Translations under genes and position numbers: made by a program
Virus record (IMG/VR): IMGVR_UViG_2541047866_000002
Reading direction: 5' to 3' (one strand)
Length of the DNA: 11,159 bases
Source: a virus
Lineage: Duplodnaviria > Heunggongvirae > Uroviricota > Caudoviricetes
The notes under the pieces: generated by a model
What the model was told of the DNA's origin: nothing
Seen by the model: only the letters and a program-made list of their open reading frames with translations
Database searches by the model: none
Shown here: positions 1 to 11,159 of the stretch, one piece after another
Position numbering within the stretch: the stretch's first letter is position 1
How the letters are laid out: the number at the start of each line of letters is the position of its first letter

Positions 1-94
1 AGCAGAAAAAGCTTATTATGCTTCCATCGGAAACGATGATCTGGCAGCCTGAGTTCACAGATAAAACACTCTCCAGGAAACCCGGGGCGGTTCA
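1..94 (+). mobile_element. 3' end of an IS629-like (IS3 family) insertion sequence: transposase OrfB C-terminal codons plus right terminal inverted repeat
   Basis: Bases 69-94 (ctctccaggaaacccggggcggttca) are the reverse complement of the element start at 11065-11090 (tgaaccgccccgggaatcctggagac) with 3 mismatches over 26 bp, and end in the IS3-family terminal CA. The termini match what I remember of IS629/IS1203-type elements. Confidence 0.8.
2..52 (+). CDS. IS3-family transposase OrfB, C-terminal fragment (5' partial, gene continues upstream of the window)
   Basis: Frame 2 reads AEKAYYASIGNDDLAA then TGA at 50-52, open to the window edge, immediately followed by the terminal inverted repeat. 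Confidence 0.6.
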   Translation, partial: AEKAYYASIGNDDLAA

Positions 95-328
95 GAGTAG
101 CTTACGAAGCTTACCATCAGCGGCAACCATGTTCATATGAACACAGTTGAATTTGCTAATCTGCTTCATGAGTTTTGTTTGCTGCGTTGACCAGCTCATT
201 CCGAGGTTTTCAACGATTGGCTTCATCGCAACATATGCAACTCCGGCAGCCATGGCGGTGATAATTTGCTGACCGTTGAATGGCACGTAAGAGGTGTTCA
301 CTGCTTCTAAAATTGCTATACTATTCAT
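95..328 (-). pseudogene. ant: Antirepressor Ant-like gene (AntA/BRO-N type N-terminal domain), 3'-truncated by the IS insertion
   Basis: ATG at 328-326 opens [43 protein letters not shown]..., about 78 native codons. The reading frame runs straight into the IS terminus and its stop codon (94-92, TGA) is supplied by the IS end TGAACC. It lies downstream of an Arc-like gene as in P22 immI. The GTG at 394 of the ORF track is rejected as start. Confidence 0.6.
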
Positions 329-400
329 GTTGGTTTTTCTCCACGGATTTACCGACAACCGAAGCCCTGACTGTTCCAGCAGTTGGGGCTTCACTGTTTT
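329..400 (+). ncRNA. Candidate sar-like antisense RNA covering the ant ribosome-binding region
   Basis: Extended -10 element TGcTATACT at 314-322 on the plus strand (inside the ant 5' end, antisense). A stem-loop at 361-392 (gaagccc...gggcttc, 7-bp stem with an internal ctg/cag sub-stem) is followed by a T-rich tract at 393-410. Predicted transcript is about 70 nt, antisense to the ant leader. P22 encodes a small sar RNA in the equivalent position. Confidence 0.3.
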
Positions 401-560
401 GATTTCTTTGCCGCATCAAGCATCACTTCTGAAAACGTGCGCTTGCCACTGAATACTCTTTCTCTTCTCAATTTTTCGTTCGTGCCAAATGATTCGCCAT
501 GAACAAAATTTGGTCTTAAAATGGTAATCGCAATCTCTTTGACTACTGCATCCAAGCGAA

Positions 561-713
561 TCACACCGTTACCCCCTCTCTCTTCAGGCTGTCTATCAGG
601 CGCTTGATAACCTCTGAGTTAAACGACCTGCACTCTTCCTTTGCCCTGCTACCGATAGCATCCTTTAACGACTGCGGCATCCTTACCAAAATCTTACTTA
701 TTTCTTTCTCCAT
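561..713 (-). CDS. arc: Arc-like ribbon-helix-helix repressor (50 aa)
   Basis: ATG at 713-711 preceded by GGAGG with a 5-nt spacer. The product MEKEISKILVRMPQSLKDAIGSRAKEECRSFNSEVIKRLIDSLKREGVTV resembles P22 Arc (...ENGRSVNSEIYQRVMESFKKEG...). It is divergent from an Mnt-like gene. The TTG at 749 is rejected as start. Confidence 0.8.
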   Translation of the reverse strand: MEKEISKILVRMPQSLKDAIGSRAKEECRSFNSEVIKRLIDSLKREGVTV

Positions 714-827
714 GTTACCCTCCACGCAAACAACTCTTTTCGAATACAAAAGATAGCAAAGTGAGTATATCTAGTCAAAATTTTTTTGCATACACTTTGC
801 TATCAAATTGAATACCAAAGGTGTTAT
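714..827. promoter_or_regulatory. Divergent arc / mnt promoter-operator region with a perfect 12-bp inverted repeat
   Basis: gatagcaaagtg at 752-763 and its exact reverse complement cactttgctatc at 793-804, 29 bp apart. On the minus strand -35 TTGACT (plus 773-778), a 17-bp spacer and -10 TATCTT (plus 750-755) lie upstream of arc, with one repeat copy in the spacer and overlapping the -10. On the plus strand a TTGCAT -35-like hexamer (786-791) sits just 5' of the other copy; the plus-strand -10 is unclear. Confidence 0.55.
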
Positions 828-1076
828 ATGGCAAAGGGTGTGTCAATTTCTCCAACTACGGTAAGAATCCCTGAATCTTTACGCGAGGCTCTTGCTGTCA
901 GAGCATCAAAAAATGGTCGCTCTGTTAACTCCGAGATCGTCATGATTTTGCAAGCCGCGATTGATGAAGATAGGTCGCCAAAGTCAGTTGAGTCATTTGC
1001 TCAGCAAGAAGCTGATAAATTCAAAGAGGCGCTACTTGAGACGCTAAAGACCATGTATGCTAAGGATGAAAAATAA
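828..1076 (+). CDS. mnt: Mnt-like ribbon-helix-helix repressor (82 aa)
   Basis: ATG at 828. The product MAKGVSISPTTVRIPESLREALAVRASKNGRSVNSEIVMILQAA...KFKEALLETLKTMYAKDEK resembles P22 Mnt along its length (GRSMNSELLQIVQDAL ... KKMVFDTLKDLYKK). It is divergent from arc as in immI. The stop TAA at 1074-1076 overlaps the next ATG (TAATG). Confidence 0.8.
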   Translation: MAKGVSISPTTVRIPESLREALAVRASKNGRSVNSEIVMILQAAIDEDRSPKSVESFAQQEADKFKEALLETLKTMYAKDEK

Positions 1077-1612
1077 TGCTGCACACAATTCATTTCTTAT
1101 GCCCTGTTAACACTGCCACTGTTGGGCAACTTCAGAACCACTGTCTCACCGCATTATCTCAAGGCGCAACTGAATTAAATATCCATATATCAAGTCAGGG
1201 AGGGGAAACTGCTGCTGGCTTTACTGCGTATAACTTTCTTAAGTCACTCCCTGTTACCGTTAGAACTCACAACATAAGCAATGTTGAATCCATAGCTAAT
1301 ATCGTTTTCCTGGCTGGCTCAGAACGTTTCGCAAACCCATTATCAAGATTCCTGTTACATCCTCTATTATGGTGCTTTGCCTCCCCAGCCGCCGACCATG
1401 CCAGATTGAGAGAGTACGGGAAATGCCTCGATAACGATCTTGATCGCTTCGTTGAGACGTTCAATATCGACATCGGAACCCATATTAGGTGGGCATCCCT
1501 GATAGCAGACTCGACCATTTTGGATGCTAACAAGGCTCTTGAGCATGGCATAATTAATTCCATAAAAACTGCAAGGCTGGCATCCAATCAGGCAAACTGG
1601 TGGGTTGTTTGA
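1076..1612 (+). CDS. ClpP-fold (S14-like) serine peptidase, short stand-alone form (178 aa)
   Basis: Start overlaps the mnt stop (TAATG). ISSQGGETAAGFTAYNFL aligns by eye to ClpP INSPGGVITAGMSIYDTM; NVESIANIVFLAGSERFANPLSRFLLHPL to [32 protein letters not shown]; the C-terminal ILDANKALEHGIINSI to FLSAPEAVEYGLVDSI. Candidate Ser (ESIA), His (LLHP) and Asp (IADSTILD) residues are present. Family assignment is from memory, not a search. Confidence 0.6.
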   Translation: MLHTIHFLCPVNTATVGQLQNHCLTALSQGATELNIHISSQGGETAAGFTAYNFLKSLPVTVRTHNISNVESIANIVFLAGSERFANPLSRFLLHPLLWCFASPAADHARLREYGKCLDNDLDRFVETFNIDIGTHIRWASLIADSTILDANKALEHGIINSIKTARLASNQANWWVV

Positions 1613-1630
1613 TGGGTAAATCATGATTAC

Positions 1631-1662
1631 TCCTTATAAAAAACCCACCTGACGGTGGGTTT
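1631..1662. terminator. Stem-loop terminator between the convergent ClpP-like and YafO-like genes
   Basis: aaacccacc-tgac-ggtgggttt at 1641-1662 (9-bp perfect stem, 4-nt loop). On the minus strand it is followed by TTTTTATAAGGAG (plus 1631-1640), a canonical intrinsic terminator for the minus-strand cassette. On the plus strand the downstream T-tract is weak. Confidence 0.55.
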
Positions 1663-2110
1663 AGTCAAACATAGTGTTTCTAAAGTCTCTCGCATACCCT
1701 GCTAACACTCTCATTCTATTATGATTGTTAGCAGACATGTGAGCTACAGGATGAAAAAGAGCAATCAATGAATACCTGTTCTCATCAAAAAGATTTTGTG
1801 CATAAACGAGAGCGGTATTGGATGTTTTATGCCACTGCAACTTTTGCGGTGTGCTGATATCTGTGCCATTTTTTATTGGCTCAAATTTATTTTCACCAAT
1901 TGCTAAATGAAGGTGCATAAGGCCTGCATCTTCAATATCAGGAGGTCGATGATAAGAGGTGTCTCTGCCAAAATAGCTGGGCAACGTTCCCGTAGACTTG
2001 TAGATGATAAAATCATCTACAAGTGTTTGTTTTAAATCAGGAAACTCAACAAAAACCGGGGAGAAAAAATAGTCAAAACTATCCTGATTATATTCCACGG
2101 TTACTTGCAT
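1661..2110 (-). CDS. YafO-family toxin-like protein (149 aa)
   Basis: ATG at 2110-2108 with GAGGT 5 nt upstream, located inside the 3' end of the preceding gene. The product aligns by eye with E. coli YafO as I remember it: DFIIYKSTGTLPSYFGRD / DFISYKRDGVLPDTFGRD; HLHLAIGENKF / HIHLANENNPF; ALVYAQNLFDE...LIALFHPVAH / HLVYCQGAFDE...LIAILKPEPH; and a C-terminal N..M......A..FR pattern. Confidence 0.7.
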   Translation of the reverse strand: MQVTVEYNQDSFDYFFSPVFVEFPDLKQTLVDDFIIYKSTGTLPSYFGRDTSYHRPPDIEDAGLMHLHLAIGENKFEPIKNGTDISTPQKLQWHKTSNTALVYAQNLFDENRYSLIALFHPVAHMSANNHNRMRVLAGYARDFRNTMFD

Positions 2111-2118
2111 GTTTTACC

Positions 2119-2685
2119 TCAGTGGAAGTTACCAGAGTGAAACACACGAGTCCCGTGCTCAGCAAGCGCACGCAAACCAGCCATATCTACGGAACTATCA
2201 AAAACAACCGGAACACATGAGCGTTGTTTAATAAGACTATTCAGGTTGGTTACGGCAGATCTGGCATCAGCAACAACGATATAGATATCTCTTGCGATCT
2301 CTTTAAAATCAGCAGAAGCTTCTTTGAATACCGATTTCATTGCCCCTTCAAGTCCTCTCAATTGATGCTCTATCAATCGAGACTTTTCTGGTTCAATGAT
2401 AGACAACACATTGTCTACATTCTCATCGGTAGCGTTTGCAAGAACACGATAAGCGTATTTCAGCATTCGAGACAATTCTTTAATCGAAGACACCGCCTCA
2501 TGAAGCTCATCATTAGCCCGTTCACTGCTGAATGAGGATTGATGGTAAGCGTGCTGAACGTTATCAGTAACAACCACCTCACAACTGAACGCAGAAGCTT
2601 GCTGTAATAGCAAACCTATTGCGACTCCAGCTTTGGCAGCGTTCAAGCTAAACATTTCATCAATCCCATTAGTCTCATTGCTCAT
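2119..2685 (-). CDS. Hypothetical protein (188 aa), upstream partner of the YafO-like gene (antitoxin position)
   Basis: ATG at 2685-2683 preceded by AAGGAGG with a 5-nt spacer. Its stop TGA at 2121-2119 lies 8 nt before the YafO-like start. No motif I recognise (no obvious RHH/HTH). The longer ORF start at 2715 is rejected because it lacks an RBS. Confidence 0.6.
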   Translation of the reverse strand: MSNETNGIDEMFSLNAAKAGVAIGLLLQQASAFSCEVVVTDNVQHAYHQSSFSSERANDELHEAVSSIKELSRMLKYAYRVLANATDENVDNVLSIIEPEKSRLIEHQLRGLEGAMKSVFKEASADFKEIARDIYIVVADARSAVTNLNSLIKQRSCVPVVFDSSVDMAGLRALAEHGTRVFHSGNFH

Positions 2686-2860
2686 ACAAACCTCCTTCTT
2701 ATCGGAGATTATCAATAGCTATGCATCCATTGAATACACGCTATGCGCAATAAGTTTACGTCACGTGATATCATTATGCAACCACCGTTCTATCACCGAC
2801 TAACTTTACTCCCACTCCTATACATCATCTGGTATCCTGCGCAAAACTAAGGAGGTTGGT
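2686..2860. promoter_or_regulatory. Divergent intergenic region between the 188-aa gene and the membrane-protein gene, with candidate promoter and palindrome
   Basis: On the minus strand TTGCAT (plus 2776-2781), a 17-nt spacer and TAAACT form a plausible sigma70-like promoter for the cassette. The spacer contains the 8-bp palindrome TCACGTGA (2761-2768). Promoter for the plus-strand gene not confidently placed. Confidence 0.35.
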
Positions 2861-3211
2861 GTGAATGCTCAGTCTGTCATCATGGTTTTCCTTGGGCTGA
2901 TTGTCGCAAAACTATATCCAGACTGGTGGAAAGGGGCATTAGCTACTGTCGCCATCTATTTGCTTTTATCCATCGTTAAGCGATCACTCGCTGAGACCGT
3001 AAATCAAGCAAAACGTTTCTCATTTAAGAGTTTAATAAACTATGTTACTGGGCTTATTTTTTGCCTTTCAATTCTGATCGCTTCGGCTTTTTTGCCCGTA
3101 TCAATAGCTAATTTTTTTGGCGCACCATATGAGGTAGGTTATCTATTCTCTGTTTCCTGTCTTGCCATTGCTCTTCTTTACCTGTGGACGAGATCAAAGA
3201 ATAAAAATTAG
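2861..3211 (+). CDS. Small integral membrane protein with 4 predicted TM helices (116 aa), in the position and orientation of P22 sieA
   Basis: GTG at 2861 with GGAGG at 2851-2855 (5-nt spacer). Four hydrophobic stretches (VIMVFLGLIVAKLY, ALATVAIYLLLSIV, LIFCLSILIASAFLPVSIANFFG, YLFSVSCLAIALLYLW). Convergent with gene 16 and AT-rich. Confidence 0.6.
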   Translation: MNAQSVIMVFLGLIVAKLYPDWWKGALATVAIYLLLSIVKRSLAETVNQAKRFSFKSLINYVTGLIFCLSILIASAFLPVSIANFFGAPYEVGYLFSVSCLAIALLYLWTRSKNKN

Positions 3212-3223
3212 CCATCCGTGGCT
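3196..3223 (-). terminator. Short hairpin plus U-tract at the 3' end of the late operon (after gene 16)
   Basis: agcca-tccg-tggct at 3210-3223 (5-bp stem), followed on the minus strand by AATTTTTATTCTTT. The stem is short, so strength is uncertain. Confidence 0.35.
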
Positions 3224-3228
3224 GCCAG

Positions 3229-5244
3229 TTATTGAGCTTCTTTTTGTGATGCCTGTGCGACTCTGGTGAGCGATTGTGTGACCGTACTGATCGCTCTGTC
3301 ATATGCTGTGCTACCTTTTGGCGTATTTGCCAGACGTAACAAGGCATTTCGTATAACAGGGCTTTCGTATGCCTTCGCAGCTCCTCCTACGACACCAGCA
3401 GCAGGAACAACAAACGCAGCCGTTTTTAGCATCCCCGCTAATACTGCTGCGTTTATGATGCCACCACCAACTAACAATCCATAAAGCTGCTGACCATTTA
3501 AGTTTTGAACGTTCGCTTTTGCCGCGTGTCTTGTATCGTTGAGGTATTTAATAACGCCGTCCAGTTCCTTTCCATGTACGCCTTTAAAGAAAGTTGCTGA
3601 TTGCTTCCTGTTCCGGTGTAACGCATTAATAAACTTTTCAACACTAATATTTCCAGACGGATCAGTCGCCTTATCTACAGCATTCTGAACTATGGCTGCT
3701 CGTGCGTTTTGCCTACCATTGTCATCCAGAAGCCTGTAAAGCTGAGAACGTTCTGATGGGTTTTGGCTAAAAACGAGTTTTGTTACATCCTCAGGTGTAG
3801 CCTTGCCGCTGGCTATTGCCTTTTGAACGCGCGTTCTTCCCATCATGTCATTGAATCTAGCCCATGAGCGATCAACCCTAGACATATTGGCAGCTTCTTC
3901 TGAGCCTAGTTTTTGGGATACTGCTTTTTTCATATCCGCTGTATATGCCTTGTAGACAATATCGCTGGCTTTCTGGAGCGTGTCTTTATCAACAGTCTCG
4001 TTTGAATTCATGAACCGCTTTCGAAGGTCAGTTCTGTTTTCTCTCGCCAGACGCAGGTCATTGGGTCCGCTGGTGATATCGTCTTTAAATTGCTGCAAGA
4101 CTTTTACCGCGGCTCTATCCTGAGATTTGCCCGGGCGGCTTAACACGGCAATCTGATTGTCGATAGCTTTTACCGTGTTTGAGAGATCGACAGGGGTATC
4201 CCCCATAGCGTCAATTATGCGGTTATATCGCTTTCCTGCTGCCTCAATGAATTTTTGTTGCCCTTTAGTCGCAGATTCATAAAGCTGTTTATCAGAAATG
4301 CCACCCAGACCATCGCTAAATGTTCTGACTAAATTTTCTCGTGCTTGTTGTTGATTCAGCCGATTCTTACCGGTTCCAAAAAAAGGAACTCTTTCGCCTA
4401 ATGTCTGAGCCTGACTCTGCATAAAGGTTTTATCTTTCAGCGTGTCACTGGTCATTAACGGCAGGTTTCTTTCCGACGCAAAATCGACAGCAGCCTTTGC
4501 TTCCGGTGACATCTCACCGCGAACAGCCCTGGAAACCGCACTAACTGTATTTTCCAGCCCCTTGCCAACACCACCAATGCCAGCAGAAATTACCGTTTGT
4601 GCAGGATCAATATCTTCTCCGCCAGCAAGGCTGGTGCCACCCTGTAGTGCTAAATCTGTAGCAGCTGATTTCCCTATGGCACCAAGCACCGTTCCAGCCC
4701 TGCCCGCTGGTGTGAACGCTAACGCATTAGCAAGAAACGAAGTCAGGTCTTGCGGTGATAAACCTGGCTTGTTCAGGGCATAATCACCGGATGGCAGGGA
4801 AACGATAGTGTTACCCTTCTCATCCTGCCTTAATTTCGCCCCCATACTCTGAAGAATCTTTTCCTGAGACGCGTCGGAGCCGAAAAGTTGAGACCATCCA
4901 GCCTTCAGGGCATCCATGCTTAGTGAGTTCAACTCAGGGGCAGCCCCAACATTTTGCAGTCTCTCCATTTCTGGTGTCATTCGGCTTTCACCGGTAACGG
5001 CATCGCGCATTGCAGCACCTAAAACAGCCCCTTGCTCAGCAGAGCGATCTAGTCCTTCCTTCTGCTGAGTGGCAAGCTGTGCATATCCTGATGCAAGTGA
5101 GTTGTCTGCTGGCGATTGCTGAACACCTTGTTGTGTTGGCGCTGACTGACCAGCAAAATACTCATCAATGGCGGACCCAATATCTTCCGTGCTCGTACCA
5201 TCAGGAAAGGTAAATGTCTTACCATTTGCAGTTACTTTCATCAT
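3229..5244 (-). CDS. Ejection (injection) protein, P22 gene 16-like
   Basis: 671-codon ORF, third of three consecutive genes after a gp7-like gene as in P22 (7-20-16). Starts [16 protein letters not shown]... at tandem ATGs (5244 and 5241) that overlap the gene 20 stop (ATGATGA); the true start may be 5241. Gly/Ala-rich. Confidence 0.75.
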
Positions 5245-6692
5245 TCCACCGTAAATTGAATGCCTGATTTTGACGTGTAGCTACCTCCTGCTGATTGCTG
5301 AGTAGCTGGCTGTTGCCTTGATGATTTCTTCCCGCCATTACCAACATTAACGTTATATTGCTGGTTGTAATTGTCGGTATATTGCTGAATGTCGCGCATT
5401 GATTGTTGCAGCGCTTCAGGACTTGAGAAATCAGGCTTTGGCATACCCTGAAAATACCTATTGGCCTCTGCTTCGGTGTTGATGCCAGATGCCCCCATAT
5501 CTCGGGCTGCTGCAATCCCCTGATTTTGCATTTTGCCCATGATTCGCTGTGCAGCGTTGTATAGCCTCCTCTCCTCAACACCAGATGCCCTGCTACGAAT
5601 ATCTGCACCAAGAGCAAAAGAACCTGAAGAACCTGTAATACCTGTCATGAAGCCAAGATCGTCAATTGATGCGCCAGAAATTGCATCAAGATCTTTCTTC
5701 ATTTCGTAATTCTGTGCATTAGCTGCCGATGTAGCCGGAGCAGCAATAGAACTGGCGGGGACGCGAATCATATTGCCCTCGTTGTCTATTCCTTCGTAGA
5801 ACGCATTAGCACCAGCGCCGTGAAGCTTCCTACCAACCGTTACCGTTCTGCCATCTGCCAGTTGCACAACATTCTCCCCGCCAGCATCAGGACGACCTCG
5901 AACACGAAGATATGTCTTTTGTTGCTCTGGAGACAGGCTGTTGAAATATTGATATTCTTTAACAGATGCAGGAACAGCACCTCCAGCAGTGCGCAGGGAG
6001 TTTTCACGGCTAACAGCAATGCTTTGCGCCTTTAAACCTTCCCCAGCTTTATTGCTGCGAATCGTCTCTGCCAACTTGCCACGCTCAATATCCCGACCTT
6101 CCATTTGATCTTTGATATCGAAATACTTCTCATGACCGAGAGAAAATAGTGCCAGATTACCTGCGAAGTGCTGGAAGCCCTGCGGGTCATTAACCTGCAT
6201 TTCCGCAATAGTTTCTGGAGGGATACCTAAACGACGCATCTCCTTTTCGTTATCCATCATGAACCTGCCAAATGCACCCGGACCAAGCGACGAAGCGACC
6301 TGAGCCTTAAGCGCCAGATTGCCAAAATCATCCCGCTGGGCGTCATCGACATACCCCATGCCTTTACGGACTTCCTCAAACTCTTCGGGGAATGCTGTAA
6401 TAAGATTACGCATCTGCTCCCTGTCGCCGGACGCATAAGCATCCGCATAACCTTTCTGGAATGCCGCTTTACGCTCCTGCTTTTGCTGCTGCTTATAAAT
6501 ATCAGCAACTCCAGCCAGACCACGAAGACCTGTCAGAGCAACGTTATTTGCACCTGATCGAGCCAGTTCATTGTTTTCGCGGATCAGACCAAGCGTTGCG
6601 TTAATGTCGCTTGCCTTTGGCGCATTCTCATTTTGCGTACCGATGCCAGCCAGAAACCCACCAGAATTAATACCCTGTTGCCACGTAGCCAT
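5241..6692 (-). CDS. Ejection (injection) protein, P22 gene 20-like
   Basis: 483 aa (P22 gp20 is 471 aa as I recall). ATG at 6692 preceded by AAGGGG. Synteny between the gene 7- and gene 16-like ORFs. Confidence 0.75.
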
Positions 6693-6702
6693 TGATTACC
6701 CC

Positions 6703-11159: not shown

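Follow-up and report, generated by a model that had tools for sequence, protein, structure and literature searches.

How does an antirepressor gene come to end, after 78 codons, in the terminus of an insertion sequence, and how much does its loss matter to the prophage that carries it? These questions are raised by a stretch of 11,159 nucleotides from a virus of the Caudoviricetes (IMG/VR record IMGVR_UViG_2541047866_000002), hereafter called the window, near whose left edge an ant reading frame on the minus strand runs into the end of an IS element. The preliminary description of this DNA, made from the sequence alone, read the arrangement as an IS insertion that truncates ant, leaves an antirepressor that is likely non-functional and would abolish antirepressor-mediated induction. 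Our comparison with related prophages leads to an account that differs in the first and the last of these points. We put the probability at close to nine in ten that an IS629-associated deletion, and not a simple insertion, left an inactive ant stub of 78 codons in a prophage that was already cryptic. The window itself ends 94 nt into the IS, and for its source the far side was deduced from other assemblies that have this very junction.

The truncated ant frame and the IS629 terminus

The features at the two edges of the window on which the argument is built are the following.

1–94, plus strand: IS629-type element, last 94 nt (IS positions 1217–1310, IRR end), the rest lying off the window; 100% match to the IS of locus L006
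92–94, minus strand: ant stop codon TGA, which is the terminal TGA of the IS (TGAACC...); intact ant has the T and the G as well
95–328, minus strand: ant', codons 1–78 of the 300 in a P22-type antirepressor gene; 100% identity to residues 1–78 of WP_001350929.1, and Pfam
10654–11064, minus strand: P22-type coat protein gene, 3' fragment cut by the second IS629 copy
11065–11159, plus strand: second IS629 copy, first 95 nt (IRL end and start of orfA), in the same orientation as the left copy; 100% match to IS positions 1–95

Translation of the window gives a minus-strand ant frame that extends from an ATG at 326–328, preceded by a leader that looks plausible, to the TGA at 92–94, a length of 78 codons with the C-terminal end DGKLRKLL*. 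At the break, intact ant reads CTC TGC, and hence two nucleotides (93–94) are common to ant and the IS. With these shared positions the break may formally also be written as 92/93, and BLAST aligns ant from 93. The A of the stop codon, however, can derive only from the IS, which bears out the earlier proposal that the frame is stopped by a TGA formed from the terminal TGAACC of the element.

The IS could be identified with the help of a full-length reference copy extracted from the related locus L006. Bases 1–94 of the window are 100% identical to the IRR end of this 1310-bp IS3-family element, which is itself 99.5% identical over its whole length to features annotated as "IS3 family IS629" in the Stx phage records LC567824.1 and LC567828.1. 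The ends of the copy read TGAACCGCCCCGGG...CCCGGGGCGGTTCA, that is, TGAACCG...CGGTTCA, with the 5'-TG and CA-3' of IS3-family terminal repeats, and positions 70–96 and 11063–11089 of the window form a 27-nt imperfect inverted repeat that is 93% complementary. The window holds only 94 + 95 nt of IS, and orfA and orfB were found outside it: in L006 and L011, where the junction is the same, the full 1310-bp element contains HTH_Tnp_1 and rve ORFs, and RefSeq annotates a "programmed frameshift" (orfA/orfB) on identical copies. In strain FY26, two simple insertions of the same element are flanked by 3-bp target duplications, AAC and GCC. Because these duplications fix the ends of the IS to the base, the boundary falls at 94/95, exactly where the preliminary description had placed the collision of the ant frame with the IS terminus; the objection of a boundary elsewhere, which it had itself named, thus fails. 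In its length of 1310 bp, its ends, the orfA/orfB frameshift, the 3-bp duplications and the 99.5% identity, the element is the same as in the IS629 systems of E. coli. IS629 is also annotated as IS1203 family.

The arrangement is not due to chance: window positions 95–11064 match the prophage of E. coli S88 with 100% identity throughout their 10,970 bp. The S88-type prophage adjoins a tRNA-Arg gene, and its genes include intS for the integrase, one for an endosialidase tailspike and one for an acyltransferase. Its virion genes are 99.4% identical to those of phage CUS-3, while the ant moron differs, and the APEC O1 prophage, which is of the S88 type, has been treated alongside the CUS-3-type "ant morons" (PMC2629481).

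At the same site, dozens of complete E. coli genomes, S88, APEC O1 and ATCC 11775 among them, encode an intact allele, WP_001350929.1 ("phage antirepressor Ant"; 300 aa, 903 nt), whose residues 1–78 are 100% identical to the fragment. In Pfam, the intact protein shows P22_AR_N (E = 4e-45) followed by P22_AR_C (E = 2e-28), and in phage records the Ant of Salmonella P22-type phages likewise has 300 aa, with about 84% identity. Both the identity to WP_001350929.1 and the Pfam matches show that the gene had been correctly called as an antirepressor gene, and alignment with the intact allele puts the break after codon 78, in line with the roughly 78 N-terminal codons counted earlier. The stub matches positions 2–66 of the 115 in the P22_AR_N profile, and P22_AR_C is absent. 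Whereas the intact allele has about 300 aa with both domains, the window product does not, and its sequence marks it as a remnant of a P22-type Ant, not a functional member. With about half of the N domain and the whole C domain gone, the earlier judgment that the antirepressor is likely non-functional appears sound: three quarters of Ant are missing and the end falls in mid-domain, and for this reason the 78-residue stub is almost certainly inactive. A PDB sequence search for a solved Ant structure, in which residue 78 might be placed in the fold, gave no match.

One could object that the 78-aa ORF is a naturally short gene, or even a functional mini-antirepressor, instead of a remnant. The start codon, the ribosome-binding region, sar, arc and mnt have all been kept, and the product is annotated as a protein in GenBank. 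By exact-sequence look-up, it was present in 33 blocks of a public sequence collection, and it is also found on 16 contigs with GenBank accessions such as EQV42062.1, bearing the name "antirepressor protein ant" in E. coli UMEA 3041-1 and KOEGE 32 (66a). We nevertheless hold this explanation to be highly improbable, given that the ORF is 100% identical to the start of a 300-aa protein, ends in IS-derived sequence and stops within a domain, after 66 of the 115 positions of P22_AR_N. The preliminary description had itself conceded that its reading would fall if intact homologs were only about 78 aa long; the intact relatives have 300 aa. Alleles annotated as "antirepressor N-terminal domain-containing protein" in IMT5155, NMBU_W05E18 and DE17, where no IS is close by, were considered as further truncations and rejected. 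All of them are full-length (903 nt), and they are hence no evidence of recurrent ant decay.

The far side of the insertion sequence

The window appears to be an entire short-read contig that broke off at IS629 copies in the same direct orientation and derives from a P22-like prophage of K1 E. coli. Its edges, with 94 and 95 nt of IS, match contig ends within the N-gapped scaffold KE701458.1 (loci L009 and L015 of assembly GCA_000460015.1), which carry exactly the same 94 and 95 nt. Because the window is a repeat-bounded contig, the far side of the IS is invisible in it. The loci with the junction were mapped onto the intact S88 prophage (locus L017), in whose coordinates the positions below are given. 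We also rejected the idea of a circular molecule with a single IS that would supply both IS ends of the window, as the flanks differ (GAG versus ATC) and the scaffolds place the segment in the chromosome.

In GCA_000460015.1, the order is terminase, IS, further sequence up to the 5' part of the coat gene, IS, the segment of the window, IS, S88 positions 5480 down to 4176, and IS. The terminase copy has a perfect 3-bp duplication (TTA-IS-TTA). At the coat copy (L014/L015), both halves of the coat gene flank the IS, which in the ant-sense orientation reads GAT-IS-GAT; the coat copy is a simple insertion, unlike the ant copy. The flanks of the ant copy in L009 are CTC-IS-CCA, with no 3-bp duplication, and S88 5481–6509, numbered 2498480–2499508 in S88 itself, are missing at this junction. 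These 1,029 bp comprise 669 bp from the 3' part of ant, the spacer of 100 bp and the initial 260 bp of the tailspike gene. The far side in this matching scaffold is base 261 of the endosialidase tailspike gene, by a link that spans a run of Ns.

A gap-free view across the IS is offered by L006 (OZ040687.1, a complete chromosome), where the ant junction is followed by the full 1310-bp element and then by S88 4993. The flanks of this copy are CTC-IS-TGG, again with no duplication, and a second IS joins 4176 to 3311. In L007, the far side is 5480, as in L009, both being Broad scaffolds with an N gap of about the size of the IS, and in L008 a single IS joins 6510 to 3311. Two other loci lead away from this segment: the 40-kb contig L018 (MKJC01000013.1) continues past the IS into another prophage, and in L011, a metagenome scaffold, the IS is followed by an integrase-like gene. 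The far sides of L018 and L011 represent either an IS-mediated rearrangement or a repeat misassembly. Among the differing far sides as a whole (5480, 4993, 3311, another prophage and an integrase-like gene), some could be repeat-induced misassemblies. The part of L018 beyond the IS (11616–20303) holds GmrSD, DinI, a resolvase fragment and Mu-type baseplate genes.

In every assembly in which the junction was followed across the IS (L006, L007, L008, L009, L018 and L011), the 3' part of ant is absent from the far side, and the lost 1,029 bp were likewise not found when all junction-bearing loci were searched out to 10 kb from the junction. These results bear directly on the possibility of a simple IS629 insertion, which would have split ant and left codons 79–300 intact beyond the IS, with a 3-bp duplication at its flanks. 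The end of the window inside the IS leaves room for such an event, and the other IS629 copies in the same prophage, in the coat and terminase genes, are indeed simple insertions. At ant, we consider it very unlikely: the expected arrangement is contradicted by L006, L007, L008 and L009, CTC is not duplicated at the ant copy, and the reciprocal junction that a simple insertion should have produced was found in none of the 5,426 complete RefSeq E. coli genomes. The earlier statement that an IS insertion truncates ant therefore stands in so far as the gene is cut by the end of an IS, and must be given up in so far as it implies a plain insertion, as both the 3' part of the gene and the duplication are absent and at least 1 kb of DNA next to the IS has gone. 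The preliminary description had proposed to look for ant 3' sequence beyond the IS, whose absence would point to an IS-mediated deletion; judged by the other assemblies, it is this alternative that applies.

Doubt might also be cast on the junction itself, which could be an assembly artifact, a chimeric contig end that arose from repeat collapse while ant is really intact. The window does resemble a contig with about 95 nt of repeat at each end, the place where misjoins arise. However, base for base the same junction is seen in independent assemblies, namely, in the gap-free L006, in Logan and ENA contigs and in the 40-kb contig that runs across the whole IS, and an artifact of k-mer overlap would anyway require true adjacency in the reads. 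An artifactual origin is thus extremely improbable. In the 5,426 complete RefSeq E. coli genomes, the same ant-IS junction was not found in one piece. Apparent 100% matches in this set were discarded, since they consist of two joined pieces with the IS elsewhere in or beside ant, within the gene after codon 157 or 256 (471 or 768 nt), or else 133 bp downstream of an ant gene that is intact.

In E. coli, IS629 is a textbook cause of gene inactivation with loss of neighboring DNA. The element is known to inactivate genes and to delete adjacent DNA over distances from a few nucleotides to more than 40 kb (PMC9943667), and the ant locus resembles the known adjacent deletions in that the gene is cut at the IS end, the flank is lost and no duplication is present. 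Such disruptions and adjacent deletions are best described in O157 (Ooka 2009 and Kusumoto 2011, through PMC9943667); unlike in those cases, the host here is of a K1 extraintestinal lineage. For the IS629-associated deletion at ant, we propose that IS629 would first have transposed into or beside the gene. The deletion could then have come about by two routes. Along the first, two directly repeated IS629 copies, generated by a local hop, would have recombined, and the interval between them would have been lost. Along the second, a one-ended deletion adjoining the IS would have been produced by the transposase in the manner of events of the type of the excision enhancer IEE. Recombination between two direct copies may equally have caused the deletion here.

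IS629 junctions in related K1 prophages

Sister genomes include both two-IS intermediates and a one-IS product. They form a nested series in which L009 keeps 4176–5480 between two IS copies, L006 keeps 4176–4993 and L007 keeps 4726–5480. The arrangement in L008, in which the IS stands between 3311 and 6510, is consistent with the product expected of recombination between two IS copies, and the nested series is consistent with stepwise prophage erosion. In L017 coordinates, the IRR-side IS629 junctions are at 4176, 4726, 5750, 5976, 6274 and 6510 and the IRL-side junctions at 2998, 3002, 3311, 4993 and 5480. All of them share one orientation and fall in a segment of about 3.5 kb, in a set of few genomes (L006, L007, L008, L009, L001, L002, L003 and L019). 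In other K1 strains, the IRR end is located at 5750, where ant is intact, at 5976, after 768 nt (256 codons) of the gene, or at 6274, after 471 nt (157 codons).

Further elements and rearrangements were observed in these prophages. In ATCC 11775 (L004 709–3011), the space between ant and the tailspike gene is occupied by ISEc12 (IS21 family), and in APEC IMT5155 and DE17 (L020 and L022, 1–1426) the tailspike gene is cut short by an element of the IS66 family. In AH19K002 (L019 2595–2620), a tandem duplication of the terminal 26 nt of the IS629 IRR (1285–1310) separates the IS from ant, and the junction is the one also seen in strain SCU-116; this duplication may be the footprint of aberrant transposition or repair. 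In L007 (1–10236; KE701237.1), S88 7040–11107 is inverted relative to its neighbors, the left side has an IS629 variant of 97.9% identity, and the 3 bp 7040–7042, inside arc, occur at both affected junctions. This configuration suggests an inversion between oppositely oriented IS copies.

The clustering of junctions raises the further possibility that the tailspike-ant segment is a recurrent target or hotspot of IS erosion, or that it is under selection against the endosialidase tailspike. With a handful of genomes to go by, we regard this as unlikely. Selection would disarm the endosialidase tailspike together with lytic functions, as the tailspike enzyme would degrade the host's own K1 capsule, and would spare both the gene for the acyltransferase and the cargo of the ant moron. 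Alternatively, IS629 may merely be hopping locally in a neutral, decaying prophage. If it were shown to be selected, the nested IS629 pattern around tailspike and ant would be of modest interest.

The ant moron and the consequences of ant truncation

Upstream of the ant start, the window contains the following features.

329–395, plus strand: sar antisense RNA gene, facing the leader and ribosome-binding region of ant; Rfam RF00262, 83.9 bits (gathering 43), positions 1–68 of 68
391–564, minus strand: 57-aa ORF between arc and sar/ant, WP_000620145.1; annotation in identical prophages
561–713, minus strand: arc (Arc repressor, 50 aa); Pfam Arc, E = 5e-12
828–1076, plus strand: mnt-like repressor gene (82 aa, ribbon-helix-helix); Pfam Arc / FitA-like RHH

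The location is that of an immI region, with arc upstream, sar over the ant leader and a divergent mnt. Full-length sar is present just upstream of the ant start, and the control circuit of ant is, as predicted from these matches, intact although ant itself is broken. The order of the genes, between a gp16 homolog and the tailspike gene, is the same as in the immI region of P22 (mnt-arc-sar-ant; the "ant moron" of PMC2629481); unlike in P22, ant has only 78 codons in the window. All identical prophages list the product of the 57-aa ORF at 391–564 as a hypothetical protein, and neither Pfam nor PADLOC gave a match to it. P22 has just a short arc-ant spacer at this position. Lying between arc and sar, the ORF is an extra gene relative to P22, absent from the P22 immI genes given in PMC2629481.

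The moron also differs from that of P22 in the cargo that follows mnt, which here includes ClpP-like and YafO toxin genes and in P22 is sieA (PMC2629481). Within this cargo (window 1076–2685), a gene for a 178-aa ClpP-like protease begins at the mnt stop codon, and the gene for a YafO-family toxin (1661–2110, minus strand) is preceded, at the expected position of an antitoxin, by one for a 188-aa protein without a family match. PADLOC gave no convincing defense-system match among the cargo genes beside ant. In other P22-like phages, HK620 and Scho1, ant is degraded as well (PMC2629481). As in these phages, a functional antirepressor has been lost from the ant moron, a recurrent outcome that phages tolerate; unlike in HK620 and Scho1, the cause is visible here, in the form of an IS629 junction with a deletion.

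In P22, Mnt keeps ant silent, and ant mutants stay SOS-inducible (PMC7380047); phage deleted for mnt-ant are still viable, and lysogeny does not require immI (PMC11016777). The intact S88 reference prophage carries a main repressor of the LexA family (self-cleaving type). The earlier conclusion that antirepressor-mediated induction would be lost is accordingly correct in a narrow sense only and is otherwise overstated, in view of the SOS inducibility of P22 ant mutants (PMC7380047) and of the LexA-family repressor. IS629 also interrupts the genes for coat, terminase and tailspike in the matching scaffold, so that no virions would be made whatever the state of ant, and the loss of Ant changes little. 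An Ant null matters little because P22-type prophages need no Ant for SOS induction and because this prophage is already cryptic.

The truncation of ant is ordinary decay of an already defective prophage. It is also already known in kind, as regards the IS629 element, the P22-type ant remnant and the truncated protein in GenBank. The ant-IS junction is common to a set of K1-type E. coli assemblies and can be used as a clonal marker, and the deposition of the 78-aa stub as "antirepressor protein ant" calls for caution in annotation. Beyond these uses, the nested IS629 junctions around the tailspike gene and ant would offer a tidy natural case of stepwise prophage erosion.

Follow-up and report, generated by a model that had tools for sequence, protein, structure and literature searches.

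In phage P22, the antisense RNA sar limits antirepressor synthesis by repressing translation of ant (PMC12197685, PMC7968456, PMC2629481). Reviews of the primary work describe it as a 68/69-nt RNA that represses ant translation (PMC12197685), and small-RNA sequencing during P22 infection has recovered reads at the sar locus. The statements on the P22 mechanism made here are drawn from reviews and from the genome paper on phage epsilon34; the primary work, as cited in PMC2629481, is that of Liao et al. 1987, Wu et al. 1987 and Schaefer & McClure 1997. The c4 antisense RNA of phages P1 and P7 likewise represses ant synthesis, pairing around the ribosome-binding site (PMC12197685). Among database records, the P22 RefSeq entry annotates the sar promoter, the sar RNA (70 nt) and the sar terminator, and in the epsilon34 record promoter and RNA are marked.

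The DNA analyzed here, referred to as the window, is a stretch of 11,159 nucleotides from a Caudoviricetes record of IMG/VR (IMGVR_UViG_2541047866_000002). An earlier note, made from the sequence alone, had proposed that it encodes a sar-like RNA of roughly 70 nt complementary to the ant leader and ribosome-binding site. The follow-up analysis bears this proposal out with a full-length match to the Rfam sar family and 95-97% identity to the P22 and epsilon34 counterparts. Specifically, the segment from 329 to about 400 on the plus strand is very probably (probability about 0.93) the sar gene of a P22-like (Lederbergvirus) E. coli prophage, encoding a cis-encoded antisense RNA of about 70 nt. 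The window sar adds one more copy, in a familiar setting, to a curated RNA family and is in this sense already known; its local peculiarities are limited to an extra open reading frame (ORF) upstream of the target, a U-richer terminator tail and an ant gene disrupted by an insertion sequence (IS). As a textbook antisense regulator it matters little beyond annotation, and marking it is useful where records omit it: at the sar site, neither Escherichia phage phiv205-1 nor the one RefSeq sister E. coli prophage checked (SCU-116) carries an ncRNA annotation.

Family match, promoter and fold of the sar locus

The Rfam covariance model for sar (RF00262) matches positions 329-395 (+) with 83.9 bits (E 6.7e-17; gathering score 43), and the match covers model positions 1-68 of 68. 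It is the sole above-threshold Rfam match in the whole window, in which the same scan found no match to c4. With the P22 misc_RNA 'sar' also aligned from 329, the antisense RNA is placed at 329-400 (+), with a length of about 68-72 nt, and we infer from the sequence that its 3' end lies in the U run at 397-400. The RNA is antisense to the ant leader: G329 abuts the ant start codon (ATG, 328-326), and the ant Shine-Dalgarno sequence, GGAG at 342-339 and 10 nt before the ATG, lies inside the sar target. The surroundings are those of an immunity I (immI) region, with Arc-family and P22_AR_N domains, P22-type virion genes downstream and best matches in Lederbergvirus.

The predicted promoter, Psar (294-322, +), consists of the weak -35-like hexamer GTGTTC (294-299) and, with a spacer of 17 nt, the extended -10 TGcTATACT (314-322; TGCTATACT). 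The earlier note had located this -10 within the first ant codons, where it indeed occupies codons 3-5 (Ser-Ile-Ala) on the opposite strand. Each base of 294-322 has its counterpart in the sar promoter annotated in P22 (P22 locus 905-933) and in the promoter of epsilon34, which the epsilon34 record labels 'located by similarity with P22 Psar'. Relative to P22 there is one difference, in the -35-like hexamer (GTGTTC versus GTGTTA), and the -10 is identical. A transcription start near 329-331 had been predicted, and G329, which directly follows the ant start codon (CAT on the plus strand, 326-328), is the counterpart of the annotated P22 sar +1. Psar went undetected in a generic two-hexamer sigma-70 promoter scan, whose rule excludes a -35 as poor as GTGTTC; the promoter was judged by alignment to the annotated P22 promoter, and the generic scan was set aside. 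Because the -10 9-mer has at least one match in 34 of 200 shuffles (17%) and is not rarer than chance alone, the significance of sar rests on the Rfam score and on conservation, and not on this motif.

When folded, as the earlier note had recommended, the segment 329-400 (+) forms two hairpins at -32.4 kcal/mol (z = -5.8; 0 of 200 shuffles as good), and this minimum-free-energy fold agrees with the Rfam consensus structure of sar. Stem-loop I (329-356, +) has a 6-bp outer stem (329-334 with 351-356), which is found in the minimum-free-energy fold and shows compensatory changes in relatives, and in its loop lies the anti-Shine-Dalgarno CUCC (339-342), complementary to the ant GGAG. Stem-loop II (361-392, +), with 14 bp and the 4-nt loop UCCA, is recognized as an intrinsic terminator by the terminator scan, the fold and the P22 sar terminator annotation. 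It is followed by ACTGTTTTGATTTCTTTG, and the 3' tail at 393-409 reads ACUGUUUUGAUUUCUUU. A hairpin at 361-392 with a T-rich tract had been anticipated and is present, but the accompanying estimate that it lies about 60 nt beyond the start was not quite right, as the hairpin begins 32 nt past +1 and is complete at nt 64.

Folding of the minus strand of the same region yields -22.4 kcal/mol (z = -2.5). The plus strand thus folds 10 kcal/mol better than the mRNA strand, with G.U pairs making the difference, and this G.U-based advantage points to selection on the antisense RNA itself. A U-rich tail follows hairpin II on the plus strand only; since the minus strand has no U run after the hairpin, the message that runs through arc, the intervening ORF and ant should read through it.

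Conservation among related loci and alternative readings

The locus was compared with 12 phage loci (epsilon34, 611R6, CUS-3, S.Kent 1-2-1, Kapi1, PhiR12_1, EC.P3, Emek, ES2, SEN22, GF-2 and phiv205-1) and with two further loci, from a Klebsiella aerogenes prophage and a metagenome contig, for a total of 14 other loci. A sar match lies at the same place and on the same strand in 14 of 14, and it scores above the gathering score in 12. The sar-like matches of SEN22 and GF-2 reach 32 bits each, below the gathering score. These two are divergent sar-like RNAs in the same position and with the same -10 (GF-2 locus 423-482, SEN22 locus 440-506), and the first hairpin of GF-2 is shorter and differently positioned. 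In CUS-3, an annotated 'boundary sequence' starts just inside sar.

The earlier note had made its proposal depend in part on whether the -10 element is conserved in related immI regions. Each of the 14 other loci has the element. With the window added, this makes 15 of 15 loci, 11 of them with the exact sequence and 4 with one or two changes, and in every one the extended -10 ends 7 nt ahead of +1. It is kept also in phages with an unrelated ant N-terminus or upstream gene. Ant residues 3-5 (Ser/Thr-Ile/Leu-Ala) are conserved among the loci, apparently because the -10 sits in those codons.

Both hairpins are kept in all 14 related loci. Stem I was compared by per-sequence folds anchored at +1; the MAFFT alignment misaligned this stem, and RNAalifold run on it predicted hairpin II alone. 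In the anchored folds, pairs 4 and 5 of stem I show compensatory exchanges among G-C, A-U and U-A, and Kapi1 folds into the same stem I as PhiR12. Hairpin II has two pairs with compensatory changes among the related loci.

A core that spans the -10 through the hairpin is 71-97% identical among the loci. Where the Ant N-terminus (MKSIAT..., MKSIAK..., MSSLAK...) or the upstream gene is of another kind, identity drops to 50-62% in the 60 nt to either side of this core. The cassette of Psar and sar forms an island of identity across at least four unrelated Ant N-terminal types and several different upstream genes. Within the 'ant moron' of P22-like phages, such an island is consistent with a portable regulatory module or with a recombination boundary.

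The same region could be read without any antisense RNA, if the hairpins acted in the arc-ant mRNA on the minus strand, for example in processing or stability, and the -10 were a by-product of the ant codons. Watson-Crick covariation in a perfect antisense pair cannot tell which strand is selected, and the minus strand, too, folds better than its shuffles (z = -2.5). Several observations nevertheless leave this reading very improbable. On the minus strand, the G.U pairs of the two stems turn into A.C mismatches, at a cost of 10 kcal/mol, the U-rich tail follows the hairpin on the plus strand only, and the -10 is kept where the remainder of the Ant N-terminus is unrelated. In P22, moreover, sar has been reported as a 68/69-nt repressor of ant, with small-RNA reads at its locus. 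The probability is smaller still, and practically negligible, that an unrelated hairpin terminator happens to stand beside a fortuitous -10. Although the -10 9-mer is not statistically rare by itself, an Rfam E-value of 6.7e-17 over the full model, 95% identity to P22 sar and a syntenic position kept in 15 of 15 loci including the window all speak against chance, and a chance resemblance is refuted by the Rfam match, the P22 alignment and the sar match at related loci.

Neighboring genes and the interrupted ant target

The left end of the window is an immunity I region, and further to the right lie P22-type ejection, tail-needle and head-completion genes. The arc gene (561-713, -) encodes an Arc-family ribbon-helix-helix repressor (PF03869, 5.1e-12), is annotated as Arc in phiv205-1 and is predicted to be the first gene of a transcript that continues through a 57-codon ORF (orf57) into ant. 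Upstream of it, the promoter scan called a Pant-like promoter (750-778, -; TTGACT, 17 nt, TATCTT preceded by TG), which is a consensus match only and whose position matches that of the annotated P22 Pant; this candidate would produce the target mRNA of sar. Divergent from arc lies an mnt-like repressor gene (828-1076, +) with Pfam Arc and FitA-like RHH domains, in the position of P22 mnt.

Two further features of the region were recorded. At the mnt stop, in the place that orf59a takes in P22, begins a Clp-protease-like gene (1076-1612, +; PF00574, 178 aa), named 'head maturation protease' in phiv205-1 and ClpP subunit in RefSeq. Beyond it, positions 1661-2110 (-) and 2119-2715 (-) hold a YafO-family type II toxin gene (RefSeq; phrog_1651) and an ORF of unknown function (phrog_8416), the YafO-family gene lying directly downstream of the 188-198-aa phrog_8416 ORF. 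These two genes may constitute a toxin-antitoxin-like pair inside the ant moron.

The long gap between arc and ant that the earlier note mentioned measures 232 bp as described (arc stop at 561-563 to the ant ATG at 328), but most of it is not leader, as it holds the putative gene orf57 (391-564, -; phrog_17642, unknown function, 1.3e-43). The true untranslated ant leader is 62 bp (329-390), similar to the 68 bp of P22. The GTG start of orf57 overlaps the arc stop as GTGA, with a Shine-Dalgarno-like GAGGGGG 7 nt upstream, and the ORF ends with a stop codon that reaches into the base of the sar terminator. Both phiv205-1 and RefSeq E. coli entries list the ORF as hypothetical, and the order of arc, ORF and ant recurs in Klebsiella aerogenes and in the metagenome contig. 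The relatives found are close ones only, with 78-98% identity over most of the length. Within this close range, the copies in the window and in Klebsiella aerogenes differ by 3 synonymous and 8 non-synonymous codons, and in the metagenome copy 45 nt are duplicated in frame. The corresponding place in other P22-like phages is taken by unrelated ORFs of 73 or 89 codons.

The target gene itself is incomplete. What remains of ant (92-328, -) begins with the start codon at 328-326 and encodes 78 codons of P22_AR_N (PF10547, 2.9e-18; PHROG 'anti-repressor Ant'), with a stop at 94-92 that was created at the junction with an IS3-family insertion sequence. The end of this element occupies positions 1-92 and cuts ant after codon 78; these positions match thousands of IS3-family copies in E. 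coli genomes, and phiv205-1 and intact prophages are homologous to the window from 93 onward. None of the complete E. coli genomes searched has an IS junction at exactly 92/93. In 8 complete E. coli genomes, the same IS family is found within ant at other positions.

As a consequence of this insertion, sar is left without most of its cis target, and repression of Ant synthesis cannot be its present selective function in this genome. This raises the question whether sar is here a relic, a sequence still intact whose role was lost when the IS3-family insertion destroyed ant in a decaying prophage, a reading for which the odds are about even. Consistent with it are the end of ant after 78 codons at the IS junction and the sister genomes that carry the same IS family elsewhere in ant, beside a truncated tail-fibre gene. 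On the other hand, positions 93-1200 are 98.8% identical to phiv205-1 and positions 290-570 are 100% identical to it, as they also are to many prophages with full-length ant. Given this near-identity, the disruption looks recent, and no decay is visible in sar. The relic reading concerns present use, not identity, and is compatible with the identification as sar. A further idea, which we regard as improbable, is that sar survives as a purely trans-acting RNA that dampens the antirepressor of superinfecting P22-like phages carrying the sar target cassette, or that it modulates the 3' end of the 57-codon ORF, with which its tail overlaps. If true, a trans-acting sar would represent a small RNA-based remnant of immunity.

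Proposed mechanism and comparison with known systems

The arrangement suggests a mechanism of the P22 type. Transcription from Pant may activate Psar, but the mechanism proposed here makes no use of this. From the extended -10 promoter in ant codons 3-5, transcription would begin at G329, convergent to Pant, and the transcript would end at the intrinsic terminator hairpin 361-392. The resulting sar RNA would be fully complementary to the ant leader made from Pant and would cover the ant Shine-Dalgarno sequence. Contact would be made by the CUCC of loop I, which would meet the ant ribosome-binding site, and the duplex would block ribosome binding, leading to less antirepressor, as in P22. For the window sar, the computational analysis shows membership of the sequence family, the anatomy, the complementarity to the ant leader, the fold, conservation and covariation, and we infer transcription, pairing kinetics and translational repression from P22.

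Among the known systems, c4 of P1 and P7 has no sequence family in common with sar. Unlike sar, it is released by processing of the transcript that also carries its target, and it is not known to be transcribed convergently. Escherichia phage phiv205-1 (MN340231) is identical to the window throughout 290-570, including the extra ORF, and its sar is unannotated. Prophages of many E. coli genomes, for instance S88 and APEC O1, match this segment at 100% identity too. In contrast to the cut ant of the window, phiv205-1 has a full-length ant of 300 codons. The core of epsilon34 (NC_011976), annotated as 'small antisense regulatory RNA', is 97% identical to that of the window; its arc directly adjoins sar, like that of P22 and unlike that of the window.

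P22 itself differs from the window in a small number of respects. Its homology ends at 393, beyond which the window tail is U-richer (ACUGUUUUGAUUUCUUU versus AACUUUACGCG in P22). The target is preceded by the 57-codon ORF in the window and by arc in P22, and ant is interrupted by the IS in the window, compared with 300 codons in P22. Four substitutions fall within 329-392 and break no pair: position 344 lies in loop I, positions 376 and 378 lie in loop II, and the change at 353 turns a G.U of stem I into G-C, strengthening the stem. Over the stretch that runs from the -10 through the hairpin, the two sequences are 95% identical. Taken together, P22 sar has the same promoter position in the first ant codons, the same TGCTATACT, the same start after the ant ATG, the same two stem-loops with CUCC in loop I, the same terminator hairpin and the same setting of mnt, arc and ant.

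Follow-up and report, generated by a model that had tools for sequence, protein, structure and literature searches.

Arc and Mnt of phage P22 are textbook models of DNA recognition by β-ribbons. In P22, a single 21-bp operator made of two adjacent inverted subsites serves two overlapping promoters, Pant and Pmnt, which stand face to face so that each −10 lies on the −35 of the other. The P22 Mnt operator is the 17-bp palindrome AGGTCCACCGTGGACCT over the Pant transcription start, which is also visible in the P22 alignment. In the operators of CopG, omega, ParG and AmrZ, short and partly degenerate boxes recur at intervals of about one helical turn, in both orientations (reviewed in PMC3413123 and PMC3325190). 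The Mnt-type C-terminal region makes P22 Mnt tetrameric (PMC3325190). Study of immI has so far been confined to the P22 version, and the APEC-1 prophage is listed among the "ant moron" variants (PMC2629481). A literature search for operators of the immI type described here found no paper; the papers on LF82 "Gally" and Kapi1 deal with other immI variants.

The DNA analysed here (11,159 nt, referred to as the window) carries the immI (mnt-arc-sar-ant) region, or "ant moron", of a P22-like E. coli prophage. The gap between its divergent arc-like and mnt-like genes, 114 nt against 90 nt in P22, holds a perfect 12-bp inverted repeat. The two arms of this repeat seem to mark where two mirror-image operators are best conserved; the repressor that binds them is probably the Mnt-like one, and the probability of this reading is put at roughly 0.55. 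Like the P22/epsilon34 arc operator, the left arm lies in the region of the arc/ant promoter spacer, between divergent ribbon-helix-helix genes and with sar and ant downstream. Its homologue by position is that operator's left subsite, with agreement at 9 of the 12 positions of the arm. A first-pass annotation, made from the letters only, had held that the sequence differs from the P22 operators. This is half true, in that the arc/ant promoter (750–778) aligns in register with the annotated arcO/Pmnt/Pant of epsilon34 at 21 of 29 positions, against 17 of 29 at best elsewhere in the window. The layout is different: the inverted copy is 29 nt away in place of an adjacent subsite, and an overlap of promoters like that of Pant and Pmnt is not found. 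An A4T7 tract absent from P22 is present, about 12 A/T-rich bases part GTCAA from TACACT, which abut in P22, and the mnt promoter at the P22 position (TTGAGA-17-TATCAT) is not found in the window.

The sites proposed here resemble the P22 Mnt operator in being mirror-image half-sites for a tetrameric Mnt-type repressor that would silence the antirepressor promoter in the lysogen. In addition, the CAC-N-GTG boxes of sister immI types resemble the CCAC-N-GTGG centre of the P22 Mnt site. The box in the window is asymmetric (CAAAGTG), and its mirror copies are 41 bp apart from centre to centre, whereas the P22 Mnt half-sites are adjacent. The position of the P22 Mnt site itself (727–743 in the window) shows no conserved palindrome and is variable among close relatives. 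As with CopG, omega, ParG and AmrZ, the boxes are short, repeated and in both orientations. Those systems usually involve one protein and one promoter, whereas two paralogous repressors share an 80-bp divergent block in the window. The reader favoured by the comparative data would be Mnt, in contrast to Arc at the P22 arc operator. The immI locus here is not a new kind of system and its function is ordinary; in its box sequence and its split layout of mirror images, it represents an unstudied variant of the P22 immI switch.

The immI region and its genes

Positions 93–11065 are 100% identical to a chromosomal P22-like prophage in E. coli APEC O1, S88, DSM 30083 and others, and the full length of the window is matched in two strains, FY26 and NCTC11151. 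The induced phage phiv205-1 (genus Lederbergvirus) matches positions 93–1662 with 98.9% identity. The region is present as a single copy in 97 of 5,426 complete E. coli genomes (about 2%), including APEC O1, S88 and the type strain, and had no match in the plasmid collection. The RefSeq order in APEC O1 is tailspike, Ant, 57-aa ORF, "Arc family" gene, divergent "Arc family" gene, ClpP-like gene, YafO-family toxin, and DNA-ejection/head genes. In this record and in that of phiv205-1, the immI module is placed between the DNA-ejection genes and the tailspike gene of the P22-like virion cluster.

The two genes that flank the gap had been taken as homologues of arc and mnt, and the searches agree with this assignment: both products belong to PF03869, and among solved structures their closest relatives are P22 Arc and P22 Mnt, respectively (Table 1). 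The Arc-like protein is 39% identical to P22 Arc. The Mnt-like protein shares 36% identity with P22 Mnt over residues 11–79, with the Mnt-like C-terminal region included. By homology, both can be regarded as bona fide members of the Arc/Mnt family. The sar homologue overlies the ant start, and the P22 antisense control layer is kept in the E. coli prophage. APEC O1 and phage phiv205-1 have an intact ant gene of 903 nt. Matches to intact prophages begin at position 93, and the genomes that match the full window carry IS3-family transposases at this place; this means that ant is interrupted in the window copy. As a result, this copy may be a switch without its target.

Table 1. Positions of the genes and control elements of the immI region in the window
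Feature	Position	Strand	Remarks
ant antirepressor gene, 5' part	93–328	−	cut off at 92/93 by IS3-family element
sar antisense RNA gene	329–395	+	Rfam RF00262, 83.9 bits (gathering score 43), E = 2e-17
Arc-like ribbon-helix-helix repressor gene, 50 aa	561–713	−	Pfam PF03869, E = 5e-12; RefSeq annotation; PDB matches to Arc
Conserved control block	742–821		both arms, promoter core and flanking GAATAC boxes
Direct repeat copy 1, GAATACAAAAG	742–752	+	repeat finder; over predicted arc/ant transcription start
arc/ant promoter (Pant-like)	750–778	−	−35 TTGACT 778–773, 17-nt spacer, TG 758–757, −10 TATCTT 755–750
Left arm, GATAGCAAAGTG	752–763		distal part of proposed operator O_L (~752–771)
A4T7 tract (A 777–780, T 781–787), centre	779–787		invariant or nearly so in all immI groups
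TACACT, candidate mnt −10	791–796	+	invariant in every immI group; overlaps right arm
Right arm, CACTTTGCTATC	793–804		part of proposed operator O_R (~788–806)
Direct repeat copy 2, GAATACCAAAG	810–820	+	repeat finder; overlaps mnt ribosome-binding site (AAAGG 817–821)
Mnt-like ribbon-helix-helix repressor gene, 82 aa	828–1076	+	Pfam PF03869; best PDB match 1mnt

Between arc and ant, a 57-aa ORF without a Pfam match (391–564, minus strand) has a GTG start that overlaps the arc stop codon (GTGA); P22 has no gene here. At this place, relatives have other small ORFs (53, 66 and 73 aa; one with a ClpX-type zinc-finger match), which means that 391–564 is a variable slot inside the arc-ant operon. 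On the other side, a ClpP-like protease gene (1076–1612, plus strand; Pfam PF00574) starts on the mnt stop codon (TAATG) and is therefore probably co-transcribed with the lysogen-expressed repressor. Unrelated genes occupy its slot in other relatives. Further on, a YafO-family toxin gene (1661–2110, minus strand; PF13957, E = 3e-22) is preceded by a 198-aa ORF (2119–2715, minus strand) that has no Pfam match. These two may be toxin-antitoxin or defence cargo of the ant moron; HicA/DUF1902 pairs replace the YafO-family pair in some relatives.

The inverted repeat and its promoters

The 12-bp inverted repeat reported in the first-pass annotation was confirmed by reading of the sequence and by a repeat finder: GATAGCAAAGTG at 752–763 and CACTTTGCTATC at 793–804 are exact reverse complements (100%), and extension is possible at neither end. 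A perfect repeat of this kind was obtained in 0.05% of the dinucleotide shuffles of the 113-nt stretch 715–827. Dinucleotide shuffles of the whole window gave a mean of 0.06 such repeats per window (at least 12 nt, gap of at most 60 nt). Within the same limits, the window has a single other perfect inverted repeat, at 1996–2024. This is a 13-bp repeat (1996–2008 and 2012–2024) with a 3-nt loop (ACTTGTAGATGAT aaa ATCATCTACAAGT), and it lies inside the YafO-like coding sequence. A search of the window for a third copy of the arm with at most two mismatches gave none above chance. At the mnt start codon, ATGGCAAAGGGTGTG (828–842) is like the left arm at 11 of 14 positions and 80% complementary to 789–803. 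This partial copy was dismissed as a third copy because it is coding sequence, and its likeness to the left arm may be due to chance.

The minus-strand promoter upstream of arc, read earlier as TTGACT and TATCTT with 17-nt spacing, is present as described, and a TG element was found in addition. It was the sole consensus promoter in 400–1200 in the consensus scan, with a transcription start predicted near 741–745. In a weight-matrix scan, which is a crude model that recovers the known Pant and Pmnt of P22, the arc/ant promoter was at the same place in 12 of 12 immI regions, always with TGn and TAnnnT. The left arm had been placed between the −35 and the −10 of this promoter. It does overlap the promoter, but it spans about −9 to −20 and covers the distal spacer, the TG and four bases of the −10. 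The right arm is approximately 50–61 nt upstream of the arc/ant transcription start and 24–35 nt upstream of the mnt ATG. On the minus strand, the A4T7 tract reads A7TT directly upstream of the arc/ant −35; judging from this position, it might be a proximal UP-type element of the arc/ant promoter.

For mnt, TTGCAT (786–791) had been proposed as the −35 hexamer. This assignment could not be kept, as no acceptable −10 stands at 16–18 nt. The best pairing of TTGCAT/TTGAAT, at 16 nt, has a low score, and its start would fall in the mnt ribosome-binding site. Neither the consensus scan nor the weight matrix, applied to the 12 immI regions, gave a consistent plus-strand mnt promoter. The best guess for the mnt −10 is TACACT (Table 1), with which no good −35 pairs. 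TGcTATCAA (798–806) is another candidate for an mnt promoter element.

This second candidate belongs to a motif that both arms share, TG-C-TATC, which provides the TG and −10 of arc/ant on the minus strand and can be read as TGcTATCAA on the plus strand. The repeat could accordingly be thought of as two divergent promoters sharing an extended −10, with no repressor reading it. This is improbable for several reasons. TATCAA, as well as TATCAC and TAGCAA in the relatives, lacks the final T, and the weight matrix finds no consistent plus-strand promoter there. The −10 bases vary within the immI type of the window (GATA, GGTA). Furthermore, conservation and covariation are strongest in CAAAGTG/CACTTTG, at −14 to −20, a part that sigma-70 does not read in a base-specific way save for the TG, and in other immI types this part becomes CACNGTG along with the Mnt N-terminus.

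The arms are included in a conserved control block that contains several further short elements. The putative boxes are CAAAGTG centred at 760, CACTTTG centred at 796, CAAATTG at 804–810 (centre ~807) and CAAAGGTG at 816–823 (centre ~819). The three on the right side are approximately one helical turn apart. The arm centres are separated by 41 bp and the centres of the boxes within them by 36 bp, neither of which is a whole number of helical turns. The segment 764–773, next to the left arm, does not contain an inverted copy of this arm, and the two halves of 753–773 share only GATA...TATC. The block is bordered by the two direct repeats GAATAC(A/C)AAAG (742–752 and 810–820), which are kept in the Serratia, Klebsiella and Salmonella relatives. 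A third element resembling them, GCATAC, is located at 788–793. The direct repeats may be sites for the second repressor. Half-site decompositions of the CAC-N-GTG and GTGAT-ATCAC types and by GAATAC boxes were attempted. A clean split of the block into an Arc operator and an Mnt operator was dropped, since no decomposition is forced by the data.

Conservation and covariation of the arms

Relatives were drawn from IMG/VR, genomes, metagenomes and a large protein collection; a scan of genome contigs with a 5-sequence alignment gave 13 loci. The immI type of the window is represented by 19 distinct haplotypes from E. coli, Salmonella, Klebsiella, Serratia and metagenomes. The repeat pairs at 12 of 12 positions in three haplotypes, at 11 of 12 in 13, and at 10 of 12 in the remaining three. 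Variation is confined to arm positions 2 and 5 (753, 756 and 800) and one T762C change. The left core TA-N-CAAAGTG is found in 18 of the 19 haplotypes, the exception being the one with T762C. The right arm CACTTTG-N-TATC is kept in all group-1 haplotypes, with C or A at position 800. The Klebsiella, Salmonella and metagenomic relatives also retain the core TA-N-CAAAGTG / CACTTTG-N-TA. The perfect 12-mer of the window is a local accident on this conserved 10-of-12 core.

The arms are better conserved than their surroundings. In the Serratia marcescens prophage L103, the 80-bp block 742–821 is 93.8% identical to that of the window, versus 66% for the arc coding sequence, 71–72% for the mnt coding sequence and 52% for the arc leader; the left arm agrees at 12 of 12 positions and the right arm at 11 of 12. 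Among the E. coli haplotypes, polymorphic sites cluster outside this block. The non-coding block is under strong purifying selection. Loss of the repeats from relatives that keep the genes had been named as an observation that would count against operators. What is seen in E. coli, Salmonella, Klebsiella and Serratia is that the repeats are conserved, and better than the genes. It should be mentioned that the outer bases of the left arm double as the −10 of the arc/ant promoter, and part of the conservation is therefore due to RNA polymerase.

More distant relatives comprise at least five further immI types, which have the core AGTCAAA(A/T)TTTTTTTG and the gene order in common and differ in the N-termini of the repressors. 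A metagenome scan with Arc returned known immI types only, and an exact search of viral contigs for the core AGTCAAAATTTTTTTG gave no new type. The covariation of the arms was analysed in an ungapped alignment of 23 distinct sequences belonging to five or more immI types, in which the counts refer to sequences and independent events are few. The mirror relation of the arms is kept in 86.6% of cells, compared with 78.7 ± 1.3% in shuffles, and it falls to 61% or less when the partner arm is slid. The mirror columns 15/53 are A:T in the type of the window and C:G in most others. In 12 of the 23 sequences, the bases of the central column pair 16/52 are not complementary. Mirror covariation together with a free central column is consistent with half-sites read by a symmetric protein, and not with a stem. 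The earlier idea of a paired site is strengthened by these data, since distant immI types change both arms together at mirror positions.

The same alignment bears on the possibility that the repeat forms an RNA hairpin, serving as an attenuator or processing site on minus-strand read-through of the late operon toward the tailspike gene. A 12-bp stem is followed by UUUUGUAUU, a U run on the minus strand, and both strands fold at about −17 kcal/mol (z-scores of −3.1 and −4.5). However, the loop measures 29 nt, and the stem is rich in A/T, with 5 G:C pairs out of 12. Most haplotypes have an uncompensated mismatch in the stem (756/800, or 753, or 762). The non-complementary central pair described above, and the arms that are palindromic in themselves in other groups, are as expected of protein sites. 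A hairpin function is thus very improbable, clearly more so than the shared extended −10. A rho-independent terminator in particular was rejected on account of the 29-nt loop (criterion, 3–8 nt), the stem that is not G+C-rich and the uncompensated mismatches, and the terminator scan gave no intrinsic terminator in 400–1200.

In the other immI types each arm is itself a small palindrome, CAC-N-GTG. In several of them (L041, L042, L045, L107 and L105/L106), the control region is taken up by three or four ACAC-N-GTGT boxes of identical sequence. Arc and Mnt of these types have near-identical N-terminal ribbons (for example, APLGIRLP and SPMGIRVP). The pattern points to sites common to both repressors in these types.

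The reader of the arms and a model of control

Two pairs of related loci are informative about the repressor that reads the arms. In the first pair, the Arc ribbon is VVDCIVRMP in the Pectobacterium type and SRIVVRMP in the L207 type, and the N-terminus of Mnt is shared (…VRDI[AS]PYGVRMP). From the left arm through the right arm, these two differ at 1 nt, and the downstream genes are intact. In the second pair, the Arc proteins of the window type and the 611R6 type are 86% identical, with Lys7/Arg7 (K7R) as the sole difference in the ribbon. The N-termini of Mnt are very different, GVSISPTTVRIP in the window and VRDIAPYSVRMP in 611R6; the first 24 codons of mnt, with 48.6% identity at the DNA level, are the most divergent coding stretch. 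At each of the three aligned positions the boxes are different: CAAAGTG, CACTTTG and CAAAGGTG in the window correspond to CACCGTG, CACTGTG and CACGGTG in 611R6. Since the arms are the same across a change of Arc and different when the Mnt N-terminus is different, the Mnt-like protein is favoured as the reader.

A third locus, L204, is mixed. It combines a Lys-type Arc like that of the window with a 611R6-like Mnt. Its left arm, CATTGTG, is as predicted from Mnt, and its right arm, CAATTTG, shares TTG with the window. Thus the box type tracks the Mnt N-terminus in most comparisons, which represent few independent events and have L204 as a partial exception. The first-pass annotation had proposed operators for the ribbon-helix-helix repressors in general. 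The comparative data narrow this to putative sites for the Mnt-like rather than the Arc-like protein.

By contrast, the position of the left arm and its homology to the P22 arc operator speak for Arc. The arms might be Arc operators, the central operator of P22 having become two inverted copies, one per promoter, as the A/T tract drove the promoters apart. In lytic growth, the Arc-like protein would then shut off arc/ant and mnt, and the Mnt-like protein would bind at other places in the block, such as the GAATAC boxes (742–752 and 810–820). This is consistent with the in-register match of 750–778 to the 29-mer of epsilon34 arcO/Pant described above (21 of 29 positions; next best, 17), and the 17-nt spacer by itself matches epsilon34 at 11 of 17 positions. 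It is established that P22 Arc represses both promoters. In addition, the right-arm TTG is confined to the two groups that have Lys at the first position of the Arc ribbon, and GAATACAAAAG lies over the transcription start, where the P22 mnt operator lies. On the other hand, the arms and core are the same, bar 1 nt, despite the ribbons VVDCIVRMP and SRIVVRMP, and they differ between the window and 611R6 though Arc is 86% identical. Furthermore, 764–773 is not an inverted left arm, and a two-subsite 21-bp operator of the P22 style is absent. Arc operators are therefore a tentative alternative, less likely than sites for the Mnt-like protein though by some way the most serious of the rival readings.

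The arms are probable operators, a reading with strong comparative support. For sites of the Mnt-like protein, we infer protein binding, the identity of the binder and the regulatory outcome as follows. O_L would cover the spacer, TG and −10 of the strong arc/ant promoter; O_R would be located past the −35 and the A/T tract, over the region that must contain the start of mnt transcription. At each site, the ribbon-helix-helix repressor encoded next door would insert its β-ribbon into the major groove. Conservation of the C-terminal region makes it probable that the Mnt-like repressor forms a tetramer, as P22 Mnt does. Occupation of O_L would block RNA polymerase at the −10/TG, so that arc-ant, and with it the antirepressor, is off in the lysogen. 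O_R overlaps both TACACT and the beginning of the mnt message, and its occupation would lead to negative feedback on mnt. The Arc-like protein may bind at these boxes too, or at ones that overlap them.

A single Mnt-like tetramer might also bind both arms, approximately four turns apart, as a split operator; in P22, the two DNA-binding dimers of the tetramer occupy neighbouring half-sites of the 17-bp operator. It would clamp the −35 of the antirepressor promoter and the A/T tract in a very tight loop assisted by the A-tract. If this were true, a single complex would silence ant and set the level of mnt, which would be a new mode for a ribbon-helix-helix tetramer. The spacing is non-integral in helical turns, and bridging of the arms by one tetramer does not seem to be clearly favoured; it is considered unlikely, at about the same level as the shared extended −10 or slightly above it.

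Across E. coli, Salmonella, Klebsiella and Serratia, the locus provides related repressor/operator pairs in a natural series. In this series, a few changes in the N-terminus of Mnt go with the change from CAC to CAA in every box, and the promoter layout is rebuilt. The series is a ready-made test set for the specificity rules of ribbon-helix-helix proteins and for the evolution of antirepressor control. One member, L288 from E. coli HH97, seems to be a decaying copy of the switch: in its locus (530–620), the mnt frame is broken soon after the start, and the arms are kept.

Follow-up and report, generated by a model that had tools for sequence, protein, structure and literature searches.

The gene that follows mnt in a P22-like (Lederbergvirus-type) prophage of Escherichia coli encodes a 178-aa ClpP-like protein, and comparisons of its sequence and of a structural model support its assignment as a predicted stand-alone ClpP-fold Ser/His peptidase subunit that lacks the ClpP N-terminal region. 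The gene is under purifying selection (dN/dS ~0.08; 0.07–0.09 wherever dS was estimable). Proteins of this type have been known since 2026 (PMC12900304), and the region was drawn in 2008 with the gene unnamed (PMC2629481); the phage context and the linkage to mnt appear to be undescribed. The initial annotation knew of no described pairing of the two genes, and the literature search likewise found no published account of a phage-borne truncated ClpP or of its linkage to mnt. The papers on SieA and epsilon34 (PMC10461980, PMC2629481) do not mention the ClpP-like gene.

Organization of the mnt Unit

The window, i.e., the whole stretch of 11,159 nucleotides that was analysed, originates from this prophage. 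Its region 780–1650 is 100% identical in the chromosomes of APEC O1, S88, ATCC 11775, and many ST95 strains, and shares 98–99% identity with phage phiv205-1. The features from its left end onward are as follows.

1–92: end part of an IS3-family element, inserted into ant
down to 93, minus strand: ant fragment
between the ant fragment and arc: 57-aa ORF
561–749, minus strand: arc
750–827: arc–mnt intergenic control region, 28% GC, with presumed divergent promoters and operators (see below)
828–1076, plus strand: mnt-like repressor gene, 82 aa, RHH and C-terminal coiled-coil tail (Pfam Arc, E = 9.5e-11)
1062–1078, plus strand: junction with Shine–Dalgarno sequence AAGGA (1062–1066), TAA (1074–1076), and ATG (1076–1078)
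1076–1612, plus strand: ClpP-like gene, 178 aa, N-terminally truncated ClpP-type subunit (Pfam CLP_protease)
1641–1662: bidirectional hairpin terminator, 9-bp stem AAACCCACC/GGTGGGTTT, loop TGAC
1661–2110, minus strand: YafO-family toxin gene
2119–2715, minus strand: 198-aa gene, unknown product
2861–3211, plus strand: 116-aa membrane protein gene
after the 116-aa gene, minus strand: homologues of P22 ejection/tail genes 16, 20, 7, 14, and onward

Mnt is the maintenance repressor in P22. BLASTP aligns P22 Mnt with the 82-aa protein at 36% identity over 74 of the 82 aa, including the C-terminal tail (E = 7e-14), and the mnt-like gene is divergent from arc–ant in the same order as in P22. The product of 828–1076 is a homologue of Mnt-type repressors, for which operator binding is predicted. 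This RHH protein also matches the RHH of FitA-like antitoxins (E = 2e-8). The arc–mnt intergenic region contains a perfect 12-nt inverted repeat (GATAGCAAAGTG at 752–763 and CACTTTGCTATC at 793–804) and a minus-strand promoter-like site at 778–750. The layout of 750–827 agrees with the annotated Pant/Pmnt/Oarc/Omnt arrangement of P22, and by this analogy the region is presumed to hold Pant and Pmnt as divergent promoters, each with its operator.

The TAATG overlap reported at the junction is present as described, with the mnt stop codon and the next ATG sharing base 1076. Stop/start overlaps of this kind are common in operons and unremarkable alone. An overlap of −1 is found in 41 of the 45 viral contigs that carry a copy of the ClpP-like gene at ≥80% identity; practically every E. 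coli copy has it, and the Providencia relatives have a 29-nt spacer in its place. Co-translation of the two genes, which had been regarded as almost certain, is plausible where the overlap is kept, in E. coli, but the arrangement is not conserved outside E. coli.

The hairpin terminator closes the mnt/ClpP-like unit, and in phage Emek the same sequence (100% identity) is annotated as a rho-independent terminator. The segment 1613–1675, which also forms a second small hairpin, folds as a whole with about −17 to −19 kcal/mol. On the plus-strand side, the T tract of the terminator is weak, and a simple consensus terminator scan missed the hairpin at 1641–1662. The overlap, the Shine–Dalgarno sequence, and the common terminator support a predicted operon consisting of Pmnt, mnt, the ClpP-like gene, and the terminator.

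Fold, Active Site, and Surfaces of the ClpP-Like Protein

The initial annotation had recognized the catalytic core of ClpP by eye, and profile and structure searches bear this out. Residues 24–165 match Pfam CLP_protease (PF00574) with 44.4 bits against a gathering cutoff of 20.2 (E = 2.2e-11). The AlphaFold2 model of the 178-aa protein has a pLDDT of 92.8, and its best Foldseek match is PDB 9UXT (TM 0.93, rmsd 1.7 Å), to which phmmer also aligns residues 3–175 (E = 1.6e-35). TM values of 0.82–0.84 are obtained with the ClpP structures of E. coli, S. aureus, and others, handle helix included, and the structures of Listeria ClpP1/2 and M. tuberculosis ClpP1 are among the fold matches. A fold search of BFVD found just distant viral ClpP-like proteins (≤25% identity).

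PDB 9UXT is the structure of Pseudomonas plecoglossicida ClpP1 (PpClpP1; 2026), the sole relative characterized to date and an N-terminally truncated protein with a Ser73–His96–Pro arrangement that forms a homotetradecamer with a 42.7-Å pore (PMC12900304). Its activity is 13-fold below that of ClpP2, and the S73A and H96A variants are dead (PMC12900304). PpClpP1 does not bind ClpX; its heterotetradecamer with the canonical ClpP2 is more active and binds ClpX via the ClpP2 ring (PMC12900304). It was published as a chromosomal drug target, without a phage connection (PMC12900304).

In alignment with E. coli ClpP, for which the reference sequence was checked against 1TYF, about the first 23 residues of the mature protein are absent from the 178-aa protein, in keeping with the N-terminal deficit noted earlier. 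Of the catalytic Ser, His, and Asp that had been proposed, the first two stand: Ser72 (codon 1289–1291) corresponds to ClpP Ser97 and His95 (codon 1358–1360) to ClpP His122, and both residues, like the GG motif, are invariant across 30 homologues of 30–80% identity. The Asp lacks conservation, the position of ClpP Asp171 being occupied by Ser146 here and by S/A/T/G in relatives, so that the full Ser–His–Asp triad of ClpP/S14 is lacking. Asp145 and Asp150, the neighbours of Ser146, were considered as candidates for a conserved catalytic Asp and rejected, both being variable in two alignments.

The surfaces that serve partner binding in ClpP also differ. The residues that, according to the established literature, form the ClpX/ClpA docking pocket of E. 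coli ClpP (Y60, Y62, F82, I90, M92, F112, L114) align with N35, H37, S57, H65, I67, F85, and N87, so that five of the seven hydrophobic positions of this ClpX/ADEP pocket carry a polar residue instead. The canonical Asp/Arg ring–ring sensor of ClpP is not conserved in the 178-aa protein, and the NCBIfam ClpP equivalogs score 19–40 bits against cutoffs of 228–361. The axial loops, hydrophobic pocket, and equivalog score of a canonical ATP-dependent ClpP are therefore all missing, and sequence and fold closeness, N-terminal truncation, and a non-acidic third residue place the protein with the PpClpP1 type. A C-terminal NWWV motif is common to the family, and an NWWV(x)C tail is conserved in the phage clade.

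Mosaic Block, Cargo Slot, and Homologues without mnt

Of 5426 complete E. coli genomes, 146 (~2.7%) carry the segment, ExPEC/APEC ST95 strains (APEC O1, S88) among them; it is found in only six GenBank phage records. Homologues are also carried by prophages of Klebsiella, Leclercia, Providencia, Pantoea, Erwinia, and Chromobacterium. In a library-wide search, 8 cluster representatives reached E ≤ 1e-30 and 524 reached E ≤ 1e-10; the majority are 180–190 aa long, which indicates a broad clade of short ClpP-like proteins. Some copies are disrupted, by an IS5 insertion in L102 and by truncation in L099, which indicates that the ClpP-like gene is dispensable.

The 45 viral contigs that have a copy at ≥80% identity all show ant and arc directed leftward, with mnt and the ClpP-like gene directed rightward. 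This immI-linked block occurs in two phage types: P22-like phages, in which it adjoins gene 16, and lambdoid siphophages, in which it is located between tail genes K and L (e.g., PhiR12_1). The conserved DNA block has sharp boundaries, at ~984–1036 (inside the 3′ end of mnt) on the left and at 1634–1662 (the terminator hairpin) on the right. The last 14–30 codons of mnt are thus part of the mosaic block that moves together with this gene, i.e., the ClpP-like gene, and at least six alleles of the DNA-binding N-terminal half of Mnt stand ahead of the same C-terminal tail and block. One of these alleles resembles P22 Mnt (L211; 85% identity over 81 residues). The pattern recurs in P22-like phages of Providencia (66% protein identity), with two mnt alleles and a common Mnt tail.

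The slot behind mnt is occupied differently in other phages. The P22 unit consists of mnt, orf59a, and the terminator, which agrees with the earlier statement that no protease follows mnt in P22. In Emek, mnt is followed by orf77, orf69, and a terminator sequence that is the same as window positions 1621–1662. The downstream region was surveyed in 80 viral contigs with a P22-type mnt, using P22 Mnt alone as the query because the multi-allele alignment was too diverse, with the following result.

no ORF of at least 40 aa: 47/80 contigs
orf59a: 11/80 contigs
239-aa gene (PHROG 19868): 7/80 contigs
89-aa gene, 8-nt overlap (PHROG 4231): 6/80 contigs
199-aa gene (PHROG 18235): 4/80 contigs
125-aa signal-peptide protein, 11-nt overlap (PHROG 32609): 2/80 contigs
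ClpP-like gene: 3/80 contigs

The slot behind a P22-type mnt is therefore either empty or taken by any of at least six alternative cargo genes. Because every cargo gene has a particular Mnt C-terminal tail of its own, the linked inheritance of tail and cargo reflects a recombination joint inside mnt and no special partnership between Mnt and the protease. As at least six alternative genes of unknown function stand behind mnt, this slot is a useful place to look for prophage-expressed functions.

Homologues with 52–75% identity occupy three further sites, in temperate phages of other types and with no mnt, arc, or ant: in lambdoid prophages of Klebsiella, E. coli, and Leclercia, between the Rz/lysis and terminase genes; in Pantoea and Erwinia prophages, between the tape-measure gene and tail genes of the Mu type; and in a Chromobacterium prophage, between tail-fibre and lysis genes. 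Together with the alternative genes in the slot, these sites substantiate the view that the gene is accessory cargo. In the surveyed phage loci with identifiable neighbours, the gene is antisense to the late genes and outside the head modules. In some E. coli prophages of the lambdoid context, a 182-aa gene located upstream has a sub-threshold match to Abi_2 (E = 0.04). Relatives with 38–48% identity are chromosomal, e.g., in Massilia, and a PpClpP1-like gene lies directly upstream of tig. No canonical clpP was found next to any retrieved locus.

Possible Functions and Comparison with Known Systems

The ClpP-like gene would be a moron, i.e., optional and independently acquired phage cargo, and since it lies within the mnt transcription unit, its product should, by analogy with P22, be made together with Mnt in the lysogen. 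The reading preferred here, which is tentative and has a reasonable prospect of being correct, is that the product is a ClpP paralogue carried as cargo and expressed from the prophage, which acts via ClpP-type rings, possibly mixed with host ClpP, and thereby alters proteolysis in the lysogen. A ring-assembly model is suggested by the truncation, the Ser–His pair, and the non-acidic third residue, all common with PpClpP1, and by the polar pocket. By analogy with PpClpP1, the subunits would assemble in heptameric rings, for which two arrangements may be considered. The first is a wide-pore homotetradecamer with weak, ATPase-independent peptidase activity, as in PpClpP1. The second and more interesting one is a mixed tetradecamer containing one ring of host ClpP, with ClpX or ClpA bound via the host ring. 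Either assembly would change the output of Clp proteolysis in the lysogen.

E. coli has a single canonical ClpP, which makes the system simple and testable, and by analogy mixing with this ClpP would be the most likely course. Hetero-oligomerization with E. coli ClpP is an extrapolation because identity to PpClpP1 is only 38–40%, and the lack of the conserved Asp/Arg sensor could impede its assembly with host rings. Many phage and host regulators, among them lambda O, Mu repressor, antitoxins, and RpoS, are under the control of ClpXP and ClpAP, and a ClpP subunit supplied by a prophage would retune this machinery directly. Candidate payoffs include stabilization of lysogeny, interference with superinfecting phages, and host fitness. 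As close homologues occur without mnt, arc, and ant, a general target is more probable than an immunity-I protein. PpClpP1 is a more specific mechanistic lead than the 'repressor-controlled protease' of the initial annotation. A bolder form of the same idea, which is unlikely as a whole, is that a gateless ClpP paralogue in temperate phages of Enterobacterales is a 'Trojan subunit' that is expressed from the prophage, here under the promoter of the immunity repressor, forms hybrid rings with the only ClpP of the host and reprograms ClpXP/ClpAP, stabilizing lysogeny or blocking superinfection. If true, this would constitute a new class of prophage-encoded modulators of host proteases.

The main rival is a stand-alone, gateless, homo-oligomeric peptidase that degrades unfolded or disordered polypeptides without an ATPase or host ClpP, and whose targets could include incoming phage proteins, leading to exclusion or defence. 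The absence of the N-terminal gate and the polar docking pocket are consistent with it, as is the antisense orientation to late genes throughout the surveyed loci. The gene occupies prophage slots in which exclusion genes stand elsewhere, and P22 sieA is located in the same region (PMC10461980). The wide-pore homotetradecamer of PpClpP1 does have intrinsic activity, but this activity is low (PMC12900304). In addition, the window protein, three homologues, and the neighbouring genes had no match among the defence models of PADLOC-DB 2.0, a library that dates from 2023 (E up to 0.1), and a catalogued anti-phage defence system was rejected on this ground. Stand-alone action is on the unlikely side.

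A role in the immunity-I circuit, in which the protease turns over Ant, Arc, or Mnt and thereby tunes induction, is improbable. The predicted co-transcription with mnt would fit such a role, as would the linkage to arc and ant throughout the immI cassettes of E. coli and Providencia and the movement of the cassette as a unit between P22-like and lambdoid phages. The joint inheritance of the Mnt tail with the ClpP-like gene points in the same direction, but the tail is joined to every other cargo gene too, as expected of a recombination joint. Moreover, homologues at 52–75% identity have no mnt, arc, or ant nearby, most mnt genes have no ClpP-like gene behind them (3/80 with one), and the window prophage keeps the ClpP-like gene intact even though the IS3-family insertion has destroyed ant. 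The genomic context thus argues against an immunity-specific role, and the functional tie to Mnt or to antirepressor that had been suggested is undercut by the homologues without mnt and by the rarity of the gene in mnt slots.

A toxin–antitoxin-like pair, with the Mnt-like RHH protein as antitoxin and the overlapping gene as a toxic protease, is very improbable. Gene order and the 1-base overlap do resemble type II operons, and the match to FitA-like antitoxins fits, but the RHH protein is a full-length homologue of Mnt, divergent from arc–ant as in P22, and Mnt alleles are swapped freely ahead of an unchanged protease gene. A type II pair was rejected since a toxin family match is absent and since co-occurrence is not obligate: the ClpP-like gene is widespread without an RHH partner, and mnt is found without the ClpP-like gene.

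Least probable of all, and hardly credible, is a relic or displaced ClpP-type prohead (head maturation) protease without present function, which was rejected despite a best PHROG match to 'head maturation protease' (PHROG 94, E = 7e-21), the NCBIfam Clp_rel_HeadMat match, and one GenBank phage annotated so, because the NCBIfam score is 49.3 bits against a cutoff of 120, homologues lie outside head modules and antisense to late genes in the surveyed loci with identifiable neighbours, purifying selection is strong, the closest relative is a cellular ClpP paralogue, and P22-type heads, to our knowledge, need no protease. The earlier view that this is not a prohead protease is thereby upheld. Descent from a phage prohead protease is possible, as the PHROG 94 match (76 bits) scores above the cellular ClpP profiles.

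The ClpP-related head maturation proteases (NF045542, PHROG 94) resemble the protein in having a ClpP-fold Ser protease domain (~165 aa) that lacks axial loops, and the profile similarity is weak to moderate. The protein differs from them in that it scores below the family cutoff, is encoded outside the head module and antisense to late genes, and has no fusion to scaffold or capsid. As to location, the region corresponds to the 'ant moron' of P22-like phages, a name given by Casjens and colleagues, in that it lies between gene 16 and the tailspike gene together with mnt, arc, and ant (PMC2629481). Villafane et al. (2008) already mapped this region in the prophages of APEC O1 and UTI89, showing six genes and an IS3 there, and pointed to a rapid flux of genes; unlike the present analysis, that paper names no Clp-like gene, and its text does not contain 'Clp' (PMC2629481).

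Compared with E. coli ClpP (S14; PDB 1TYF/1YG6), the protein has the same head-plus-handle fold (TM 0.82), and Ser, His, and the GG oxyanion motif align, whereas identity is ~20%, Asp171 is replaced by Ser, and residues 1–23, which include the gate and the ClpX pore-2 contact, are missing. It shares more with PpClpP1: the fold (TM 0.93, at 38–40% identity), a similar length (178 vs. 183 aa), the absence of N-terminal axial loops, and the Ser–His pair, combined with a non-acidic third residue in place of Asp. It differs from PpClpP1 in its third residue, which is Ser146 instead of Pro, in the conserved C-terminal NWWV(x)C tail of the phage clade, and in its setting, as PpClpP1 is treated as a chromosomal paralogue, of which a close relative adjoins tig, and the protein described here is phage cargo. 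It is also established that low-activity ClpP paralogues can form a functional heterotetradecamer with a canonical ring. The concept that a weak paralogue gains function in a mixed tetradecamer has been discussed for P. aeruginosa ClpP2, Listeria ClpP1, and M. tuberculosis ClpP1P2 (PMC12900304); the identity of the protein to these paralogues is ~20–24%. In those pairs both genes are chromosomal and belong to one organism, whereas here the paralogue would be provided by a prophage.

Mobility of the immunity-I module and its cargo slot

The mnt genes are mosaic (window 984–1076; loci L055–L101, L142/L143 and L150–L229). The N-terminal DNA-binding half of Mnt, which determines immunity specificity, recombines independently of the C-terminal tail, and each cargo gene downstream of mnt is accompanied by its own version of that tail. 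The slot behind mnt is occupied by at least six alternative cargo genes (PHROGs 19868, 18235, 4231 and 32609, orf59a, and the ClpP-like gene). The entire ant–arc–mnt–ClpP-like cassette also occurs in lambdoid siphophages (PhiR12_1, for example), where it lies between tail genes K and L (surveyed loci L002, L056, L063, L064, L066, L075 and L081–L085). The immunity-I module is therefore mobile between the genomes of podophages and siphophages, travelling as one unit.

Features of the window considered in this part
1–92: end of an IS3-family insertion sequence (junction at 92/93)
752–763 and 793–804: arms of a perfect 12-nt inverted repeat, GATAGCAAAGTG and CACTTTGCTATC
1585–1609: NWWV(x)C motif region of the ClpP-like protein (residues 171–178)
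1661–2715, minus strand: two-gene cassette of a YafO-family toxin gene and a 198-aa gene
~1662 and ~2824: bounds of the insertion carrying the YafO-family cassette
2861–3211, plus strand: gene for a 116-aa predicted membrane protein

Ant is truncated in this prophage because the IS3-family element, copies of which are present at thousands of sites across E. coli genomes, breaks ant; mnt and arc are intact, as is the ClpP-like gene. The arms of the inverted repeat are separated by 29 nt within the arc–mnt intergenic region, which has a GC content of 28%, and are candidate operator sites for the divergent promoters. A third, weaker copy of the repeat (828–842) overlaps the mnt start.

Conservation and loss of the ClpP-like gene

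The C-terminal NWWV(x)C motif is conserved in the phage clade of ClpP-like proteins (alignments A1 and A2), whereas canonical ClpP lacks it; residues 173–177 form a β strand in the predicted model. In viral contig L102, an insertion of an IS5-type transposase (window-equivalent ~1260–1263) divides the ClpP-like copy in two, and the copy in locus L099 is shortened to 139 aa. Given these broken copies, the ClpP-like gene is dispensable for the prophage. One lineage of lambdoid prophages in E. coli (L124–L131, L135) has a co-oriented 182-aa gene upstream of the ClpP-like gene, at a distance of ~80 nt; the match of this 182-aa gene to Abi_2 (abortive infection) is only sub-threshold (E = 0.04).

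Genes between the cargo slot and gene 16

The YafO-family toxin gene was identified by Pfam (E = 3e-22) and is preceded by the 198-aa gene (PHROG 8416) in place of a YafN-type antitoxin, so the pair may represent a YafO toxin whose partner is of a new type. The cassette looks like a separate insertion; in most relatives it is missing, and the sequence joins ~1662 straight to ~2824. No family match was found for the 116-aa predicted membrane protein. Its gene adjoins gene 16 and occupies the position that the exclusion gene sieA holds in P22.

Follow-up and report, generated by a model that had tools for sequence, protein, structure and literature searches.

The region between gene 16 and gene 9 of P22-like phages is the rapidly fluxing "ant moron", recorded in ten types among sixteen genomes (Villafane et al. 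2008, PMC2629481). For one of the protein families treated below, the closest solved relative is PpClpP1 of Pseudomonas plecoglossicida, which is N-truncated, does not bind ClpX and co-assembles with ClpP2 (PMC12900304). For another, a literature search on YafO together with phage, P22 or defence found no description of the 188-aa partner family that we describe here.

We analysed an 11,159-nt stretch of tailed-phage DNA (the window), in which positions 1076–3211 are the variable half of an ant moron, the slot where P22 has sieA-orf59a-mnt-arc-ant. This island is a mosaic of three independently recombining cassettes: mnt plus a clpP1-like gene, a partner gene plus a toxin gene, and a membrane-protein gene. 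As a compositional island it is ordinary and already present in the literature. The best explanation of the whole, which we consider likely to be correct, is that the variable half of an ant moron here holds a three-cassette mosaic whose cargo would serve the lysogen; all three cassettes would be expressed from the prophage and would benefit the lysogen rather than virion production.

The slot in an IS-bounded P22-like remnant

The whole window is 100% identical to a prophage adjoining tRNA-Arg and intS in E. coli ATCC 11775, where the gene order is gp4-gp10-gp26-gp14-gp7-gp20-gp16 / island / mnt-arc-ant / tailspike. In the window, 1076–3211 lies between the gene-16 homologue (3229–5244) and the gene-9 (tailspike) position, the tailspike gene following ant in the intact ATCC 11775 copy. 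The prophage, a P22-like one (Lederbergvirus) of E. coli, survives here as a remnant between two IS3-family ends. One of these (1–92, IS629/IS1203-like, assigned from a multicopy match and a transposase annotation) carries an inverted repeat ending in CTCCAGGAAACCCGGGGCGGTTCA and truncates ant; its sequence is multicopy in about 4000 E. coli genomes, where it is annotated as IS3-family transposase, and a 27-nt inverted match joins the two window ends. Expression context in such an IS-bounded remnant may differ from that in an intact phage.

Beside this end lies an IS-cut N-terminal ant (antirepressor) fragment on the minus strand (93–328, ATG at 328; Pfam P22_AR_N, 6e-18), whose full-length counterpart of 300 aa is found in ATCC 11775. 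The sar antisense RNA of immI follows on the plus strand (329–395; Rfam RF00262, 83.9 bits, E 2e-17), and this match confirms the identity of immI. The arc repressor gene occupies 561–713 on the minus strand (Pfam Arc, 1e-11; PGAP annotation), and a gene for an mnt-type (Arc-family) maintenance repressor occupies 828–1076 on the plus strand (Pfam Arc, 1e-10), its product sharing 36–38% identity with Mnt of P22 and epsilon34.

A reading of the sequence alone had proposed that the island consists of horizontally acquired morons, and comparison with other P22-like prophages bears this out: the cargo of the slot varies among syntenic relatives, with units present or absent, and the same cassettes recur in other combinations in related P22-like prophages and also in the unrelated lambdoid phages HK639 and PhiR12_1. 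The identical partner–toxin cassette occurs with both the clp gene and the membrane gene (loci L046, L047, L048 and L050), with clp and no membrane gene (L045), with the membrane gene and no clp (L053), and without clp beside an mnt that is 36–67% identical (L049, L051 and L052). The membrane gene and gp16 are found without both other cassettes in four loci (L039–L042). Elsewhere the slot holds sieA and orf59a (P22), gp14 and gp15 (epsilon34), a DUF4065 pair (Emek) or a HicAB-like pair (L054). A single prophage slot would gather cargo of benefit to the lysogen as cassettes are swapped at conserved junctions, with a terminator at one side and a shared sieA-type leader at the other.

Base composition and transcription signals

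The sequence-only reading had rested its AT-rich island on hand counts of 60-nt samples, and the two that it cites are reproduced (38.3% G+C at 1681–1740 and 51.7% at 9181–9240). Over whole regions, G+C is 41.8% in 1076–3211 and 49.2% in the late genes (3229–11159), and it is not uniform across the window: the log-likelihood ratio of the maximum-likelihood change point is 22–24, far beyond chance. The proposed limits of the island and its separateness from immI did not survive. immI (93–1075) is equally low at 42.9% and belongs to the same moron; the lowest-GC window of 2136 nt begins at 679; the best single change point falls at 4437, within the gene-16 homologue; and the best two-point model places its points at 3210 and 4440, with G+C of 42.3, 45.7 and 49.9%. 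A base composition differing from that of the flanking phage genes, as is used to recognise morons, is present, and the difference is common to immI. The low G+C probably reflects a foreign, often-exchanged origin of the entire moron, immI included.

Codon usage was compared by a GC3s test that controls for amino-acid content. Pooled island genes have a GC3s of 0.366, where the synonymous usage of the late genes predicts 0.454 (z = −4.5), and this shift is due to the YafO-like (z −3.6), 188-aa (z −2.4) and membrane (z −2.6) genes, the ClpP-like gene not being distinct (z −1.0). The difference in codon usage applies to the pooled island and not to the ClpP-like gene. GC3s is itself spread among the late genes, from z −3.4 (gp16) to +3.7 (gp14).

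The alternation of strands (+, −, +) noticed earlier in 1076–3211 is confirmed, and a Shine-Dalgarno site accompanies each unit. The accompanying claims were too generous: only one terminator is convincing (1641–1662), and the number of independent transcription units falls short of three, since the start of the ClpP-like gene and the stop codon of mnt overlap and the two genes travel together. The terminator is an intrinsic hairpin, AAACCCACC-N4-GGTGGGTTT (ΔG −14.9 kcal/mol, z −3.2), matched by none of 200 shuffles; it is strong on the minus strand, with a U6 tail, weaker on the plus strand, and common to the convergent units. It is also a module boundary, homology to phiv205-1 and others stopping at 1662. 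A second hairpin, at 3210–3223, was considered as a late-operon terminator and rejected, being no better than shuffled sequence.

A sigma-70 consensus scan returned 6 sites against 7.1 expected in shuffled sequence, and because it gave no enrichment, promoter calls were based on conservation. The candidate promoter of the partner–toxin operon, TTGCAT-17-TAAACT (2753–2781, minus strand), was inferred in this way: the consensus scan does not call it, and the alignment of three diverged cassette copies keeps the pattern TTGC..-17-TA.ACT. Its spacer contains the palindrome TCACGTGA at 2761–2768. The signals found are one strong terminator and conserved upstream regions, the ClpP-like gene having no such signals of its own.

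Three cassettes and their products

The gene at 1076–1612 (plus strand) encodes an N-terminally truncated ClpP1-like serine protease (Pfam CLP_protease, 2e-11; 44.4 bits against a Pfam threshold of 20.2) with catalytic Ser and His present. Its place is immI, downstream of mnt. The mnt stop overlaps its ATG (TAATG at 1074–1078), with an AAGGA Shine-Dalgarno site 9 nt upstream, and the two genes occur together in phiv205-1 and in PhiR12_1, where an ant-arc-mnt-clp block is transplanted between the lambda-like tail genes L and K. By this overlap and co-travel, the ClpP-like gene is the distal, translationally coupled gene of the immI mnt operon. A general link between ClpP-like and Arc/Mnt genes was tried and rejected: in other genera the gene stands alone in diverse prophage settings, and the Massilia copy is chromosomal, so the coupling to mnt is lineage-specific. 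As a solitary moron the gene occurs in many enterobacterial prophages.

The best solved relative is PpClpP1 (9UXT; E 1.6e-35, full length), with which the protein aligns end to end. S72 and H95 are invariant across 24 homologues and align to S73 and H96 of 9UXT. A canonical Asp as third triad residue was not found: the column at PpClpP1 Pro151 holds Ser or Ala, and the neighbouring D144 is not conserved within the family. The N-terminal axial loops that dock ClpX or ClpA are missing, the Pfam match beginning at model position 37. The label "head maturation protease" (phrog_94, phiv205-1 record) was discarded, as NF045542 scores 49 bits against a cut-off of 120 and the gene lies outside the head cluster.

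The ClpP1-like subunit would be made together with Mnt in lysogens and would probably act by co-assembly with host ClpP, as PpClpP1 does with ClpP2. By analogy, it could form mixed tetradecamers with host ClpP and so retune ClpXP/ClpAP proteolysis in the lysogen, a tentative proposal that we think unlikely. If true, possible outcomes would be the clearing of leaky antirepressor or an altered turnover of antitoxin or phage proteins, and the subunit would represent lysogenic conversion targeting host proteostasis. Of two pieces of experimental interest at this locus, one is this tie between a ClpP1-like subunit and the maintenance repressor of a prophage, the other the partner family described next.

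The second cassette is a bicistron complete in itself: it lies on the strand of the late genes and has a conserved upstream region and a strong terminator of its own. Its downstream gene (1661–2110, minus strand) encodes a 149-aa toxin of the YafO family (BECR-fold mRNA interferases; Pfam YafO_toxin, 3.4e-22), scoring 78.9 bits against PF13957, for which the gathering score is 25. It does not qualify as an orthologue of E. coli YafO, reaching 79 bits against the NCBIfam equivalog cut-off of 153, and single-sequence folding of the toxin was unusable (pLDDT 37). The upstream gene (2119–2685, minus strand; phrog_8416) encodes a 188-aa all-alpha partner, the presumed antitoxin; its stop codon overlaps the Shine-Dalgarno site of the toxin gene across an 8-nt gap. 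No family was found for the partner in Pfam or NCBIfam (E<0.1) or in PADLOC, and its own family is tiny, with only 24 clusters in 1.84 billion representatives. No DNA-binding or antitoxin domain can be recognised in the partner; its AlphaFold model (pLDDT 70) matches generic helical bundles only, and its C-terminal tail is highly conserved and of low model confidence. A PADLOC scan of the four island proteins found no credible defence family, the sole hit being ZorA (E 0.004) over a coiled segment.

Nine independent contexts, the window among them, all have the partner gene directly upstream of a PF13957 toxin gene, the two separated by −4 to +11 nt, even where the partner match is as weak as E of about 1e-3. 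Of the two proteins the partner diverges more quickly, with partner/toxin identities of 65/89, 54/83, 37/59 and 34/54%. Purifying selection acts on the toxin (dN/dS about 0.03), partner (0.11–0.14) and membrane (0.12–0.39) genes in comparisons with Salmonella, Yersinia and E. coli homologues. Copies with at least 99% identity to the cassette are found in 55 complete E. coli genomes, and it also occurs in the unrelated lambdoid phage HK639; about 1% of complete E. coli genomes, K1 ExPEC and APEC lineages among them, have the partner family. We infer that the bicistron is a type II-like toxin–antitoxin or abortive-infection module, in which the 188-aa helical protein would bind and neutralise the YafO-like mRNA-cleaving toxin, and loss or titration of this faster-evolving partner would free the toxin. 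The partner family, conserved and phage-borne, would then take the place of YafN for YafO-type RNase toxins; it is a candidate for a new antitoxin or module of abortive infection.

The third cassette opens with a sieA-type leader (2828–2863, plus strand) comprising an extended −10-like element (TGGTATCCT), AAGGAGG and a GTG start, which is common to P22-like phages with unrelated ORFs behind it. The 36-nt leader is about 97% identical in Emek, JEP4, phiv205-1, epsilon34 and others, and was aligned with those of P22 sieA, epsilon34 gp14 and Emek orf129; in P22 it drives sieA. Behind it, at 2861–3211 (plus strand), lies a gene for a 116-aa protein with four hydrophobic segments by hydropathy; this gene takes the sieA position and converges on gene 16. 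Searches of Pfam and PHROG and a tblastn of 50,697 phage records gave no match to this protein. It was also considered as a member of the SieA proteins and rejected: blastp found no match to P22 SieA, and the FxRYPxEAxxFNK motif is absent.

The 116-aa family is narrow and enterobacterial, and adjoins the gp16 gene in five of the five contexts looked up. The neighbouring gene-16 (ejection protein) homologue, the last late-operon gene (3229–5244, minus strand; PF26808 Phage_P22_gp16 in homologous contexts), is of intermediate G+C in its 3' two thirds (3229–4437) and is co-inherited with the membrane gene; one gp16 allele accompanies the membrane gene in all 11 loci that carry the latter. This linkage may be mere physical adjacency. 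The membrane protein would be a positional SieA analogue and may prevent the entry of DNA from related phages, and its strict linkage to a gp16 allele offers a lead toward a SieA-independent exclusion mechanism.

Rival readings and comparison with known systems

The low G+C could be typical of regulatory and accessory DNA throughout P22-like genomes, with amino-acid effects such as those of a hydrophobic membrane protein added to it, rather than a trace of recent foreign acquisition, so that the "island" would be an arbitrary slice. The equal AT-richness of immI, the change point inside gene 16, the undistinguished GC3s of the ClpP-like gene and the wide GC3s spread of the late genes all fit this account. 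It nevertheless leaves the pooled, amino-acid-controlled GC3s shift standing, and the presence or absence of cassettes among near-identical prophages is real exchange; we judge it somewhat unlikely. Far more improbable is that the cargo consists of inert passengers decaying in a dead IS-bounded remnant. The IS3-family ends that bracket the window, the truncation of both ant and the coat gene between them, and strain SCU-116, in which ant'-to-16' alone survives between two IS copies, point that way. Against such decay, all four ORFs are intact, with dN/dS between 0.03 and 0.39 and near-identical cassettes in many genomes; a 3.4-kb query spanning immI and the island (window 1–3400) is at least 80% covered in 49 complete E. 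coli genomes, and the island is kept even where flanking phage genes are lost, as in SCU-116.

For the bicistron, the 188-aa protein and the YafO-like protein might not be a toxin–antitoxin pair: the partner could serve as sensor, adaptor or co-effector (such as an RNase-activating infection sensor) or as a chaperone, or the pair could act for the phage, as in late shut-off of host mRNA. We regard this as unlikely. The partner exceeds the toxin in size, has neither an antitoxin nor a DNA-binding domain and falls into no antitoxin family, and the cassette lies on the late-gene strand here and within late tail operons in HK639 and two further loci (L012 and L014), all of which suits such roles; P22 late transcripts read through the ant moron (PMC2629481), and the cassette is sense to that read-through. 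The usual type II antitoxin signature is present, however, in the partner-then-toxin order, the short or overlapping gaps, the strict co-occurrence, the faster divergence of the partner and its conserved yet low-confidence C-terminal tail, and the cassette's own conserved upstream region and terminator also speak against this rival.

The locus resembles the ant moron of P22 (sieA, orf59a/hkcC, mnt, arc, sar, ant) in its position after gene 16, its immI core, the conserved leader before the gene-16-adjoining gene, its hypervariable content and its lower G+C. It differs in lacking sieA and orf59a and in carrying a ClpP1-like gene in the mnt operon, an opposite-strand partner/YafO-like bicistron and an unrelated membrane protein. 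That protein shares position, orientation and leader with P22 SieA (Leavitt et al. 2024, PMC10883804), and is likewise a small, predicted multi-pass membrane protein encoded beside gp16, the family of the likely target; unlike SieA types A–C, to which it has no sequence similarity, it has 116 rather than 164–200 aa and no FxRYPxEAxxFNK motif. The ClpP-like protein is N-truncated like PpClpP1 (PDB 9UXT; PMC12900304), without ClpX-docking loops, with Ser and His kept and the third position not Asp, but is phage-encoded and repressor-coupled, with Ser or Ala where PpClpP1 has Pro.

The bicistron shares with K-12 YafN–YafO an upstream partner and a toxin with a PF13957 YafO domain, including the FGRD...HxHL motif region. 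YafN, however, is a Phd/YefM-type protein of roughly 97 aa, whereas the partner here, all-alpha and 188 aa long, comes from a tiny family that has no annotation, and YafN–YafO belongs to the dinB operon, whereas this pair is phage-borne with a toxin below the NCBIfam YafO equivalog cut-off. Tail-region morons of lambdoid phages carry related pairs, among them gp17–gp18 of HK639, homologues with 38% (partner) and 59% (toxin) identity that keep the 8-nt spacing; this pair is inserted in a siphovirus, between its tape-measure gene and minor-tail genes, and not, as in the window, beside immI.

Prophage context and base composition of the accessory region

The window comes from a P22-like (Lederbergvirus) Escherichia coli prophage; ATCC 11775, S88 and many ExPEC and APEC K1 strains carry prophages that match it at 100% identity. 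In ATCC 11775, the prophage adjoins tRNA-Arg and intS, with the gene order coat, gp4, gp10, gp26, gp14, gp7, gp20, gp16, the interval under study (1076-3211), mnt, arc, orf57, ant and tailspike; the late genes of the window lie on the minus strand. The immI region was confirmed by Arc-domain matches for arc (561-713, minus strand) and mnt (828-1076, plus strand), a P22_AR_N domain in ant (93-328, minus strand) and sar RNA (329-395), matched over its full length in Rfam. Between arc and ant, a 57-aa ORF (391-564, minus strand) that overlaps the arc stop codon matches phrog_17642 (E 1e-43), a phrog of no known function; P22, in contrast, has no gene at this place.

Both window ends (1-92 and approximately 11066-11159) are IS3-family (IS629/IS1203-like) termini with a common 27-nt inverted-repeat sequence, indicating that the 11-kb window is an IS-bracketed prophage remnant in which ant retains its first 79 codons or so and the coat gene, too, is truncated; no matching target duplication was found at the two IS ends. 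As ant and the coat gene are cut, the late promoter is probably absent from this remnant. In E. coli SCU-116 (locus L044, NZ_CP051719.1, 1339-8274), two IS3-family copies flank only ant'-arc-mnt-clp-yafO-partner-membrane-16', clp being the ClpP-like gene, and the remainder of the prophage is lost; the accessory region thus persists there where the structural genes are gone.

Region-wide G+C content was 41.8% in 1076-3211 versus 49.2% in 3229-11159, and a likelihood change-point test gave a log-likelihood ratio of 22-24, indicating that this drop is not due to chance. The two 60-nt hand counts behind the earlier description of an AT-rich island proved accurate (38.3% and 51.7% G+C). Pooled over the island genes, GC3s (G+C at synonymous sites) was 0.366, whereas late-gene usage would give 0.454 (z -4.5), so that neither G+C nor codon usage is uniform across the window. 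The genes behind this shift are those for the YafO-like, 188-aa and membrane proteins; the ClpP-like gene was not distinct from late-gene usage (z -1.0), and the late genes themselves scattered from z -3.4 to +3.7. A lower-GC accessory region had therefore been correctly spotted, but as delimited it is not a compositional unit: the low-GC tract does not start at 1076, and it takes in the 3' part of gene 16 as well as immI (93-1075, 42.9% G+C). The lowest-GC 2136-nt window begins at 679, and the best two-boundary model places steps at 3210 and 4440, separating tracts of 42.3, 45.7 and 49.9% G+C, with the second step inside the gene-16 homologue (gp16; 3229-5244, minus strand). This homologue is mosaic, with 45.2% G+C in its C-terminal two thirds (3229-4437) versus 51.2% in its N-terminal third (4438-5244).

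Gene layout and the ClpP-like gene

The alternating-strand arrangement noticed in the sequence-only reading was borne out; its division into three independent transcription units was not, since the ClpP-like gene (1076-1612, plus strand) follows mnt as the second gene of its operon. The mnt TAA (1074-1076) overlaps the ClpP-like ATG (1076-1078), an AAGGA Shine-Dalgarno sequence lies 9 nt upstream of this ATG, and the two genes are translationally coupled. Only one terminator was convincing: a 9-bp GC-rich hairpin followed by U6 on the minus strand (1641-1662; dG -14.9, z -3.2), standing between the convergent ClpP-like and YafO-like genes. A hairpin between the membrane gene and gene 16 was not significant, and a sigma-70 consensus scan found no enrichment of sites over shuffles. 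On the minus strand, the 188-aa partner ORF (2119-2685) starts at an ATG at 2685 behind a GGAGG Shine-Dalgarno sequence; the 149-aa YafO-family ORF (1661-2110) begins 8 nt after it, and the partner stop codon overlaps the toxin Shine-Dalgarno sequence. A divergent region of 175 nt separates the partner ORF from the 116-aa membrane ORF (2861-3211, plus strand), which starts with GTG 5 nt downstream of an AGGAGG site and ends 17 nt from the gene 16 stop codon.

The ClpP-like protein scored above the Pfam CLP_protease threshold and below the cut-offs of both the curated ClpP and the head-maturation-protease families. Its closest solved relative over the full length is PpClpP1 (9UXT, E 1.6e-35), a ClpP truncated at its N terminus; PpClpP1 has a Ser-His-Pro triad and a wide pore, does not bind ClpX and forms mixed tetradecamers with canonical ClpP2 that are more active (PMC12900304). 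S72 and H95 do not vary among 24 homologues; the alignment column of PpClpP1 Pro151 holds Ser or Ala, and neighbouring D144 lacks conservation.

The ClpP-like gene travels with mnt, and we infer that its product would be made with Mnt in lysogens and may modulate host Clp proteolysis. PhiR12_1 (L018, 2606-4618), a 54-kb siphovirus, carries a complete immI-like ant-arc-mnt-clp block between its lambda-like tail genes L and K, indicating that immI is exchanged as one module between unrelated phages. The gene is solitary in prophages of Pantoea, Erwinia, Proteus and Rahnella, and chromosomal in Massilia. Homologues about 40% identical occupy a conserved chromosomal locus in Massilia, Telluria and related genomes (L028-L034, L036, L038), where the neighbouring ORFs, in translation, resemble a hydroxyisourate-hydrolase-like protein and a porin. 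This locus is apparently not a prophage, so that the truncated ClpP-like family is not exclusively phage-borne.

The partner-toxin pair and the membrane gene

The toxin is a PF13957 YafO-family protein (E 3.4e-22); as an orthologue of K-12 YafO it was rejected (79 bits against a cut-off of 153). The 188-aa partner had no Pfam, NCBIfam or PADLOC family and belongs to phrog_8416, which has no assigned function; searched exhaustively by profile, 1.84 billion representatives yielded only 24 clusters. A YafO_toxin gene lies immediately downstream of the partner (gap -4 to +11 nt) in every independent context examined, namely the window, Salmonella P22-like prophages, HK639, an Arc/Ant-linked contig and three different tail-gene clusters, including partners with matches of only E 1e-4 to 1e-3. 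The partner diverges faster than the toxin (partner/toxin identities of 65/89, 54/83, 37/59 and 34/54%), and both are under purifying selection (dN/dS 0.11-0.14 and 0.03, respectively). The AlphaFold model of the partner is an all-alpha bundle (pLDDT 70) that gave only generic helical matches in a fold search, and its invariant C-terminal tail, FHSGNFH, was modelled with low confidence. Some 100 nt upstream of the cassette are also conserved and hold a candidate promoter, TTGC..-17-TA.ACT, whose spacer contains a palindrome. By these features, the pair is a candidate type II-like toxin-antitoxin or abortive-infection module whose antitoxin would belong to a new family. Of 5426 complete E. coli genomes, 55 carry the cassette, in each case on the chromosome and with at least 99% identity.

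The 116-aa membrane protein has four hydrophobic segments and a narrow, enterobacterial distribution, with no family assignment in the libraries scanned and no homologue in 50,697 phage records. Its gene has the position, orientation and leader of sieA; the protein itself was rejected as SieA, with which it shares neither sequence similarity nor the FxRYPxEAxxFNK motif. SieA targets the C-terminal parts of gp16 and gp20 (PMC10883804). In all 11 loci carrying the membrane gene, the C-terminal part of gp16 is at least 73% identical and is co-inherited with it; in loci without the gene this part, where detected at all, is only about 30% identical. Taken with the known targets of SieA, this strict allele linkage is suggestive of an exclusion role for the membrane protein, although simple adjacency explains the linkage equally well. 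The membrane gene adjoined gp16 in 5/5 contexts looked up.

Cassette exchange in the ant moron slot

The moron-like character guessed for this cargo was upheld, as the cassettes of the interval assort independently among relatives. Window 93-1662 is common to phiv205-1 and several other phages at about 99% identity, with divergence exactly at the terminator. Tabulated across IMG/VR and other contigs, the same partner-toxin cassette (98-100% identical) occurs in four settings: with clp and the membrane gene; with clp and a different gp16, without the membrane gene; without clp, beside an mnt 36-67% identical; and without clp, with the membrane gene. Conversely, four loci (L039-L042) carry the membrane gene and the window-type gp16 allele without the other two cassettes. 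The same slot holds sieA and orf59a in P22, gp14 and a lipoprotein gene in epsilon34, and orf129 and a DUF4065 pair in Emek. In a related viral contig (L054, 6052-7228), the partner-toxin cassette lies beside a HicB-like/HicA-like pair and what remains of the ClpP-like gene, its C-terminal 68 aa. The HicB/HicA-like and DUF4065 pairs suggest that the slot accumulates toxin-antitoxin-type modules.

A 36-nt leader, TCTGGTATCCTGCGCAAAACTAAGGAGGTTGGTGTG (2828-2863, plus strand), is common to P22 sieA, epsilon34 gp14, Emek orf129 and others. It comprises an extended -10-like element, TGGTATCCT, followed by AAGGAGG and a GTG start, and is about 97% conserved across P22-like phages though the ORFs behind it are unrelated; these three genes and the 116-aa gene are all GTG-initiated behind it. 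The leader looks like a fixed expression signal and recombination junction. These cassette findings agree with the literature, in which the gene16-gene9 region is termed the "ant moron" and has ten types in sixteen genomes, rapid flux and read-through by late transcription (PMC2629481). The region is a known hypervariable locus, and its novelty lies in the uncharacterised cargo, not in kind.

Follow-up and report, generated by a model that had tools for sequence, protein, structure and literature searches.

HK97 gp15 and T4 Imm are small phage-encoded inner-membrane proteins that block the entry of a phage genome and leave adsorption unaffected. HK97 gp15 is covered by reference 8 of PMC10883804. 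For the trans-envelope ejection-protein conduit of P22-like phages, SieA is, to our knowledge, the sole characterised blocker. SieA is the superinfection-exclusion protein of P22, occurs in types A, B, and C, and is represented by the Pfam family PF26849 (Leavitt et al. 2024, PMC10883804). It is a tested blocker of DNA injection, and sieA needs no more than 85 bp of DNA upstream to exclude 10^7-fold (PMC10883804). The gene was found in 22 of 66 P22-like phages, and Leavitt et al. singled out a conserved cytoplasmic C-terminal motif of its products, FxRYPxEAxxFNK (PMC10883804). The P22 changes that enable escape from SieA, G532W and P546S, fall in the C-terminal hydrophobic, glycine-rich segment of gp16 (PMC10883804). 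Leavitt et al. had no explanation for the fact that SieA proteins, which differ strongly from one another, act on gp16 and gp20 proteins that are also very different (PMC10883804).

We analysed a stretch of 11,159 nucleotides (the window; IMG/VR record IMGVR_UViG_2541047866_000002), which belongs to a P22-like prophage located at tRNA-Arg/intS in E. coli S88, APEC O1, ATCC 11775, and similar strains (Table 1). With its acyltransferase and long tailspike, the prophage is similar to the K1 phage CUS-3 and to the 'APEC-1' prophage (PMC2629481). Between genes 16 and 9 lies the 'ant moron', a region described as in rapid flux (PMC2629481). Since the sar antisense RNA lies over the start of ant, the immI region is P22-like. 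Phages phiv205-1, EC.P3, and the PhiR12 series share the block composed of the Mnt/Arc-like and ClpP-like genes with 98-99% identity, and the pairing of an immI repressor with a ClpP-like protease is unusual. The YafO-family toxin gene (PF13957, E = 3e-22) is directly preceded by an ORF of 198 aa (phrog_8416), and the two may form a toxin-partner pair.

Table 1. Features of the window and of the 116-aa reading frame next to gene 16 (positions are those of the window)
Feature	Position	Strand	Description
sar antisense RNA	329-395	+	Rfam RF00262, 83.9 bits; overlaps ant start
57-aa ORF	391-564	-	between arc and ant
Mnt/Arc-like ribbon-helix-helix gene	786-1076	+	ClpP-like gene starts at its stop
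ClpP-like serine protease gene	1076-1612	+	PF00574, E = 2e-11
YafO toxin gene and 198-aa ORF	1661-2110, 2119-2715	-	part of the ant moron; same direction as the late operon
5' socket	2825-2863	+	TCATCTGGTATCCTGCGCAAAACTAAGGAGGTTGGTGTG; 5'-UTR, Shine-Dalgarno, and GTG; ~39 nt including the start codon
Extended -10-like element	2830-2838	+	TGGTATCCT; inside the socket; hand inspection, no -35
Shine-Dalgarno AAGGAGG	2849-2855	+	5 nt ahead of GTG; read directly from the sequence
ORF116	2861-3211	+	116 aa, GTG start; predicted 4-TM inner-membrane protein, uncharacterised family
Hydrophobic segment 1, aa 3-19	2867-2917	+	Kyte-Doolittle, family alignment; ends in invariant V-A-K-L-Y-P
Hydrophobic segment 2, aa 24-40	2930-2980	+	Kyte-Doolittle, family profile
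Basic loop, aa 41-56	2981-3028	+	+3 to +6 K/R across the family; predicted cytoplasmic
Hydrophobic segment 3, aa 57-83	3029-3109	+	Kyte-Doolittle, family profile, AF2 model
Hydrophobic segment 4, aa 92-110	3134-3190	+	Kyte-Doolittle, family profile, AF2 model
3' junction element	3210-3223	.	AGCCATCCGTGGCT; small hairpin overlapping the TAG stop, between convergent stops
gp16-family DNA ejection protein gene, 671 aa	3229-5244	-	phrog_770 'DNA transfer protein', E 1e-172; RefSeq

The subject of this study is ORF116, which a preliminary description of the window had picked out as a 116-aa reading frame with a good ribosome-binding site, convergent with gene 16 and situated in AT-rich DNA. The reading frame and its Shine-Dalgarno sequence are present as described, and the convergent neighbour, 17 bp away, matches phrog_770 and is named 'P22-gp16 family phage DNA ejection protein' in RefSeq. 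The GC content of ORF116 is 0.41, compared with ~0.45-0.54 in the late genes, so the DNA is AT-rich to a modest degree only. ORF116 represents a protein family that has yet to be characterised, at a location of a known kind. The reading that we favour, while giving it somewhat less than an even chance, is that ORF116 is a moron cassette encoding a prophage-expressed inner-membrane blocker of phage DNA entry, which would be an analogue of SieA and not its homologue.

The RefSeq/PGAP version of ORF116 in E. coli S88 (WP_011703616.1, 'hypothetical protein') has 109 aa and begins with the ATG at 2882. We prefer the upstream GTG, because the relatives of ORF116 all begin with MN(A/G/Y)Q at the equivalent place in the alignment, each preceded by its own Shine-Dalgarno sequence, and because the longer N-terminus is needed to complete the first hydrophobic segment. 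At that same aligned position, four relatives with ~38% identity have an ATG start codon. A search of 5.8 billion proteins provided 19 clusters of ORF116, all at least 71% identical and all annotated as 'hypothetical', from E. coli, Edwardsiella, Yersinia, and Salmonella. When 1.84 billion representatives were searched exhaustively with a profile, seven were retrieved, all from the ORF116 family, including four new distant members of 115-120 aa. No significant family match was found in Pfam, PHROGs, NCBIfam, or PADLOC; the Pfam copy used is without PF26849 and leaves P22 SieA itself unmatched, which makes the Pfam result uninformative on SieA. The tblastn search of 50,697 phage records with ORF116 gave a single chance match (E = 8), and hence no phage encoding it. 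ORF116 was also absent from a scan of genome representatives, a collection with one genome per species, in which a sporadic gene is easily missed.

Among 5,426 complete E. coli genomes, 229 (~4%) contain ORF116, and its location is always chromosomal. Two alleles occur in E. coli: one with ~100% DNA identity to the window in 61 genomes, and one with ~93% identity in 167. The ~93% allele is part of a chromosomal island, for example at positions 7001-14351 of E. coli 83972 (L006), where it is next to vat. The island encodes a TOPRIM/DUF927 primase, a PerC-type regulator, decayed P22-type gp7 and gp20, and a gp16 pseudogene, and a similar arrangement is found in Edwardsiella (L005). This island is possibly a prophage in decay, or else a satellite-like element with ejection-protein genes. 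In the O111:H8 locus (L007), ORF116 is intact and gp16 is deleted directly after the ORF116 stop. The preservation of ORF116 where gp16 is decayed or deleted is as expected of a gene that benefits the host.

ORF116 is a real gene under purifying selection. The comparison of the E. coli and Yersinia alleles gives a dN/dS of 0.12-0.14 at a dS of ~1.3, and in the relatives with ~38% identity, synonymous sites are saturated, yet these relatives keep the length of the reading frame, the place of its start, and the hydrophobic pattern. ORF116 could in principle be a functionless leftover, or a chance reading frame persisting through its physical linkage to gp16, as the truncated or frameshifted members among its database relatives (P0013-P0019) might indicate. 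The low dN/dS, the features kept at 38% identity, and the intact copies beside decayed gp16 speak against such a remnant, which is largely refuted by the selection analysis, and we assign it a very small probability.

The preliminary description of ORF116 as a membrane protein with four hydrophobic segments agrees with its hydropathy, charge distribution, and conservation. The four segments identified according to Kyte-Doolittle are conserved in the family-averaged profile and form a 2 + 2 helix pattern. Segments 1 and 2 are short, about 15-17 aa. In the family, the loop between segments 2 and 3 is basic, the C-terminus has a charge of +1 to +3, and the turns formed by residues 20-25 and 84-92 are acidic or neutral. 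On the basis of the positive-inside rule, this charge distribution predicts four transmembrane helices with both ends in the cytoplasm, including the short R/K-rich tail after segment 4. Two models calculated with AlphaFold2 each contain four helices, with low confidence (pLDDT 58 and 64). The invariant residues of the family include V15, K17, L18, Y19, and P20 in the first turn, and F53, Y61, G64, L65, F67, P79, L108, and R111. The predicted location of ORF116 is the inner membrane.

As a small protein with several membrane segments, ORF116 might also damage the membrane, as a holin-like effector or an abortive-infection toxin that would depolarise the cell when triggered instead of blocking entry passively. 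Sub-threshold matches to holins (PF07332, E = 0.065; LydA-type fold, E = 0.5 or worse) and the YafO-family toxin gene located 750 bp away in the window could be taken as hints of such an activity. However, all the holin matches are far below significance: PF07332 (Holin-X) scores 13.7 bits against a cut-off of 28.4, and the Foldseek E-values are 0.47 or higher. In the BFVD database, Foldseek found no match to the low-confidence model of ORF116 below E = 0.2. The strong ribosome-binding site, the apparently constitutive arrangement, and the intact copies in 229 genomes argue against toxicity; moreover, the YafO gene is missing from other ORF116 contexts, and ORF116 is located outside the lysis region, the lysis genes of P22-like genomes being elsewhere. 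We consider the effector function improbable.

The immunity proteins of pore-forming colicins are inner-membrane proteins with three to four transmembrane helices and a length of about 100-180 aa. The resemblance of ORF116 to them is limited to general size and topology. Searches of Pfam and NCBIfam with the limit relaxed to E <= 10 brought up no colicin-immunity or other immunity family, and there is no bacteriocin gene near ORF116 in any of its contexts, in which the constant partner is gp16. It is therefore most unlikely that ORF116 confers immunity against a pore-forming colicin or another bacteriocin.

The boundaries of ORF116 link it to SieA by position. In P22, the gene beside 16 on the opposite strand is sieA, as was stated in the preliminary description and as the P22 annotation confirms. 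The 21-mer AAAACTAAGGAGGTTGGTGTG ends in the start codon of ORF116 and also in the annotated GTG of P22 sieA. A block of ~39 nt, from TCATCTGGTATCCTG to CAAAACTAAGGAGGTTGGTGTG, is near-identical in an alignment of the sequences before ORF116, P22 sieA, and four unrelated genes, in which no similarity was found upstream of the block or in the coding part. The P22 copy of the block is located at ~3266-3304(-) of L001. The block looks like a socket shared for expression and recombination, and we refer to it by this name.

On the 3' side, P22 has GCCGTCCTTGGCT just beyond the sieA stop (L001 ~2757-2770), which is similar to AGCCATCCGTGGCT in the window. This element is kept from P22 to the prophage studied here despite a gp16 identity of only ~30%, and it is retained in the relatives of ORF116, with compensatory changes in two distant ones. 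When read on the minus strand, the hairpin is followed by a T-run, which gives the gp16 transcript a weak terminator-like site; the stability of the RNA fold is unremarkable (z = -0.79). The element marks the exact 3' boundary of the cassette. The sieA position proposed for ORF116 in the preliminary description was thus borne out and could be made exact, because both the ~39-nt 5' junction, including the GTG, and the 3' element are the same.

The most telling evidence comes from loci in which one gene stands in for the other. In three viral contigs (L041, L042, and L046), the C-terminus of gp16 is 99% identical to that encoded in the window, and the place of ORF116 is taken by a 204-aa SieA-family gene with the sequence RYPGEA. 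The 3' region of gp16 is 97.5% identical between the window and the SieA-carrying loci, and in L041 the DNA homology to the window resumes exactly at position 3210. The SieA-family gene starts at the same ...GGTTGGTGTG, and its 5' flank is that of the second ORF116 allele. Since both junctions are exact beside a near-identical gp16, ORF116 and the sieA-family genes are allelic cassettes.

In contrast to the shared position, the proteins are not detectably related. The comparison with SieA, which the preliminary description had left as a check, gave no significant similarity: the BLASTP E-values of ORF116 are 0.29 against P22 SieA and 7.3 against the experimentally active type B SieA of HS1, and hhalign of the ORF116 family against a profile of SieA types A and B returned a probability of 1%. 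As a control, SieA types A and B detect each other at E = 8e-25. The RYP.EA motif was detected in 10 of 10 SieA sequences, as well as in the SieA-family protein of L041, but in none of 10 ORF116-family sequences, which have an invariant motif of their own, VAKLYP, at the first turn. ORF116 is also 46-96 aa shorter than SieA (116 versus 162-212 aa). The BLASTP and hhalign results, the missing motif, and the length rule out ORF116 as a homologue of SieA. A stretch of the pattern (K/R)FS..N.IT..GLI, which both BLASTP and hhalign aligned with SieA, is not significant (P = 0.056 for one comparison) and is given no weight here.

The likeness of ORF116 to the 4-TM SieA is one of general layout only, in which two helices are followed by a cytoplasmic loop and two more helices, as predicted for ORF116. 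The cytoplasmic loop between the helix pairs has ~45 aa in SieA, which also has a C-terminal tail, whereas the loop of ORF116 has ~16 aa and a tail of the SieA kind is absent. SieA proteins have three to four inner-membrane helices; in ORF116, we observed four hydrophobic segments, charges compatible with the positive-inside rule, and four helices in low-confidence AlphaFold2 models. Like sieA, ORF116 belongs to a P22-like prophage, where it is placed between the gene 16 and gene 9 homologues and is convergent with the former. ORF116 is furthermore similar to SieA in outpacing the adjacent gp16 in divergence, with 38% identity versus 62-70% for gp16, compared with 28% versus 75% for SieA types A and B. 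HK97 gp15 and T4 Imm are examples of the kind of protein that is proposed for ORF116, but they differ from it in topology (one or two transmembrane helices), phage lineage, and target, and no sequence similarity of ORF116 to proteins of this type was found in Pfam and PHROGs.

The relatives of ORF116 are closely linked to gp16. They are positioned 17-24 nt from a convergent gp16 in 17 of 17 IMG/VR loci, in Yersinia and Edwardsiella, and in the relatives with 38% identity; the one exception among the relatives examined is a deletion remnant. The gp16 proteins beside them, where there was enough flanking sequence, are of one type, with members 62-77% identical to each other. The phages with SieA types A and B, P22 and HS1, have gp16 proteins of another type, 75% identical to each other and ~30% to that of the window. 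In the C-terminal segment of the window's gp16, which is 9 aa longer than that of P22, G532 is conserved and P546 is not. The only sequenced phages with a gp16 of the window type are N7 and HZ41 (70% identity), and both carry an ORF14-type protein in the slot. The N7 ORF14 (L013, 5016-5336(-)) is an unrelated 106-aa protein with one N-terminal transmembrane helix and a soluble domain.

A strict coupling of ORF116 to one type of gp16 was considered and rejected, since gp16 of the window type can occur together with SieA. It is also contradicted by locus L107 (IMG/VR 2563366800_000009), where an ORF116-like protein is encoded beside a P22-type gp16. This protein of 118 aa has the N-terminus of ORF116 (MNGQTIIIILLSLIVAKLYP) and a divergent remainder, and is either a chimera or a very divergent member of the ORF116 family.

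The position next to gp16 houses many other proteins. We surveyed 80 IMG/VR loci with gp16, and with few exceptions the gene that comes next downstream is small, convergent, and 8-24 nt away. The occupants belong to the ORF116 and SieA families or are HkcB-like and N7-ORF14-like proteins with one transmembrane helix, a 62-aa protein with two, signal-peptide proteins, and a lipoprotein; in some of the loci, the slot is empty and the tailspike is directly next. A 33-mer of the socket has at least 119 exact copies in IMG/VR (loci L112-L230), ahead of at least 12 unrelated protein families, and 11 of 12 socket-launched families have a transmembrane segment or a signal peptide among the IMG/VR matches listed. 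ORF116 has both properties of a socket cassette, as its start codon is the GTG of ...GGTATCCTGnnCAAAACTAAGGAGGTTGGTGTG and its end lies next to the stop of gp16. According to blastn, the socket occurs in 69 sequenced phages, ahead of sieA, hkcB of HK620, gene 14 of epsilon34, and others; the count was taken from blastn because megablast with a 42-mer and a 28-nt word misses most copies. HkcB and epsilon34 gp14 resemble ORF116 in that they start at the same socket GTG, are convergent with a gp16 homologue, and are small and membrane-anchored. However, they are unrelated to it in sequence, and instead of four transmembrane helices they have one at the N-terminus followed by a coiled-coil soluble domain. 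Our literature search retrieved no paper that describes the socket or its alternative occupants, and Leavitt et al. note only the frequency of sieA. Several of the socket families are not directly beside gp16. In one viral contig (L179), there are two copies of the socket (2340-2372 and 4105-4137), 1.7 kb apart, which indicates that tandem cassettes exist.

Because the slot houses unrelated proteins such as HkcB, occupancy alone is weak evidence of an exclusion function. ORF116 could be a lysogenic-conversion protein of the envelope with a job other than blocking the DNA entry of P22-like phages, such as excluding other types of phages by way of another inner-membrane target, altering a host transporter, or providing an envelope-stress or colonisation trait. 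The slot would then be a general expression site for envelope morons and would not be specific to exclusion. It is hard to see how the at least 12 unrelated socket families, which include secreted proteins, lipoproteins, and single-TM coiled-coil proteins, could all target the gp16 conduit; in addition, ORF116 is without the SieA motif and is kept inside decayed islands of extraintestinal pathogenic and commensal strains. Against the conversion role stand the linkage to gp16, which is tight down to 38% identity, the exact replacement by SieA-family genes beside the same gp16, and the fact that no domain hints at another activity. We regard this explanation as a credible minority possibility.

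The function in superinfection exclusion is favoured because ORF116 has the junctions of sieA and replaces a SieA-family gene exactly, because the gp16 linkage holds at 38% identity, and because 11 of the 12 socket families are of the envelope type and the one that was tested, SieA, blocks injection. It is weakened by the lack of SieA similarity, of the SieA motif, and of any PADLOC or family match. That ORF116 would block the DNA entry of related phages, as the preliminary description had proposed, is inferred from the position of the gene. On this view, ORF116 would be a moron cassette that can be exchanged for others and that fills the sieA slot of a P22-like prophage. The protein would be made in the lysogen and inserted into the inner membrane by four helices, its two ends facing the cytoplasm and two short turns the periplasm, and it would stop incoming phage DNA from crossing the inner membrane. 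The most plausible route is that it disturbs the membrane end of the conduit formed by the ejection proteins gp16 and gp20, as SieA does; alternatively, its target may be a host membrane partner of this conduit. Both the exclusion activity and the target are putative.

The weakest link in assigning an exclusion function to ORF116 is expression. A scan for sigma-70 promoters upstream of ORF116 on the plus strand detected none. The curated P22 record puts the -35 and -10 boxes of the putative promoter PsieA between -61 and -31 relative to the GTG, and for the most part they fall outside the block shared with ORF116. Because of these two observations, we can only infer that ORF116 is expressed from the prophage.

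A more far-reaching interpretation is that the socket, located between gene 16 and the immI/tailspike region and bounded by the ~39-nt block and the hairpin beside the gp16 stop, is a dedicated site for at least a dozen swapped envelope cassettes and that ORF116 founds a new family of minimal 4-TM injection blockers. We consider it a minority possibility; if it is true, ORF116 would act on the membrane end of the gp16/gp20 conduit without the SieA sequence features thought to be important, and the whole socket would be a ready catalogue of new entry-exclusion proteins. The 33-mer of the socket provides a sequence handle for harvesting candidate exclusion and envelope-modifying proteins from prophages. 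ORF116 is present in extraintestinal K1 pathogens (S88 and APEC O1), which makes it relevant to the choice of therapy phages. As a protein that is unrelated to SieA, has about half its size, and occupies the identical slot, ORF116 offers a natural comparison for how different SieA proteins act. If ORF116 excludes the same phages, what it has in common with SieA would point to the membrane helices and short periplasmic turns as the features that matter, and not to the RYPxEA tail.
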